Positions 1-64,000 of a stretch of DNA of 64,000 nucleotides are shown one piece after another. Below the pieces are notes generated by a model. That model saw only the letters and a list, made by a program, of their open reading frames with translations. It was not told the DNA's origin and did not search any database. Numbering within the stretch: the first letter of the stretch is position 1; the number at the start of each line of letters is the position of its first letter. Origin of the DNA: Alphaproteobacteria bacterium (GTDB taxonomy: Bacteria; Pseudomonadota; Alphaproteobacteria; UBA828); NCBI GenBank assembly GCA_965237415.1, contig CBDEFM010000002.1, positions 608,001 to 672,000 of the forward strand, given 5' to 3'. The translations under genes and the position numbers were made by a program.

Positions 1-479
1 ATCTCCTCGATCCCTTCGGGCGTCTCGATCTTGGGGAAGAACACCACGTCCCTGTTGGCGGCGCGGAGCGCGGGCGCCGCAGGGCGCTGCCGGTAGCGAT
101 CGTGGGCTATACCGAGTGCGACTCCACGCGCGCCCTTCGGGGCATAGCGGACGTGATCGAGGATGGCGCGCGCCTCCTCGGCGCTCCCGACCTTCGCCGG
201 CTGGATGCCGTCCGCCCCCATGTCCAGAGCACGGGCCACCATGTCGTAGTCGCCGCCGACGGTCGACACGACCACCGGCAGATCGGCTGCCTGGTAGAAG
301 CGCAGCATCCGCTTGAGCTGATCGTAGCCGAAGCCGGAATGTTCCATGTCGAGCAGCGCGTATTCGCAGCCGGCAGCCTTGAGGATCTGCCCCATGCCGG
401 AGCTGTCGAATTCGATCACGAACGAGCCGAATTTGGGCTGCCTCGTGCCCATCATCGCGCGCAAGGCGCCGCTCGGCAT
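1..479 (-). CDS. HpcH/HpaI aldolase family protein (3' part runs off the window)
   Basis: Not in ORF track; manual translation MPSGALRAMMGTRQPKFGSFVIEF...LLDMEHSGFG...ARALDMGADGI...GARGVALG...PKIETPEG is a clear paralog of 486-1277. Confidence 0.85.
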   Translation of the reverse strand, partial: MPSGALRAMMGTRQPKFGSFVIEFDSSGMGQILKAAGCEYALLDMEHSGFGYDQLKRMLRFYQAADLPVVVSTVGGDYDMVARALDMGADGIQPAKVGSAEEARAILDHVRYAPKGARGVALGIAHDRYRQRPAAPALRAANRDVVFFPKIETPEGIEE

Positions 480-485
480 CCCTGC

Positions 486-1277
486 CTATCCCTTCCGCCG
501 GCCGCCGAGCGCGGCCCTCAGGTCGCCGATGCCGCGGGCGAGCGTCTCCCGCAGCAGCCACACGTCCCCAGAATAGCAAATCATGTCGAAACCCGCGTGA
601 TAGGCGGTGATGCCCCTCTCAACATTCATGACGAGGCAGCCGAAGGACTTCTTGTGCCTGACGCAGGCGCGCGCGACACGGTCCTCCGCCGCGGTGAGAT
701 CGGGGTGGTCGAATTGGCCGGGGATGCCGAGCGACGTGCTGAGGTCGAAATGCCCGATCCAGATGCCGTCGATCCCCTCGACCGCGGCTATCTCGTCGAC
801 GTTCTCGATTCCCTCACGGGTCTCCACCAGGAGAAACACGGCGACCCGCTTGTTGGCGGCGCGCATCTTGGTCACCGGAGAACCTGGCGCGTAGCGGTCG
901 TGGGCAACGCCGAGTGCGACACCGCGGTGGCCCAAGGGCGGATACTTTGCGTGGGCCACGATGCGTTGCGCCTCCTCCGCCGTGCCCACCATGGGCGTCA
1001 TGATCCCCTCGGCACCCATGTCCAGGGCCCGGGCGATGTGGTGGTAGTGGCGGGAAGGCACGCGCACGATCGCCGGCAACGACGCCGCCTCCATGTAACG
1101 CAGGAGCTGCTTCACCGTGTCGAAGCCGAAGCCGGAATGTTCCATGTCGAGGAAGACGAACTGGGCACCACCGGCCTTGAGGATGTAGCCGATACCGGGC
1201 GAGGCGAGCTCGATCACGAGCGTGCCGAACTTGGCTCGCCGCGTCCCCGCCATCTCCTTCAACGTGGTCAACGCCAC
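486..1277 (-). CDS. HpcH/HpaI class II aldolase family protein
   Basis: DMEHS, IVRVP, ALDMGA, YPPLGHRG, VET, GHFDLS motifs; GTG start at 1277 chosen after GGGAG. Confidence 0.85.
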   Translation of the reverse strand: MALTTLKEMAGTRRAKFGTLVIELASPGIGYILKAGGAQFVFLDMEHSGFGFDTVKQLLRYMEAASLPAIVRVPSRHYHHIARALDMGAEGIMTPMVGTAEEAQRIVAHAKYPPLGHRGVALGVAHDRYAPGSPVTKMRAANKRVAVFLLVETREGIENVDEIAAVEGIDGIWIGHFDLSTSLGIPGQFDHPDLTAAEDRVARACVRHKKSFGCLVMNVERGITAYHAGFDMICYSGDVWLLRETLARGIGDLRAALGGRRKG

Positions 1278-1429
1278 TCGATGACTCCCGACTCGCCCTC
1301 TTCCATCAGGCTGGCTGGCTCGCGATTCCGCCAGCGCGCACCGAATGTTAGCAGCATTGGCGCGCACCGCCGAATCGGGTTGTGGCGGGACGGTCTCTCC
1401 GGCGTTCCTTGTCGTTGGAAGGAGAAACG

Positions 1430-2116
1430 CTACCCGGCTTCGAGGACAGCCAGGGCCTCATCCGCCGTCATCACGTCGCCGAACTGCTGGATGATAGTTT
1501 CCAGCGCGTTGCGGTGCTCCTCGTCGGAGAGCGCGGCGCAGCAGTCGGCGAGCATCACGGTCTTGAAATCGAGCATCATGGCGTCGCGCGCGGTCGATTC
1601 GCAGCAGACGTCGGTCTTTGTGCCGCCGATGAGCAGCGTATCGATGCCGCGGCCGCGCACCATCGTCTCCAGCGACGAGGAGCCCGCGATCAGCGCGCTG
1701 TAGCGGTTCTTGAAGAGGATCGTGTCGCCCTCGGCGACTTCCAATTCGGGCCAGAGCTTCTGTCCATCGGCGCCGGGGGCGAGCCCGGCGATGGTGCGCT
1801 CACGCGCCTCGTCGGAGACGAAGTGATCGAAGAAGCCCGGCCAGTCCGACGCACCGTCGCGGCTCGTATTGGCGTGGGCGATCCAGTAGATGCGCACCCC
1901 GAGCGCCCTGAGGCGCGCGTTGAGCGCGTTGATCTGCGGTACGATGGCGCGCGCCATCGGCACCTCGACCGGCGCGCCCGGCGCAAGGAAGGTCACCTGC
2001 ATGTCGATGTAGACCGCCGCCGTACGGGCCGGATCGAGCCGCTCGAAGAGGTTCATCCGCCCGCGCCGCTTCACGACCCGGTCGATGATCTCCTGCCGGA
2101 TGGCGATCTCGTGCAT
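1430..2116 (-). CDS. Isochorismatase-family cysteine hydrolase
   Basis: IDMQ, KNRYSA, TDVCCESTARDA catalytic Asp/Lys/Cys motifs. Confidence 0.88.
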   Translation of the reverse strand: MHEIAIRQEIIDRVVKRRGRMNLFERLDPARTAAVYIDMQVTFLAPGAPVEVPMARAIVPQINALNARLRALGVRIYWIAHANTSRDGASDWPGFFDHFVSDEARERTIAGLAPGADGQKLWPELEVAEGDTILFKNRYSALIAGSSSLETMVRGRGIDTLLIGGTKTDVCCESTARDAMMLDFKTVMLADCCAALSDEEHRNALETIIQQFGDVMTADEALAVLEAG

Positions 2117-2125
2117 GGGGCTTCC

Positions 2126-2401
2126 CTACACCCGCACGATGTCGGTGAGGAAGGGATCGCCGGCGAGCGCCGATTCGGTATCGAGCAGGGCGCCGCAGCC
2201 GGGGCAGAAGAAACGCCGCAGCAGGACCCGCTCGGCATTGCTATAGGGCGCGCCGCCGGCGCCCTGCATCGGCTGCTCGTCGAGCCGGGCGGCCTCCTTC
2301 CAGGGCTCCCCTGCCGGGCCAAGGGCGTAGCCACAAGCCATGCAGGCGATGGCGCGGTCCTCGTTCACCACGAGTGTGGCGGATATGCGGGTGCCGCTCA
2401 T
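2126..2401 (-). CDS. Acetone carboxylase gamma-subunit-like zinc-binding protein
   Basis: CMACG...WKE...LRRFFCPGCGALLDTE pattern; overlaps the stop of the hydantoinase B gene. Confidence 0.7.
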   Translation of the reverse strand: MSGTRISATLVVNEDRAIACMACGYALGPAGEPWKEAARLDEQPMQGAGGAPYSNAERVLLRRFFCPGCGALLDTESALAGDPFLTDIVRV

Positions 2402-4227
2402 TCAGCAGCCATCGGCGTCGCCAGGCGGGCTGTGCGGAGCGCTGCACGACGGGCGCGGGTCGCGTCCTCGTCGACCTTGCCGGCCGCCGTCACCACGCCG
2501 TAGACCCGTGCCGCTACGTCCGCCGACACCATGCCGGCCTCGATATCGGCCTGCACCCGCTCTGGCTCCCGCTCCAGCGGGTCGCCGAAGCCGCCGCCGC
2601 CGTCGGAGCGGACATAGAGCGCGTCCTCTCCCTTGAGGGGGAAGACGCCCCAGGAAATGGTCTCGGCCTCGCCTGTCATCTCGTCGAGCGAGGTGGGGAA
2701 GGGATTGACGTTGCGCCCGGCCTCGCTGGCCTCGTTGTTGTGCACCCAGCGATAAGCGCAGGGCGCGCCGGCATAGCCGCCGCCCAGCCCTTCGCTCATG
2801 GAGAACTCGGTGCCCTTGCCGGAGACCACGTAGTTGATGCCGCCCTCGGGCGAATCGTGCTGCACCAGGGCGAACTCGATCGCGTTGCCGCCGCGCCAGC
2901 GGCCCGGCCCGCCGGTATCCAGGCGCGCCCGGCGGAACAGATAGCGCACCGGGAACGTCGCCTCGGTGGTCTCGACGTTGGCCATGCGGCCGATGGGGTT
3001 GGGAATTTCGCCGCCGACATCGATGCCGTCGGCGAAGGTGCGCGCGCCGCCGGCGCCGCCGAAGGTCTCGGTCAGGATGCCGATGGCCTCCTGACGCCGC
3101 TGGTTGAGGCCGAACATGAAGATGGCGAAATGGCTCCCGTGCCAGACCGCCGTTGCTTCCTTCGCGTATTTCTCGCTCGCCGACAGCATCTTGGCGATGC
3201 AGGTACAGGCGGCGTTGTTGACCGACTGGATCGCGCCCACGGTCGCGAGCGAGACCGGCGCCGGCCTGGTGCAGTTCACCACCGAGCCCTCCGGCGCGAT
3301 CATCCTGATCGGTCTGAGAACGCCGTCGTTCCAGGTGATGTCGTAGCAGAGCAAGGGGAAGAGCGGAGCGAAGAAGCCGCCCCAGGAGGCCCAGTAGGTG
3401 CAGTTGATACCGTAGTGGGACTGCGGGCTCGAGCCCGTGAAATCGAACGTGAGCTCGTCGCCCTCCTTGGTCATAGCGAGCAGCACCCGGCAGGTCTCAC
3501 CCTTGATGTCGAAGTACTGCCGCGCCTCCCAGCGGCCATTGGGAAGCTCGCGGAGTCGCTTGCGGAAGAGCGTCTCCGACTGCTCGACCAGCGCAGCACA
3601 GGCCTCGTCCACCGGCCCGGCGCCGTACTTGTCGATCAACGCGCCCATCCGCTCCCGCGCCACATTGTTGGCCGCGATCATGGAGGAGAGGTCGAGCGCC
3701 ACCATCTCCGGCGCGCGCACCATGTTGAGCACCGTATCCATCACATCGCGGCGCATCTCGCCGCCTTCGACCAGCTTGATACCGGGCGAGCTGAAGCCTT
3801 CAGTGAAGATATCGCGCGAATCCGGGCTGAATCCGCCGGGTACCATGGCGCCGATATCGTAGACATGGACGAAGCACGCGCTCCATGCGACCAGCCGCCC
3901 GTCGTGGTGGATAGGCGCCACCAGATAGATGTCCGAGGTGTGGAGCGCCGCCGTGTAGGGACAGTTGGTGAGGAACACGTCGCCCTCGCCGATATCGCCC
4001 TCGAAGCGGCGGATGACCGCCTTGCAGGCCTCGGCGGCGCTGGTCAGATGGTGCAGGAAGCCGACGCCGCCCATGAGCAGCGAGCCGTCCGCGCGGTAGA
4101 GGGAGACCATGAGATCGTGGCCCTCGTTGGTGATCGCACTGCCCGAGACCTGCTTCAGCGTGATCACCGCCTCGTCGATGACGCGGAAGAGCCGATGGCG
4201 GATGATGGAGAAGGTGATCGGGTCCAT
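2398..4227 (-). CDS. Hydantoinase B/oxoprolinase family protein
   Basis: MDPITF start, GDVFLTNCPY...HTSD, ETFGGAGGA, GGPGRWRGG, GGGGFGDPLER. Confidence 0.9.
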   Translation of the reverse strand: MDPITFSIIRHRLFRVIDEAVITLKQVSGSAITNEGHDLMVSLYRADGSLLMGGVGFLHHLTSAAEACKAVIRRFEGDIGEGDVFLTNCPYTAALHTSDIYLVAPIHHDGRLVAWSACFVHVYDIGAMVPGGFSPDSRDIFTEGFSSPGIKLVEGGEMRRDVMDTVLNMVRAPEMVALDLSSMIAANNVARERMGALIDKYGAGPVDEACAALVEQSETLFRKRLRELPNGRWEARQYFDIKGETCRVLLAMTKEGDELTFDFTGSSPQSHYGINCTYWASWGGFFAPLFPLLCYDITWNDGVLRPIRMIAPEGSVVNCTRPAPVSLATVGAIQSVNNAACTCIAKMLSASEKYAKEATAVWHGSHFAIFMFGLNQRRQEAIGILTETFGGAGGARTFADGIDVGGEIPNPIGRMANVETTEATFPVRYLFRRARLDTGGPGRWRGGNAIEFALVQHDSPEGGINYVVSGKGTEFSMSEGLGGGYAGAPCAYRWVHNNEASEAGRNVNPFPTSLDEMTGEAETISWGVFPLKGEDALYVRSDGGGGFGDPLEREPERVQADIEAGMVSADVAARVYGVVTAAGKVDEDATRARRAALRTARLATPMAAE

Positions 4228-4235
4228 GGCGGGCC

Positions 4236-6356
4236 TCAATCGAGTTCGATGATGGTGTTGCGGTAGGCGTCAACTCGGCCGGTTTGGCCGGATTGTACGA
4301 CGATCGTCGTGATCGGGGTGTGAATCACCGCCGGGCCGTTGACGACGTTGCCGGGCACGAGCCGCTCGAAATCGTAGATGTCCGCCGGTGCGAGCCCGCC
4401 CGCGGTCTCCACGAAGATGTCGCGCCGGCCGATCAGCGCTGGCTCCGGGTCGGCGCCGTTGAGCGCGGCCGTCTCGACGGGCGGTCGTTCCACCAGGCCG
4501 CGCGCGGTGAGGCGGAACATCGTCATCTCCATACCAGCGGCGCGGTAGGCAGAGCCCTGGCCGAACTTGCGCTCGTAGAGGGCCTCGAAGTCCGCCGCGA
4601 GGCGGCCCACGGCATCGTCGTCCAAGGGTCCGCCGCCCGCGACCGGCGTCGTCACCTCGTGCACCTGCCGGCCGTATCGCAGGTCGATGGACCAGTCGAG
4701 GGCGATGGCATCGCCCGCGAACCCCTCGGACGTAAGCTGTGCGCGTGCGCGGGCCACCATCGGCGCGTAGATCTCGTTGATCTCGTCGGCCGGGCTCGGT
4801 ACGGGCAGCGTCTTGGTCACGCTGTACTCGTGGACGATATCGGCCGAAAGGAGGCCGAAGGCGGCGTTCACCGAGGCGGTGTAGGGAACCACGATGCGCT
4901 TGACCCCGAGCTCCGCGCCGAACACGCCGCAGAGCAGGCCGCAGCTGCCGCCGAAGGCATGCAGCACGAAATCGCGCGGGTCGAGGCCGCGCTCGACCGT
5001 GATCTCATGGATGAGGTCGGTGATCTGCGCCGCGGCGATGCGGTAGATGCCGATGGCGGCGTCCTCCACGCTCATGCCGAGCGGCGAGGCTATCTTCTCG
5101 GTGAAGACCTGCCGCGCCTTCTCGGCATCGAGCGTAATCGTGCCGCCGAGGAAGGTGCCGGGGTCCATGTAGCCCACGAGAAGCATGACATCGGTGAGAG
5201 TCGGCTCGCTGCCGCCTAGCCCGTAACAGACCGGCCCCGGCCGCGCGCCGGCGCTCGCCGGCCCCACGCCCGGCACGCCGGTCGCGGGGTCGAGCGCGAC
5301 GATGCTGCCGCCGCCGGCGCCTATGGAGACCACCTCGATCTTCGGCGCCACATAGTGATAGCGGTCGACCATCGGCTCGCGGGCGTAGTCGATGGCGCCG
5401 CCCTGGATCACGCCGACCTTGAAGGTCGTGCCTCCCATGTCGCAGGCGATGATGTCCTCGTCTTCCATCAGCCGGCCGAGATGACGGCTGCCGATGACGC
5501 CTGCGGCGGGGCCGCATTCGAGCATACCCACCGCCCGCGCGGCCGCTTCCTCGGCCGGAAGCAGACCGCCATAGCCCTGCATCACCAGGAGCGGCCCGTC
5601 ATAGCCGCGCCCCCGCAGCAGCGCCTGCAGGCTGGTGATGTACTCGCTGGCGATTTGCCCCGCATAAGCATTGATGACCGTGGTGGAGGCGCGCTCGTAT
5701 TCGCCCGGCACCGGCGCGATCTCGCTCGAGAGCGTCACGTAAACGCCGGGCGCAATCTCGCGGATCAGGTCGCCCACGCGCCGTTCGTGGCTATCGTTGT
5801 AGAAGGACCAGAGGAAGGAGACCGCAAGCGCCTCGACCTCGTCGTCGTCCACCAGCGAGCGAACCGCCTGGCGCACCGCCTCTTCGTCCAGCTCGCGCAG
5901 CACCGCGCCCTTGTAGTCCACCCGCTCCGGCACGCCCCTGGTGCGCGAGCCCGGCACCAGCGGCGGGGCCCTGTCGGTCGCCACCGGATGCTTGATGCCA
6001 TCCTCGGTGAGCCCGGCCCAGCGGCCGTAGGCGCCGCGCGTGATCGTCAGGGTGTCTTCGAAGCCTTCGGTGGTGATCAGGCCGGTCCTGGCGCCGGTGC
6101 GGGTGACCAGCGTGTTGTCCACAACCGTCGAGCCGTGCATGAAGAGCGCCGTCTGGGCCAGCAGCGCGTCCGTGGCGATGCCGATGCCCTCCGCCGCAGC
6201 GCCGACGGCGGCGAGCACGCCGTCCGCGAAGTCGGGCGGGGTCGAGAGCGCCTTGCCGAGGCGCACCGGCTCGCCGGCGGCGAACAGCACCGCGTCCGTG
6301 CAGGTGCCGCCGACGTCGGTCGCGACCACATAGCGGGCGTCGCCCTGTTTGCTCAT
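4236..6356 (-). CDS. Hydantoinase A/oxoprolinase family protein
   Basis: DVGGTCTD, HGSTVVDN, EYERASTT, DMGGTT, IGAGGGS, GARPGPVCYG; ATG 6356 after GGAG. Confidence 0.9.
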   Translation of the reverse strand: MSKQGDARYVVATDVGGTCTDAVLFAAGEPVRLGKALSTPPDFADGVLAAVGAAAEGIGIATDALLAQTALFMHGSTVVDNTLVTRTGARTGLITTEGFEDTLTITRGAYGRWAGLTEDGIKHPVATDRAPPLVPGSRTRGVPERVDYKGAVLRELDEEAVRQAVRSLVDDDEVEALAVSFLWSFYNDSHERRVGDLIREIAPGVYVTLSSEIAPVPGEYERASTTVINAYAGQIASEYITSLQALLRGRGYDGPLLVMQGYGGLLPAEEAAARAVGMLECGPAAGVIGSRHLGRLMEDEDIIACDMGGTTFKVGVIQGGAIDYAREPMVDRYHYVAPKIEVVSIGAGGGSIVALDPATGVPGVGPASAGARPGPVCYGLGGSEPTLTDVMLLVGYMDPGTFLGGTITLDAEKARQVFTEKIASPLGMSVEDAAIGIYRIAAAQITDLIHEITVERGLDPRDFVLHAFGGSCGLLCGVFGAELGVKRIVVPYTASVNAAFGLLSADIVHEYSVTKTLPVPSPADEINEIYAPMVARARAQLTSEGFAGDAIALDWSIDLRYGRQVHEVTTPVAGGGPLDDDAVGRLAADFEALYERKFGQGSAYRAAGMEMTMFRLTARGLVERPPVETAALNGADPEPALIGRRDIFVETAGGLAPADIYDFERLVPGNVVNGPAVIHTPITTIVVQSGQTGRVDAYRNTIIELD

Positions 6357-6501
6357 CTCCTGCCTTTCGTCTGCCCGGCGCCATCTTGCCGGGCGGGCAC
6401 GCGAAATCAAGCGACCGTCTGAGCGAACTGGTCGGCGGCGGCACTCTCTCCGGTTACGCGGTGGCCAACGAAATGGGACGGTTCGAGCTTCGCCCAGGCT
6501 C

Positions 6502-7524
6502 TCAGGGCTCCGGCGTCGCTGCGACGCCACACGTCTCCCTGAGGATGAGTTCCGTTTTCAGAACGATACGCTGCGCCGGGGCGTCAGGATTGTCGATCCG
6601 CTCAATCAGCGTTGCCGCGGCTTGCCTGCCCATCTCCTTCCGCGATACCCGCGTGACGCTCAAGGAAGGGCTGACGAGGCTCGACTCCTCCACATCCTCG
6701 TGGCCGATGAGCGCGAAGTTCTTGCCGGGGAACAGACCTTCCTTCGCCAGGCCATGGAACAGCCCGAGAGCGATCGAATCGTTGTAGCTGATCGCGGCAG
6801 TCGGCCGAGGGTCGAGCCCGGCTACCCAGCGCGCCGCCCTGAAGCCTTCGACACGAGTCGGCACCGACGGCCAGACGAGCGCATCGTCGAAAGCGACCGA
6901 TTCCCGCTCGAGTGCTGCCCGATGGCCGCGCAAACGCTCGCCGAAGGGGCTTGCGCTCGGGTGACCGCCAACAACCGCGATCCGGCGATGGCCCAGGTTC
7001 AGCAATCGCTCCGTCGCCAGCCGGCCTGATTCACGATCGTCGCTTACGACGTAGTCGAAGCCCGAATCCAGCATGGCCCGCGACACGAAGACGAGCGGCG
7101 GCACGGGAACATGTCGAGGAGAAAACTGCTCCATCGTGGAGTCGATTGCCGGAGACACGATGATGCCGTCGGCGTTGTATTCCGCCATCGTCCTGATGAA
7201 ATCGGCCTGTCGCTCGCAGGATTCGTTGGTGTTGCACAGAAAAACGGTCCGGCCGGTCTTCGCCAGCTCCTCTTCCAACGATGCGAGCAAGGAACTGAAG
7301 AACGGATCGGAGACATTGTTGAGGATAACGCCAACGGTGTGGGTCTTGGCCGTGCGAAGGCTCGCTGCGCTGCGGGCGTAGATGTATCCATGTTCCGCCA
7401 GGGCGGCCTTGACGCGATTTCGCGTGTTCAGCGAGATCCTCTCGTTGCCGCGCATGGCGAGCGACACGGTGGCCGTGGAGACACCGAGCTGCTCGGCGAT
7501 GTGACGGAGAGTGGGTCTGGTCAA
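6502..7524 (-). CDS. LacI family transcriptional regulator
   Basis: N-terminal TLRHIAEQLGVSTATVS HTH plus periplasmic-binding-like domain ending LILRET. Confidence 0.92.
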   Translation of the reverse strand: MTRPTLRHIAEQLGVSTATVSLAMRGNERISLNTRNRVKAALAEHGYIYARSAASLRTAKTHTVGVILNNVSDPFFSSLLASLEEELAKTGRTVFLCNTNESCERQADFIRTMAEYNADGIIVSPAIDSTMEQFSPRHVPVPPLVFVSRAMLDSGFDYVVSDDRESGRLATERLLNLGHRRIAVVGGHPSASPFGERLRGHRAALERESVAFDDALVWPSVPTRVEGFRAARWVAGLDPRPTAAISYNDSIALGLFHGLAKEGLFPGKNFALIGHEDVEESSLVSPSLSVTRVSRKEMGRQAAATLIERIDNPDAPAQRIVLKTELILRETCGVAATPEP

Positions 7525-7543
7525 TCCTGTCGGCTCGACGGCC

Positions 7544-7556
7544 TGGTACGTTTACA
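7544..7556. promoter_or_regulatory. Possible LacI-type operator (autoregulation)
   Basis: Imperfect palindrome TGGTACGTTTACA with central CG, ~20 bp upstream of the lacI-like start. Confidence 0.3.
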
Positions 7557-7753
7557 CTCTACCGACCTGCGCCACGCTCGCCCCGAGGGAGTTGAAGCAA
7601 GCGCTGGCTCGCACGCCCGGCACATGCCACGCGCGGCTCTTTCGTGGCGATCCGCCGTCCATACGGCGAAGCGCTCCGAGTGGCGGATCGTCTGGAATCG
7701 GTCAGGGCTCAACAGTGTTCGCATTCCGCGGCGGAGACAAGCGCGAATGCAGT

Positions 7754-8416
7754 TCACGGGTCGCCTGCAGGTCTTGGCGAGGGTGCGGCGCAGGCCGCGA
7801 GGCCGGCGAGCAGGGCCGCAAGCACCACCCAACCCTGCCAGGCCCCCATCGTGATGAGGGTGAGTGCGGAAACCGCAAGCCATAGCGCCGGTACGACACA
7901 TAAAAGGGCCATCCACCGGCTGCGCCCCGCGAGCGCAAGCAGGGCGAGCGTGGCCGCGGCGGTCGGATCGGGCGCGACCGCGAAGACTTCCGCCTCGCGC
8001 CAGGTTCGTCCGTCGAGTCGCGCGAGGAACGGCCAGGCCAGAAGCGCCGCCGCCAGAAGCCCGACGGCGGCCTGAGCCCGTCTCCCGCGCCCGGCGAAAA
8101 GCAGCCGGCCCGAGAGGCCGAGCGCCGCCAAGAGTGCGGCCTCGGCATAGAACCCCCAGGCGAGCGATGGCGCGACCCAATTGACCGTCCCGTAACGCAG
8201 CGCCACGAACTGCCATCCGGCCCAGAGCCATGCCGCAGCGAGCGCAGGGCCGAGCCAACGCGCGGACGGCCGCCACCCCCGCAGCAGGCAGAACGCAAGC
8301 AGCGCGCCTGCCGCCAGCAGCAGCGGCTGCGCCGGCCAGACCGCCTCGTTCTCCAACGCGAAGAGCCGCCAATAGACCCGCGGCTCGAACGGCAGGAGAT
8401 CTTCCAGCCCTGCCAT
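7754..8416 (-). CDS. Membrane protein (DUF6064-like)
   Basis: DLLPFEPRVYWRLF...N..VWPAQ and APDPTA motifs, hydrophobic; follows an aldo/keto reductase. Confidence 0.65.
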   Translation of the reverse strand: MAGLEDLLPFEPRVYWRLFALENEAVWPAQPLLLAAGALLAFCLLRGWRPSARWLGPALAAAWLWAGWQFVALRYGTVNWVAPSLAWGFYAEAALLAALGLSGRLLFAGRGRRAQAAVGLLAAALLAWPFLARLDGRTWREAEVFAVAPDPTAAATLALLALAGRSRWMALLCVVPALWLAVSALTLITMGAWQGWVVLAALLAGLAACAAPSPRPAGDP

Positions 8417-8474
8417 CGCGGGCCTCTATGCCGTCCCCGCCTTCCGCGAATCTCCAGGCCCGAACGGCACGGTC

Positions 8475-9377
8475 CTACAGGCTCTGCACATGCTCCGCCA
8501 TGCGCTGGCGCATGGCTGCGTCCGGTACGGGGCCGAAGGCGGCGGACTTGTTCTCGCGCAGATGGTCCAGCCGCCGGGTCGCAGGGATGGCGGCCGTGAC
8601 CGCGGGATGCGAGAGAATGAACTTCAGCAGGAATTGCGGCCAGGTGGACACCTCGATTTCCTGCGCCCAGCCGGGCATCGGGCGGCCCGCGAGCCAGTCC
8701 GGCAGGCGGCCGCGCTGGAACGGGCGGTTGCAGATGACGGCGATGCCGCGCTCGAGGGCGAGCGGCAGCAGGCGCCGTTCCGCCTCCCGATCCACAATGT
8801 TGTAGGTGAGCTGGACGAAATCGGGTGGCCGGCGCCGCATGACCTCCTCAAGCTCGTCGTGCCGGCGTCCGTGCGAGGTGGTGACGCCGACATAGCGCAG
8901 CGCGCCGGCCTCCTTCATGGCGTCGAGGGTGTCGAGATTTTGCTCCCAGTCCAACAGGTTGTGGACCTGCAACAGGTCGAAGCGCGGCACGCTCCAGCGC
9001 CTGGTCGTCTCCGCGATCTGCGCGGGGCCTCCGCCGGCGCGGGTCCAGACCTTGTCGGCGGCGAACAGGCCCGGCGGACGGCCGAGCGCCTCCAGCGCGT
9101 CGCCGATCACCTCCTGCGAGGAGCCGTACATGGGCGAGGAATCGACGATGCCCCCGCCCGCCTCGAAGAAGGCAGCCATGACGGCACGGCATTCGGCGCG
9201 CAGCAGCGGATCGTCGCCCACATTGAAGGTGATCCAGCTTCCGATCCCGACCGCAGGGACCGATTCTCCGGTCGCCGGAATGCGTTTCGAGAGCGTCTCT
9301 CCGGCCGAGAGTTCGAGTCCCGGCACCGCAAGCGTCGCGGCCGCTCCAGCCAGCACCGCCCGGCGTGTCACGCGCAT
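8475..9377 (-). CDS. Aldo/keto reductase (possible Tat signal)
   Basis: TRRAVL leader, GIGSW, DSSPMYG, DLLQVHN, IPAT motifs. Confidence 0.88.
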   Translation of the reverse strand: MRVTRRAVLAGAAATLAVPGLELSAGETLSKRIPATGESVPAVGIGSWITFNVGDDPLLRAECRAVMAAFFEAGGGIVDSSPMYGSSQEVIGDALEALGRPPGLFAADKVWTRAGGGPAQIAETTRRWSVPRFDLLQVHNLLDWEQNLDTLDAMKEAGALRYVGVTTSHGRRHDELEEVMRRRPPDFVQLTYNIVDREAERRLLPLALERGIAVICNRPFQRGRLPDWLAGRPMPGWAQEIEVSTWPQFLLKFILSHPAVTAAIPATRRLDHLRENKSAAFGPVPDAAMRQRMAEHVQSL

Positions 9378-9554
9378 GAGGAGTCTCCCTTCCTGCCTTC
9401 CGCAAGATTAGAGTGTTGCCCCACCTGAGTGAATCGCTTGTTCAGGACAGTTCCCGGTCGCGACGCGGCAATTGGCGATAGCGGCGGGAGGCGGGGAGGG
9501 GTAGCATTCCAGCAGGCATTTGGGCCCGCAATGCACGGGCAAGGGGGGCAAGCG

Positions 9555-10046
9555 ATGAAGAGACGCGCATGGATAGCGGGCGCGGCGGCGCTGGCGATGG
9601 CGCTGGCCGTATTCACCGGATCGGGCATGGCGAGCGCCCAGGAGGACCACTCGGGCGCGGTCAAGGCCCGCCAAGCCTATATGCAGCTCAACGGCTTCTA
9701 CATGGGCCAGCTCGCAGCAATCGCGAAGGGCCAGGTTCCCTACGACGCGGCCCAGGCGACCGGGGTCGCCAACAGTCTGCTCGCGCTCGCCAGCATGGAC
9801 GTGGGCGCCATGTGGCCGCCGGGATCCGGCAACGACAACCCGGCGCTCGCGGGCAAGACCCGGGCCTTGCCCGAGATCTGGACCACCTTCCCGGCGGTGG
9901 TCGAGAAGGCCGACGCACTAAGCAAGGCGCTGGAGGCGATGGTGGTGGCGGCGGGAACCGACCTCGCCAGCCTTCAGGGTGCCTTCGGCGCCGTCGGTGC
10001 CGGCTGCGGCGGCTGCCATCGCAGCTTCCGCGCCGAGAAGTTCTGA
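9555..10046 (+). CDS. Cytochrome c' / c556 (class II cytochrome c)
   Basis: Signal peptide, ARQAYM, ALPEIW, C-terminal CGGCH heme motif. Confidence 0.9.
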   Translation: MKRRAWIAGAAALAMALAVFTGSGMASAQEDHSGAVKARQAYMQLNGFYMGQLAAIAKGQVPYDAAQATGVANSLLALASMDVGAMWPPGSGNDNPALAGKTRALPEIWTTFPAVVEKADALSKALEAMVVAAGTDLASLQGAFGAVGAGCGGCHRSFRAEKF

Positions 10047-10059
10047 CGCGGGGTTATTT

Positions 10060-10177
10060 CTTACCCCTCAGGCGCCGGGCGCTCGCTCCGCTCGCTTGGC
10101 TACGCGCCAGAGGCGCGGCGCGCGTTCGCGCGCTCCGGGCCGCTTTGCGGCCCGGCCCTCAGGTACCAGGGGCTAAG
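10060..10177. repeat. REP/MITE-like multi-hairpin element between convergent genes
   Basis: Imperfect terminal inverted repeat CTTACCCCT...AGGGGCTAAG, internal CCCTCAGG twice, hairpins GGGCCGC-TTT-GCGGCCC and GCGCG-CGTT-CGCGC. Confidence 0.4.
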
Positions 10178-11006
10178 CGCCCGCCGGCCACACGAGCGGG
10201 AACTCGGGATCGTCCAGAGGATCGCCGTCGCGTAGCCGTCGGTGGGCCTCGGGGAACGGCGGCGAGACCTCGCCGGGGCGCACCTTGAAGCGCACGTCGT
10301 CGCCCACCCAGCGGTGAACGAAGGCGCGCCGCCGCGCAGACGCCGATGCGTTGCCGGGCGCGCCGTGGACGGTCAGGAAGTGGAAGGCAATGGCGTCGCC
10401 CGGCGCCATGTCGAACGAGACGATCTCGAACTCGTCGCGGCGTGCATCGATGTCCGGCATGGTGTCCAGCGCCTCGCCCTCGCGCTGGTAGTCGACGCCG
10501 ACGAATTTCTTGGGCATGAACGACTTACCCCACCGGTGCGAGCCCGCGACAAGCTCCAGGCAGATCGCGCGCGGGACGGGGTCCAGCGCGGTCCAGAAGC
10601 TCACCGTCTGCGTCCCGTCGATGCAGTAGTAGGGAAGGTCGTGGTGCCAGGGCGTGCGTGACTCGGTCTGCGGTTCCTTGACCAGCACATGCTCGTGGAA
10701 GAAGCGCGCTGTGCTCGATGCCATGAGCCGGGTGGCCAGCGCCGCCGCGTGCGAGTGAAGCACGAAGTCTCGATATTCGGGGATGCGCGCCCAGTTGCAG
10801 TAATCGCCGAAGAAGTAGCCCTTCGAACCCTCCGGCTCGTATTCCCTCTTGTAGACGCCGGGCGCGCGCATGTTGCGCTCGACGCCGGCGCGGAGGACAT
10901 CGAGCCAGTCGGCAAACGCGCCTGCGAGGTGGACGACGCCGTCGTGCTGGAACGTCTGGGCAGTCGCGCCGTCTTCGATTGCGTATCCGGTGTCTGTCAG
11001 CGTCAT
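10173..11006 (-). CDS. Phytanoyl-CoA dioxygenase (PhyH) family Fe/2OG dioxygenase
   Basis: TPWHHD, SFWTALD, GSHRW, PGDAIAFHFLTVHGA. Confidence 0.9.
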   Translation of the reverse strand: MTLTDTGYAIEDGATAQTFQHDGVVHLAGAFADWLDVLRAGVERNMRAPGVYKREYEPEGSKGYFFGDYCNWARIPEYRDFVLHSHAAALATRLMASSTARFFHEHVLVKEPQTESRTPWHHDLPYYCIDGTQTVSFWTALDPVPRAICLELVAGSHRWGKSFMPKKFVGVDYQREGEALDTMPDIDARRDEFEIVSFDMAPGDAIAFHFLTVHGAPGNASASARRRAFVHRWVGDDVRFKVRPGEVSPPFPEAHRRLRDGDPLDDPEFPLVWPAGA

Positions 11007-11049
11007 GCGCGCCTCCGGCACCCGTCCAGACGCGTGCGCCGCGCGGAGG

Positions 11050-11976
11050 TCAGAAGTTGACCTGATCGCCGCCCTTGAGGCCGAGCATGTCACGCGCCTC
11101 CGCAGGGGTCGCGACCTCGAGGGAGAGTTCCTCGACGATGCGCCTGGCCTTGGCCACCTGGGCGGCGTTGGAGGGCGCGAGCTCCCCCTTGCCGATAAAG
11201 AGGCTGTCCTCCAGCCCCACGCGGATGTTGCCGCCCATCATCGCGCCCATGGTGACGAAGCTCATCTGATGGCGGCCGGCGGCCAGGATCGACCAGCGGT
11301 AGTCGTCGCCGAAGAGCTTGTTGGCGATGCGCCGCATGTGCATCAGGTTCTCGTGGTCGGCGCCGATGCCGCCCAGGATGCCGAAGATGGTCTGCACGAA
11401 GAGCGGCGGCTTGACCAGGCCGCGGTCGACAAAATGGGCCAGGTTGTAGAGGTGGCCGATGTCGTAGCACTCGAACTCGAAGCGCACGCCGTGGCCTTCA
11501 CCTAAATCCTTCATGATGTATTCTATATCTTTGAATGTATTCCTGAAAATGAAGTCCTTCGTGCCCTCAAGATGGGGTTTCTCCCAGTCGTACTTGAAGC
11601 TCTTGTAGCGGTTCAGCATCGGGTAGATGCCGAAGTTCATGGAGCCCATGTTGAGTGAGGTCATCTCCGGGCTCGCCCGGCGCGGCGCGGCGAGGCGCTC
11701 GTCGAGGGTCATGCCGAGCCCGCCGCCGGTGGTGATGTTGATGACCGCGTCCGACTGTTGCTTGATGCGCGGCAGGAAGGCCATGAAGACGTCGGGGTCG
11801 GGCGTCGGCCGGCCGTCGTTCGGGTCGCGCGCATGCAGGTGGAGGATCGAGGCGCCGGCCTCGGCGGCCGCCACGCCGTCGGTCGCGATTTCGTCTGGCG
11901 TAATCGGCAGGTGCGGCGACATGGTGGGGGTATGGATCGACCCCGTGACCGCGCAGGTGATGATGACTTTGCTCAT
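11050..11976 (-). CDS. Beta-keto acid cleavage enzyme (BKACE/Kce family)
   Basis: KVIITCAVTG, HLHAR, NITTGG, SLNMGSMNF, EFECYD, RVGLED. Confidence 0.92.
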   Translation of the reverse strand: MSKVIITCAVTGSIHTPTMSPHLPITPDEIATDGVAAAEAGASILHLHARDPNDGRPTPDPDVFMAFLPRIKQQSDAVINITTGGGLGMTLDERLAAPRRASPEMTSLNMGSMNFGIYPMLNRYKSFKYDWEKPHLEGTKDFIFRNTFKDIEYIMKDLGEGHGVRFEFECYDIGHLYNLAHFVDRGLVKPPLFVQTIFGILGGIGADHENLMHMRRIANKLFGDDYRWSILAAGRHQMSFVTMGAMMGGNIRVGLEDSLFIGKGELAPSNAAQVAKARRIVEELSLEVATPAEARDMLGLKGGDQVNF

Positions 11977-12180
11977 GGCCCGTGGACTCCCGCTCGTGCT
12001 CGACGCGCGCCCTACCGGCGGCTGCGACGGTTCTACCCGCCCGCCACCGGCCTCGACAAGCGTCGCGGCCCTGGCGGGGTGGAGACTCTCGGCTGGGCCA
12101 GTCGAAGCGTAGCCCGTTCAGGAACGTGCAGGGGGCCTCAGTGCAATACCCGATCGCCGCGTATCGGCGATCGTCAATTT

Positions 12181-12217
12181 GTGGGGGCGTACCCGGCGTC
12201 GCCGGACACGCCCCCAC
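12181..12217. terminator. Strong hairpin downstream of the sugar ABC operon
   Basis: GTGGGGGCGT...ACGCCCCCAC stem; no clear U-tract. Confidence 0.4.
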
Positions 12218-12250
12218 TATCGACTCTTATTCACACGTTGCGAACGCAGC

Positions 12251-13258
12251 TCAGCGGATGCCCGCCTCGATCTCCGGGATGAGCTGGTCGATGTTGCCCG
12301 GTGTCACCAGCCCGATGCCGGTATCGATGTCGAGACCCGGAATGGCGTAGGTCGAGGACAGGACGCACTGAACCACCGGCAGGAAGCCCTGCAGAAAGAG
12401 GTTCTGGTCGAACAGGACTTGGACATAGCCCTCCTGCACGGCCTCGACGGCGGCGGGGACGATGTCGTAACCCGCACCGAAGACCTCGCCCGGCTCCTTG
12501 CCCGCTTCTTTCAATGCCTTGCCCAGGAATCCGGTCACCGTACCGTGCGAGGTGATGATCGCCTTCACATCCGGGTTGCGCTCGATGTAGGCGACGAGGA
12601 TCGGCACGGCGAGCGACGGGTCGCCGTTCACTTCGGGGCTGATCTCGATGTAGTCGATCGTCATGTTGTTTTCTTCGTAAACGTCGAGAGCGCCGCGCTC
12701 GAGCTTGCCGCGCTCATCCTGCGAGAGCAGGCCGTAGACCATGACGCGGTCGCCCTCCTTGAGACCCGCGCTCTTGATCGTCGCCCCCGCGACGAGCCGG
12801 CCGGAGCGGTAGTTGTCCATGCCGACGAAGCCGAACCCCGATTGGCGGTACTCGTTGAAGAGCTCGCTGAGCTGGGAGTTGCCGCTCGTCAGCACGATGC
12901 CGCGCTCGCGGGCTTCAGCGGCCAGATCCCAGAAGGCGTCGTTGCCGGGATGCCCCATGATCTCGACGCAATCCGGACCGGCCGCCAAGGCTTCCTTGAA
13001 CTGGTCGATCATCTTGTCGGGCTGCCAGGAGGAATACTGCTCCCGCAGGTCGACGCCGAACGCTTCCGCCGCGGCGCGCGCGCCGTTGGTCCGCGCCAGC
13101 GTGGCGCCGCCGCCGGGGTTCCCGCCCATCTGGAAATACATCACCAGGCCCTCGCCGATGGCGGCGGCCTGACTCTGCGTTGCGGCACCGGCCGCGAACA
13201 ACGCGCACGCCGCGACAGCGACGGCGCCTAGATACTTGCGTGATCCGGTCATTCTCAT
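12251..13258 (-). CDS. Sugar (CUT2) ABC transporter substrate-binding protein
   Basis: Signal peptide, class I periplasmic binding fold (GFVGMDNY, GYD, DQNLFLQG, IDTG). Confidence 0.88.
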   Translation of the reverse strand: MRMTGSRKYLGAVAVAACALFAAGAATQSQAAAIGEGLVMYFQMGGNPGGGATLARTNGARAAAEAFGVDLREQYSSWQPDKMIDQFKEALAAGPDCVEIMGHPGNDAFWDLAAEARERGIVLTSGNSQLSELFNEYRQSGFGFVGMDNYRSGRLVAGATIKSAGLKEGDRVMVYGLLSQDERGKLERGALDVYEENNMTIDYIEISPEVNGDPSLAVPILVAYIERNPDVKAIITSHGTVTGFLGKALKEAGKEPGEVFGAGYDIVPAAVEAVQEGYVQVLFDQNLFLQGFLPVVQCVLSSTYAIPGLDIDTGIGLVTPGNIDQLIPEIEAGIR

Positions 13259-13360
13259 CTCCCTTTGCTTGCGGGTTACAACATAGACAATGTCACCGCG
13301 CTTGATTCTGAAACAGCGTTAGCGCGGGGTGGTACGGGCGCGCCGCGCCCCTCAGATCGC

Positions 13361-14458
13361 TCAGGGCGGCTTTGTGTTCCGTGGCGGTCGGTCGCCTTCC
13401 GTGGCGCCGAGGCCGCCCATCCCGACGATCCGCCCGATCCCGGCCAGTCCCTTCGGCTTCTCCACGGCAAGGTGGAACGTGACGGCCGCCAGGAACACGA
13501 GACCGACGACGAGGCGCGTCCAGAAGCCGCTGATTCCGCTGCCTACGACCCCCGCCTCCACGGACCCGACGATGAAGCAGCCGAAGACGGTGCCCACGAT
13601 GCTGCCCCTGCCGCCGCTGATCGAGGTCCCGCCGATGAACACGGCGGCGAGAGCGACCAGCAGCAAGCCTGTGCCCTGGGTCGTAAAGAAATTCTTGTTT
13701 TCCAGGGTCAGTATGACGCCCGACAAGGCGCCGAGCACGCCCATCAACGTGAACAACTTGATCCGTTCCCGGTCGACTTTGACGCCGACCACGCGTGCCA
13801 CGTTGGCGTTGTCGCCGATGAACAGCAGGTGCTCACCGAAGCGGTGGCGGTTCAGGATGAACCACATCAACACGGCCAGCCCGATGGCCCAGAAGAATTG
13901 AACCGGCACCGCTCCGACCCGGCCCGTCAGGACATCGTAGATGACGTAGTCCTTGATGCCGCGGATATTGTGGCTCAGCCCGCCCGAGGAGACGACCGTC
14001 GCGCCCTCCCAGACAAAGAGGGTCGCAAGTGTAGCGATGATCGAGGGTATGCCGATGCGCACCACGAGGAGACCGTTCAGGAATCCGATCAGGCCGCCGA
14101 CGAAGATCGCCGCGAAGAAGGCGCCCAACACCAGAAGGTCATGCTTGTCGGCCATGTCTTCATCGAGTGGGAAGACACCGAACTTGGTGATCAGCACGAA
14201 TATCAGGCCGGAAACCTTCAGAACGGAGGGGAAGGAGAGGTCGATTTCGCCGGCGGCGATGACAAAAGTGAGACCCAGGCCGAGAATGAGCGGTGGCACG
14301 ACCGTGCTGGCGAGCGTCGTGTAAATGCGATAGCCGAGAAAGCTCTCGGGTGCTGAAATCATGAAGGCGCCGATCACGGCGACGAACGCCATGACGACCG
14401 GCAGGCCTTCGAATCGCGTCCATACCGTCTGATGGCTCTTCAGCTCAGCTCTCGGCAT
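13361..14458 (-). CDS. Sugar ABC transporter permease
   Basis: GEIDLSF, IPSIIATL, AAVFIGGTSISGGRG. Confidence 0.9.
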   Translation of the reverse strand: MPRAELKSHQTVWTRFEGLPVVMAFVAVIGAFMISAPESFLGYRIYTTLASTVVPPLILGLGLTFVIAAGEIDLSFPSVLKVSGLIFVLITKFGVFPLDEDMADKHDLLVLGAFFAAIFVGGLIGFLNGLLVVRIGIPSIIATLATLFVWEGATVVSSGGLSHNIRGIKDYVIYDVLTGRVGAVPVQFFWAIGLAVLMWFILNRHRFGEHLLFIGDNANVARVVGVKVDRERIKLFTLMGVLGALSGVILTLENKNFFTTQGTGLLLVALAAVFIGGTSISGGRGSIVGTVFGCFIVGSVEAGVVGSGISGFWTRLVVGLVFLAAVTFHLAVEKPKGLAGIGRIVGMGGLGATEGDRPPRNTKPP

Positions 14459-15239
14459 GTTCGCGCTCGGTCTGGAGCTCGATGAGGAAGGACGTCAGAT
14501 CGGCGACCGACATGTCTCCCCGTTGAACCTCGTTGACGATGGTGCCGCGGTCCATGATGACGATACGGTCTGAGACGGCGTGCACGTGGGCGAGGTTGTG
14601 CTCGATGTAGAGGCAGGCGCGCCCGGAGGTCTTGATGTCATCGACGAACTCCAGGACCTTGCGTACCTCCTTCACACCAAGCGCTGCCGTCGGCTCGTCG
14701 AGCAGAATGAGGTCGGCGTTGAAGTGCATGGCGCGGCCGATGGCGATGCCCTGCCTCTCCCCGCCCGAAAGGTCGCCCACGGTGGTGTCGACCGTGATAC
14801 CGGCACCGCGAAATCCGATCGACTTGAGAAGAATCTCCTGAGCGAGTTCCTTCTGCTTGCGGACGTCGATGAAGCCGAGGCGATTGGTGATCTGACGGCC
14901 GACGAAGAAGTTGCGCCACAGCGGCTGTTTCTCGCAGAGCGAGCGTTCCTGGTGGACTGTCTCAATACCGTACTGATGTGCCCTGAAGACCGAATAGTCT
15001 TGCAGGCCGACCTCCCGGTCGCGGATGTAGAGGCTGCCCGCGCTCGGTCTCAACACGCCGGTTATGATCTTGATGAGCGTCGATTTGCCGGCGCCGTTGT
15101 CGCCGATCAGTCCCACGATCTCGTTGCGGCCGACGCTCAGGTCCACGCCGGTGAGCGCACCGACATTACCGAACCACATCTCGATGCCTTCGGCACGGAG
15201 GGCGTTCTCGAAGTCTTGACCGCCTCTGTCCACCGGCAC
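14445..15239 (-). CDS. Sugar ABC transporter ATP-binding protein (single domain)
   Basis: GDNGAGKST, LSGGERQ, LLDEPT; start uncertain (GTG 15239). Confidence 0.88.
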   Translation of the reverse strand: MPVDRGGQDFENALRAEGIEMWFGNVGALTGVDLSVGRNEIVGLIGDNGAGKSTLIKIITGVLRPSAGSLYIRDREVGLQDYSVFRAHQYGIETVHQERSLCEKQPLWRNFFVGRQITNRLGFIDVRKQKELAQEILLKSIGFRGAGITVDTTVGDLSGGERQGIAIGRAMHFNADLILLDEPTAALGVKEVRKVLEFVDDIKTSGRACLYIEHNLAHVHAVSDRIVIMDRGTIVNEVQRGDMSVADLTSFLIELQTEREHAES

Positions 15240-15355
15240 CTTTGCTTTCTTTGGCTCTGCCGAATACCCGGGCGCGCGAGTAGACCACTTGTTGTCGACG
15301 AAGCAAAGTTGGCGGGGATGGAGGGGGACCGGACGCACGCGGTGTCCGGGGACAC

Positions 15356-16519
15356 TCAGAGCAGGGTGTTGAGCAGCGTGTGGAGCGTGGCTTTGCGCTC
15401 GAAGCCCGCACCGGGTGCGTCGCCGAGCCGGACCCGGCCGTCCTCCACCGGGGTGTCGTCGGCGAAACCGCCGAAGGGTTGAAAGACACCCGGATACGAC
15501 TCGCAACCGCCGAGTGAGAGGCCGCCGGCGGTGCTGAGCGCCAGCAGGTTGCCGCCATGGGGCAGGAAACGCCGCGGCGACCAGCCTTCCGCCGCCATCA
15601 TCGCGACGATATCGATGGTCTCGCCGACGCCGTACGCGAGCGCCGGGTCGAACTGCACATAGTCCAGTTCCCGGCGCATGCCGCCGAAGCGCAGCAGGTT
15701 GCGCGCATCCTGCAGCGAAAGCAGGTTCTCACCGGTCGCAATCGCGCCGGGATAGGCCGCGGCCACCGCCGCATTGAGGGGAAAATCGAGCGGGTCGCCC
15801 GGCTCCTCGTACCAGGCGAGGCCGTAAGCGCTCATCGCGTCTGCGTAGCGGAGCGCGGTCTCCTCATCGAAGCGACCGTTCGCGTCCACTGCGAGCCGCG
15901 CGCCGTCGCCGCCGAGCAACGCCAGAACCGCCTCGATCCTTGCGAGGTCGTCGTCGAGGGAAGCACCGCCGATCTTCATCTTGACCTGCGTGTAGCCCTC
16001 GCCCAGATAGCGCCGCATCTCGGCGACGAGGCCGTCCGTGCCCTTATCGGGGTCGTAATAGCCGCCCGCGGCGTAGACCGGGATGTGGCGCTCGGGCGTG
16101 GGGTTGCCGGCGTCCTCGGCAATCATCGCCCAGAGCGGCATGTCGCGGATCTTGGCGGCGGCATCCCAGACGGCAATCTCAAGCGCGGCAACCGCGACCG
16201 CGCGCTCGCCGTGGCCGCCGGGTTTTTCGTTCCGCATCATCAGGCGGCGGATGGCGCGGGGGTCGAGCGTGCCGCCGTCCGCCGTCGCGTGCTCCTCCGG
16301 CGCCTCCAGCACCCGCGGCACGAGCCGTTCGCGGATCACAGCACTCTGGGCGTAGCGGCCATTGGCGTTGAAGCCGAAGCCCACCACCGGCTCTCCACCG
16401 CGCACGACGTCAGTGACGACCGCGACCGCGCTCACGGTCATCTTGCTGAAGTCGATGACGGCGTTACGCATCGGCGCGCCCATGGGCACGGCGATGTCGC
16501 GGATTTCCACGATCCTCAT
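15356..16519 (-). CDS. tarD: Enolase superfamily dehydratase, D-tartrate dehydratase-like
   Basis: NAVIDFSKMT, NGRY, NEKPGGHGER, YAAGGYY, KMKIGG, DANGRF, PHGG match the TarD subgroup of mandelate racemase/MLE. Confidence 0.75.
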   Translation of the reverse strand: MRIVEIRDIAVPMGAPMRNAVIDFSKMTVSAVAVVTDVVRGGEPVVGFGFNANGRYAQSAVIRERLVPRVLEAPEEHATADGGTLDPRAIRRLMMRNEKPGGHGERAVAVAALEIAVWDAAAKIRDMPLWAMIAEDAGNPTPERHIPVYAAGGYYDPDKGTDGLVAEMRRYLGEGYTQVKMKIGGASLDDDLARIEAVLALLGGDGARLAVDANGRFDEETALRYADAMSAYGLAWYEEPGDPLDFPLNAAVAAAYPGAIATGENLLSLQDARNLLRFGGMRRELDYVQFDPALAYGVGETIDIVAMMAAEGWSPRRFLPHGGNLLALSTAGGLSLGGCESYPGVFQPFGGFADDTPVEDGRVRLGDAPGAGFERKATLHTLLNTLL

Positions 16520-16532
16520 GGCTTCCCGCCGT

Positions 16533-17526
16533 TTACCCGTGCGGAGCCAACGAGTCCTCGGTGCAGAGCGCGGCGATCCGCCGTCGCTCAGCTTGGGCCT
16601 CGCTCACCGAGACCTGTCGGAAGCGATAAGTCTCGTTCGGCCGGGACTGGCCGAGCTTCCACCAGGCGCAGGTGGGCACCGTGTAGGGGTTGATGAAGCC
16701 GCCCAGCGTCAGCGTGTCCACCATCAGGATGATGGGCGTCTGGCCGCAGAGGTTGATCGCGCCGATGGGATAGCCGTGGTCGATCACGTTGGAGGGATGC
16801 TCGCCGTTCTCCGGCGCCTTGTCCGTCGCCTTCTCGGTGAAGGTCCAGTCCGGCCCTTCGAGGCGGAAGCCGACGCGGTTGCTCTTGGGGGACAGGCGCC
16901 AGTCGCTCTTCAGGAAGCGCCGCTGGCCGGCTTCGTCGATCCAGTCGTCGTTGGGGCCGGCGACCACCTCGATCTCCCACACGCCGCCGGCAGGGGCGGG
17001 CGGGCGGGCACCGTCCTTAAGCCTGCGGCCGGGCACGGCTTCTGCCGGAGTGAGCGGGATCGTCTGATCTGCCTTGAGCGCTGCGCCGTCCAGGCCTCCG
17101 CAGGCGCCGATGACGAAGGTCGCGCAGGAGCCGAGAAAGGGCACCACATCGATGCCGCCGGCGAAGGCGATATAAGTGCGCGCGCCGGTGACGGCGGAAC
17201 CCAGCGCCAGGGTCTGCCTGGCACGCACACGCGCGCTTTCCCAGAGCGGCAGGGCGTCCCCGTCGAGGGTGGCCTTCATGTCCGCGCCCGTGAGCGCGAT
17301 GACCGTATCCCGCTCGAAGCGCAGCACCGGCCCGATGAAGGCGCATTCGAGCGCGGCATTCGAGCGCGGCTGCGCCCGGCGCATTACCGACCAGGATGTT
17401 GGCCAGGCGGAACGACCAGTGGTCGATGGGGCCTGAGGGCGGGAAGCCCATGCCGAAGGCGCCCTTGCGGCCGGGATAGTCCTGCACCGTGGTCTCGAGC
17501 CCGCCCTTGATAACGGTAACAGCCAT
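16533..17526 (-). pseudogene. Frameshifted carboxyltransferase (PxpC / allophanate hydrolase subunit 2-like)
   Basis: N-terminus MAVTVIKGGLETTVQDYPGR...AALEC is in one frame and the remainder AFIGP...GPNDDW...GGF in another; break caused by a 13-bp tandem duplication. Confidence 0.85.
17343..17368. repeat. 13-bp perfect tandem duplication GCATTCGAGCGCG
   Basis: 17343-17355 is identical to 17356-17368. Confidence 0.95.
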
Positions 17527-17528
17527 CT

Positions 17529-18398
17529 TCAGAACCGCTCGCTCGCATCGAGGGAGGCGGCCCACGCCTTGTATTCGCGGACCGAGAAGCGCTGGTAGCC
17601 GGTCACGTTGAAGGCGTAGGTGCCGTCGGCCACCCGGCGCTCGATGTACTCGAACTCCTCCAGCTCGACGGGCACGAACTTGACCCGGTCGGCGGCGTCC
17701 AGCAGCACCACGCGGTCGCGGTAGGCGGGGAGTCTGGCCTGTTTGTCCCAGAGCGGCACGGGGGTCCGGCCGATCAGGTTGTAGCCGCCTGGCCCCGGCG
17801 TCGTGTAAATCGAGGTGGAGAGCCCGCCGACACCGATGGCGCCCAAGGTAGTCCAGGTGCGCGGCGGGTTGTACTTGGGCGAGGTGATGGCGCAGCGCGG
17901 GTCCAGCGCGACCATCAGCGGCAGGCCCGGCGTGGAGCAGACGGCGACCACCCAATGCTCGGTCCCGGAATGGACACGCACGAGCTGAGCAGAATCCTCC
18001 AACCCGTTGATACGGGCGACGAAGTCAGGGTCGCCGTCGCGCGGTGCGATGCGCTGGGCGTAGTCCTCGACGCAGGCCTTGGTCCAGGGATCGCGGTACA
18101 TGACGGGCAGGTAGGCGAGTCTGCTTTCAAGCTCCAGATCCTCGACCGAGCCGAGGCCCTCGATCAGGCGACGCAATTCCTGTTGGAGGTCGTCCAGGCC
18201 GATCCTGTCCGGGTCGTACTCGACCACCACGGAGTTGTAGGAGGGGTTGGTGTCGATCACGCCCGTGGTGCGGTCCTCCCGCAATGCCGCCGTGAGCCCG
18301 AGCGCCATGAAGTTGAGGTCGATCCGCGCATCGTCGCCGAACTGCGCGAGTACGAAGGTGTCGCCGCCGGGCAGGAATCGCGGCTCGTCGTAGATCAC
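17529..18398 (-). CDS. Carboxyltransferase domain protein (PxpB / allophanate hydrolase subunit 1-like)
   Basis: PKYNPPRTWT, PGGYNLIGRTP, DRVKF. Confidence 0.85.
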   Translation of the reverse strand: MIYDEPRFLPGGDTFVLAQFGDDARIDLNFMALGLTAALREDRTTGVIDTNPSYNSVVVEYDPDRIGLDDLQQELRRLIEGLGSVEDLELESRLAYLPVMYRDPWTKACVEDYAQRIAPRDGDPDFVARINGLEDSAQLVRVHSGTEHWVVAVCSTPGLPLMVALDPRCAITSPKYNPPRTWTTLGAIGVGGLSTSIYTTPGPGGYNLIGRTPVPLWDKQARLPAYRDRVVLLDAADRVKFVPVELEEFEYIERRVADGTYAFNVTGYQRFSVREYKAWAASLDASERF

Positions 18399-19378
18399 CG
18401 GGCGTCTTCCAGGCTGGACTCGGCACAGAGCGCGTCGATGGCGCGCCGGGCCGCCTGCGCGTCTGCGACCGAGACGAGGTGGAAGCGGTAGGTGTCGTTC
18501 GGTTTCGACTGGGCGAGCTTCCAGAAGGTCGCCGACGGCACCGTGTAGGGGTTGATGAAACCGCCGGCCGACGGCCCGTCATTGACCAGGATGATCGGCG
18601 TCTGGCCGCAGAGGTTCACGGCGCCCACGGGATAGCCGTGGTCCAGGATGTTGGAGGGATGCTCACCGTGCTCAGGCCCTTTGTCGGTGGCGCGAGCGGC
18701 AAAGGTCCACTCGGGGCCGGAGAGGCGGTAGCCGGTGCGGTTGCTGCGGGCCTGGAGCGTCCAGTCGCTCTCCAGGAACATGCGCTGCCCCGCCTCGTCG
18801 ATCCAGTCGTCGTTGGGGCCGGCGACGACCTCGATCCGCCAGCTATTCTCCAAGGGGATGGACGGTCGGCAGTCCAGGCGCACACGGCGGCCCGATCTGG
18901 CGTCACCGGCGCAGGCGCCGAGAGGCAGGCGCTGACCCTCCTTCACCGCGTGGCCTTCCATGCCGCCCACGCCGGCCATGTGGAAGGTCGAGCGCGAGCC
19001 CAGCACCGGTGCCGTGTCGATGCCGTCACTTGCGGCCAGATAGGCGCGGGCGCCCGTGCGCGCGAACCCTGTCTCCAGCACCGCGCCGGCGGGGACGGCG
19101 ACGCTCTCCCACTGCGGTATAGGAACGCCATCGAGCTTCGGCGCCATCGTAGCGCCGGTGAGCGCGATCACCGCCGCGCGCTCGAATCGGAGCGTGGGCC
19201 CGAGGAATTGGATCTCCAGCCCCGCGGCTTCCTGCGCATTGCCGACCAGCAGGTTGGCCAGGCGGAAGGACCACATGTCGAAGGGTCCAGACGGCGGAAA
19301 ACCCTGCTCCCAGAAGCCGTAGCGGCCGGGAAAATCCTGCACGCAGGTCTCAAGCCCGGCCTTGATCACCTCGATCAT
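18395..19378 (-). CDS. Carboxyltransferase family protein (PxpC-like)
   Basis: VQDFPGR, PPSGPFD, ANLLVGN, GARAY, SNRTGYRL, DGPSAGGF. Confidence 0.88.
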   Translation of the reverse strand: MIEVIKAGLETCVQDFPGRYGFWEQGFPPSGPFDMWSFRLANLLVGNAQEAAGLEIQFLGPTLRFERAAVIALTGATMAPKLDGVPIPQWESVAVPAGAVLETGFARTGARAYLAASDGIDTAPVLGSRSTFHMAGVGGMEGHAVKEGQRLPLGACAGDARSGRRVRLDCRPSIPLENSWRIEVVAGPNDDWIDEAGQRMFLESDWTLQARSNRTGYRLSGPEWTFAARATDKGPEHGEHPSNILDHGYPVGAVNLCGQTPIILVNDGPSAGGFINPYTVPSATFWKLAQSKPNDTYRFHLVSVADAQAARRAIDALCAESSLEDAR

Positions 19379-19613
19379 GGCTGCCGTCCGTCCCGCGCTT
19401 CCCTCATGGCTGGACGCGTTCCGGCGATTCGTGGCTATCGGTCATGCGTGGTCCCGTTCTCCGCACGCCGTCATCCTGCGACCAGCCGATGTCTGGAACA
19501 ACCCCGCTCCGACGAGCGTTCGGCCGCTACGCCGTGGCCATCACCGGGCGGCGCCATCTATGATGTTCTCCAAGAACGAATTCGCGTCGGCGCGGACCGG
19601 AGGAGCAAGCACC

Positions 19614-19838
19614 ATGGACTCCAAGACCCTGCAGGAGGCGGCCCTGAGCCTGCCGCCCGACGAAAGGGCGGCGCTCGCCGAAAAGCTTCTGTCGAGTCTC
19701 GATGAGCCGTCCGAAGCCGAGCTCGAGCGAATCTGGCTTTCGGAGGCGGCCCGCCGCGCCCGCGAACTCGACCGCGGGGATGTGCAAGGGATTTCCGAAG
19801 AGGATGTGCGGCGGAAGGCGCGGTCGCTCCTGCGGTGA
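19614..19838 (+). CDS. Addiction module antitoxin component
   Basis: ALSLPPDERAALAEKLLSSLD...W..EAARR pattern; GGAGG RBS; stop overlaps the toxin start (GTGA). Confidence 0.82.
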   Translation: MDSKTLQEAALSLPPDERAALAEKLLSSLDEPSEAELERIWLSEAARRARELDRGDVQGISEEDVRRKARSLLR

Positions 19839-20128
19839 CGATCCGGTTCCACCCGGAGGCGGAAGCGGAGCATCTGGAGACTGTCGCCTACTATGAGACC
19901 CGTCGATCTGGGCTCGGCAGCCACTATCTGGCGGCGTTCGAGTAGGCCCTGAAAGCCGTGCGCGCCGACACGCACCGGTTCCGGATCGTCCAGGAGCCGG
20001 ACATTCGCCGGGCGCCCTTGGTGCGGTTCCCTCTTTCCATCATCTATCGGGAGACGAGGGGGAGGATCGAGATACTCGCCGTGGCTCATCACAAGCGGAG
20101 GCCGGCCTACTGGATTGCCCGATCCTGA
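19835..20128 (+). pseudogene. RelE/ParE family toxin with in-frame amber stop
   Basis: VTIRFHPEAEAE...YYE...GLG...FE*ALK...RFPLSIIY...ILAVAHHKRRPAYW; TAG at 19943-19945. Confidence 0.85.
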
Positions 20129-20201
20129 TATGGCGTGTCAGGCATCAGCGTCGGTGAACATGATCACAACCGCCTCAAACGCTGTGTAGGGGCCAGCCGC
20201 A

Positions 20202-21071
20202 CTAGAACCGCACGCTCATGTCGAGGGTCTCGAGCCAGGCGTGATAGGCGCGGATCGAGAATTTGGCGTAGGCCGCGACCTGATGCTCGTAGTCGCCGCT
20301 TTCCACCTGGGCGGTCACATGGTCGTATTCCTCGCGGCCCACGGGCACGAAGCGCACCCGGTCGCCCGGCCTGAGCAGGGCAAGGCGATCGCGGAAGGCG
20401 CGCAAGCGCTGCTCCAGGTCGAACACCGGCACCGGCGAATGGCCGATGATCTGGTAGCCGCCCGGTGTGCGGGCCGGATAGAGGCAGGTGACCGAGCCGC
20501 CGTAGCCGAGGGTGCCTTTGGGCGTCCAGGTGCGGGGTGGGTTGTATTTCGGCGCCGTGAGGCGACAGCGTGGGTCGAGCGCGATGAGCGAGGCGAGGCC
20601 CGGATAGAAACCCAGTGCCGCCACCCAGTATTCCGTGCCCGAATGGATGCGCGCCAGCTGTTCACGGCTCTCCAGGCTATTGAGCCGCACCATGAGGTCG
20701 GGGTCGTACTCCTTTTCGACGATGCGGGCGCAGTAGTCCTCCCAGCAGGCGCGGGTGACGTGGTCGAAATAGAGTACGGGGAAGGTGTAGAGCGGGCTCG
20801 GCAGCTCCACGTCCTCGAGCGAGCCGAGAGAGGCGAAGAGGCCGCCGATCTCGCGCACAACGTCGTCGTAGCCGATCCGATCCGGATCGTAGCTGATGAC
20901 GATCGAGGCCATGTTGGGCAAGAGCTCGATGATGCCGTCGAAATCCGCCTCGCGAACCCGCGCGGTCAGCGCGTGGACCAGGAAGTTAAGATCGAAATTG
21001 AGTTCGTCCCCCAACTCCATCTCGATGAAGCGGTCGCCGCCCGGCGTGAATCGCGGCTCGTTGTAGATCAT
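20202..21071 (-). CDS. Carboxyltransferase domain protein (PxpB-like), second copy
   Basis: MIYNEPRF start, YWVAALGFYPG, PKYNPPRTWTP, TPGGYQIIG; paralog of 17529-18398. Confidence 0.85.
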   Translation of the reverse strand: MIYNEPRFTPGGDRFIEMELGDELNFDLNFLVHALTARVREADFDGIIELLPNMASIVISYDPDRIGYDDVVREIGGLFASLGSLEDVELPSPLYTFPVLYFDHVTRACWEDYCARIVEKEYDPDLMVRLNSLESREQLARIHSGTEYWVAALGFYPGLASLIALDPRCRLTAPKYNPPRTWTPKGTLGYGGSVTCLYPARTPGGYQIIGHSPVPVFDLEQRLRAFRDRLALLRPGDRVRFVPVGREEYDHVTAQVESGDYEHQVAAYAKFSIRAYHAWLETLDMSVRF

Positions 21072-21260
21072 CTTGCGCGCCGGCCTCCGCCGCGTGTGCC
21101 CTCCGGCCGAGAAGCCGGTGCGTTGAGTCGGTTCTAGCGCGATCGGCGGTCCAGCGCCAAGCGCCGCGCAGACCATGACCGTGGTGAGAAATGCGGGCTG
21201 GCGGATCGCCGGCTCTGCTATAACGGGCCGGGCACGCCGGAGCGGGCAGGGGAGAGCACC

Positions 21261-23456
21261 ATGCCGACGATGGAACCGTTGATCTCCGAGACTCCTTGGC
21301 ATCGTCTTGCCGCCGACGAGGACGACTGGCGGGACGAGGACCCGCAAGTCCTGGCGTATCTGCTGGAGCAGCTACTCCTCATCCGCCGCTTCGAGGAGCG
21401 CATCCTGGCGCTCTTCAAGGCGGGCTGCGTACACGGGCCGGCGCACGCGAGCATCGGGCAGGAAGGGGGCGCGGTCGGTGCCATGTCGACACTGACGGAC
21501 GCCGACAAGATCAACGCGACCCACCGCGCCCATCACCAGTTTCTCGCCAAGTTTCTGAACCACGTGGCGCCGGCGGACTACGACCCCCGCGCGGACGAAT
21601 GGCCCGAGGCCATGCAGGAAGTCGTGCACCGCTCCATGGCCGAGATCATGGGGCTCTCGCCCGGCTATTGCGGCGGGCGCGGCGGCTCGATGCACATGCG
21701 CTGGGACGAGGCCGGCGTGCTCGGCACCAACGCCATCGTCGGCGGCAATCCGCCGCAGGCGGTGGGCTACGCGCTCGCCGAAAAGCTGAAGCGTAGCGGC
21801 AACCTGACCGTCACCTTCTTCGGCGACGGCGCGATGCAGAACGGCTCGGCCTACGAATCGCTCAACATGGCCGCGCTCTACGACCTGCCGATCGTCTTCT
21901 TCGTCGAGAACAACCTCTACGGCGTCTCCACCCATGTCTCGGAAACCACGCGCGAGACCCGGCTATCGGCGCGGGGGCAGGGGCTCGCGGTGCCCTCGGT
22001 CGAGGTCGACGGCATGGACGTGATGGCCGTGCGCAAGGCGATGCAGTGGGCGCGCGGCCAGATCGAGGCCGAGAAGGGGCCGGCGCTGGTCGAATCGCTC
22101 ACCTACCGCTACTTCCACCAGCATGGGCCGATGCGGGGCAGCGCCTTCGGCTACCGCGACAAGGACGAGGAGGAGGCCTGGCACGCCCGCGACCCGGCGA
22201 CGACCATGCCGAAGCGCCTGATCGACCTCGGCATCTTGGACGAGGCCGGGGTCGCGGCGCTGGAAGGGCGGGCGCACGCGGCCGTGGAGAGCGCCGCCCA
22301 GGCGCTGACCGAGACAGAGCCGGGCTCCAATCGGCTCCGCGTCGTGCCGGCGCTCTGGCCCGATACGGCGGAGATCGAAATCGGCATCCGCGGCGACCTC
22401 TCTGAGCTGGATGGCATTCGTGCCATGGAGCCGGACGACGTCGATCCCGCCTCGGCGCGCGAGATGACCTACATCGAATCGATCGCCGCCGCCCAGTTCC
22501 ACGCGATGGAGCGGGACGAGACCGTGATCGTGCTTGGCGAGGACGTGCACCGGCTCAAGGGCGGCACGGTGGGCGCCACCAAGGGGATCGGCGAGGCGTA
22601 CCCTGAGCGCCTGATCGGAACGCCGATCGCGGAAAACGGTTTTTGCGGCATGGGGCTGGGTGCTGCGGTCAACGGGCTGCGGCCCATCGTCGAGATCATG
22701 TACGCGGACTTCTGCCTGGTGGCGGCGGACCAGCTCTTCAACCAGGCCGCCAAGGTGCGCCACATGTTCGGCGGCGGCCACGATGCGCCGCTGATCCTGC
22801 GTGCCCGCGTGGCGGCGGGCGGGGGCTACGGCTCGCAGCATTCGATGGACCCGTCGGGCGTCTTCGCGCTCTGGCCGGGCTGGCGCATCGTCGCGCCGAC
22901 CACGCCCTTCGACTACGTGGGGCTCTTCAACAGCGCCGTCCGCTGCAACGACCCGGTGGCGATCATCGAGTGCCAGGCGCTCTATCAGGGCTCAGGCCTG
23001 GTGCCCGACGACCTCGACTACTGCATTCCTTTCGGCAAGGCGCGAATCGTCCGCCCCGGCAGCGCGTGCACGGTGGTGACCTGCGCCAACATGGTGCCCG
23101 TGAGCGTCGCCGCGGCCGAGGAAGCCGGTATCGATGCCGAGGTGATCGACCTGCGCACCCTCGACCCGCTCGGCATGGACTGGGAGACCATCGGGGCAAG
23201 CGTCAGGCGCACCAACCGCCTGCTGATCGTGGAACAGACCGCGCGCGGCCCCTCGCTCGGCGCCCGCATCGCCCAGGAGGCGCAGGAGCGGCTCTTCGAC
23301 TGGCTCGACCACGAGATCCTGCGGGTTTCGGGTTCGCAGGCCGCACCGGTGGTCTCCAAGGTGCTGGAATCCGCGGCCCTCGCCCAGCAGGAGGACGTGA
23401 TCGCGGGCTTGCGCGCCGTCACCGCGGCGGCGGCGCTACCGGAAGCGGCGGAGTAG
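21261..23456 (+). CDS. TPP-dependent 2-oxoacid/acetoin dehydrogenase E1 alpha-beta fusion
   Basis: GQEG, THRAH, GRGGSMH, GDGA...NN, GEDV, TPIAENG, QHS, DLRTLDP. Confidence 0.9.
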   Translation: MPTMEPLISETPWHRLAADEDDWRDEDPQVLAYLLEQLLLIRRFEERILALFKAGCVHGPAHASIGQEGGAVGAMSTLTDADKINATHRAHHQFLAKFLNHVAPADYDPRADEWPEAMQEVVHRSMAEIMGLSPGYCGGRGGSMHMRWDEAGVLGTNAIVGGNPPQAVGYALAEKLKRSGNLTVTFFGDGAMQNGSAYESLNMAALYDLPIVFFVENNLYGVSTHVSETTRETRLSARGQGLAVPSVEVDGMDVMAVRKAMQWARGQIEAEKGPALVESLTYRYFHQHGPMRGSAFGYRDKDEEEAWHARDPATTMPKRLIDLGILDEAGVAALEGRAHAAVESAAQALTETEPGSNRLRVVPALWPDTAEIEIGIRGDLSELDGIRAMEPDDVDPASAREMTYIESIAAAQFHAMERDETVIVLGEDVHRLKGGTVGATKGIGEAYPERLIGTPIAENGFCGMGLGAAVNGLRPIVEIMYADFCLVAADQLFNQAAKVRHMFGGGHDAPLILRARVAAGGGYGSQHSMDPSGVFALWPGWRIVAPTTPFDYVGLFNSAVRCNDPVAIIECQALYQGSGLVPDDLDYCIPFGKARIVRPGSACTVVTCANMVPVSVAAAEEAGIDAEVIDLRTLDPLGMDWETIGASVRRTNRLLIVEQTARGPSLGARIAQEAQERLFDWLDHEILRVSGSQAAPVVSKVLESAALAQQEDVIAGLRAVTAAAALPEAAE

Positions 23457-23486
23457 TCTGAGCAGGGAGCGAACGGGAGCTATCGT

Positions 23487-23554
23487 CCCCACCTTGTATC
23501 TCGTCTGATCGCCGTCGGCGTTGTTCTGACGGTGGTGGAAGCGGACGGGAGACC
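23487..23554 (+). repeat. 68-bp structured repeat, copy 1
   Basis: 59/68 identical to the reverse complement of 31036-31103. Confidence 0.9.
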
Positions 23555-23725
23555 GAACCATGTCCGGTGCGCCGACATCACTTCTTATATGCCGGTGCAT
23601 CGCGGCTTCCTTTACCTGATAGCGATCATGGACTGGGCGAGCCGGTGCGTCCTGGCCTGGCGGCCTGAACGACAACCGGAATACACTACAGCCGCCGAGC
23701 TGCCCCAAAGGGCGAGGCTACTTCA
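23551..23725 (+). mobile_element. IS3-family transposase remnant (integrase core fragment, possibly with a degenerate right end)
   Basis: RPNHVRCADITSYMPVHRGFLYLIAIMDWASRCVLAWR matches the IS3 OrfB rve core; the following tract ends in ...CTTCA. Confidence 0.75.
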
Positions 23726-23761
23726 GCTACGACCGGGCGATCTACTTCGACACCTTCCCCG

Positions 23762-24196
23762 ATGCCGATACACACCGCCGAAGACGCGCGCGAGGCAGCG
23801 GAACGGTTAGGCGCCGGCATCGCCGGGGAGTTGATCGTTACGCTCGGGAGCGACGGCCTCGTCCACCGCGACCGGCGGGGGAGGGTGCGACACCATGCAG
23901 TCCGCCCGGCGCCGCTCATCTCCGCGCACGGCGCCGGCGACGTGTTCGTGGGCGCGCTTTGTGCCCGCATGGCCGCGCTCGCTGCGATGGAAGATGCTAT
24001 TGCCTACGGCCAGGCCGCAGCCGCCCGGTTCGTATCGACCCCTCTCGAGGACCGGGGGATTCTGCGCGCTAGCGAGGGATCGAAAGCCCGCGTCGAACAA
24101 CAATCCTCGGTGCTCCTGATCGAGTCTGGCGCCGATCATGAGCGACAGCGCGCCTCCCGCCTACGACACCCGCCCGCAGCAAGCCGGATGCGCTGA
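23762..24196 (+). pseudogene. C-terminal fragment of a PfkB-family sugar kinase
   Basis: IVTLGSDG and HGAGDVFVGAL motifs; N-terminal part missing next to the IS3 remnant. Confidence 0.75.
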
Positions 24197-24228
24197 TGAT
24201 GGTCGGCGCTCCCATGTGCAGCCGGCAG

Positions 24229-25521
24229 TCAGCCGGTCGAGCGCGGCCCGGATTGACGGGCGAACCGGACGGTCTTCTCGGCCCAGGGAAGATCGACCCG
24301 GGCCTCGGCAGGCGCCATCGTCGAGATCACTCGGCCGCGGCGGACGACGGAGAGGCGGGGCGGGCGCAGGCGGATCGCCTCCACGGGGTTCTCGGCGTCG
24401 AGCACCACCATGTCCGCGTTGCAGCCGACCGCGATACCGTAGCCCTCAAGGCCCATGATACGCGCGGGGTTCTCGGTGACGGCGCGGAAGCAGGCCTCCA
24501 TCTCGTCATAGCCCGACAGATGCCCGACATGGACCGCCATGTGCGCGACGTCGAGCACGTCCCCACAGTTGAGCGGCCCGACCACGTCCATCACTGAATC
24601 CTGGGCCAGCGCGACGTTGATGCCGGCGGCCATCAGCTCCTTCACGCGGGTCATGCCGCGGCGCTTCGGGTAGGTGTCGTGGCGTCCCATCAGAAGCATG
24701 TTCGCGGTCGGGTTCGCGACAACCTGGAGATCGGCCTCGGCCATCAGCGGGATCAGCTTGGTGACGTAGTAGTTGTCCATCGAGTGCATGGAGCAGAGAT
24801 GCGATCCGGTTGTGCGCCCGTGGAGCCCGAGTCGCACCGTCTCCGCAACCAGCGTCTCGACATGGCGCGATGTCGGATCGTCGGTCTCGTCGCAATGGAG
24901 ATCCACCATAAGGCCGCGCGCCGCCGCGATCTCGCAGAGCGCGCGCACCGATTGCGCGCCTTCGGCTGCCGTCTGCTCGAAGTGGGGGATGCCGCCAACC
25001 ACCTCGACGCCCATGTCGAGGGCGCGTGCCAGGTTCTCCACATAGCCGGGCCGGCGCAGATAACCGTCTTGCGGGAAGGCGACAAGCTGGATGTCGAGGC
25101 TCTCCTTCACCGTCTCCTTGACGTGAAGGAGCGCTTCCACGCCGACCAGCGCGGGGTCGGTGATGTCGACATGGGAGCGGATCGCGAGCAAGCCTTGCGC
25201 GACCGCCCAAGAGCAGTATTCGAGTGCCCGCTCGACGTTCCACTCGAAGGTCAGCTCCGGCCTCAGCTCACCCCAAAGGGCGATCCCCTCGAGCAGCGTT
25301 CCGCTCTGGTTGTAACGCGGATAGCCATAGGTGAGCGTGGTGTCCATGTGGAAATGAGCGTCGACGAAGGGCGGCGTGACCAGCTTTCCGGTCGCGTCGA
25401 TTTCTGTCGTGGCCGTAGCATCCAGCTTCGGCTCGACCGCCGCGATCATGCCGTCGCGCACCCCTATGTCGATGCCTGTGCGGCCGTCAGGCAGCGTCGC
25501 GCCGCGCACAATCAAATCCAT
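24229..25521 (-). CDS. Amidohydrolase, cytosine deaminase-like
   Basis: PPFVDAHFHMD, NQSGTLLEGI, IRSHVD, VAFPQDG, GGIPHFE, HCDETDD, DTYPKRRG. Confidence 0.88.
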   Translation of the reverse strand: MDLIVRGATLPDGRTGIDIGVRDGMIAAVEPKLDATATTEIDATGKLVTPPFVDAHFHMDTTLTYGYPRYNQSGTLLEGIALWGELRPELTFEWNVERALEYCSWAVAQGLLAIRSHVDITDPALVGVEALLHVKETVKESLDIQLVAFPQDGYLRRPGYVENLARALDMGVEVVGGIPHFEQTAAEGAQSVRALCEIAAARGLMVDLHCDETDDPTSRHVETLVAETVRLGLHGRTTGSHLCSMHSMDNYYVTKLIPLMAEADLQVVANPTANMLLMGRHDTYPKRRGMTRVKELMAAGINVALAQDSVMDVVGPLNCGDVLDVAHMAVHVGHLSGYDEMEACFRAVTENPARIMGLEGYGIAVGCNADMVVLDAENPVEAIRLRPPRLSVVRRGRVISTMAPAEARVDLPWAEKTVRFARQSGPRSTG

Positions 25522-25913
25522 CGCTCTCCCTCTCGATTTGGTTGGCTGCGCGCCTGGATCGCCGCGCCCAAGCTGGATGGCCCTTCACGATTCCGGTGTC
25601 CGAGATCGTCGCGAAACCCGGTACCTCGTATAACGCAATCGAGCGCTGTTCGTCGCGAATTCGGATGCGCGTCTTGGGTGATCGACACAACAGCACTGCC
25701 GGAACGCGAGCGAGATGTTCTGCCGGCATTAGATCCTCGACAGGAAATGCTTGGTCTACAGTGACGTAGAGAAGCGGTCGCTAAGGGCCCGCACCGTTTC
25801 GAGCGAGGCACGACGCCCCACCGTCAGAACGACGCCGACGCGCTGGCCCATAATCGCGCCGCCGTTGACATCGGGGTTTCCGAACGGCCCATATGCAGCG
25901 GGAGGAGAATGCG

Positions 25914-26297
25914 GTGTCGTTCGAGCTGTTCGTCAACGGAACGCTGATGCGGGGCCTCGAGCTCCACGGGAATCTCGAGGGGGCGGAGTTCCTGGGGGAG
26001 GCCCAGACGGCGCCGACCTATCGTGTTTATTCCATCGACGACCGCCATCCAGGCATGTTCGAGGTGGGCGCGGGCGGCGTATCGGTGAAGGGAGAGCTGT
26101 ACCTGGTGGACGACGCGCTGTGGGCGCGCATCGAGGCTGGCGAGCCGCCTCACCTCTATCGCGGGGAGGCGACGCTATCGGACGGCAGGCGCGTGCAGGC
26201 CGTCCTTTACCCACGCGAGCTGGCCGAAGGCCGGCACCGCGACATTTCCGAGTACGGCGGCTGGCGTGCCTATTTGGAGCAACGAAGCGGCGGCTGA
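25914..26297 (+). CDS. Gamma-glutamylcyclotransferase-like protein (allophanate hydrolase C-terminal-like)
   Basis: LFVNGTLMRGL, GELY, GEP, DISEYGGWRAY; GGAGG RBS. Confidence 0.82.
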   Translation: MSFELFVNGTLMRGLELHGNLEGAEFLGEAQTAPTYRVYSIDDRHPGMFEVGAGGVSVKGELYLVDDALWARIEAGEPPHLYRGEATLSDGRRVQAVLYPRELAEGRHRDISEYGGWRAYLEQRSGG

Positions 26298-26304
26298 GCG
26301 TCGC

Positions 26305-26824
26305 CTATTGAATGAGTTCCGGGATTTGGGTCGGACGCGGCGTGCGCGCGACGGCGGGGCGTTCGCAGGGCAGGAACTCTCCGTGCCCGGCGTCTGCGCA
26401 GAGCGCGCCATCGCGCCACACCGGCCGCCCGCGCGACAATGTGACGGCAGGCCATGCCCCAAGCGTCATCCCTTCGTAGGGGGTGTAGTCGCAGTCGTGG
26501 TGCAGCCGGTCATTGGTGACGGTCATGGTCCTGGAAGGCGAAGGGGATGATGGTCGTCGTACCACCGCAGGCGGCCGACCGTGAGCCGGTATAGAAGTTG
26601 TCGGCGATCTCGGCCCCGTCGGGCAGGCGCTGCTCCAGGTGGATGTGACCGTCGATGCCGCCGGGGGTGATCGTCCGGCCCGCGGCGTCGATCTCCTCGC
26701 GCCCCCGGTCGAGGGATGAGGCGATGGCCTCGATCCTCCCGGACAAGATGCCGATGTCGCCGGTGAAGACGTCCGCCGGCGTCGCGATTGTCCCGTTGCG
26801 GATCACCAGATCGAATTCGGTCAC
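26305..26824 (-). pseudogene. hydA: Dihydropyrimidinase with large internal deletion
   Basis: N-terminal FDLVIRNG...PGGIDGHIH...AACGGTTT joins out of frame near 26530 to C-terminal LHHDCDYTPYEG...TLSRG...GHGEFL. Confidence 0.85.
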
Positions 26825-26882
26825 GATACCTTCACCTCGCTTCGTTGCCGCCGCTTGTGGTTCCGCGCGCGGGGCGATTGCG

Positions 26883-27755
26883 TCAACCGTGGGCGACCAC
26901 GCGACCCGCCTGCGGTGTCCACTGCAGCAGCCATCTCGATAGCCGATCGAAGATGGCATAGCTGATCGAGGCATAGAACACGAAGATCAGCGCCACTACG
27001 AACATCCTGTCCAGATAGGCGAACTGTTCGGAGTAGATGATGATGTAGCCAAGCCCCGATTGTGCGCCCAGGTACTCTGCACCGAGCACCGCGGCCCACC
27101 CGATGCCGAGGCTAAGCAGGATGGTTCCCCGCAACTCGGGAAATATCGCCGGCAGAACGACGGTGCGGTAGATCTGCAGGCGCGAGGCGCCCAGCGTCCG
27201 GGCATTGTCGATGTAAATCTGCGGGACGTTCTTCACCGCATTGACCACGCCAGCGAAGAAGATGACGCCGACACCGTAGCCGACGAAGGCGATCTTGCCG
27301 ACGAAGTCGATGCCGAACCAGAGCTGAAACATCGGCACCATGGCAAGCAACGGCAAAGTGCGCAAAAACTGAATCGGCAGATCGACGATCCGGCGGGTCC
27401 ACGGCGACCAGGACACCGCGATTCCAAGAAGAGAGCCGAAAACGGCGCCGATGAAGAGCCCGGTGTAGAGCCGCACGATGGTGTCGACCGAGTGGTCCAG
27501 GATGGACAGAACGGCGGCGAGATAGCTCTGCGGCGCACCGGCGGCGACCGAAGGGACGCCCAGCCCGCCCTGCCAGTAGTCCGAGAGTGACAGCAGGGTG
27601 CGACTGAACACGATGTGCCACCCCGGCAGCATCGGCTCCCCCGGAACCGCCTCGGCGGTGAAGATCATCGACAGGATTTGCCAGAGTCCGGCCATCGCGA
27701 GCAGGACCAGGATCGAGACGCGACGGCGGCGGAATTGCGCGATCAGCCACTTCAT
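26883..27755 (-). CDS. ABC transporter permease (nitrate/sulfonate/taurine type)
   Basis: ARTLGAS, VVLPAIFP, AEYLGAQSGLG. Confidence 0.88.
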   Translation of the reverse strand: MKWLIAQFRRRRVSILVLLAMAGLWQILSMIFTAEAVPGEPMLPGWHIVFSRTLLSLSDYWQGGLGVPSVAAGAPQSYLAAVLSILDHSVDTIVRLYTGLFIGAVFGSLLGIAVSWSPWTRRIVDLPIQFLRTLPLLAMVPMFQLWFGIDFVGKIAFVGYGVGVIFFAGVVNAVKNVPQIYIDNARTLGASRLQIYRTVVLPAIFPELRGTILLSLGIGWAAVLGAEYLGAQSGLGYIIIYSEQFAYLDRMFVVALIFVFYASISYAIFDRLSRWLLQWTPQAGRVVAHG

Positions 27756-27759
27756 GGGA

Positions 27760-28584
27760 TCAGCCCGCACTCGCCGGCGCATCGGTGGCGCTCTTCACGT
27801 TTTCCAGCCCGAGGTGCGCGAGCAGGACATGCTTGTGCTGCACCATGGTGGGCTCCATGAGCCCGTCGGTCGTCCGCGGCCGCGGTGCTGTGACGGCGAG
27901 GTCGTCGACAAATCGGCCGCTGTGCATAACCAGAATCCGGTCCGCAAGGATCAGCGCCTCGTCCACGTCGTGGGTCACGAAGACGACGGTGCGCCGTTCG
28001 TTCGAGCCCGCCTCGGTCCATAACGCGAGCAGGACATCGTGCAGGTTGCGCTTGGTCACGTAGTCGACGGCGCCGAAGGGCTCGTCGAGAAGCAGGACGT
28101 TCGCGCCGTTGGCGAATACCGTGGCCACGGCGACACGCTTCAGCATGCCTCCCGACAGCTCGCGCGGCCAGGCCTTCGCCACGTGCGAGAGACCAACGCG
28201 CTCCAGGTAGAACTCGGCGCTCCTGCGACGCTCGGCCCGAGCGATTCCCCGGCACTTCAGTCCGTATTCGACGTTGTCGATCACGCGCATCCAGGGGAAG
28301 ACGCTGTCCTGCTGGAACACCATGCCGCGCTCCGGGCCGGGCCGGGTGACGCTCTCCCCTTCGACCTCGAGTATGCCGGCCGACGGAAGCATGAGCCCGG
28401 CGATGAGCTTGAGCAGTGTCGACTTTCCGCAGCCGGACGGCCCGACCAGACAAGCGAACTGGCCTCGGTCGATCTGGAACGACACGTCGTCGACCGCCGT
28501 CACCGTCTGCCGGTCTGCGCGCCGGAAGGTCCTGGACAGGTTGCTGGCCACGATGACGTCCCGGCCCTCTGCCGCCCTTGCCAA
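27760..28584 (-). CDS. ABC transporter ATP-binding protein (TauB/SsuB type)
   Basis: GPSGCGKST, VFQQDSVFPW, LSGGM, LLDEPFGA, VTHD; start uncertain. Confidence 0.9.
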   Translation of the reverse strand: MARAAEGRDVIVASNLSRTFRRADRQTVTAVDDVSFQIDRGQFACLVGPSGCGKSTLLKLIAGLMLPSAGILEVEGESVTRPGPERGMVFQQDSVFPWMRVIDNVEYGLKCRGIARAERRRSAEFYLERVGLSHVAKAWPRELSGGMLKRVAVATVFANGANVLLLDEPFGAVDYVTKRNLHDVLLALWTEAGSNERRTVVFVTHDVDEALILADRILVMHSGRFVDDLAVTAPRPRTTDGLMEPTMVQHKHVLLAHLGLENVKSATDAPASAG

Positions 28585-28588
28585 TGGA

Positions 28589-29386
28589 TCACCCTCCCCC
28601 GGTTCGGGCCTCGACGCTCCATGCCGAGACGTAGGAGAAGAATCGGGCAGTGAACGCATCGAAGACAACCGCCAGTGCACCGAGCACGAGAAGAGCGGCG
28701 AAGATGCCTTCCATATCCGTCGAGCCGGCGAGGACCTGAACGATCTTGCCGATGCCCTGCTGCGCGCCGAGCAGCTCGGCGATGGCCTCCAATCCCCAGG
28801 CCCCGGCAAGCGCGATCCGGATGCCGCCGAGAATCTGTGGCACGGTGCCCTTGATCAGGACATCCCAGACAACGCGCCGACGGCTCGCGCCGAGCGTGTA
28901 GGCGGCGTCCTCGTAGACGGGATCGAGCGTGCTGGCGGCGCGCTGGGCGTAGATATAGAGGATGACTGCCACGTAGATGGCCACCAGCAGCACCGCGCTG
29001 GTCCGGCCGGTGCCGAACCAGATCAGGAAGAACGGCGCCAGGACGAGGATCGGGATGGTGCCCAAGACCATGAGCACCGGATCGATGACCGAGCGGACGA
29101 GATCGAAGCGCGCCGTCACCAGCCCGCAGACGGTCCCGACACTGGCCCCGAGGGCGACCGCGATCAGGACGTTCCCGGTCGTGTAGAGCATGCTGTCGAG
29201 GAGGCCCGTCTTGGGCAGTCCGTAGAACAGCAGATAGTCCGCGATGATGAAGTCCTCGGCGATGCGCTCGGCCACATGCAGCGGATGCGGCAGCGAGATG
29301 AGCGGGATGGCCAGCGTCAGCAACTGCCAGACGGCCACCAAGAGCACGAGGCCGATCAGGCCGAGAGCGTCAAACCGCTTCGCCAT
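28589..29386 (-). CDS. ABC transporter permease
   Basis: IWFGTG, AAYTLGAS, AELLGAQQGIG. Confidence 0.88.
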   Translation of the reverse strand: MAKRFDALGLIGLVLLVAVWQLLTLAIPLISLPHPLHVAERIAEDFIIADYLLFYGLPKTGLLDSMLYTTGNVLIAVALGASVGTVCGLVTARFDLVRSVIDPVLMVLGTIPILVLAPFFLIWFGTGRTSAVLLVAIYVAVILYIYAQRAASTLDPVYEDAAYTLGASRRRVVWDVLIKGTVPQILGGIRIALAGAWGLEAIAELLGAQQGIGKIVQVLAGSTDMEGIFAALLVLGALAVVFDAFTARFFSYVSAWSVEARTGGG

Positions 29387-29542
29387 TACCGAGAAACTGT
29401 CGGCTGCACTGTGGCTATCCAGGCCGTGACGCCGCCCGCCTGGTGGCGGGCGGCGTTGCCGGTGTCGTGCCCGATGCCGCGCGCCGGCCGGGCGTATCAG
29501 CCTCCCCGGGCCCTTCGTCAGGCGAGGGCCAAACGCCCGGGC

Positions 29543-30868
29543 CTATGACGACGCGGCGGTTGCCAGACGGTAGGCATCCAGGAAGTTGAACCACTCGAAG
29601 TGCTGCTTCGCCCGGTCGAGCAGCGCCTGCTTCTCGGCGTCGAGGGACATACCTTCGAGATCCGCGATCGTCGCCGCCGACTTCGCTTGGTAGTCCTTCA
29701 TCTGGTTCCAGATCGCCGCCCCCCAAATGAACTCTTCGGTCGTGACCGCATCCTTGGGCAGCAGACCCTTCTCCGCCCAGTCCGCGATGATCGCCGGCCA
29801 GGCGTTCTTGTAGTAGAGCAGGCTCGCCTCGTCGACGTAGTACTTCTCGTTATACTCGAACGATGAGTAGGGATGCAGGATGGCGACCGTCTCCTCGACT
29901 CCCTTGGCATCCAGATCGGTTCCCGCGACGCTGTTCAGATAGGGCGCCTGCAGCTCGTAGAGCGAGGAATCCTCGTCAACCGCAGCGAGCGTGCGCCACG
30001 CCACGGAGAGGAAGCGGAGGATCGTGTTCTGGTTCTCGTTGATATAGTCGGAGTTCGAGGCGATGCCGACGATGGTCACCAGCTTCTGCATCGGCGAATC
30101 CAGGCCGCCGGGCCCGTGGTTGTAGAGATCGCCGACATCGATGAGGTTGGTCCATCCCGCCTTCATCAGGGTGTAGACGATCGGCGCGCCTTCGGGATTG
30201 ACGAAGTCGATGCGGCCGGCCTTGGCAAGCACGAGCGACTTGGCATCGTCCATCAGGTCGAGGTCCCACGTCACGCCCGAGAACGCCGACACGGCCTCCT
30301 CGAACGGCCGCTTGCTCAGCACCGGCGATCCGACCAGGGTCTTGCCGTCCATCGGTGCCAACGCGGCCGTGATGGCATCCTCGAAGCTCAAGCCCTCGGC
30401 GATGTAGTCCTTGAAGCTCTTCAGCCCGAGTTCCGGGTTGGCCAGCAAGGCAGTGCCCAGGAAGTTGTCGGTAAACGCGATGCACTTGAGCTTGTTCGAG
30501 CTCTTGTAGGTCGGAAGCATCAACGGGCAGTACTGGCTCGATATGTCGAGCTGGCCGTTGAGAAGCAGCGCGGTGACATTGGTGTCGGTGACCTTCAGAC
30601 CGAGCTCGCCCGGTCCGATCTTGATGCCGGCATCCTCGAACCAGCCCTTCTTCATGGCGATGACGTAGAAGGTGTTGTCGGCATAGGGGCGCATGCCGAA
30701 GTTGACCTCCGCCACGGGAATGTCGGTTCCGGGCTCGGGCGGGGCCGGCGTGTAGACGTCGGCGGCAGACGCGGATGGCGACCCGGTCGTGAGTAATAGC
30801 GCCAGTGCGCCGGCGAACGCCGCGGCAATGCCTGCGGGCCGCTTCGCGAGTGTGAATTGTTGGATCAT
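29543..30868 (-). CDS. ABC transporter substrate-binding protein
   Basis: Signal peptide, KKGWFEDAGI, LLNGQLD; first gene of the ABC operon. Confidence 0.78.
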   Translation of the reverse strand: MIQQFTLAKRPAGIAAAFAGALALLLTTGSPSASAADVYTPAPPEPGTDIPVAEVNFGMRPYADNTFYVIAMKKGWFEDAGIKIGPGELGLKVTDTNVTALLLNGQLDISSQYCPLMLPTYKSSNKLKCIAFTDNFLGTALLANPELGLKSFKDYIAEGLSFEDAITAALAPMDGKTLVGSPVLSKRPFEEAVSAFSGVTWDLDLMDDAKSLVLAKAGRIDFVNPEGAPIVYTLMKAGWTNLIDVGDLYNHGPGGLDSPMQKLVTIVGIASNSDYINENQNTILRFLSVAWRTLAAVDEDSSLYELQAPYLNSVAGTDLDAKGVEETVAILHPYSSFEYNEKYYVDEASLLYYKNAWPAIIADWAEKGLLPKDAVTTEEFIWGAAIWNQMKDYQAKSAATIADLEGMSLDAEKQALLDRAKQHFEWFNFLDAYRLATAASS

Positions 30869-31035
30869 TTCTCGACCTCCCTCATGTGACCAGTCGATGG
30901 CTGCCGGTACGGGTCGGGTGTTGACGGACCGCTGCGCGACAAGACATCGAAAATTGTTCTTCTTTTTGGTGGCTGCCGTCCGACCGGCGATGCATATGAA
31001 TCATGTTTGGCCCGCGAGTTGGTGTCAAGTGGAGT

Positions 31036-31103
31036 GGTCTCCTGCCCGCTTCCAACGCCGTCAGAATAACAACGACGGCGATCAGACGAGATGCAAGGCG
31101 GGG
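31036..31103 (-). repeat. 68-bp structured repeat, copy 2 (inverted relative to copy 1)
   Basis: Reverse complement is 59/68 identical to 23487-23554. Confidence 0.9.
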
Positions 31104-31123
31104 TTGTCGGCTGGTGGTCGGGC

Positions 31124-31681
31124 TCAGCCGTTGAAGGGCACGTGGGCGACGCTCTCCTCAACCTCGACGCCGAGCACGGCGCAGAAGCTGCCGAGCAGCT
31201 GGTAGTAGCCGACCATCACCACGAGATCGACGAGGCCCGCGTTGCCCAGCGACTCGCGTAACCCAGCCACCAGCGAATCGTCCACATCCGCACCGCTCGC
31301 CAGCAGGCGGCAGAGGCGGAGCGCCGGTCCCACCGGCGCCGGCTCGCCCTCGGCCGCAAGCGTCCCGACGATTCCGCGCAGCCGCTCCGGCACCTTGTGG
31401 ATATGGTGGTCCCATTCGTAGATGTTGCCCACCGCCTGGGCGACGGTGCAGATCACCATCTCGCGCAGGTCGTTATCGAGCGCCGAGTGCCAGCGGACGT
31501 GCTCGCCCACGGCCGCGACGGCCCCGAGCGCCTCGGGGCTCTGCCCCATGACCGCGAACATGTTGGGCATGAAGTCGAGCTTGCGGGTCTCGACCACGTG
31601 GTCCCAGATCGCCGCCTGCGCGGCTGAGAAATCGCCGCGCGCCGCCCGCGGCAGGCGTTGGGTCTCGGCATAACTCGTCAT
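31124..31681 (-). CDS. Carboxymuconolactone decarboxylase / AhpD-like protein
   Basis: RLP, LREMVI, YEWDHH, LVVMVGYY. Confidence 0.8.
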   Translation of the reverse strand: MTSYAETQRLPRAARGDFSAAQAAIWDHVVETRKLDFMPNMFAVMGQSPEALGAVAAVGEHVRWHSALDNDLREMVICTVAQAVGNIYEWDHHIHKVPERLRGIVGTLAAEGEPAPVGPALRLCRLLASGADVDDSLVAGLRESLGNAGLVDLVVMVGYYQLLGSFCAVLGVEVEESVAHVPFNG

Positions 31682-31707
31682 AAATCCATCCTTTTCGGTG
31701 CGGCGGC

Positions 31708-32724
31708 TCAGTCCGCGAACGCCTCGATCATCGCCTCGTGGTTGGCGAGAGATTCCGCGCGGTCGATGAAGGGCATCGGGCAGTAGAGCAGCACGGTCTC
31801 GAACAGCCCCTCGAAGCGGTCGAGCTGGCCGCGTACGTCGTCCGGCGTGCCGGCCAGCACCAGGGCATCCACCATGTCGTCGGTCACCAGATCGGTCATG
31901 GCGGCGAGGTCGGCGCGTGCCCAGGCATCGCGGATCGCGAGCTTCTCGCGGGTGAAGCCGGCAGGGTCGAGCACCTGGTCGAAATAGGGGAGGCACGAAT
32001 AGAACGCGATCGGCCCCCGCGCACGACGCCTGGCTCTGGCGCGGTCGCGGTCCACGGAGCAGACCTTGAGCGAGCAGAGCTCGATATCGGCGCGCGCCCG
32101 GCCGGCCTTGCTGAGCCCCTTGTCGATGTTCGGGAGCACGATGTCGGTGAAGTAGCGCGGCGTGTTGAGGAGGTTCGCGAGCAGGCCGTCGGCGATCTCG
32201 CCGCTCAGCTGCAGCATCGCCGGCTGCACGGCGGCGAGGTAGATCGGCGGGGGCGCGCAGGGCGGCGCGAGGACGCGGCGGTAGTCGCGGATCGTGATGA
32301 TCTCGCCCTCGTACTCGACGGGCGACTCGGGGCTCGCGGTCCACATCAGGCGGATCGCCTCGACATACTCCCGCATGCGCCGCACCGGCCGGCGGTAAGG
32401 GAGGCCGTGCCAGTTCTCGTTCCACGCCGGCGGCGCGGTGCCGAGGCCCAGCACGAATCGTCCGTCGGTGAGCTCCGCCATGGACATGGCGCTGATCTCT
32501 GTGAGCGCCGGCGGCCGGGCGAAGATGGCGACACCGGTGCCGAGCCGGGCGCGCTTGCACACGGCCGCCATGCCGGCGAGCGGCACGAAGGCATCCCGGC
32601 CGAGCTCCGTGGTCCAGAGGCTCTCCGCGCCCGCATCTTCGGCCTTGGCCGCGAAGTCGATGGTCTCTTGCAGCGTCAGGTTGTCGCCGCTGAAGAGAAC
32701 GCCCCATTTCCACTTGCGGCTCAT
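31708..32724 (-). CDS. LLM class oxidoreductase (F420-dependent Mer-like subgroup)
   Basis: AEDAG.ESLW, RLGTG, GRFVLGLG, PIYLAA, GEIADG, LAGTPDD. Confidence 0.85.
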   Translation of the reverse strand: MSRKWKWGVLFSGDNLTLQETIDFAAKAEDAGAESLWTTELGRDAFVPLAGMAAVCKRARLGTGVAIFARPPALTEISAMSMAELTDGRFVLGLGTAPPAWNENWHGLPYRRPVRRMREYVEAIRLMWTASPESPVEYEGEIITIRDYRRVLAPPCAPPPIYLAAVQPAMLQLSGEIADGLLANLLNTPRYFTDIVLPNIDKGLSKAGRARADIELCSLKVCSVDRDRARARRRARGPIAFYSCLPYFDQVLDPAGFTREKLAIRDAWARADLAAMTDLVTDDMVDALVLAGTPDDVRGQLDRFEGLFETVLLYCPMPFIDRAESLANHEAMIEAFAD

Positions 32725-32739
32725 CGGCTATTCCTCCGG

Positions 32740-34482
32740 TCAGCGCAGCCGGGCGCGGAGCGCGGCGGTGGCGGCCTCGTCCACGGCACCGTCGGTGGCG
32801 ATGACGACGCCATAGTCGCTGCACGCCCGCTCCGCCGAGAGATAGTCATCGGCGACATCGGCAGCGACGTCGTCCGTCGGCCGGGTGAGGGGATCGCCGA
32901 AGCCGCCGCCGCCGCCGGTCACCACGGCGACGCGGTCGCCCTCCGCGAGCGCCTGGTAGGGGATGCGCGCCACCCGCTTGACGCTGCCGCCCGACTCGAT
33001 CCGCATGTAGTTGTTGGAGCCCTCGCCGCCGCCCTCCAGGCCCCAGGGGCGCTCGATGGAGCGGCCGATGCTGCAATAGGTGTGGGCGTCTGGGCCCGCG
33101 ATCTCGAATTCGCGGACCACGCCGAAGCCGCCCCGGTGGCGGCCCGCGCCGGCGCCGTCCTCCACATTGAGGGCGTAGCGGCGGATGGCGAGGGGGAACT
33201 TCGCCTCGAACAGCTCGACCGAGTAGTTGTAGGTGTCGCCGTCGGTGGTCGCGATGAGCGCGCTGGTGCCGTCGCATGATGCAGTGGCGCCCCAGCCGCC
33301 GATGGCGGGCTCGATATGGACGTAGACCTCGCCGCTCTCCGGATCGCGGCCATAGAAATAGGTGCCGGCGAGGCTCATATAGGAGCCCGCGCTGAAGCGC
33401 TCGGGCGCGACGTGGGCCAGGGCCTTCCAGGCGAGCTCGGAGGCGTGGGCAGAGCCCTCGTAGTACCAGCCGGTGGGGGCCGGCTTTTGGGCCGTGAACA
33501 CGGTGCCCGGCGGGCAGACCAGGCTAACCGGGCGGAACCAGCCTTCGTTCGACGGCGCCTGCGGGTCCACCAGAGATTTGAAGACGGTCTTGACTGCCGA
33601 ATCGAGGGCGCCGAAGGCGCAGTTGATCGGCCCCTTGACCATGGGGCTGGTGCCGGTGAAGTCGAAGGTGACCGTGTCGCCGCGGATGCGCACGACGACC
33701 GCGACGCGGAAGCGCTCTTCGGAGATGCCGTCGCCGTCGATCCAGTCCTCCGCCTCGTAGTCGCCGTCGGGAAGTGCTGCCACCGCGGCCCGGCTCAGGC
33801 GCTCGCTGGCCTCCAGGATGTGGCCGAAGGTGCCCTTCACCGAGGCTTCGCCGTAGCGGGCGATGATCTCGCGGAGCCGCGTCTCGGCGATGCGCACGGC
33901 CGCGAGGCCTGCGTTTAAGTCGCCGAGGGATTGCACAGGCAGGCGCACGTTCTCGCGGATCAGCGCGATCACGTCGTCGATGGTCTCGTCGTCCCGGCAG
34001 ACGCGGATGCCGGGGAAGCGCACGCCCTCCTGATAGATTTCGGTCGCGGTCGGCGAGATGCTGCCCGGCACCGCGCCGCCCACCTCGCTCCAATGCGCGA
34101 CCGAGATGGCGAAGGCGAAGAGGCTGCCCTCCACGAAAATTGGCTTGATGAGCGCGATGTCGCAGCTGTGGGTGCCGCCCTCGAAGGGATCGTTGGTCAT
34201 GAAGACGTCGCCCGGCCGCATGGTCTCGCCGTGCCGGCGCACGATGGAGCGCACCTGCGGTGCGAAGGTGCCGGTGAAGAGCGTAATGCCGTTGGTCTGC
34301 ACGATGAGCTCGCCGCCGGCATCGCAGAGGCCGCAGGCGAAGTCGAGGACCTCGTAGATCACGGGGCTCATCGAGGTCTTGGCGATGACGATCCCCATCT
34401 CGTCGGCAAGCGCCAAGAGCTTGCCGCGGATGATCTCGCGGGTGACGGGGTCGGCGCCGGTCTTTGTCTCGATAGCAGCCAT
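32740..34482 (-). CDS. Hydantoinase B/oxoprolinase family protein (no adjacent A subunit)
   Basis: DPVTREII, SPVIYE, PGDVFMTNDPF.GGTH, EIYQEG, GGGGFGDP. Confidence 0.9.
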   Translation of the reverse strand: MAAIETKTGADPVTREIIRGKLLALADEMGIVIAKTSMSPVIYEVLDFACGLCDAGGELIVQTNGITLFTGTFAPQVRSIVRRHGETMRPGDVFMTNDPFEGGTHSCDIALIKPIFVEGSLFAFAISVAHWSEVGGAVPGSISPTATEIYQEGVRFPGIRVCRDDETIDDVIALIRENVRLPVQSLGDLNAGLAAVRIAETRLREIIARYGEASVKGTFGHILEASERLSRAAVAALPDGDYEAEDWIDGDGISEERFRVAVVVRIRGDTVTFDFTGTSPMVKGPINCAFGALDSAVKTVFKSLVDPQAPSNEGWFRPVSLVCPPGTVFTAQKPAPTGWYYEGSAHASELAWKALAHVAPERFSAGSYMSLAGTYFYGRDPESGEVYVHIEPAIGGWGATASCDGTSALIATTDGDTYNYSVELFEAKFPLAIRRYALNVEDGAGAGRHRGGFGVVREFEIAGPDAHTYCSIGRSIERPWGLEGGGEGSNNYMRIESGGSVKRVARIPYQALAEGDRVAVVTGGGGGFGDPLTRPTDDVAADVADDYLSAERACSDYGVVIATDGAVDEAATAALRARLR

Positions 34483-34523
34483 TGAGCCTCCTGGCGCGCG
34501 ATTGTTCCCGAGGCTTCGGCGCT

Positions 34524-34580
34524 GCGCAAGCGGGCGGGTCCGTTCGCGCCACGCGTGAAGACCCCGCACCATGGTGCGGT
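34524..34580. repeat. Degenerate partial copy of the dispersed repeat, with 16-bp palindrome CCGCACCATGGTGCGG
   Basis: GCGCAAGCG...CCGCACCATGGT shared with the 59621 and 42685 copies. Confidence 0.45.
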
Positions 34581-34642
34581 TACCGGCCGCGTCGCCGCGG
34601 ACGATGATGCTCCGTTTTCGTTCGAACGCGGAGGGAGCCGTC

Positions 34643-35497
34643 ATGGCGACGCAAAGACAGACCGAGGCCAACCGTCAGAATTGCCGCTTGAGCACAGGAC
34701 CGAGGACCGAAGCCGGCAAGGCCGCGTCATCGGCCAACGCGCTCAGCCACGGCCTTACAGCCGCCAGCACCGTGGTGCTGCCGGAGGAGGACGCCGACGC
34801 GTTCGAGCGGCTCAGGCAGGGCGTGATCGCCGACCTCGACCCGGCGGGCGTGCTGCAGGAGGCGCTGGCGCAGCGCGTCGCCGTGCTGCTTTGGCGCCTC
34901 GATCGCGCCGCCCGGCTCGAAGCCGAGCTCTTCGTCCACGGCCAGCTCGCCATGCTGCGCAGCAGGGCGGACCAGGCGTTGGATCCCGGCGCCCGCCTGC
35001 GCCGCCTCGCCGAGCTGCCGGGAGAATCGACGGAGGCACGGGAAAAGCTCAAGCAGTTCAGAGACCAAATCGACGTGGACATGTGTGCTCAGGCGCCCTT
35101 CGCCCAGATACTGGTAGAGCGGCCTGAGAGCGCGCGCACCTACGACCAGCTTGCGCGCCACGAGGCGACGCTGCAGCGGTCGCTGAACCGGACGCTCGAT
35201 GAGTTCCGCCGCCTGCGCGACGCGGCGGGCGCGGCACCCAAGTCGAACACGCCGGCGCCTCCCGAGCCCGACCCGGCTCCAGTCGCAACAGCCGATTCCG
35301 ACCCGGCGCCGTCCTGCGGCGCACGCCCGCCTGCAACTCAGGGCCCGCGCACGTCCGCCGCCGGGGCCCATGCCGGGGCCGGGCGCGACGGCGAAAAAGC
35401 GTTTTTGCAAAACGAAGCCAATTCCGAACAAACTTTTGAAGAGACGGACGATTCAGACGCCGGAACGGATCCGCCGGTGGCTCCGCCCGTCCCCTGA
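34643..35497 (+). CDS. Orphan hypothetical protein of the ANRxN..STGPRT..GK..S..NA..HG type
   Basis: GGAG RBS; conserved-looking N-terminus, helical middle, Pro/Ala-rich tail containing FLQNEAN. Confidence 0.75.
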   Translation: MATQRQTEANRQNCRLSTGPRTEAGKAASSANALSHGLTAASTVVLPEEDADAFERLRQGVIADLDPAGVLQEALAQRVAVLLWRLDRAARLEAELFVHGQLAMLRSRADQALDPGARLRRLAELPGESTEAREKLKQFRDQIDVDMCAQAPFAQILVERPESARTYDQLARHEATLQRSLNRTLDEFRRLRDAAGAAPKSNTPAPPEPDPAPVATADSDPAPSCGARPPATQGPRTSAAGAHAGAGRDGEKAFLQNEANSEQTFEETDDSDAGTDPPVAPPVP

Positions 35498-35606
35498 CGC
35501 GCCGTTCTCCGGCCCCGACCCTGCCGAGCGGCGCTTGCGGCGGGTCCTGCGGCGACATAGCTTCGGCGCGGCGGCATCGCAGCCGGCGGCATAAGGGGGG
35601 AAAGCG

Positions 35607-36761
35607 ATGGCCAAGATCGTCGAGGTTCGCGCGAGCGCTCATTCGTGTCCGTTCCAGACCAACCACGTGCGCTTGGGCCTCGGCACCAACACCAAGCGCG
35701 ATATCGTGCTTGTGCGGATCACGGACGAGAGCGGCGCGGTCGGCCTCGGCGAGGCGCATCACGGCCAGAACCCCACGGCGATGGCCACGGTCATCCAGGA
35801 CGGGCTCGGCTCGCTCATCATCGGCGCCGACCCGCTCGACAGCGAGGGCATCTGGCATCGGCTGGAGCGCCAGCAGATCGTCACCCACGGGCTGGGCGCG
35901 GGCAGCATCACGGCGCTCGCCGGCATCGACAACGCGCTCTGGGACCTCAAGGGCAAGCTGTTGGACCTGCCCATTTATCGGCTGCTGGGCGGGTCGAAGA
36001 AGCGCATCCGCGCCTATGCCGGCGGGTTAAGTCTAGGCTTCAAACCCCCGGAAGAGCTTGAGAAAGAAGTCGCTGACCTGGTCGCCGACGGCTACACGGC
36101 GATCAAGATGCGCGTCGGCGATCACCCGGCGCGGGACGCGATGCGCGTCGGCCACATCCGCAAGACCTTCGGCGACGATCTCGACATCGCGGTCGATGCC
36201 GCGACCCGCTACGACCTGCTCGATATCCCGGACGTGCTGCGCTACTGCGAGGATAACCGGGTGTACTGGCTGGAGGAGCCGTTCACGCCGGACAACATCC
36301 CGGCCTACGCCGAGCTTCGCACGCGCACCGCGATCCCCATCGCCGCCGGCGAGAACCACTATGCGAGGCCGGCTTTCCGCGCGCTCTTCGAGGCGCGGGC
36401 GATCTCCATCTGCCAGGCCGATTTCTGCAAGTCGGGCGGCCTCAGCGAGCTCAAGAAGATTTCGGACATGGCCGCCGCCTGGCACATCCCGATGGCGCCG
36501 CACACAAGTCACAGCATCCTGAGCGCCGCCGGCAACGCGCATCTTCTCTCGGCAATTCCGAACGGGCTCATCTACGAGGCCGATGTGGCCGCGGTGAACC
36601 CCTTCCGCACCGACCTCGCCAAGGGTTATACCGGGGTCGTGGACGGCCATATCGAGCCGCCCGACGGACCCGGCCTCGGGATCGAGATCGACGAGGCGGT
36701 GCTGGAGCGCTATCCGGCAATCCCGGGGCCTTGCTACATTCCAGGCTGGGCCGGGGGATAA
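35607..36761 (+). CDS. Mandelate racemase / muconate lactonizing enzyme family protein
   Basis: GIDNALWDLKGK, KMR, VDA, WLEEP, AGEN, PH. Confidence 0.9.
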   Translation: MAKIVEVRASAHSCPFQTNHVRLGLGTNTKRDIVLVRITDESGAVGLGEAHHGQNPTAMATVIQDGLGSLIIGADPLDSEGIWHRLERQQIVTHGLGAGSITALAGIDNALWDLKGKLLDLPIYRLLGGSKKRIRAYAGGLSLGFKPPEELEKEVADLVADGYTAIKMRVGDHPARDAMRVGHIRKTFGDDLDIAVDAATRYDLLDIPDVLRYCEDNRVYWLEEPFTPDNIPAYAELRTRTAIPIAAGENHYARPAFRALFEARAISICQADFCKSGGLSELKKISDMAAAWHIPMAPHTSHSILSAAGNAHLLSAIPNGLIYEADVAAVNPFRTDLAKGYTGVVDGHIEPPDGPGLGIEIDEAVLERYPAIPGPCYIPGWAGG

Positions 36762-36793
36762 GAGAGGGTACGCCGACGCGAGGGGAGGGGGTT

Positions 36794-37663
36794 ATGACAC
36801 CAGAGATCACGCCGGCCGACGCCACCCTCGGCGCGGTAGTCGGCAACGTCCGGCTGAACGCGCTCGACGACGATGCCTTCGCGGCCATCGAGGCGGCGTG
36901 GCACGCCCACGCCGTCCTGATCTTCCCCGGCCAGCACCTCTCGGACGACGAGCAGGTCGCGTTCAGCCGCCGCTTCGGCCCGTTGGAGCGCAGCCTCACC
37001 AAGACCCACACCCAAGGCGACCCGGCGATCATCCACCTCTCCAACGTCAAGAAGGACGGCACGCTCTGGGGGACCGACAGCGATACGGGGAGGCTGCTCA
37101 AGGGCAACAACTACTGGCATACCGACAGCTCCTATAAGCGCATCCCCGCCAAGGCCTCGCTGCTGGCGGCCAAGATCGTGCCCAAGACCGGGGGCGAGAC
37201 CGTCTTCGCCGACATGCGGGCGGCCTACGACTCCCTCGAGCCCGCGATGCGGGACTGGCTCGCCGACAAGATTGCCGTGCACAGCTACGCGTACAGCCAG
37301 GGCAAGGTCGGCGGCAGGGGCGGCATCACCCAGGACGAGTGGGACGCGCTGCCGCCGGTGGAGCAGCCCGTGATCCGCACCCATCCGGCGACGGGACGCC
37401 GCAACCTCTATATCGGCCGCCATGCAAGCCACATCGTGGGCGAGGACACCGACGAGAGCCGCGGCCTGCTGGAGCGGCTCTGCGCCGAAGCCTGCCGGCC
37501 GCCCCGCATCTGCATCCACAAATGGCAAGCGGGCGATTTGGCGATCTGGGACAATCGCTGCGTCCTGCACCGCGGCCTGGGCCATCCCCCGGATCAGCCG
37601 CGCCGCATGGTTCGAACTACAGTGGCCGGCGACAGCGACGACGCCAACGAATGGGTCGACTGA
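36794..37663 (+). CDS. TauD/TfdA family 2-oxoglutarate-dependent dioxygenase
   Basis: WHTDSSY, GGETVFAD, HKWQAGDLAIWDNRCVLHR. Confidence 0.92.
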   Translation: MTPEITPADATLGAVVGNVRLNALDDDAFAAIEAAWHAHAVLIFPGQHLSDDEQVAFSRRFGPLERSLTKTHTQGDPAIIHLSNVKKDGTLWGTDSDTGRLLKGNNYWHTDSSYKRIPAKASLLAAKIVPKTGGETVFADMRAAYDSLEPAMRDWLADKIAVHSYAYSQGKVGGRGGITQDEWDALPPVEQPVIRTHPATGRRNLYIGRHASHIVGEDTDESRGLLERLCAEACRPPRICIHKWQAGDLAIWDNRCVLHRGLGHPPDQPRRMVRTTVAGDSDDANEWVD

Positions 37664-37883
37664 GCCGTTGGGGCACGGGACGGCGACCGTTTGGCCAAGC
37701 TTGCTGTTTCATTGTTGAAAATCGTACGCCAGACGTTCGATAAGCAACAAAGCATCGCGCACAGCGAACTGACGGCCGCACGCTGCCAATTCGCCGTTAC
37801 CGAGGCGAGCGGTGGGGTGTGCTATCGTCCGGCACCGCCTGTATGGTGGCGCCGCGACGGCGGGACCGAGAAGGAGGATCGAG

Positions 37884-38279
37884 ATGGTGGAGTTGCCGGA
37901 TCTGGCCAGGAGGCTGCTCGACGGCAAGAACTTCGCGACAGTGGCCACCCTGATGGGCGACGGCCGGCCCCAGGCGTCGGTCGTCTGGATCCATACCGAT
38001 GGGCCGCATATCGTCTTCAACACGGCGGAAGGGCGGGTGAAGCCCCGCAACACGCGCCGCGACGCGCGGGTCGCGATCGCCGTGTTCGACCAGGAGAACC
38101 CCTATCAGCAGGCCATGATCCAGGGCCGCGTCGTCGCGATGGAGCATGAGGGCGCCGAGGAGCACATCGACGCGATGGCCAAGAAGTACATGGATCTCGA
38201 CAGCTATCCCTACCGCAAGGAGGGCGAGCAGCGCGTAATCGTCAAGATCGCGCCCGAAAAAGTCGCACTCATGGAATAG
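37884..38279 (+). CDS. PPOX class (Rv1155-like) putative F420-dependent oxidoreductase
   Basis: NFATVAT..DGRPQASVVW, K.RN.RRD.RVA, LAKKY-like MAKKY, RVIVKIAPE; AAGGAGG RBS. Confidence 0.82.
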   Translation: MVELPDLARRLLDGKNFATVATLMGDGRPQASVVWIHTDGPHIVFNTAEGRVKPRNTRRDARVAIAVFDQENPYQQAMIQGRVVAMEHEGAEEHIDAMAKKYMDLDSYPYRKEGEQRVIVKIAPEKVALME

Positions 38280-38313
38280 ACGCCGGCAACGGCAGAACGA
38301 GGGACGGCGAGCA

Positions 38314-39060
38314 ATGAGGCTAGAGGGAAAACGGGTACTGATCACGGGCGGGCTAGGCGGCATCGGCAGCAAGGTCGCCGAGCGCTTCGCCGCGGAAGGC
38401 GCGCAACTGGTGCTGGCCGACGAGGCCTCAGGCGAGAGCCCGGTCGCGGATGCGCGGTGCTACAAGGCCGACCTCAGCCGCGTCTCGGAATGCCGGCGCC
38501 TCGCCGCCGAGGTCGAGGCCGATCTCGGCCCGATCGACCTCTTGGTCAACTGCGTCGGTGTCTTCGAGCAGATGCCCTTCGACGAGACCACCGAGGAGAA
38601 TTGGGACCGCAACGTCGACATCAACCTGAAGGGCGTGTTCTTCCTGATTCAGGCGGTGGCACCGCAGATGCGCAAGCGCGGCGGCGGGCGCGTGGTCAAC
38701 ATCACCTCGATCGCCGCCAGCCAGGGCTTCGCCTCCGCGCAGGCCTATTGCGCGTCGAAGGGGGGGCTCCTCAACCTCACACAGGCGTTGGCCATGGCGC
38801 TCGCGCCCGACGGCATCAACGTCAATTCGGTGGGACCCGGCTTCACCCGCACGCAGATGACCGAGCACCAGTGGACCAACGACGCCTTCAACGCCGGCCT
38901 CGCCCGCATGCTGGCCACCCGCAAGGGCTACATGGAGCCCGACAACATCGCTGCGGCCGTGCTCTTCCTCTGCTCCGACGATGCCGCCCATATCCACGGC
39001 ACCAATCTGCGCGTGGACGACGGCTGGCTCTCCGGCATCTCAGGCGCCGCGTTCTCCTGA
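38314..39060 (+). CDS. Short-chain dehydrogenase/reductase
   Basis: TGGLGGIG, YCASK, VNSVGPG. Confidence 0.92.
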   Translation: MRLEGKRVLITGGLGGIGSKVAERFAAEGAQLVLADEASGESPVADARCYKADLSRVSECRRLAAEVEADLGPIDLLVNCVGVFEQMPFDETTEENWDRNVDINLKGVFFLIQAVAPQMRKRGGGRVVNITSIAASQGFASAQAYCASKGGLLNLTQALAMALAPDGINVNSVGPGFTRTQMTEHQWTNDAFNAGLARMLATRKGYMEPDNIAAAVLFLCSDDAAHIHGTNLRVDDGWLSGISGAAFS

Positions 39061-39094
39061 AGCCGCAGGCGGCCGGGACGACGGGGACGGCGCG

Positions 39095-40126
39095 ATGAAG
39101 TTCGGTCTTCTCTTCGCACACCAAGTGCCGCCGGAGAGCGGCATCGCCAGCAGCGAGACCTATCGGGACATGCTGCGCTGCCTGCCGCGTGCCGAGGAGC
39201 TGGGCTATGTCTCCGCCTTCCAATGCTCCCACCATGTCCAGAAAGACGGCTTCTGCCCCAGCCCGCTGGTGGCGATGGCGGGGGCCGCGGCGGTCACCGA
39301 GCGGATGCAGATCGGCACGGCTGTCCTGCTGGTGCCGCTCTACGCGCCGCTCAAGCTCGCGGAAGACGTCGCGGTCATCGACAACCTTTCGGGCGGGCGC
39401 TTCGTCTTCGGTGTGGCGCCGGGCTACGTGTCGCAGGAATTCACTGCCCACGGTGTGCCGCGGGAGGAGCGCGTCGGGCGCTTCGAGGAGGCGCTCGACC
39501 TGATGATCCGCGCCTGGAGCGGGGAGCTGTTCTCCTTCGAGGGGCGCTATTACCAGGTGCCGGAGGGGCGGGTGACGCCGAAGCCGGTTCAAAGCCCCCA
39601 TCCGCCCATCTGGTACGGGGTTTCGGCTCCCGGCTCGCTGCGCCGGGCGGCGGCGCGCCGCTCTGTACAAATCATGTCGCCGCGTCACGGGCTCGCCGAG
39701 CTGGAGGCCCATTACGAACCTTACGAAGCGGCTGCCAAGGCTGCCGGCTGGGAGATTCCGGAACGGCCGATCATCCGCCAGGTGTTTGTCGCGCCGACGA
39801 TGGCAGAAGCGGAGGCGAAGGCTGCGCCGGCGGTGGATTACCTCTACCGCGAGCTCTACGGCGCCGCTTCTGCGGCGGGCGACCGGGTGCTCAAGCGGGA
39901 CGACGGGAGCGTGATCGAGGACCCCACCGAGGTCGCATTCACGACCTTCAAGGACCGTTACATCATCGGCGACCCGGAATTCGCGATACATCGCATCCGC
40001 GACTATCAGGCGGCAGTGAGCCCAAGCGAGATGATCTGCTGGATGCATATGCCCGGCGTTTCCGGCACCGACGCGCTGGCCTCGCTCGAACTGTTCGCCA
40101 GCGAGGTCATGCCCCAATTCCGATAG
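39095..40126 (+). CDS. LLM class flavin-dependent oxidoreductase
   Basis: AEELGY, LAED..VIDNLSGGRF, PKPVQSPHPPIW, ELFASEVMP. Confidence 0.88.
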   Translation: MKFGLLFAHQVPPESGIASSETYRDMLRCLPRAEELGYVSAFQCSHHVQKDGFCPSPLVAMAGAAAVTERMQIGTAVLLVPLYAPLKLAEDVAVIDNLSGGRFVFGVAPGYVSQEFTAHGVPREERVGRFEEALDLMIRAWSGELFSFEGRYYQVPEGRVTPKPVQSPHPPIWYGVSAPGSLRRAAARRSVQIMSPRHGLAELEAHYEPYEAAAKAAGWEIPERPIIRQVFVAPTMAEAEAKAAPAVDYLYRELYGAASAAGDRVLKRDDGSVIEDPTEVAFTTFKDRYIIGDPEFAIHRIRDYQAAVSPSEMICWMHMPGVSGTDALASLELFASEVMPQFR

Positions 40127-40244
40127 CGCCTCGTTTCCCGACCCACCAGGCACGGACGGACAGTGTGGTCACACTGTGGTCTTGCGCGCGGGCACCCGGC
40201 GGCGTAGGGTCTGGCGATCACCCAGGCACTTGAAGGCTCCGGTC

Positions 40245-40520
40245 ATGGAATACGCCTTACGTGATGCGAAAGCTCACCTTTCCAAGCTCGTCAGGGACGC
40301 CCAAAATGGCGAGCGAGTCGTCATCACCAAGCACGGCGAGCCGGTCGTCGAGCTCGTACGCTGCTTCGAACGCGGTGGAATCGACTTCGACAAGCTGGAA
40401 GCGGACCGCCGGCGCCTTGGGATCGAGGACGCCTCCCCGGAAGAAGCCGAGGCGATGATCGCCGCCTTTCACGATCCGGCGCTGAGCCGTCGGGTGCTCG
40501 GCCTCGAAGGCGACGAATAG
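40245..40520 (+). CDS. Phd/YefM antitoxin
   Basis: AKAHLSKLV..AQNGE.VVITKHGEPV. Confidence 0.85.
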   Translation: MEYALRDAKAHLSKLVRDAQNGERVVITKHGEPVVELVRCFERGGIDFDKLEADRRRLGIEDASPEEAEAMIAAFHDPALSRRVLGLEGDE

Positions 40521-40533
40521 TGGGCAAACTGCG

Positions 40534-40929
40534 GTGCGCATCCTTCTCGATACGTCCTACCTCTACAAACTCATGCGGGCACACGGCCGGATTTCGGAGT
40601 TGGAGCGTCGCTTCTTCGCCGGGTGGGAGGCACAGCTCTACGTGAGCGCCGTATCGATCTGGGAGATGCGGCTCAAGCATCGCGCTCTCTATCCGTCCGG
40701 CGAGCGCAAGAACCCGTACGATCCGAACGATGTGGTCGCCGCGCTCGAACGGCAGGGTGTGACGTTCCTGACGATGACCACGCGACACGCCGCGTGCGAA
40801 CTCGAGACGCCAATCGCTCACAAGGACCCGTTCGACGAGCTGCTTCTCGTACAAGCCCAGGAAGAGGGGCTCAGGCTCCTCACCGCCGATCGACGACTCA
40901 TCGGGCACCCCTTGGCCATCACGGCGTAA
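40534..40929 (+). CDS. vapC: VapC/PIN domain toxin
   Basis: LLDT, SAVSIWE, HKDPFD, LLTAD. Confidence 0.85.
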
Positions 40930-40930
40930 C

Positions 40931-42610
40931 ATGAGCGCCGGCGACGACTTCATCCGGGCGGTGGTCCGCGCCGACCTCGCGGCCGGACGGCATGACGAGG
41001 TGGTCACGCGCTTCCCGCCCGAGCCCAACGGCTATCTGCACATCGGGCACGCCAAGTCGATCTGTCTCAACTTCGGCGTGCCGCAGGAGTTCGGCGGGCG
41101 CTGCCACATGCGCTTCGACGACACCAACCCCACCAAGGAGGAGCACGAGTTCATCGAGGCGATCCAGCAAGACGTGCGCTGGCTCGGCTTCGACTGGGGC
41201 AAACACCTCTATTTCGCCTCCGACCACTTCGAGCGCCTCTACGACTGGGCCGAGCACCTGATTCAAGCCGGCGACGCCTACGTGGACGACCTCTCGGCGG
41301 ACGAGATCCGCGCCCACCGCGGCACACTGACCGAGCCAGGCCGCGACAGCCCCTACCGGACCCGCCCGGCTGCGGAGAGCCTCGACCTCTTCCGGCGCAT
41401 GCGTGCCGGCGAGTTCCCCGAAGGCGCGCGGGTGCTCCGGGCGAAGATCGACATGGCGTCGCCCAACATCAACATGCGCGACCCGGTGCTCTACCGCATC
41501 CTCCACGCCGCCCATCCGCGCACTGGGGAGGACTGGTGCATCTACCCCACCTACGACTTCGCCCACGGGCAGTCGGACGCGATCGAGGGCGTGACGCACT
41601 CGCTCTGCACCCTGGAGTTCGAGGACCACCGCCCGCTTTACGACTGGCTGATCGAGCGGCTGCCGGTGCCGATGGTCCCCCGGCAGTACGAGTTTTCGCG
41701 CCTCAACTTGAGCCACACGGTGCTCTCCAAGCGCCGCCTCACGCAGCTCGTGGAAGAGGGCAGGGTGGAGGGCTGGGACGACCCCCGGATGCCGACGATA
41801 TGCGGGCTGCGCCGGCGCGGCGTGCCGGCCGCGGCGATCCGCGACTTCGTGGGCATGCTCGCCATCTCCAAGACCAGCGACAACCTGGTGGAAGCGGCGA
41901 TGCTCGACCATGCGGTGCGCGAGCGGCTGAACAAGACCGCGCCGCGCCGTTTCGGGGTGCTGCGCCCGTTGAAGCTCACGATCGAGAACTACCCCGCGGG
42001 CGAGAGCGAGTTCGTCGACGCCCTCAACAACCCCGAGGATCCGGACTCCGGCACCCGATCAATCCCCTTCGGCCGCACTCTCTACGTCGAAGCGGACGAT
42101 TTCTTGGAGGATCCGCCCAAGAAATTCTTCCGGCTTGCGCCGGGCCGCGAGGCGCGGCTGCGCTACGCCTACCTCGTGACCTGCCGGGAGGCGGTGAAGG
42201 ACTCGTCCGGCGCCGTCACCGAGCTCCGCTGCACCTACGACCCCGCTACCCGGGGCGGCCAGGCGCCCGACGGGCGCAAGGTGAGAGGGGCATTGCACTG
42301 GGTCTCTGCGGCGGATTCGGTCGCGGCCGAGGTGCGGCTCTACGAGTCCCTCTTTACGAAGCCGATTCCGGGTTCGGACGGCGGTGCGCTCTGGGACGAC
42401 CTCAATCCAGAGTCCCGCACCGTGCTGACCGGCTGCCGCCTCGAGCCGAGCCTCGCCGACACGCCACCTGGCGAGACGGTGCAGTTCGAGCGGCAGGGCT
42501 ATTTCTGCCCCGATCCGGTTTCCACGCCCGAGCGGCCCGTCTTTAACCGCACCGTCGGCCTGCGCGATTCCTGGGCGCGGCAACAGGCTCGAGCAGGGCG
42601 CCAGGGCTAA
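40931..42610 (+). CDS. glnS: Glutamine--tRNA ligase
   Basis: [48 protein letters not shown]. Confidence 0.95.
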
Positions 42611-42684
42611 GCCGCGTTTCTCGCCGGGGCCGCTGCCTGCGTCGCGCGGGGCACGCGGTGCGGGCGTGCGCGATACCATATGCC

Positions 42685-42792
42685 GCGCGCACGACCCTGC
42701 GGGCGTGCGAGACTATTCTCTCGCGCGCGAGACCTTTCAGGCTCGCGCGACCTCGGACCATGGTGCGCTGCACGGCGTTCGCCGCTTGCGCC
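42685..42792 (-). repeat. Dispersed repeat copy A (solo, between convergent genes)
   Basis: Reverse complement GGCGCAAGCG...CGCCGTGCAGCGCACCATGGTCCG...GCCTGAAAGGTC...ACGCCCGCAGGGTCGTGCGCGC matches copies at 59621 and 60649. Confidence 0.88.
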
Positions 42793-42854
42793 AGTATCGC
42801 GACATGCAGCGCAAGAGCACACGGGCTGCGGCAGTCAAGGGCAAAAAATCCGGA

Positions 42855-44024
42855 TTAAGACGGAGGAAGCACGTCCTCGGGCGAGTGGGTGAGGGCGACG
42901 GCGCCGAAGAGTTGTGCGGTCGCGGCCGGGTCCGGCTGGATCGCACGGTAGAACGCCGCAAGCGTCTCGGTCGGCTTGGCGAAGCGGGCGAGCTGAGCGG
43001 TGAAACGGTAGTAGGGCAGCAGCCAGTCGTCGCGCGCCCTCCGGTAGTCGGCGAGCGCCTCGTCGAGCGGGCGTCGGCCGCTGAGACCGTCGTCGGCGGC
43101 CTCGGCTACCATCTCGGCGCAGCGGAACGCGGTCGAGATGCCCTGCGCGGTGACCGGGTCCTTCTTCATCCCCGCATCGCCCACCAGCGCCCAGCCGGGG
43201 CCCATTGCCTCGCGCACGAAGGCTCGCGTGCAGCCGCCGTGGAAGCCCTCCGCCCGCTTGGCATCAGGCAACATTGCGCGGAGGTCGGGGGCGACCTCCT
43301 CGACTCGCGCCAGGAACGCCGACTCCCGGTCGCGCCGGGCGGCCACGAACTCATGGTGCATCAGGTTGGCGGCGACCAGGACGGTGCCGTCGCTCGCGGG
43401 AAAGGCGAAGGCGCCTTTGCGCTCACGGATGTAGAGCCGGACATGGTCGAGCGCGATGCCCTCCCAATAGCTCCATATGTTGCTCTGCACGATGGGCTCG
43501 CACAGGGATTCTCGGGCGCCGGCACAGCGCGCGACGACCGAGTTCGGCCCGTCCGCGCCGATCACGAGGCGGGCCCGTTCGACATGCCGCGCGCCGTTCT
43601 GGCCCGCGGCAACGATGCCGGCGACCCTGCCGCTATCCTCAACCAGATCGACGACGCGCACGCCGTCACGAAACTCCGCGCCGGCAGCTACCGCCGCCTC
43701 GGCGAGCACACCGTCGAGCAAGTGCCGGCGGGGCCCGTAGGACTCGTTGCGGCCATTCACCGCCGGCGGCGGACCGCTCAACACGGTGCCGTGCAGGTCG
43801 ACCCGCCAGTCGGTAAAGGGCTCGGCGCGCGCGGCGATCTGCGGCAAGACTCCCCAATCGCGCAGATGGGCGACACCGAGCGGATGGATCAGGTGCGTCG
43901 ATTGCCCCATGTCGCTGGGGAAGCGGTCGCGGTCGAGAAGCAGCACACGGTGGTCCTTGCGTGCCAGCAGCATGGCCGTGGGCGCGCCGGCGCAGCGGGC
44001 ACCGACGACGATCGCGTCGTAGAT
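42855..44024 (-). CDS. NAD(P)/FAD-dependent oxidoreductase (geranylgeranyl-reductase-like); expected start position reads ATC
   Basis: YDAIVVGARCAG, IGADG, GWALVGDAG...DPVTAQGI; GGAGG 6 nt before ATC. Confidence 0.8.
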   Translation of the reverse strand: MYDAIVVGARCAGAPTAMLLARKDHRVLLLDRDRFPSDMGQSTHLIHPLGVAHLRDWGVLPQIAARAEPFTDWRVDLHGTVLSGPPPAVNGRNESYGPRRHLLDGVLAEAAVAAGAEFRDGVRVVDLVEDSGRVAGIVAAGQNGARHVERARLVIGADGPNSVVARCAGARESLCEPIVQSNIWSYWEGIALDHVRLYIRERKGAFAFPASDGTVLVAANLMHHEFVAARRDRESAFLARVEEVAPDLRAMLPDAKRAEGFHGGCTRAFVREAMGPGWALVGDAGMKKDPVTAQGISTAFRCAEMVAEAADDGLSGRRPLDEALADYRRARDDWLLPYYRFTAQLARFAKPTETLAAFYRAIQPDPAATAQLFGAVALTHSPEDVLPPS

Positions 44025-44043
44025 TGCGCGCCTCCCCGGGGCG

Positions 44044-44436
44044 TCAACCCCGCTGGATCGGTGTGACCCAGCCGATGAATGCGCCGGCGCTGTCTTTGAC
44101 CACGGCGAAGCGGCCGGCATCCGGCACGTCGAAGGCCGGGCGGCAGACCTCGCCGCCTGCCTCCGCGACGCCTGCGAGCCGGGCGTCGATATCGTCCACC
44201 GTGATGTAGGAGAACCAATGGTCCGGCACGCCGTCGAAGCCCGTGCCCGGCTTCATCTCGAAGATGCCGGCGGCCATGGCGTCCCCGGCCTTGCAGAGCG
44301 TGTAGGTGCCACCGTCGGCCATCGGGTGCGACTCAAATTGCCAGCCCAGGGTCTCCTGGTAGAACGCCTTGGCCTTGTCGACGCTCCAGGTCATCAGCTC
44401 GTTCCAGAAGAATGTGCCGTGCGGCGTCATCGGCAT
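44044..44436 (-). CDS. VOC/glyoxalase family protein
   Basis: HG.F.WNEL, AKAFY...GW, W..Y..VDD, GRFA...D..GA. Confidence 0.88.
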   Translation of the reverse strand: MPMTPHGTFFWNELMTWSVDKAKAFYQETLGWQFESHPMADGGTYTLCKAGDAMAAGIFEMKPGTGFDGVPDHWFSYITVDDIDARLAGVAEAGGEVCRPAFDVPDAGRFAVVKDSAGAFIGWVTPIQRG

Positions 44437-44511
44437 TGCTTACGCCCTCCATCACTCATGCTTCCGGAGTACCGCCCGGCGACGCTCGCTCTTCGCGACG
44501 CCCGCGTGGGA

Positions 44512-45924
44512 TTATAGGCTCGGAGCCCGCGTGTGCCAGTCGGTCGCGCCCTGATAGGCGTGGCCGAGGCGGAAGAGCGTCGCCTCCGAGAAGGGGCGCC
44601 CCATCAGCTGAAAGGCGCTGGGCAGACCGCTCTCGGTAAAGCCGCAGGGCACGATCAGTGCGGGACCGCCGAGATAGTTGGCGGCGCGGGTGCACCAGCT
44701 CAGGCCGGCGACCATGCTCGCCATGCGCTCGCCCCCACCCACGTTCGTCTCTTCCCGCGTCGGTATGGGGAAGGGGATGCCCGGTGTGTGCAGGGCGTCG
44801 ACGTTGCTGAGCGTAGTATCCACGAATTCCCGTAGCAGCCCGGCGCGGGCGGCGAGGGCTTGGATGTACTTCACCGCCGGCACATGAAGGCCGGGCTCGT
44901 AACGGTTGCGCACCTGAGCCTGATAGTCGTCGGGCCGGTTTGCGATCCAGGGCTCGTGGATCGACGACGCCTCGCACGAGAGGATGATGTTGGAGAGGTG
45001 GTTGATGCGCTCGATGTCGGGCACCGCGACCTCGACGACCTTGGCACCAGCGGCGCGGAAGACGTCGAGGCTCTGTTCCATCAGCGTGCGCACTTCGTCG
45101 GTGGCGAGGTCGTAAAAGTAATCCGTCGGCACGCCGATCCTGAGGCCCTCGGCACCCTCGGTCAGCGCCGCCTCGTAGTCGGGCACGGGGCGCTCGCTGG
45201 AGGTCGGGTCGTGCGGGTCATGGCCGGCGATCGCACTCAAGATCCGCGCGGCATCGCGCACGGTCCGGGTGAGCGGGCCAACCGTGTCCAGCGTGTGGGA
45301 GAGCGGCATAATCCCGTAGCGGCTGACCAAGCCGGCGGTCGTCTTGAGACCGACCACACCATTGCAGGTCGACGGCAGCCGCACCGAGCCGCCGGTATCG
45401 GAGCCAAGCGCGCCGTAAACCACCCGGCCCGCGACCGACGCGCCGGAACCGCTCGACGAGCCGCCGGAGATGTGCGCTGGGTTCCACGGGTTGCGGCTGT
45501 CGCCCCAATGCTCGTTGTGGCCGGTCGGGCCGGTGGCGAACTCCGCCATGTTGAGCCCGCCGAGATAGATCGCTCCGGCTCCATGAAGGCGGGCGAGGGC
45601 GGTGCTGTCGTGGTCCGGCACGAAGTCCTTGCGGATGCGCGAGCCGCAGGTGGTGACGTGGCCCGCACGGTAGAACATGTCCTTATGGGCGAGCGGCACG
45701 CCGTGCAAAGGGCCTGGCGCATCGCCGCGTGCGAGCGCGGCATCGGCCGCCGCGGCGCTTTCCAGCGCCGCCTCCGCCTGCAGGGAAATGAAGCAGTTGA
45801 GGACCGGCTGAAGCCGCTCGGCGCGGGCGACGGTGGCGGTCATCACCTCGACCGCGGAGAGCTGCCGCGCGGCAATCGCGTCGGCCAGTTCGACCAGGCT
45901 CAGAAGGTGGATGTCGTCGCTCAT
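44512..45924 (-). CDS. Amidase signature family enzyme (GatA/AtzE-like)
   Basis: [26 protein letters not shown]. Confidence 0.9.
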
Positions 45925-45925
45925 A

Positions 45926-46126
45926 TCAGCGCGCCGCGGCCTCATCCATGGCGAACAGGATGTGCGCGGGTTCGGATTCAAAATTGAGATCGGCTGCCGC
46001 TTCGTCCGCCGCTTGCACCATCAGTTCGACCGCCTCGGCGAGGGCCTCGGCCCTCTCATCGGTGGGCGGCCGTCGGCCTGCCGCCACGGCCTGGGCGGCG
46101 ATAAGATCCTTTGTAATCCCGGCCAT
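45926..46126 (-). CDS. Small protein coupled to the amidase (GatC/AtzG-like partner candidate)
   Basis: 66-aa helical ORF with GGAG RBS, ends 1 bp before the amidase start. Confidence 0.55.
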   Translation of the reverse strand: MAGITKDLIAAQAVAAGRRPPTDERAEALAEAVELMVQAADEAAADLNFESEPAHILFAMDEAAAR

Positions 46127-46163
46127 TCGGGGCACTCCGGCGGCGCGGCGGTGGCGGACGGCC

Positions 46164-46173
46164 CTGTATACAG
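46164..46173. promoter_or_regulatory. Palindrome CTGTATACAG in a divergent promoter (GntR-type operator candidate)
   Basis: Perfect 10-bp palindrome between divergent amidase and PrpD-family genes. Confidence 0.3.
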
Positions 46174-46255
46174 CACTCGGGCAGGGGTGCAATATGGGTA
46201 GGCGTAACCATATGGCCGGTGAGATCAGGAGAGCCCGCATCGAACCGGGAGCGCG

Positions 46256-47668
46256 ATGATGGAGCCTGCGGCGGCCGATCGCGACCGCACACGCCTGTTG
46301 GCGGAAGAGATGTCCGGCCTTGCCTACGAGGCGCTCGCGCCCGAGGACGTGGAGCAGGTCAAGCGTCTGCTATTGGACCACGTCGGCGTCGCCTGGCGTG
46401 GCTCGGACATGCCCTGGTCCCGGGCACTGGCCAGCTGGGCAGCGACGCTCACCAACGGCAATGGCAACGGTAGCGGGAGCGCGATCGTCGGCACGACCGT
46501 GCACGCGGCGCCGAGCATCGCGGCCCTTGTCAATGCCGCCGCCGCCCACGGAATGGAACTTGACGACACCCACGACGAATCGTTGAGCCATCCCGGCGCT
46601 CCGGTCATCGCCACGGCGCTCGCCGTGGGCACCGCTACCGGGGCCACCGGCGAAGCGGTGATCGCGGCGATCGTCGCCGGTTACGAGGTGATGGCGCGGG
46701 CCGGCATGGCAGCAGGCGCGGCGGACATCATCGCGCACGGCTTTCACCCGACGGCGCTCTTCGGTGGCTTCGGTGCGGCAACCGCCGCGGCCAAGCTCTA
46801 CGGACTGGATGCGGCCGGGATGGCGCAGGCGTGGGGACTGGTGTTGTCGGCTGCAGGAGGCTCAATGCAGTTCTCGCAGGACGCGAGCGGGACCACGGTC
46901 AAGCGGCTTCACGCCGGCTATGGCGCGCAGCACGGCACGATGGCCGCCGAGCACGCCCGGCTCGGCATCGCCGGTCCGGCGCAGGCCTTCGATGGCCGCT
47001 ATGGCCTCTGTGCGCTGTTCGGCCTCAATCCGCAGCCCGAGCGCCTGGAGCGTGAGGCCGGAGCGCCGTTCCAGATCCACCGCATCAGCCTGAAGCCCTA
47101 CCCCTGTTGCCGGTTGTTCCATTCGACCATCGATGCGCTGCGCGACGTGACGGAGGACTTCACCACGCCGCAGGATGCTATCGCCGGGATCAAGGTCGGC
47201 GGGCCGGAGATCATGGTAACCCAGCACATGCTGCGCCGGCCGCAATCGGTCATGGCCGCCCAGTACAGCCTGCCCTTCGCGCTGGGCGCGAGCATTGTTT
47301 GTGGCCCAAGCCGCTACGAGGGCTATGAGGAGGAGAGGCTCGCCGATCCGCGCATCCTCTCGCTCGCCGACCGTGTCGATGCGGTTGCCGACGACGCGAT
47401 GCAGGCGGCGTTCCCGGCTCATTTCGGCAGTTGGGTCGAGCTTGCCTCACCCGACGGCAAGCGCCGCCGCATCGAGGTATTGGACAGCCTTGGGACCCCC
47501 GCGCGCCCCCTGGCGGCTGATGCGATCGCCGACAAGATCGGGGGGCTCTTGGCCTCAATGGACGATGCGCCGGAGGTTGCCGATCTCGTCGATGCGGCAT
47601 GGTCTCTCGATGAACGGGGCGGTCTTACCCGCCTCACCGCGCTGCTTTGCGCTCGGGCGAACGCCTGA
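46256..47668 (+). CDS. MmgE/PrpD family protein
   Basis: AHGMELDD.H, HPG, GYE, GFHPT, KPYPCC, AQYSLPF. Confidence 0.9.
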   Translation: MMEPAAADRDRTRLLAEEMSGLAYEALAPEDVEQVKRLLLDHVGVAWRGSDMPWSRALASWAATLTNGNGNGSGSAIVGTTVHAAPSIAALVNAAAAHGMELDDTHDESLSHPGAPVIATALAVGTATGATGEAVIAAIVAGYEVMARAGMAAGAADIIAHGFHPTALFGGFGAATAAAKLYGLDAAGMAQAWGLVLSAAGGSMQFSQDASGTTVKRLHAGYGAQHGTMAAEHARLGIAGPAQAFDGRYGLCALFGLNPQPERLEREAGAPFQIHRISLKPYPCCRLFHSTIDALRDVTEDFTTPQDAIAGIKVGGPEIMVTQHMLRRPQSVMAAQYSLPFALGASIVCGPSRYEGYEEERLADPRILSLADRVDAVADDAMQAAFPAHFGSWVELASPDGKRRRIEVLDSLGTPARPLAADAIADKIGGLLASMDDAPEVADLVDAAWSLDERGGLTRLTALLCARANA

Positions 47669-47720
47669 ATCCGACGAATCGAGTATCGGACGGGCAGACA
47701 CGGCAGGAAGGCAGATAACG

Positions 47721-48128
47721 ATGGCTAATAGCGAACCCAAGGAGGTTGTCCGGCAGTTCTTGGCCGCCATCAAGGGCGGCGATGGCCAGACCATGATGAG
47801 TTTGCTGGCCGAAGACGCGGTGGTCGTCCTGCCGGGCTCGTTCAAGGTTGCCTGGGCCGGCCGCTGGCAGGGACGGGAGCCAATCAAGCAGTGCTTCCAC
47901 GCAATCGGAGCACTGCTCGACATCCGTGACCACACGGTGCAGCTGATGTTCGGCGAGGGCGAGCACGTGATAGTGCTGATCGACGAGACATCGGCCGCCA
48001 AGAACACCGGCCGTCTCCTCCACCAGGAGACGGCCTGGTATTTCCGTATCGAGGACGGGGCCATTGCTCATTGGCAGGCATTCGAGGACACCGAACAAAT
48101 CGCATGGGTGTGGGACGAGGGTGGATGA
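47721..48128 (+). CDS. NTF2/SnoaL-like protein
   Basis: VVRQF, LAED, PWAG-like AWAG...G, FEDT. Confidence 0.75.
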   Translation: MANSEPKEVVRQFLAAIKGGDGQTMMSLLAEDAVVVLPGSFKVAWAGRWQGREPIKQCFHAIGALLDIRDHTVQLMFGEGEHVIVLIDETSAAKNTGRLLHQETAWYFRIEDGAIAHWQAFEDTEQIAWVWDEGG

Positions 48129-48173
48129 TCGGCTGCCCGCCCGCAGAAAGCGCAAGAAGAGGAAGAAGACAGA

Positions 48174-48533
48174 ATGAGCGAGCCCCCGGCCGACGCGCCC
48201 GGCCAGATCACGCTGGCCCGAGCCGTGGCGGCCCTCGCCGAGACTCCCGCGGGCGGCAGGCCCTACGCCGAGCTGATCGCTCGAGGGACTCTCCGGGTCG
48301 GTCTCTACGCGCCACGCGGTTCGGACACTCAGCAGCCTCACGATCAGGACGAGGTCTATGTGGTCATGAGCGGCCGGGGAACCTTTCGCAATGGCCCGGT
48401 GAGCCACCCCTTTCAGCCGGGCGACGTGCTGTTCGTGCCTGCCGGCGTCCGGCACGTCTTCGAAGACTTCAGCGACGATCTGTACGTTTGGGTCGTGTTC
48501 TACGGTCCGCCGGGTGGTGAGGCGGCAAGCTGA
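48174..48533 (+). CDS. Cupin domain protein
   Basis: QQPHDQDEVY, GDVLFVPAG..H.F, WVVFYGP.GGE. Confidence 0.85.
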   Translation: MSEPPADAPGQITLARAVAALAETPAGGRPYAELIARGTLRVGLYAPRGSDTQQPHDQDEVYVVMSGRGTFRNGPVSHPFQPGDVLFVPAGVRHVFEDFSDDLYVWVVFYGPPGGEAAS

Positions 48534-48571
48534 GCCTGCTCATGGCTCGGCGGATAATGCAGTGAGAGGCG

Positions 48572-50836
48572 ATGACTGACGAAGCGCTCATCGGAACGGA
48601 GGCCGCCGGCAGGGAGGGGCCTCGTTCGACGGGAAGCGCCCTTCGCCAGCGCTTCGCGTCGTGGGCGCGACGACGCGACCTGCCGCGTTGGCTCGCCATC
48701 TGTCTTGCCTGCGCCGCAGTGACCTCAGGCGCGATCACCTACGCCACAATGAGCGGCTCGGCACCGTTTCCACCCGATCCGCAGACCATCCTGATTCTGC
48801 TCAACGTCGACCTCGTGCTACTGCTCTCGCTCGGAGCGCTGGTCGCTTCGCAACTGGTAAAGCTCTTGATCGAGCGCCGCCGCGGGGCGGCCGGTGCTCG
48901 TCTTCACACGCGGATGGCGGCACTCTTCAGTCTTGTCGCCTTGACGCCGACTATTGTCGTTGCCGTGTTCTCGGCGCTTTTTCTCCATTTCGGGATGCAG
49001 TCCTGGTTCAGCGAGAAGGTCTCGAGCGCAATCAATCGATCGCAGGTCGTCGCGCATACTTACGTGCAGGAACAAGGCAACAACATTCGAATCAGCACTC
49101 TGGCGGCGGCCATGGAGCTTAACGGCCAGGCCGTTCACCTCGTGCGCAGGCCACAACTTATGCCCCGACTGTTGAACCAGACCGCCGCCGCACTCTCGCT
49201 CACCGAAGCGGTGATGTTTCGCCGCAACGGGGATATCTTGGCGCGCAACGACCTGGCCTTCGCCGCGGAATTCGAGCCCGTGCCCGAATGGGCCATCAAC
49301 TCGGCGACCGAAGGGAGGCTCGTGATCCTGCCGGGCGATGGCGACCGTATGCGGGCGTTGATAAAGCTCGCTGGCTTCGTCGACGTTTATCTTTATGTGG
49401 TGCGGGCCCTGCAACCGGAGGTGGTCGATCATACGCGCCAAATCCAGGCAGTCATTAGGGATTATCAACGCCTCGAGGACGAGCGATACGGCATCCAAAT
49501 CACCTTCGTGATCATCTTCATCTTGGTCGCCCTGCTGGTCCTGCTCTCGGCGGTGTGGCTCGGACTCCAATTCGCCAACCGCATCGCCCACCCGATCAGA
49601 GCACTTATCGCCGCTGCCGACCGCGTCCGCGCCGGCGAACTGGAGGCGCGGGTCGCTGAGCCCCCGCAGGATGACGAAATCGGTTCGCTCAGCCGGGCCT
49701 TTAATCGCATGACCGGCCAGATCCACACCCAGCAGCAGGCTTTGCAGGATGCCAACCTCGAGCTCGACGAGCGGCGGCGCTTCACCGAAGCGGTACTCGC
49801 TGGCGTCTCCGCTGGAGTCATCGGGCTGGATGCGGACGGGCGGATTACGCTACCCAACCCTTCAGCGCTCGCGCTGCTCGACGTGAGCAGGAACGCCCTC
49901 ACGGGCCGTGCGCTGGAGGACGCCATCCCCGAAATGGCCGACCTGCTGGCCCGGGCCCGTGATCGATCGCAGCCGCTTGCAGAGGATCAGGTCGAGCTGG
50001 TTCGCGGCGAGCACCGCCGCACTCTGCTCGTCCGTATCGTGACCGAGCGGGCCGGCCACCGGATCGACGGCTTTGTCGTGACTTTCGATGACATCACCGC
50101 GCTGCTATCGGCGCAGCGGCGGGCGGCCTGGGCCGACGTCGCGCAACGCATTGCCCACGAAATCAAGAACCCACTGACGCCGATCAAGCTTTCCGCCCAA
50201 CGGCTCAAACGCAAGTATCTCAACGAAATCAGTACTCAGCCCGACGTATTCGAAGACTGCACCGACATCATCGTCCGCCAAGTCGGCGACATTCGCCAGA
50301 TGATCGATGCATTCTCTTCCTTCGCGCGCATGCCGGCACCTGTGGTGGAACGGGCCGATTTGATCGGCGTTGTCGAGCGTGCAGTCGTTCTGCACCGGCT
50401 GGCGAGCCCGGGAATCGCCTTCGAGATCGAGCGGCCCGACGACGACGTTTATCTCGACTTCGACGCCCGACAGATCGGCCGGGCGCTCACCAATGTGCTG
50501 AAGAACGCCATCGAAGCAATCGAGAGTCGGGCTCCCGACGCCACGCCGGTCGGACGCATCGTTATCCGCGTGCGCGAGGACGACGGCCATTGGCGGGTTG
50601 AGGTCGAAGACAACGGGCCGGGCCTGCCCGACTCGTTGCGCGGCAGGTTGACGGAGCCCTACGTCACGAACCGCGCGGGCGGCACGGGGCTCGGCCTCGC
50701 CATCGTACGAAGGATTATGGAAGATCACGGCGGCCGCCTGGTCCTCGAGAACGGAACCGAAGGCGGCGCGCGCGTCACGCTCGTCTTCGTCGCGACCGGG
50801 ACGGAGCGTGCCACGCCTGCGGACGGTGAAACCTGA
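48572..50836 (+). CDS. ntrY: Sensor histidine kinase NtrY
   Basis: TM-HAMP-PAS-HisKA; AWADVAQRIAHEIKNPLTPI; GTGLGL; upstream of ntrX. Confidence 0.93.
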   Translation: MTDEALIGTEAAGREGPRSTGSALRQRFASWARRRDLPRWLAICLACAAVTSGAITYATMSGSAPFPPDPQTILILLNVDLVLLLSLGALVASQLVKLLIERRRGAAGARLHTRMAALFSLVALTPTIVVAVFSALFLHFGMQSWFSEKVSSAINRSQVVAHTYVQEQGNNIRISTLAAAMELNGQAVHLVRRPQLMPRLLNQTAAALSLTEAVMFRRNGDILARNDLAFAAEFEPVPEWAINSATEGRLVILPGDGDRMRALIKLAGFVDVYLYVVRALQPEVVDHTRQIQAVIRDYQRLEDERYGIQITFVIIFILVALLVLLSAVWLGLQFANRIAHPIRALIAAADRVRAGELEARVAEPPQDDEIGSLSRAFNRMTGQIHTQQQALQDANLELDERRRFTEAVLAGVSAGVIGLDADGRITLPNPSALALLDVSRNALTGRALEDAIPEMADLLARARDRSQPLAEDQVELVRGEHRRTLLVRIVTERAGHRIDGFVVTFDDITALLSAQRRAAWADVAQRIAHEIKNPLTPIKLSAQRLKRKYLNEISTQPDVFEDCTDIIVRQVGDIRQMIDAFSSFARMPAPVVERADLIGVVERAVVLHRLASPGIAFEIERPDDDVYLDFDARQIGRALTNVLKNAIEAIESRAPDATPVGRIVIRVREDDGHWRVEVEDNGPGLPDSLRGRLTEPYVTNRAGGTGLGLAIVRRIMEDHGGRLVLENGTEGGARVTLVFVATGTERATPADGET

Positions 50837-52299
50837 TGGCCCGCGATATCCTGATCGTCGACGACGAACCCCTGATCCGCAAGACGATTGCCGGAATCCT
50901 GGAGGACGGTGGCTATGCGCCCCGCGATGCTTCTGACGGCGCCACCGCAATCGAAGCGATCGATTCAGGCCCTCCGCCGGCGCTGATCATTCTCGACGTC
51001 TGGCTGGAGGGAAGCCAGTTCGATGGCATGGACGTCCTTGAGGCGGTGATGCACCGCCACCCCGAGGTGCCTGTCATCATGATCAGCGGGCACGGAACGA
51101 TCGACACCGCCGTCGCCGCCATCAAGAAAGGCGCCTACGAGTTCATCGAAAAGCCACTTGATAGCGATCGCCTCTTGCTCTCCGTTACGCGCGCGCTCGA
51201 GGCCGCAGAGCTGAGACGCGAGGTCGCCGAATTGAAGTTGCGGGCTGGCGAAACAAGCGAGCTTATCGGTACGTCGTCGGCGATCAAGCAAATCCGCGTG
51301 GCTGCCGAACGGGCCGCACCGACCGACAGACGAGTTTTCATCACTGGCCCCGCAGGGACGGGAAAGGAAATCGTCGCGCGCGTTATTCACAGCCAGTCGC
51401 GACGGTCCAGGGGGCCGTTTATCGTGGCCAACGCCGCCATGATGCGCCCCGACCACGTGGAGCTGGAGCTGTTTGGCAGCGAAGGCGACGGTCCCGTCGG
51501 CACCCGCGCGCGCAAGATCGGGACCTTCGAGCGCGCCCATGGCGGCACGCTCTTCTTCGACGAGATCGCCGACATGCCGCTCGAGACTCAAGGCAAGATC
51601 GCGCGCGCACTGCAGGCGAACACGTTCGAGCGCGAGGGTGGTACGCAACAGATCGAGGTCGACATCCGCGTCATGGCGGCGACGACGCGCGACATGGAGA
51701 ATGAAATAGAGCAAGGGCGCTTTCGCGAGGACCTTTACTACCGGTTGCAGGTCACCCCCATCGTGGTGCCGGCGCTCCGCGAGCGTCGGGAAGATGTCCC
51801 TGAATTGGCGCGCTTCTTCATCCAGAGGGCGGCCGAAAGCGCCGGCTTGCCCCCACGCGAAATCGGTACCGACGCGATGACGATGCTGCAGTCATTCGAC
51901 TGGCCCGGCAATGTGCGCCAGCTCCGCAATTTCGTGGAATGGCTCCTTATCATGGCGCCGGCATCCGCCAACGGCCGAATTGGCGCCGAGATGATTCAGT
52001 TGGCGCTCGGGTCAGCGGCCGGGCAGCCGCAAACGCTCCCCGGCCCGGCCGATCTTATGACCCTGCCGCTCCGCGATGCGCGCCGGCTGTTCGAGCGGGA
52101 CTATCTCAATGCCCAGGTTGCGCGGTTCGGCGGCAACATCTCGCGCACCGCCCAGTTCGTCGGCATGGAGCGCTCGGCGCTTCACCGCAAACTGCGCTCG
52201 CTCGGGATGCTTGAGCGCGAGCGCGATGGGCAGGGTACGGACAGTGACGCCGAGGGCGACGCGAACCCCGCCGACGGGAACAAGCTGAACGGCCCATGA
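50836..52299 (+). CDS. ntrX: Response regulator NtrX
   Basis: REC-AAA-HTH; LDVWL, no GAFTGA, GNISRTAQFVGMERSALHRKL. Confidence 0.93.
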   Translation: MARDILIVDDEPLIRKTIAGILEDGGYAPRDASDGATAIEAIDSGPPPALIILDVWLEGSQFDGMDVLEAVMHRHPEVPVIMISGHGTIDTAVAAIKKGAYEFIEKPLDSDRLLLSVTRALEAAELRREVAELKLRAGETSELIGTSSAIKQIRVAAERAAPTDRRVFITGPAGTGKEIVARVIHSQSRRSRGPFIVANAAMMRPDHVELELFGSEGDGPVGTRARKIGTFERAHGGTLFFDEIADMPLETQGKIARALQANTFEREGGTQQIEVDIRVMAATTRDMENEIEQGRFREDLYYRLQVTPIVVPALRERREDVPELARFFIQRAAESAGLPPREIGTDAMTMLQSFDWPGNVRQLRNFVEWLLIMAPASANGRIGAEMIQLALGSAAGQPQTLPGPADLMTLPLRDARRLFERDYLNAQVARFGGNISRTAQFVGMERSALHRKLRSLGMLERERDGQGTDSDAEGDANPADGNKLNGP

Positions 52300-53672
52300 A
52301 GATTATCGTCTGCGGAGCCGGACAAGTCGGCGCCAGCATCGCCCGTCAGCTCGCCAACGAGGCGAACGACGTGACGGTCATCGACAGCGACCGGGCTGTC
52401 GTGCAGCGGTTCTCCGATTCGGTTGACGCGAGGGCGATCGTCGGAAACGCATCGCTGCCCGACGTGCTTGAGGAAGCAGACGCCAAGAACGCTGAAATGA
52501 TCGTCGCCGTGACCCACTCCGACGAAGTCAACATGGTAGCGTGTCAGGTCGCGCACTCGCTGTTCAACGTGCCCGAGAAAATCGCGCGGGTGCGCCACCA
52601 GAGCTATCTCAACCCGGCTTGGGCGGACCTCTTCAACCGCGACAACATGCCGATCGACCTGATTATCTCGCCTGAAATCGAGGTCGCTCGCGCCATCGAG
52701 CGACGGCTTCAGGTGCCGGGCGCCCTCGACATGCTGCCGTTCTGCGGCGGGCGCCTGCGGGTGATCGCCGTGCGCTGCGAGGAAGGCTGCCCCATCATTA
52801 ACACGCCGCTCCGTCAGCTCACCGAGCTGTTTCCCGATCTCAACATCATGGTGGTCGCGATCAGCCGAGATTCGCGTCTCATCGTGCCGCGGGGCGACGA
52901 CCAGATGCTGATCGGCGACGAGGTCTATTTCGCCGTCGACTCCACGCATGTTGCGCGCAGCATGGCCGTCTTCGGGCACGAAGAGCCGGAGGCCCGCCGG
53001 GTCGTCATCATCGGCGGCGGCAATATCGGCTATTTCCTGACACAGGAGCTGGAGCAAAGCCATCCGGGTCTCGACATTAAGGTTGTCGAGCTAAAGCCGG
53101 AACGCGCGCGCTTTCTGGCCGAGCGGCTTACCCGCTCTACCGTGATCGGCGGCGATGCGCTGGATCCAGAGATCTTCATCGAGATCAATATCGGGCTTGC
53201 GCAAGCGGTGATTGCGGTCTCCAACGACGATGAGGTGAACATCCTGGCGGCACTGCTGGCGAAGCGTGCCGGCTGCCGGACCGCCATCTCCCTGGTCAAC
53301 AATTCGAGTTACGGGCCGCTGATGGGGAGCCTCGGTGTCGACGTCGCCGTGAGCCCTCGGGAATCGACGGTCTCGACGATCCTCCAGCGCATCAGGCGCG
53401 GCCGCATCCTGGCGGTGTATTCGATCCGCGACGGCGCCGCCGAAATCATCGAGGCCGAGGCGCTCGGAACCTCGCCCATTGTCGGCCGTCCGCTCATCGA
53501 GACCAAGCTGCCCACCGGAATCATCGTCGGCGCTGTCGTACGCGGGGACGAGGTCATCATTCCGCGCCCGCAGACGGTGATTGAGGAACATGACCGGGTC
53601 GTGATGCTGGCGGCGGCGCGTGCGGTGAAAAAGATCGAGCAGATGTTTGCCGTGAGCCCGGAGTTCTTCTGA
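52296..53672 (+). CDS. trkA: Trk potassium uptake NAD-binding subunit
   Basis: CGAGQVG, SDEVN, ISPE, IIGGGNIG; syntenic after ntrX. Confidence 0.93.
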   Translation: MKIIVCGAGQVGASIARQLANEANDVTVIDSDRAVVQRFSDSVDARAIVGNASLPDVLEEADAKNAEMIVAVTHSDEVNMVACQVAHSLFNVPEKIARVRHQSYLNPAWADLFNRDNMPIDLIISPEIEVARAIERRLQVPGALDMLPFCGGRLRVIAVRCEEGCPIINTPLRQLTELFPDLNIMVVAISRDSRLIVPRGDDQMLIGDEVYFAVDSTHVARSMAVFGHEEPEARRVVIIGGGNIGYFLTQELEQSHPGLDIKVVELKPERARFLAERLTRSTVIGGDALDPEIFIEINIGLAQAVIAVSNDDEVNILAALLAKRAGCRTAISLVNNSSYGPLMGSLGVDVAVSPRESTVSTILQRIRRGRILAVYSIRDGAAEIIEAEALGTSPIVGRPLIETKLPTGIIVGAVVRGDEVIIPRPQTVIEEHDRVVMLAAARAVKKIEQMFAVSPEFF

Positions 53673-53683
53673 CCGGAGGCCAC

Positions 53684-54547
53684 ATGTCGCGCATCGCCTA
53701 CGTGAACGGCCGCTACCTGCGCCACGACCTTGCGCACGTCCATGTCGAGGACAGGGGCTACCAGTTCTCGGACGGGGTGTACGAAGTTGCCGCCGTCTTC
53801 GGCGGTCGAGTGATCGACGAAGAGCCGCACCTGGACCGGCTCGAGCGCTCGCTCCGCGAGCTGAGGATGGATCTGCCGCTTCCGCGCAGCGCGCTCAAAC
53901 TCGTGACCCACGAAGTGCTGCGCCGCAACAGGGTCCGCGACGGTATGGTCTACCTGCAGGTCACGCGCGGCGCGGCGGCGCGGGACCATCCCTTTCCCGA
54001 GGACGCCGAGGGCGCGGTGGTCCTCACCGCCCGCTCGGTCCGTTGGCCCGACAATGCGGCTGAGGACCGCGGGGCCGAGGTCGTCTCGGTTCCGGACGGG
54101 CGCTGGGGCCGCTGCGACGTCAAGTCCGTCTCCCTGCTTCCCAACGTGCTGGCTAAGCAGGACGCCCGGGAGCAGGGAGCTTACGAGGCCTGGTTCATCG
54201 ATCCCGAAGGCCGAGTCACCGAGGGCTCCTCGACCAACGCCTGGATCGTCGACGACGCCGGCCATGTGGTGACCCGTGACCTCGAATCGAACATCCTCGG
54301 CGGCATAACGCGGCAGACGGTGATCCGGCTGGCCCGCGAGGCGGGGATCGAGGTCGTCGAGCGAGCGTTCACGCTGGTTGAAGCGCAAGCCGCGCCGGAA
54401 GCGTTCCTCACCAGCACGACGTCCTTCGTCCGCGCCATCGTCCGCATCGACGGCTGCCCGGTGGGCAACGGGGAGCCGGGCCCGGTGACCCTCCGCCTGC
54501 GCGATCTTTACCTCTCCTATTGCCGCGGTGGGCGCGCCAACCGGTGA
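53684..54547 (+). CDS. dat: D-amino acid aminotransferase (class IV)
   Basis: EDRGYQFSDGVYE, DVKS, EGSSTN, ILGGITR. Confidence 0.88.
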   Translation: MSRIAYVNGRYLRHDLAHVHVEDRGYQFSDGVYEVAAVFGGRVIDEEPHLDRLERSLRELRMDLPLPRSALKLVTHEVLRRNRVRDGMVYLQVTRGAAARDHPFPEDAEGAVVLTARSVRWPDNAAEDRGAEVVSVPDGRWGRCDVKSVSLLPNVLAKQDAREQGAYEAWFIDPEGRVTEGSSTNAWIVDDAGHVVTRDLESNILGGITRQTVIRLAREAGIEVVERAFTLVEAQAAPEAFLTSTTSFVRAIVRIDGCPVGNGEPGPVTLRLRDLYLSYCRGGRANR

Positions 54548-55200
54548 GAAGGCCGCGCGCCGTCCTGTTCGACTGGGACAACACACTGGTCGTGAGCTGG
54601 GAGATTATCCACGAGAGCCTGCGGCTGACCTTTCTGGACCTGGGGCGCGAGCCCTGGAGCTTCGACCAGACCAAGACCTGGGTGCGGCGCTCGATGCGGG
54701 ACTCGTTTCCCGATCTCTTCGGAGCCGATGCCGCCCGAGCCGAGCACCTGTTCTACCGGCATTATCGGGCCCATCATCTGAGCCGGCTGGCTCCGCTCGC
54801 CGGCGCTGTGGAAACATTGAGGGCCCTCCATCGTGATGGCCTGCCCCTTGGAGTGGTCAGTAGCAAGCAGGGTGACTTGGTGCGGGCGGAAGCCGCACAC
54901 CTGGGCTGGAACGGTTTCTTCGGATGCATCGTCGGCGCCGGCGACGGGCCGGTGGACAAGCCTGCGCCGCAGGCCACGGCCCTGGCTCTGGAGGGAGTCG
55001 GAATCGTTGCCGGCCCGGACGTGTGGTATGTCGGCGACACGGGAATCGACGTCACGTGCGCCCGAAACGCTGGATGCGCTGCGGTGATCGTCAGCGTGGA
55101 CCCGCCCCGCGACGGCGACTGCCCGCGCGTACCGGATCATCAAGTTGCCGATCACGCGGGATTACACGGGTTCTTGCGGCAGCATGGAATCACCATATAG
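54544..55200 (+). CDS. HAD family hydrolase (phosphoglycolate phosphatase-like)
   Basis: FDWDNTL, DKP, VGDTGID. Confidence 0.88.
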   Translation: MRRPRAVLFDWDNTLVVSWEIIHESLRLTFLDLGREPWSFDQTKTWVRRSMRDSFPDLFGADAARAEHLFYRHYRAHHLSRLAPLAGAVETLRALHRDGLPLGVVSSKQGDLVRAEAAHLGWNGFFGCIVGAGDGPVDKPAPQATALALEGVGIVAGPDVWYVGDTGIDVTCARNAGCAAVIVSVDPPRDGDCPRVPDHQVADHAGLHGFLRQHGITI

Positions 55201-55278
55201 TCGATAATGGCATGCTCGCGCGGGTGTGCCCGGCGCGCGGCTCCGGGCACGCGGGGGCAGGCAAGGATAGAGGAACAC

Positions 55279-55539
55279 ATGACTGGCAAGGGATCCCACA
55301 GTCTCCAGGACGTCTTCCTCAATCACGTGCGCAAAGGAAAGATGCCGGTCACGATCTTTCTCGTGAACGGAGTCAAGCTCCAGGGAATCATCACCTGGTT
55401 CGATAATTTCTGTGTCCTGCTCAAACGCGATGACCATTCGCAGCTTGTGTACAAGCATGCGATTTCGACGGTCATGCCGGTTCAGCCGGTTCAGTTGTTC
55501 GACCAAGACGAAGCGCCGGCAGAGGAGGACGATACGTAA
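55279..55539 (+). CDS. hfq: RNA chaperone Hfq
   Basis: [29 protein letters not shown]. Confidence 0.97.
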
Positions 55540-56898
55540 GTGGCGGGCGCGAGCGTTCCACGCGGCGCTAGTTCGCCATCGCGCACCTGTGTCCTGTATC
55601 CGGCGCTGGCGCACCAGCCGGCGGCGCACCGCGCGCGCGAGCCGGCGCGTGAGCCCGAGGGCCGCCTCGCCGAGGCGGTAAGCCTCGCCCGTGCGATCGA
55701 CCTCGATGTCGTGTTTGCGGAGGTTGTGCGCCTGCAAAAGCCGCGGCCAGCGACCCTGTTCGGTCTCGGGCGGGTGGAAGCGGTCGCGGAGACAGCATCC
55801 GCGCACGACCTGGAACTGGTCATCGTGGATGGAGTGCTCACCCCGGTTCAGCAGCGCAATCTCGAACGTGCGTGGGGCTGCAAGGTCATCGACCGCACCG
55901 CGCTCATCCTCGAAATCTTCGGCGCACGGGCGCGCACGAGGGAGGGCCGGCTCCAGGTCGAGCTCGCCGCTCTTCGCTACCAGCGCAGCCGCCTGGTGCG
56001 GTCCTGGACGCACCTTGAGCGCCAGCGCGGCGGCCTCGGTTTCGTAGGCGGGCCGGGTGAGACGCAGATCGAGGCCGACCGGCGCCAGATTCGCGCCCGC
56101 ATCGGCCGTCTCGAGCGCGCGCTGGACGCAGTCAAGCGCACCCGCAGCCTGCACCGCGCGGCGCGCCAGCGCGTCCCTTATCCGGTGATCGCCCTGGTCG
56201 GATACACGAATGCCGGCAAGACGACGCTCTTCAACCGGCTGACCGGGGCCTCCGCGGACGCGCGCGACCAGCTCTTCGCGACCCTCGATCCAACCATGCG
56301 CGGCGTCGTCCTGCCGTCGGGCCAGCGTGTCATCCTGTCCGACACCGTGGGCTTCGTCTCCGACCTGCCGCACGACCTCGTGGCGGCGTTCCGTGCGACC
56401 CTGGAGGAAGTGGTCGCCGCCGACCTCATCGTGCATGTCCGTGACTGCGCCCATGCGGACAGCGCCGAGCAACGCGCCGACGTGCTGCGGGTGCTGACCG
56501 AGCTCGGCGTCGAAGATCGCCTCCAGACCGGCGTCGTCGAGGTGCTCAACAAGCTGGATCTGCTCGATCCGCGGCAGCGCGCCTGCCTTGCGGAGCAGGG
56601 AAGGGGAGGGGGCAACGGGCCCACCGGTCACGCAAGCGTGGTCGCCGCTTCGGCGCTTACCGGCGCCGGAATCGAGGACCTGATTGGCGTGATCGACGCC
56701 CGGCTCACGGCGAATCGGCGAATCGTCGAAGTGCGGGTGCCCCATGCCGACGGTGCAACCCTCGCCTGGCTCTACCGCCACGGCGAGGTCTTGGAGCACG
56801 CCGACGACGATGGTGAGGCCTGCCTCAGGGTCGGGCTGACGCCGGCGGACGCAGGCCGCCTGGAGCGGCGGCCCGGCGTCTCGTTGGCCCTCGACTAA
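55540..56898 (+). CDS. hflX: GTPase HflX
   Basis: GPGETQIE, GYTNAGKT, LFATLD, DTVGF, NKLD. Confidence 0.95.
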   Translation: MAGASVPRGASSPSRTCVLYPALAHQPAAHRAREPAREPEGRLAEAVSLARAIDLDVVFAEVVRLQKPRPATLFGLGRVEAVAETASAHDLELVIVDGVLTPVQQRNLERAWGCKVIDRTALILEIFGARARTREGRLQVELAALRYQRSRLVRSWTHLERQRGGLGFVGGPGETQIEADRRQIRARIGRLERALDAVKRTRSLHRAARQRVPYPVIALVGYTNAGKTTLFNRLTGASADARDQLFATLDPTMRGVVLPSGQRVILSDTVGFVSDLPHDLVAAFRATLEEVVAADLIVHVRDCAHADSAEQRADVLRVLTELGVEDRLQTGVVEVLNKLDLLDPRQRACLAEQGRGGGNGPTGHASVVAASALTGAGIEDLIGVIDARLTANRRIVEVRVPHADGATLAWLYRHGEVLEHADDDGEACLRVGLTPADAGRLERRPGVSLALD

Positions 56899-56938
56899 CC
56901 GATGCTCGCGGCCACATCCACCCCCGACTTGCGCTCGG

Positions 56939-56966
56939 ATTTTACATAATATAAAACCACAGATAT
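56939..56966 (-). other. dif-like half site (XerD arm plus spacer, no recognisable XerC arm)
   Basis: Reverse complement reads ATATCTGTGGT-TTTATA-TTATGTAAAAT. Confidence 0.4.
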
Positions 56967-57185
56967 AATATGCAACATACTGTATGAATGTATTCTTTTT
57001 CCCGTCTCCAACTGATCGTAGGCCAGGGAGAGGGGACGAGCCGGGGCAGCTCGAAACCAAGATGTTGCGAGCCTCCATCGGGGCCCAGGGGCCAGAGAGA
57101 GCAGCGCTTTTCAGGCGGAATGAACAAGGAACATTCCGAGAACCGACACAGGGAGCCTCGGCCCGTCCGTGAGTCGGTCTCGCAG

Positions 57186-57214
57186 TTGACATCGGAGTGT
57201 GGTCTCCCTATTAA
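57186..57214 (+). promoter_or_regulatory. groES promoter
   Basis: TTGACA-N17-TATTAA; CCCTAT overlapping the -10 also fits an RpoH-type promoter. Confidence 0.7.
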
Positions 57215-57215
57215 G

Positions 57216-57242
57216 TTAGCACTCGCCGCGATAGAGCGCTAA
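57216..57242. promoter_or_regulatory. CIRCE element (HrcA operator)
   Basis: TTAGCACTC-N9-GAGCGCTAA, one mismatch to consensus, upstream of groES. Confidence 0.92.
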
Positions 57243-57298
57243 CAAGCGCCAAATCCGGCGCATATGCGTTGGACACGTTCAAGTCTCTGGAGGGCGGC

Positions 57299-57586
57299 AT
57301 GAAGATCAGGCCTTTGCACGACCGCGTGCTGGTACGGCGGATCGAGCAGGATCAGAAAACGGCGGGTGGCATCATCATTCCCGATACCGCCCAAGAGAAA
57401 CCGCAGGAAGGCGAGGTCGTCGCAGCGGGCGCTGGCGCGCGCGAGGAGGATGGCAAGCTGTCCCCCCTCGATGTGAAGGCGGGCGACCGCATCCTGTTCG
57501 GCAAGTGGTCGGGCTCGGAGGTCAAGGTCGACGGCGAAGAGCTGTTGATCATGAAGGAGTCCGACATCATGGGTGTGATCGGGTAA
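57299..57586 (+). CDS. groES: Co-chaperonin GroES
   Basis: [26 protein letters not shown]. Confidence 0.97.
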
Positions 57587-57631
57587 CACCGCACCTGCGT
57601 GGGTTAGACAGCGAATCTGGAGCGATCGGCG

Positions 57632-59314
57632 ATGGCCAAGAAGAGAATTCATCTAGCGGAGGAGGCTCGCGCGCGCCTCCTCGAGGGTGTCGATATCCTT
57701 ACCGACGCCGTATCGGTCACGCTCGGCCCGAAGGGCCGCATGGTGATCTATCAGACGGCGGGTGGAGACGGGCGGATCACCAAGGACGGCGCGACCGTCG
57801 CCAAGGAGATCGAGCTCGAGGACCGGCTCCAGAATGTCGGCGCCCGGCTCGTCCGCGAGGCCGCCACCCACACCGAGAAGGTCGCCGGCGACGGCACCAC
57901 CACCGCGACCATCCTCGCCCGCGCGTTGGTCCGCGAGGGCTCCAAGGCGGTTGCGGCGGGCATGAACCCGATGGATTTGCGGCGTGGTATCGACCTCGCC
58001 GTCGCCGCGGTTGTCGAAGAGCTTGGCAAGCGTTCGAAGCGGGTGAAGACCCGCGAGGAGATCAGGCAGGTCGCGACCGTCGCCGCGAACAACGATCCCC
58101 AGGTGGGCGACATGATCTCGCGCGCCATGGAAGAGGTGGGCGAGCGCGGCGTCATCACGATCGAGGAAGCGGCCGGAATCGAGACCGAGCTCGATGTCGT
58201 CGAGGGCATGAATTTCGATAAGGGCTACGTCTCGCCCTATTTCGTGACCAATGCCGAGCGGATGACGGTCGAGCTCGATGACACCTACATCCTGCTGCAT
58301 CAGGACAAGCTCTCCAGCATGCAGGGTCTCCTGCCGGTGCTGGAGCAAGTCGGCCAGACCGGCAAGCCGCTGGTGATCATCGCTGAAGACGTCGACGGCG
58401 AGGCGCTGGCGACACTGGTGGTCAACCGGCTGCGCGGCGGCCTGAAGGCTGCAGCGGCCAAGGCGCCGGCCTTCGGCGATCGGCGCAAGGCCATGCTCCA
58501 GGACATTGCCGTGCTCACTGGCGGCCAGGTGATCAACAGCGAGCTCGGCGTCAAGCTGGAGAACGTCTCGCTCGACATGTTGGGGACGGCCAAACGCGTC
58601 GAGATGAGCAAGGACGAGACCGTGATCATCGGTGGCGGCGGCCGCAAGAAGGATATCGATCAACGCTGCAAGCAGCTTCGCTTCGAGATCGAGACCACCG
58701 ATTCCGAGTATGACCAGGAGCGCTTCGAGGAACGGCTCGCCAAGCTGGTCGGCGGAGTCGCCATTCTGAGGATCGGCGGCGATTCCGAGATCGAGGTCAA
58801 GGAGAAGAAAGAGCTTGTCGACGACGCCATGCGCGCCACGCGCGCGGCGGTGGAGGAGGGGGTCGTTCCCGGCGGCGGCGTGGCGTTGCTGGCGGCCTCC
58901 CGCAAGCTCGGCAAGTTGAAAGGCGCCAACTCCGACCAGGACCGTGGAATCGCCATCGTCAGGAGTGCGATCCGCGCGCCGACCCGCCACATCGCGCAGA
59001 ACGCGGGTGCAGACGGCTCGCTCGTGGTCGGAACGCTGCTCGAAAAGCGCAGCGCAAGCCAGGGCTATGACGCCCAGGAGGGCCGCTACTGCGACATGAT
59101 CGAAGCCGGCATCCTGGATCCGGCGAAGGTCGTCCGCTCCGCTCTCCAGGACGCCGCCTCCATCGCCGGCCTCCTGATTGCGACCGAGGCCGGAATCGTC
59201 GAGATTCCTGAGAAGGCGCCCCCGATGCCGCCCGGCGGCATGGACGGAATGGGTGGTATGGGCGGGATGGGTGGTATGGGCGGAATGGGTGGCATGGGCG
59301 GAATGGGCATGTAG
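57632..59314 (+). CDS. groEL: Chaperonin GroEL (divergent)
   Basis: [29 protein letters not shown] tail. Confidence 0.95.
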
Positions 59315-59338
59315 CCCCGCCCGGTCATCTCGTCGTCT

Positions 59339-59364
59339 GGGAGGGGGCCACGAGGCCCCCTTCC
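59339..59364 (+). terminator. Hairpin after groEL
   Basis: GGGAGGGGGCC-ACGA-GGCCCCCTTCC; weak U-tract. Confidence 0.55.
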
Positions 59365-59432
59365 TCGTATCTGACTCGGATATTCCACCGCGATCGCGGG
59401 CTGCTTCGGGCAGGCGAAGATTTAAATTTACG

Positions 59433-59487
59433 CGGGATTCGCCGGGATTAAGTGGGATTAAGTGGGATAAGTGGGATTCCGTGGGAC
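59433..59487. repeat. Helically phased tandem array of six YGGGA(TTAAG) units
   Basis: Units start at 59433, 59443, 59453, 59463, 59472, 59482; preceded by ATTTAAATTTA. Confidence 0.85.
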
Positions 59488-59620
59488 AGGGTTGCGCACG
59501 CCCGAGTCGCCCGCGCCTGAGAAAGGTCGCGGGCGCGCCAGATAGCGTCGTACGCGCGGAATCGGGTCGCTCACGCCCGCTCATCCTTTCTGCCTTGGCC
59601 CGCTCGTTCGTGCACTGCAA

Positions 59621-59694
59621 GGCGCAAGCGTGGCGCGCACGCCGTGCACCGCACCATGGTCCGGGTCGCGCGGGCCTGAAAGGTCGCGGGCGCG
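59621..59694 (+). repeat. Dispersed repeat copy B (downstream flank of the gp27-like gene)
   Basis: 25 bp identical to copy C (59640-59664 = 60649-60673), plus GCCTGAAAGGTC. Confidence 0.9.
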
Positions 59695-59746
59695 GAATCA
59701 AGAGTCGAGCGCGTGTCCGGCTGCGGCGGAGGCGGAACCCCCGGCC

Positions 59747-60550
59747 TCACCCTGGCCCGCTCCATTCCGAGGGGCAGAAGGGAGGGTCGGTCGGCCAGAG
59801 TCGGCCTTCCGCCTCCCGCCGTCTCAAGTCGGCATCCCGCGCCCTGTGCGCGTCCCATGTATCGTCTGCTTGTGCGCGTGGACGCGCGACGCGCGCCCCG
59901 GGCGCGTCCGCATCCTGCGCCCCGCCGTCAACAGGCGGCTCGGGCGTGGGGTCCGGCGGGGTGACGTGGGAGTCCTCGGCAGAGGCGGCGGCCCACTCGG
60001 AATTGGGCGGCGGCGGGTCTGTGCCCCCAGGGAAGAGGTGCCCCTCCATGGCCCGGCGGACGGTTTCGACCCGTTCGGCATGCGTCATACTGGCCGCGCG
60101 CGCGGCCGGTCCGGCGTGCGGGGCGGCGGCATCGGCTGCCGCCTGCTCGCGCTCGATGCGGAGCTTGTCGGCGCTTTCGATACGGTAGAGCGCGAGGGCA
60201 AGACGGCCGAGGTCCTCGGTCAGCACCGGCTCCTCGCGCGCGCCGAGCTCGGCCATCGTGCGGAGCGCCAGCGTTCGCAGGGTCTCGATCGCGATGAGGG
60301 CGCTGCGGCCCTCGGCGCCGGGCTCGCGGGCGCGCTTCCATTCCTCGGCAAAGCGATCGGTCTCGCGCTGCAGACAGATCAGGCCCTCCATGCGCTCGGC
60401 CCAGCAGCCCTCGTCGGAAGGCGAACTCTCGCCGTCGCGCGAACGGACGCGCGCCACGATCTCGTCCATCGTGGCACCGTCCTCAATCGCTGCGGCCACG
60501 GCGTCCTGGATTGCGGCCGGCAGCGGCTCGTCCGATGAGCCCCCGCCCAT
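59747..60550 (-). CDS. Mu gp27 / DUF3486-like (small terminase-like) protein with low-complexity tail
   Basis: SS...LPAAIQDAV..AI.DGAT.DEIV, IETLRTLA, LGRLALALYRIESA...ERE pattern recognised by eye; GGAG/AGG upstream. Confidence 0.62.
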   Translation of the reverse strand: MGGGSSDEPLPAAIQDAVAAAIEDGATMDEIVARVRSRDGESSPSDEGCWAERMEGLICLQRETDRFAEEWKRAREPGAEGRSALIAIETLRTLALRTMAELGAREEPVLTEDLGRLALALYRIESADKLRIEREQAAADAAAPHAGPAARAASMTHAERVETVRRAMEGHLFPGGTDPPPPNSEWAAASAEDSHVTPPDPTPEPPVDGGAQDADAPGARVARPRAQADDTWDAHRARDADLRRREAEGRLWPTDPPFCPSEWSGPG

Positions 60551-60648
60551 CGCACCTGTCGTGCTCCGCTCGCTCTCGCACTGCGTCGCGCGGATACGCG
60601 CGCGGGAAAATAGTCGACCCATCGCGCGATCCTGGCGCGGGCACCACG

Positions 60649-60736
60649 CGCCGTGCACCGCACCATGGTCCGGCGGCGCGCGTGCCTGAAAGGTCCCGCG
60701 CGCAGAGAGGAGTTACGCCCGCAGGGTCGTGCGCGC
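60649..60736 (+). repeat. Dispersed repeat copy C (upstream flank of the gp27-like gene)
   Basis: Shares 25 bp with copy B and a different 22 bp (60715-60736) with copy A. Confidence 0.9.
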
Positions 60737-60781
60737 ATGGGCGAACAGGTACAGGGGGCTGTAGCGTCCCGCTCTTGGTAT

Positions 60782-61711
60782 CTATTGGGGTTCGTTCTTG
60801 TGCGTCACGCCTTCGGTGGGATCGGTTGTCGCCGCGCCGGCTGATGAGCGGCGCTCGGCTTGCTTGGCCTCCTCCCACAGCCGGTCCAGCTCGGCGAGGC
60901 CGACCTCTCCCGCGTCGCGACCCGATTCCGCCAGCGCCCCCTCCACATGCTGGAAACGGGCCGTGAACTTGGCGTTGGCGGCTCGGAGCGCGGCCTCGGG
61001 CTCGACGCCGAGGTGGCGCGCCAGATTGACGCACGCGAACAAGAGGTCGCCAAGCTCCTCGGAAACCGTGGAGTCCGCCGACGTCGTCGAATCTGTTTTC
61101 GCTGCAGCCTCCCGCAGCTCGGCCACCTCCTCGAGCACCTTGTCGAACACCAGGGCCGCCTCCGGCCAGTCGAAGCCCACACGCGCCGCGCGCTTCTGCA
61201 GCTTCTCGGCGCGCAGCAGGGCAGGGAGGGCCAGCGCCACACCGTCCAGCACGCTGGGCGTGCGCCCTTCCGCCAGCGCCGTGGCGTTGCGCTCGGCAGC
61301 CTTTTGGGTCTCCCAGGCCCGGGTTTGCCCCGGCGACGAGCCGCGGACATCGGTTTCTTCGCCGGCGAAGACGTGGGGATGGCGGCGAATCATCTTCTCC
61401 GCGATGCCGCGCGCGACCGCGTCGAAGTCGAAGCTGCCGTCCTCGCGCGCCATTTGCGCGTGGAAGACGACCTGGAGCAGCAGGTCGCCGAGCTCGTCGC
61501 GGAGCGCCGCCCGGTCATCCTGACGGATCGCCTCGGCAACCTCGTAGGCTTCCTCGATGGTGTAAGGCGCAATCGTCTCGAAGCTCTGTTCGAGGTCCCA
61601 CGGGCAGCCGCCGGCCGGATCGCGCAGCCGCGCCATCACGTCGAGCAGTTGATCGATGCCTGCGGGCAGCGCGTGGTCGTCCTTGCGGCTCGGCGGCGGC
61701 GTATCGCTCAT
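60782..61711 (-). CDS. mazG: Nucleoside triphosphate pyrophosphohydrolase MazG
   Basis: GCPWDLEQ, EEAYEV, ELGDLLLQVVFH, RRHPHVF, GFDW, EELGDLLF. Confidence 0.95.
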   Translation of the reverse strand: MSDTPPPSRKDDHALPAGIDQLLDVMARLRDPAGGCPWDLEQSFETIAPYTIEEAYEVAEAIRQDDRAALRDELGDLLLQVVFHAQMAREDGSFDFDAVARGIAEKMIRRHPHVFAGEETDVRGSSPGQTRAWETQKAAERNATALAEGRTPSVLDGVALALPALLRAEKLQKRAARVGFDWPEAALVFDKVLEEVAELREAAAKTDSTTSADSTVSEELGDLLFACVNLARHLGVEPEAALRAANAKFTARFQHVEGALAESGRDAGEVGLAELDRLWEEAKQAERRSSAGAATTDPTEGVTHKNEPQ

Positions 61712-61827
61712 CGTTCAGGTGCCGTCGTCACAATTGCGAGAAGAAGGGGACGGCTGCTCCCAGGGTCGGGGAGAACCGCAGACACCGCATTGTAGACCGG
61801 TCGGGATGCCTGCTGGGCCTGAGATGT

Positions 61828-61855
61828 AATTCGCATAAGATATATTATGGAAAAT
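61828..61855 (+). other. dif: Chromosome dimer resolution site dif (XerC/XerD)
   Basis: AATTCGCATAA-GATATA-TTATGGAAAAT in an AT-rich intergenic patch; KOPS octamers converge on it. Confidence 0.85.
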
Positions 61856-61904
61856 ATTGTCCAGATCGCATAGTGTGTGGCGGTGCAATGGCTTACGGAA
61901 CGCA

Positions 61905-62675
61905 TCACAGCCGATCCGTCTCGATCGTGAGCCCGTCATGGCCCGGCACCACATCGGTCGGTAACGCATCCCGCAGCGTCTCGTAGTCGAACTGATGCGA
62001 CATGTGCGTCAGCACGGCGAGCCGCGGCCTTACCCGCGCGATCCATTCCAACGTGAGGTCCAAATGCGCGTGCGTCGGGTGTTCGCGGTAGCCGAGGCAA
62101 TCGACGATCCAGAGACGCACGCCGTCGAGCGCCGCGAAGGCCTCCTCCGGCAGCGCCTTCACGTCGGTCGAATAGGCCATATCCCCGATCCGGTACCCCG
62201 TGGTGATGCTGCGTCCGTGCCCCTGCGGAAATGGGGTCACGTCGATACCGCCAGCAGCGAACGGGCCGTCGATTTCGACCGCGTTGAGGCTGGGCTTGGC
62301 CCATCCGGCCGTGCCCATGGGCTCGAACGCGTAGGCGAAACGCTCCCTGATGGCCGCCAGCGTGGCAGCCGAGCCGTAGGTATCGAGCGCCCGCCCCATT
62401 TGAAAATTGATCGAGCGCAGGTCGTCGATCCCGTGCACGTGATCGGCATGACCATGGGTGTAAAGCACGGCATCGAGGCGCGAGACTTCCGCATCGACCA
62501 GCTGTGCATGCAGGTCTGGCGGTGTGTCGATCAGGAGCCGGGCGTGATCCGAATCGACCAGCACGGAGACCCGGCGCCGGCGGTTGCGGGGGTCCGACGA
62601 GCGGCAGACCGCGCAGTCGCAGCCGATCATCGGGACTCCGCTCGACGTGCCGCAGCCGAGAACGGTTATTTTCAT
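61905..62675 (-). CDS. MBL-fold metallo-hydrolase (PhnP-like)
   Basis: LGCGTSSGVP, THGHADHVHG, AYSTD, THMSH. Confidence 0.9.
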   Translation of the reverse strand: MKITVLGCGTSSGVPMIGCDCAVCRSSDPRNRRRRVSVLVDSDHARLLIDTPPDLHAQLVDAEVSRLDAVLYTHGHADHVHGIDDLRSINFQMGRALDTYGSAATLAAIRERFAYAFEPMGTAGWAKPSLNAVEIDGPFAAGGIDVTPFPQGHGRSITTGYRIGDMAYSTDVKALPEEAFAALDGVRLWIVDCLGYREHPTHAHLDLTLEWIARVRPRLAVLTHMSHQFDYETLRDALPTDVVPGHDGLTIETDRL

Positions 62676-63472
62676 GCGATTTCAGCGGATTGAGGGATTG
62701 ATTTAGAGAACAACTTGAAGAAATTATCGGTCGTGATTTGGGCCAGCGCGGCATCGTTGAGCCCCTTGAGCTCGGCGAGCCGCGCGGCGGTATGGACCAC
62801 GTGGGCGGGCTCGTTGCGGCGGCCGCGATGGGGCACCGGCGCGAGATAGGGCGCATCGGTCTCCACCAGCAGCCGGTCTACAGGCACGTCGCGGGCGACG
62901 GCGCGCACCTCCTCGGCGTTCTTGAAGGTCAGGATGCCCGAAAACGAGACGTAGAGGCCGATCTCCAGCGCAGTCTCGGCGACCGCGCGGCCCGCGCTGA
63001 AGCAGTGGATGACGCCGGGAAAGGCCCCCTTCCCCGCCTCCTCGCGAAGGATGCGGCAGGTATCCTCGTCCGCAGACCGCGTGTGCACGATGAGCGGCAG
63101 CCCGGTCTCCCGCGCCGCCGCGATGTGCTGGCGAAAACTGGCCTCCTGCTGGGGCCTCGGGCTGTTGTCGTAGTGGAAATCCAGCCCGGTTTCGCCAATC
63201 CCGATCACCTTCGGATGCTCCGCCATCCGAACCAGGTGGTCGGCCGACACCTCCGGCTCCTCAGCGACGTGGTGCGGATGGATCCCGACCGAGCACCAAA
63301 TCGCTTCATGGGCCTCGGCCAGGCCGCGGACCGTATCGAATTGGGTCACCCGCGTGCAGATGGTCTGCAGGGTGCCGACCCCGGCTTGCGACGCGCGCGC
63401 AAGCACGCCATCGAGATCGTCGCCGAAGTCGGGGAAGTCGAGATGGCAGTGGCTGTCAACCAGCATCCGCAT
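62672..63472 (-). CDS. tatD: TatD family deoxyribonuclease
   Basis: DSHCHL, GIHP, GETGLD, IHCF, ETDAPYL. Confidence 0.93.
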   Translation of the reverse strand: MRMLVDSHCHLDFPDFGDDLDGVLARASQAGVGTLQTICTRVTQFDTVRGLAEAHEAIWCSVGIHPHHVAEEPEVSADHLVRMAEHPKVIGIGETGLDFHYDNSPRPQQEASFRQHIAAARETGLPLIVHTRSADEDTCRILREEAGKGAFPGVIHCFSAGRAVAETALEIGLYVSFSGILTFKNAEEVRAVARDVPVDRLLVETDAPYLAPVPHRGRRNEPAHVVHTAARLAELKGLNDAALAQITTDNFFKLFSKSIPQSAEIA

Positions 63473-63486
63473 ACTCGTCCATAATC

Positions 63487-64000
63487 TCAGGAATCCGGAC
63501 TATCCTCAACGAATCGCGGGAAAATCGGCTTGGGCTTGGGCAACGGCGTGCCCGGCGCGAGGCGCCCATCGGGACCGAGCGCCGCCAGATGACGCGCGTC
63601 TTCTGCCACCCCCAGCTGATCGAGCATGCGCCCGCTCGAGGCCGGCATGAACGGCTGGGTCAGCACCGCCAGATGACGCAGGGTCTCGATCACCACATAG
63701 AGCACCGTCGCCATGCGCGCCGGGTCCTCCTTGCGCAGCACCCATGGCGCCTGCTCGTCGACGTAGCGGTTGGCCTGACCGACGACCTCCCAGATGTGGA
63801 TCAGCGCCCGGTGAAACGCCTGCTCGCTGAGGTCGGCCCGGACCGCGACCACGAGCGCCTCGGCTGCGCCCAGCAGGGCGTTGTCTGCCGCCGTGAAGGC
63901 GCCGGGCTCGGGCACGGCGGCGGCGCAGTTGCGGTTGATCATGGTCAGCACCCGCTGCGCCAGATTGCCGTAGTCGTTGGCCAGGTCGTCGTTCGTGCGG
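63487..64000 (-). CDS. metG: Methionine--tRNA ligase, C-terminal part (5' end outside the window)
   Basis: DLANDYGNLAQR, ANRYVDEQAPW, QPFMP, PIFPR; metG-tatD-MBL synteny. Confidence 0.9.
   Translation of the reverse strand, partial: RTNDDLANDYGNLAQRVLTMINRNCAAAVPEPGAFTAADNALLGAAEALVVAVRADLSEQAFHRALIHIWEVVGQANRYVDEQAPWVLRKEDPARMATVLYVVIETLRHLAVLTQPFMPASSGRMLDQLGVAEDARHLAALGPDGRLAPGTPLPKPKPIFPRFVEDSPDS

Follow-up and report, generated by a model that had tools for sequence, protein, structure and literature searches.

Small-terminase-like genes tied to phased repeat arrays form a genus-wide family in Alphaproteobacteria

The window analysed here, a stretch of 64,000 nucleotides, carries a small-terminase-like gene from a genus-wide family whose members are each tied to a phased repeat array. 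Judged from sequence comparisons, the repeated unit to which it belongs is specific to the genus, and the copy in the window is an old one. Linkage of these units to phage-type genes, together with their co-distribution, leads us to favour, tentatively and at slightly under an even chance, a dispersed, domesticated phage-derived (GTA-like) packaging system with many defined start sites; it is from linkage and co-distribution that we infer its function. The initial annotation had proposed an orphan gp27-like gene between direct repeats beside dif, forming a one-gene cassette that spreads on its own or hijacks phage or GTA packaging.

The unit comprises an AT-rich spacer, an array of GGGAY decamers, a gp27-like gene reading toward the array, a leader headed by a box, and GC-rich hairpins (Table 1). 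The exact 25-mer CGCCGTGCACCGCACCATGGTCCGG occurs twice, each copy followed by a GCCTGAAAGGTC hairpin module (59667-59696 and 60677-60706), with a third hairpin copy at 59510-59539, and the 25-mers, the hairpin modules and the array all lie where they had first been placed. The appearance of a direct repeat around the window ORF arises because an ORF-less unit, made up of array, leader remnant, box and hairpin, adjoins the ORF's own leader, box and hairpin, head to tail. The leader remnant reads LQCTNERAKAERMSGRE... versus TQCESERSTTGAMGGG in the intact gene (translation of ORF 57653-59701, minus strand), and its alignment to a true leader scores 35, whereas 20 shuffles reach at most 13. The left terminal module, which was aligned and compared with the left ends of other array units, matches the end of an inserted MITE at ~19 of 30 bases (counted by eye) in the window and in the sister species G004. 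The spacer and the short hairpin before it look terminator-like, with a terminator-like match at 59404-59419 followed by a T/A run. A search of 59200-62000 against Rfam gave no relevant match. The neighbours are groEL (57632-59314, plus strand) and mazG (60782-61711, minus strand); mazG had been named correctly, but the direct neighbour on the other side is groEL rather than hflX. Between groEL and mazG there is, as originally observed, no transposase, integrase or other phage gene.

Table 1. Features of the repeated unit in the window, with positions counted from the first letter of the window
Feature	Position	Strand	Remarks
Degenerate left terminal module	59376..59419	+	TGA before module; like the ~27-nt inverted repeat CCCG[C/G]ATTTCTCACC... 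of the genome's MITE family
AT-rich spacer TTTAAATTTACGC	59420..59433	+	TA target for insertions
Phased array	59434..59487	+	Six GGGAY units, 9-10 bp period; candidate pac-like binding site of the gp27-like protein
GC-rich REP-like hairpin, module B	~59506-59539	+	Third hairpin copy, family D2; RNA fold -22.6 kcal/mol
Leader and 5' end remnant of deleted gp27-like gene copy	59560..59639	-	
Box copy 1 (25-mer)	59640..59664	-	Holds 17-nt ACCATGGTGCGGTGCAC; site C2:667660; part of ORF-less unit
GC-rich hairpin, module B	~59664-59696	+	RNA fold -17.3 kcal/mol
Mu gp27 / small-terminase-like gene	59747..60622	-	
Leader with ribosome-binding site	60623..60648	-	AGGA 60630-60633, read from sequence
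Box copy 2 (25-mer)	60649..60673	-	17-nt motif 38 nt upstream of ATG; putative promoter/operator of the gp27-like gene
Two GC-rich hairpins	B ~60676-60706, B2 ~60716-60738	+	
Dif-like sequence (candidate, by reading sequence)	~61828-61855		1.1 kb from unit, beyond mazG

The window ORF (59747-60550, minus strand) matches Pfam family PF11985 (Phage_Mu_Gp27, DUF3486) with an E-value of 3.1e-9 and 37.9 bits against a cut-off of 28, spanning residues 10-170 and profile positions 4-171 of 173. This is the protein's sole Pfam match, and PHROG 426, 'terminase small subunit', is matched as well (E 1.3e-9), which bears out the family assignment made initially. We regard ATG 60622 (291 aa) as a likelier start than ATG 60550 (267 aa), because the AGGA lies 7 nt before it and database homologues measure 279-312 aa. 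The compact paralogues reach 85-87 bits against PF11985. Between the canonical paralogues and the DUF3486 proteins of Chromohalobacter phage YPCBV-1 and Pseudomonas Mu-like phages, identity is 31-37%; in tblastn searches of phages the canonical subfamily gave matches and the window ORF gave none. The protein begins with an HTH region, continues with long helices that may form a coiled coil, and has a disordered tail rich in Pro and Asp as well as a conserved WPTDPPFCPSEWSGPG at its C terminus. Its AF2 model is all-alpha, with long helices at 44-74, 80-104 and 111-142 and a mean pLDDT of 74. Fold searches with this model were uninformative: the best PDB match by Foldseek is the G20C small terminase at an E-value of 0.96, and BFVD (best E 0.039) and VIA wide (Z 6.5) return generic helical hairpins. 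A gp27-like assignment is thus upheld by the PF11985 profile and left unconfirmed by fold, and a sequence search of solved structures gave no match. Neither the Pfam profile search nor the all-alpha model revealed a catalytic domain.

Family membership by sequence, and a predicted build in which a helical DNA-binding region at the N terminus precedes long helices, liken these proteins to TerS of Mu-like phages (Mu gp27/DUF3486, PF11985). This predicted build fits the modular TerS plan set out in PMC6854486. Unlike its phage counterpart, the gene does not lie beside TerL and portal, and there are 10-19 copies per genome, each tied to a phased array; subfamily 1 also has an additional ~100-aa disordered tail with a conserved end, and the window copy has lost a conserved Arg.

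Within the window genome (G000), tblastn finds 12 places at E<1e-13, representing ~11 paralogous ORF loci, and there are 67 phased arrays of near-identical sequence. A strict regular expression places an array on the 3' side at nine of the 11 ORF loci, with an array fragment at a tenth; among the compact paralogues, array and ORF overlap at the ORF's 3' end. Paralogous units align with the window from 59421 or 59440 to 60666-60703, and their similarity to the window copy stops at ~60703. Counts over the whole genome are four for the 25-mer, 35 for GCCTGAAAGGTC, 31 for CACCATGGTCCGG and 177 for AAGTGGGAT. The suspicion that the repeat might be an abundant, generic one therefore holds partly as to abundance but not as to specificity, the repeat being specifically associated with the ORF family. 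As had been suspected, the ORF is found together with the repeats and the array, as one recurring unit, both in this genome and in relatives. Array spacer sequences vary between species, G002 and G014 having variants. ORF-less arrays look like internal-deletion, MITE-like derivatives of the unit, because most arrays retain just the gene leader while the gene itself is gone; sequence homologous to the leader precedes 38 of 39 array-linked boxes.

The core of the 'direct repeat' is the 17-nt box, which could be aligned upstream of gp27-like, portal, two protease and DUF5675 genes. Of the head-protease operons bearing the box, one includes scaffold and major capsid genes and the other tail genes, and GATCGnGCCATG is conserved upstream of the portal, protease and DUF5675 genes. 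The phage-type genes, TerL among them, came to light through tblastn with a phage TerL and searches with PF06074, PF17289 and PHROGs: a Mu-type portal (PF06074, 7e-87), a protease (phrog_976), a scaffold protein (phrog_673), a major head protein (phrog_1005, 9e-70), and major tail, tail chaperone and tape measure genes. Pfam-only genome searches for terminase and capsid families with PF03237, PF03354, PF04466, PF05876, PF05065, PF10124, PF10123 and PF04233 gave no matches. TerL (phrog_2 and PF17289, 37% identity to phage TerL) lies 2 kb upstream of portal; the pair sits at C2:1226522-1230969, ~560 kb from the window gene, which is thus adjacent to neither. The gene order in phage YPCBV-1 is DUF3486, TerL, portal. 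Upstream of TerL there is no exact box, only one degenerate and oppositely oriented box. In other species, an exact 15-mer of the box stands upstream of the portal gene at five of 12 portal loci. The link to packaging is consequently stronger than first claimed, since the flanking repeat holds a box common to the portal, protease/capsid and tail operons. The idea of hijacking fares worse: the gene looks as if it belongs to a set of phage-derived genes resident in the genome, not like a parasite of that set. A 420-aa ORF behind a box elsewhere in the window (42804-44066) is probably spurious, having no family match and an antisense-like composition.

Among the 20 other genomes of the genus, 17 contain the box (9-65 copies) and 17 contain gp27-like genes, G012, G015 and G016 having neither. 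Of the 21 genus genomes, 19 have portal; G012 and G016 lack it, and the match in G015 and G032 is partial. Capsid, 92-98% identical in 16 of 20 genomes, is more conserved than MazG (75-95%) and single copy in most genomes that have it; G018 has boxes and portal and gave no capsid match with this query. Overall, most of the 21 genomes carry the full set of box, arrays, gp27-like genes, portal and capsid, G012 and G016 carry none of it, and G015 has a partial portal match only. Array count and gp27 copy number correlate across the 21 genomes (Spearman 0.81), which are related and hence not independent. G032 has three PF11985 matches and 37 boxes and no array by the search pattern. Twenty genomes outside the genus yielded no box, capsid or gp27-like genes save one PF11985 match, and G021, also outside it, has 19 array matches with no PF11985 match and no box. 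The window copy has an orthologue in G004 and remnants in G007, G014, G017 and G032, and all 41 syntenic array sites are common to G000 and G004, with no new insertions; among 60 array sites examined in G004, 19 are non-syntenic, and ~12 of these have one flank abutting a G000 array. These data do not support a recent insertion, and in the G004 orthologue and the shared array sites they go part of the way toward a fixed, orthologous locus.

In the packaging system that we favour, the box would act as a promoter/operator shared across a domesticated particle system that is GTA-like and spread over several loci. The gp27-like proteins would serve this system as DNA-recognition (small terminase) subunits, with the arrays as their binding sites. 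A ring or oligomer bound to repeats on one helix face could recruit large terminase and portal, so that packaging of host DNA would begin at ~67 defined chromosomal sites. The fullest form of this proposal is possible but doubtful: an undescribed Mu-type multi-locus GTA-like system with non-random packaging, in which ~10 diversified small-terminase paralogues would recognise phased GGGAY arrays sown by MITE-like transposition at some 70 sites and the chromosome would be exported from defined pac sites, amounting to programmed generalised transduction. We know of no precedent for ten or more terminase-like paralogues, and the gp27-like paralogues could be selfish cargo instead.

As in GTAs such as RcGTA, phage-derived genes for head, tail and packaging proteins are distributed over several chromosomal loci, are conserved within the lineage and are apparently co-regulated; resident phage-like structural and packaging genes conserved by descent are present here in the portal and capsid genes described above. 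According to PMC6854486, the small terminase of RcGTA has no DNA-binding domain at its N terminus, and GTAs are not known to have discrete sites at which packaging starts. The terminase-like proteins here differ in keeping an HTH region, in being multicopy and in their individual linkage to arrays, and portal and TerS are Mu-type, the particles being putative. In the accessible portions of the literature on DUF3486, Mu gp27 and Mu-like GTAs we found no description of such a system, DUF3486 appearing in a phage genome report. The family bears on how GTAs choose the DNA that they package, and this genus shows a design opposite to that of the one characterised GTA small terminase: the DNA-binding region is kept, in 10-19 copies, each wired to a spread array, and one control box serves genes for capsid, portal and tail alike. 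Should packaging begin at the arrays, they would represent a new way for a host to aim phage-derived machinery at its own genome.

The ends of the units bear on how they spread. The core of the inverted repeat has 169 matches in the genome, 102 of them preceded by TAG, TAA or TGA, and a match lies within 140 nt upstream of 21 of the 67 arrays versus ~0.3 by chance (arithmetic from match density). By strict regular expression, six arrays have both inverted repeats and 21 have the left one; both ends of the window copy are degenerate. Units in which both ends were found (n=28) measure 210-475 nt, and the ORF-less copies fit a small, non-coding, non-autonomous MITE; at ~1.3 kb and with an intact ORF, the window unit does not. 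The inverted repeats, CCCG[C/G]ATTTCTCAC, are common to an abundant 262-264 bp MITE with TA-type junctions; they regenerate TAG on both sides, and many copies abut stop codons. In G004 a ~300 bp MITE sits exactly in the spacer orthologous to that of the window, with a clean right junction (...CCGGGT followed by TA) and a mutated left one, and the G000 spacer is uninterrupted; the corresponding spacer of another unit copy holds an IS1595 element. Many units are bounded by a TA-targeting MITE inverted repeat, so that they were most probably dispersed as non-autonomous transposable units. Apparent 'joints' in Logan contigs are other copies of the repeat, which collapse in contigs, and speak neither for nor against excision or expression.

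IS630/Tc1 elements duplicate TA. The units resemble TA-targeting MITEs of this (Tc1/IS630-like) kind: they have terminal inverted repeats with TA-type junctions, occur as small copies that are not autonomous, and contain no transposase. They differ in the non-catalytic protein, terminase-like, that the parent unit encodes, in the phased array and the phage-type box that the units contain, and in regenerating TAG at both ends. No partner transposase was found: none of 11 IS630-type genes in G000 or 30 genus loci checked has the repeat's ends, and a profile search found no PF13359 in the genome. Where two ends lie 1-3 kb apart, the stretch between them carries host genes. REPIN-RAYT systems, as described in PMC3116915, PMC8049555 and 10.1101/2021.07.10.451892, also have a repeat population that is confined to one lineage, inherited vertically and long-lived, and that is tied to a repeat-flanked cognate gene. 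The units share these properties, but the associated protein is not an HUH/Y1 transposase (its only Pfam match being PF11985), the gene is multicopy, and in place of REP doublets there are phased arrays of decamers together with a box.

We consider it unlikely that the units are nothing but a selfish MITE-like repeat family that happens to carry a DNA-binding gene of phage origin and a promoter of phage late type, its arrays serving transposition or regulation of the family itself (for example end recognition or synapsis with a trans-acting transposase) with no role in packaging. The shared inverted repeats and TA-type junctions, the ORF-less deletion derivatives, the placement between convergent genes and at stop codons and the relaxed selection on the ORFs are as such a family would have them. 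However, the lack of a transposase with these ends among the loci checked and of new insertions at the 41 sites speaks against it, and it leaves unexplained why G012, G015 and G016 lost box, arrays and gp27-like genes jointly with portal and capsid. Even if the arrays are not packaging starts, the family joins a MITE population to a non-catalytic phage protein and has a transposon end design that regenerates stop codons.

Some copies have visibly degenerated. P1800, P94 and P1805 are truncated or frameshifted, and relatives show TGA/TAG stops. In the SRSAVGRY region of the PF11985 N-terminal motif, an Arg conserved at 90% or more is replaced by Cys in the window copy, which reads SDEGCWAE; the G004 orthologue and the paralogues keep Arg. 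The window copy may be decaying, because this Arg is nearly invariant in the family. Such lesions, and the non-syntenic G004 sites, would suit neutral debris of an ancient Mu-like prophage whose terminase-like genes and promoter, duplicated and scattered through repeats and rearrangements, now decay slowly without function. That account is hardly likely, since most gp27-like ORFs are open in many species, arrays are much better conserved than the remainder of the unit, and capsid is so highly conserved across the genus. Moreover, dN/dS is below 1 in all six gp27-like orthologue pairs (0.31-0.59; 0.39 for the window gene versus its G004 orthologue), although mazG and an MBL gene, at 0.14-0.15, show the gp27-like genes to be faster-evolving.

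Arrays lie just past stop codons and between convergent genes, their sites are stable over the long term, and a terminator-like hairpin with a T/A run stands beside the window array. All this would be expected of host-domesticated DNA-binding proteins whose arrays at gene ends organise the chromosome or terminate or insulate transcription independently of any particle. We hold this to be decidedly improbable, since it does not explain a box shared with head, tail and portal genes, and since the main contig C2 shows no strand preference (30 arrays on the plus and 31 on the minus strand, counted from the array listing).

Finally, an autonomous one-gene mini mobile element inserting itself beside dif, suggested by a repeat-bounded, multicopy unit, is already largely refuted and of very slight probability: the unit encodes no recombinase, its protein is all-alpha and matches only PF11985, it has the orthologue and remnants in five other species, and the dif-like site, 1.1 kb away and not flanking as in an IMEX, is irrelevant to the 66 other arrays, which lie elsewhere.

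The open reading frame (ORF) between the two 25-mers matched PF11985 (Phage_Mu_Gp27; E = 3.1e-9; 37.9 bits against a curated threshold of 28) and PHROG 426, "terminase small subunit". The profile match bears out the initial annotation of a Mu gp27-like (DUF3486) gene, and the identical 25-mers, hairpins and array described with it are likewise present. Homologues of the protein are scarce, with only 172 at E ≤ 1e-3 among 1.84 billion cluster representatives. The AF2 model (mean pLDDT 74) is all-alpha; besides three long helices it has short ones near the N terminus, disorder at 171–230 and, towards the C terminus, a short conserved part. Fold searches with this model returned no significant match, and the family assignment therefore rests on sequence. 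DUF3486 proteins of Mu-like phages are 31–37% identical to the canonical gp27-like subfamily, and in phage YPCBV-1 the DUF3486 gene is followed by the large terminase (phrog_2) and then the portal. At a position of the SRSAVGRY-type motif that is Arg in at least 90% of the family, the orthologue in the sister species G004 among them, the window copy carries Cys, and it may be impaired. Six orthologue pairs between G004 and G000, the genome carrying the window, gave dN/dS values of 0.31–0.59; the corresponding values of mazG and the MBL gene are 0.149 and 0.137. Because silent-site divergence among gp27-like paralogues within the genome is no greater than between orthologues, gene conversion among the paralogues is suggested.

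Tblastn placed the window ORF at 12 positions in G000 (E < 1e-13), or about 11 loci: five places at 75–82% identity, four at 41–52% and the remainder fragments. A chain search for three or more GGGAY units found 67 arrays in this assembly (96% complete, 6% contamination), nearly all reading GGGATTCGCCGGGATTAAGTGGGATTAAGTGGGAT... A strict regex located an array on the 3' side of 9 of the 11 ORF loci, with an array fragment at a tenth; in a compact subfamily the reading frame continues into the array. Full paralogous units align to the window unit from 59421/59440 to 60666–60703. The majority of arrays lack an ORF. Where a box, the 17-nt core of the 25-mer, follows an array, the preceding 75 nt are homologous to the gene leader in 38 of 39 cases, above all 20 of their own shuffles, so that the units without an ORF are internal-deletion derivatives. 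Such deletion explains the direct repeat of the window: its left copy is part of a unit that has lost its ORF and consists of array, leader remnant (LQCTNERAKAERMSG...), box and hairpin, and its right copy is the leader, box and hairpin of the intact gene. Some arrays and ORF units have another repeated module, CGCGCCGAATGGCGCGTAGGCAAGCGAGCGGAGC...GTTGAGGGA, beside them (upstream of 1837472, 2013505, 3851917 and 3493290 on C2, the main contig of G000, and on P1398 at 2235–2360).

Features of the window and of related loci (C2, main contig of G000; L-numbers, individual genomic segments; G013, a genome of the same genus)
Feature	Position	Strand	Evidence or context
Solitary small array-free unit	window 42614–42800		TAA, MITE-type end, GC hairpins, box at 42757, leader-like ATGCAG
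420-aa ORF	window 42804–44066		behind box at 42757; looks spurious
groEL	window 57632–59314	+	left neighbour of unit
Degenerate end module	window 59376–59419		first feature right of groEL
AT-rich spacer			between end module and array
Array	window 59434–59487		six GGGAY units, 9–10 bp spacing
GC hairpin			right of array
Leader-like stretch			left of first 25-mer; minus-strand translation resembles ORF start
25-mer copy 1	window 59640–59664		then hairpin
gp27-like ORF	window 59747–60550/60622	-	
25-mer copy 2	window 60649–60673		identical; then hairpin
mazG	window 60782–61711	-	right neighbour of unit
dif-like AATTCGCATAAGATATATTATGGAAAAT	window ~61828–61855		between mazG and MBL-fold gene; appears unrelated to repeat family
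Head-maturation protease 1	C2 24813–25982		box upstream; phrog_976
Scaffold, then major capsid, after protease 1	capsid C2 26352–27323		phrog_673; phrog_1005, 9e-70
Head-maturation protease 2	C2 1131928–1132995		box upstream; phrog_976
Major tail, tail chaperone, tape-measure piece after protease 2			phrog_807, phrog_1442, tape-measure families
DUF5675 gene	C2 1209044–1209526		box upstream; PF18925, phrog_1501
Mu-type portal	C2 1229641–1230969		box upstream; PF06074, 7e-87
RTX-repeat protein gene, 450 aa	7075–8427 of L144 (C2:1221000–1240999)		between TerL homologue and box-headed portal; HemolysinCabind, 9e-43
MITE copies (examples), 262–264 bp	C2 588865–589127, 763188–763450, 2089682–2089944		
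IS1595-family element, ~1.8 kb	about 700–2520 of L097 (C2:2415800–2418900)		in AT-rich spacer of another unit; DDE_Tnp_IS1595 4e-46, zinc ribbon; low-GC passenger region; inverted repeats GGCGATTATCCCCTTGACGTACGT; ~8 bp duplication
Divergent extra phage-gene copies (examples)	G013:C16:166038–166955, G013:C6:359225–359722		

About a third of the arrays have CCCG[C/G]ATTTCTC[A/G]CC... upstream, typically at 67–70 nt, a sequence that forms the terminal inverted repeats of an abundant MITE with 169 inverted-repeat core matches in G000 and at least 20 complete copies. A strict regex over the 67 arrays recovered the left repeat in 21, the inverted downstream repeat in 11 and both in 6; the window copy has degenerate ends. 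The MITE ends take the form TAG/CCCGCATTTCTCAC...GTGAGAAATGCGGG/CTA, and the triplet before the 169 ends is a stop in 102 (TAG 81, TAA 14, TGA 7). A co-oriented coding ORF ends within ~110 nt upstream of 23 of the 67 arrays, and by our reading of these cases the repeat end directly follows the stop codon in most. IS630/Tc1-type elements duplicate TA. The junction symmetry TAG/CCCG...CGGG/CTA is compatible with a TA duplication plus a terminal G or A, so that an element landing in the TA of a stop codon would restore a stop, and the ends appear to rebuild TAG at both sides of a TA insertion. No transposase bearing MITE ends was found among the 11 IS630-type genes of G000 and 30 loci of the genus. 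A direct case of mobility comes from the G004 unit orthologous to that of the window (L053, G004 C1:3906502–3911526), in which a MITE of ~300 bp lies within the TTTAAATTT spacer left of the array (right junction ...CCGGGT/TA/AATTTACGC; left junction mutated), while the G000 spacer is uninterrupted; this is evidence that the family moved after the two species split. The units themselves appear to have multiplied as MITE-like elements and to be stable now.

Between G000 and G004, whose MazG proteins are 95% identical, 41 of the 60 G004 array sites examined (from a total of 69) are syntenic, and G000 has an array at all 41. One flank adjoins a G000 array in about 12 of the 19 non-syntenic sites (which include L037, L039, L044, L063, L066, L076, L077, L079 and L085), so units often mark rearrangement or island boundaries. 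The groEL-mazG site, the hflX-mazG neighbourhood of the initial annotation, carries ORF and array in G000, G004 and G007, array and box without ORF in G014 and G017, and a box only in G032; it is a short, clean intergenic region in G003, G008, G012, G015, G016 and G018. From these comparisons the window copy is judged old rather than recently inserted, and the autonomous, dif-linked mini-element suggested earlier is not supported, the copy being shared with G004.

The box (ACCATGGTGCGGTGCAC, with palindromic centre CACCATGGTG) occurs at 74 sites in G000 at ≤2 mismatches; 14 of these are at gp27-like loci, and the majority have an array no more than 700 nt away. The sequences preceding the gp27-like, portal, protease and DUF5675 genes align with one another over the box and over GATCGnGCCATG downstream of it, and an exact 15-mer of the box precedes the portal in 5 of 12 portal loci of other species. 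A large-terminase homologue 2 kb upstream of the portal is 37% identical to phage TerL and matches phrog_2 and PF17289. Genes beyond the window were called from family matches together with simple criteria of ORF and GC3; Pfam-only searches of G000 for terminase and capsid families recovered none of the phage genes.

Across the genus, the box (≤1 mismatch; 9–65 copies) and PF11985 were each found in 17 of 20 other genomes and in none of G012, G015 and G016; outside the genus, the box was absent from all 20 genomes and PF11985 occurred in one (G025, one copy). Within the genus, Portal_Mu was found in 18 of the 20 (19 of 21 with G000), with none in G012 and G016 and partial matches in G015 and G032. 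The major capsid was present in 16 of 20, single-copy in most, with none in G012, G015, G016 and G018 or in the 20 genomes outside. Phage-derived head, tail and packaging genes form a genus-wide multi-locus set headed by one box; gp27-like genes carry the same box, and each appears tied to an array. Capsid sequences are better conserved across the genus (92–98% identity) than MazG (75–95%).

We infer that the set may be a domesticated, GTA-like particle system, in which gp27-like proteins would be the DNA-recognition subunits and the arrays their candidate pac-like sites. RcGTA would offer a contrast: its small terminase is described as having no DNA-binding domain, with no start sites known in that account (PMC6854486). 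Three main rivals compete with this reading: selfish MITE-like elements with phage genes as their cargo, neutral debris of a prophage, and a role in organising host DNA. Array and PF11985 counts correlate over 21 genomes (Spearman 0.81, a descriptive value only, the genomes being related). Two genomes are exceptions: G032 has gp27-like genes and boxes and no array by the pattern used, and G021, from another family of the same order, has 19 array-like matches (phased GGGACAAAGT, e.g. C17:340833–340867) without a PF11985 gene or box; these could represent either an older relative of the array or an independent one.

The largest expansion was seen in G009, of the same genus, with 1065 array-pattern matches and 15 PF11985 genes; it also has 22 or more near-identical IS630-type copies whose ends (CTAGAGCATATCCGAG...) are unrelated to the MITE ends. 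Two other members of the genus, G013 and G002, have additional, more divergent copies of the capsid (36–38% identical), the portal and the canonical 181-aa gp27, which suggest true Mu-like prophages beside the conserved dispersed set.
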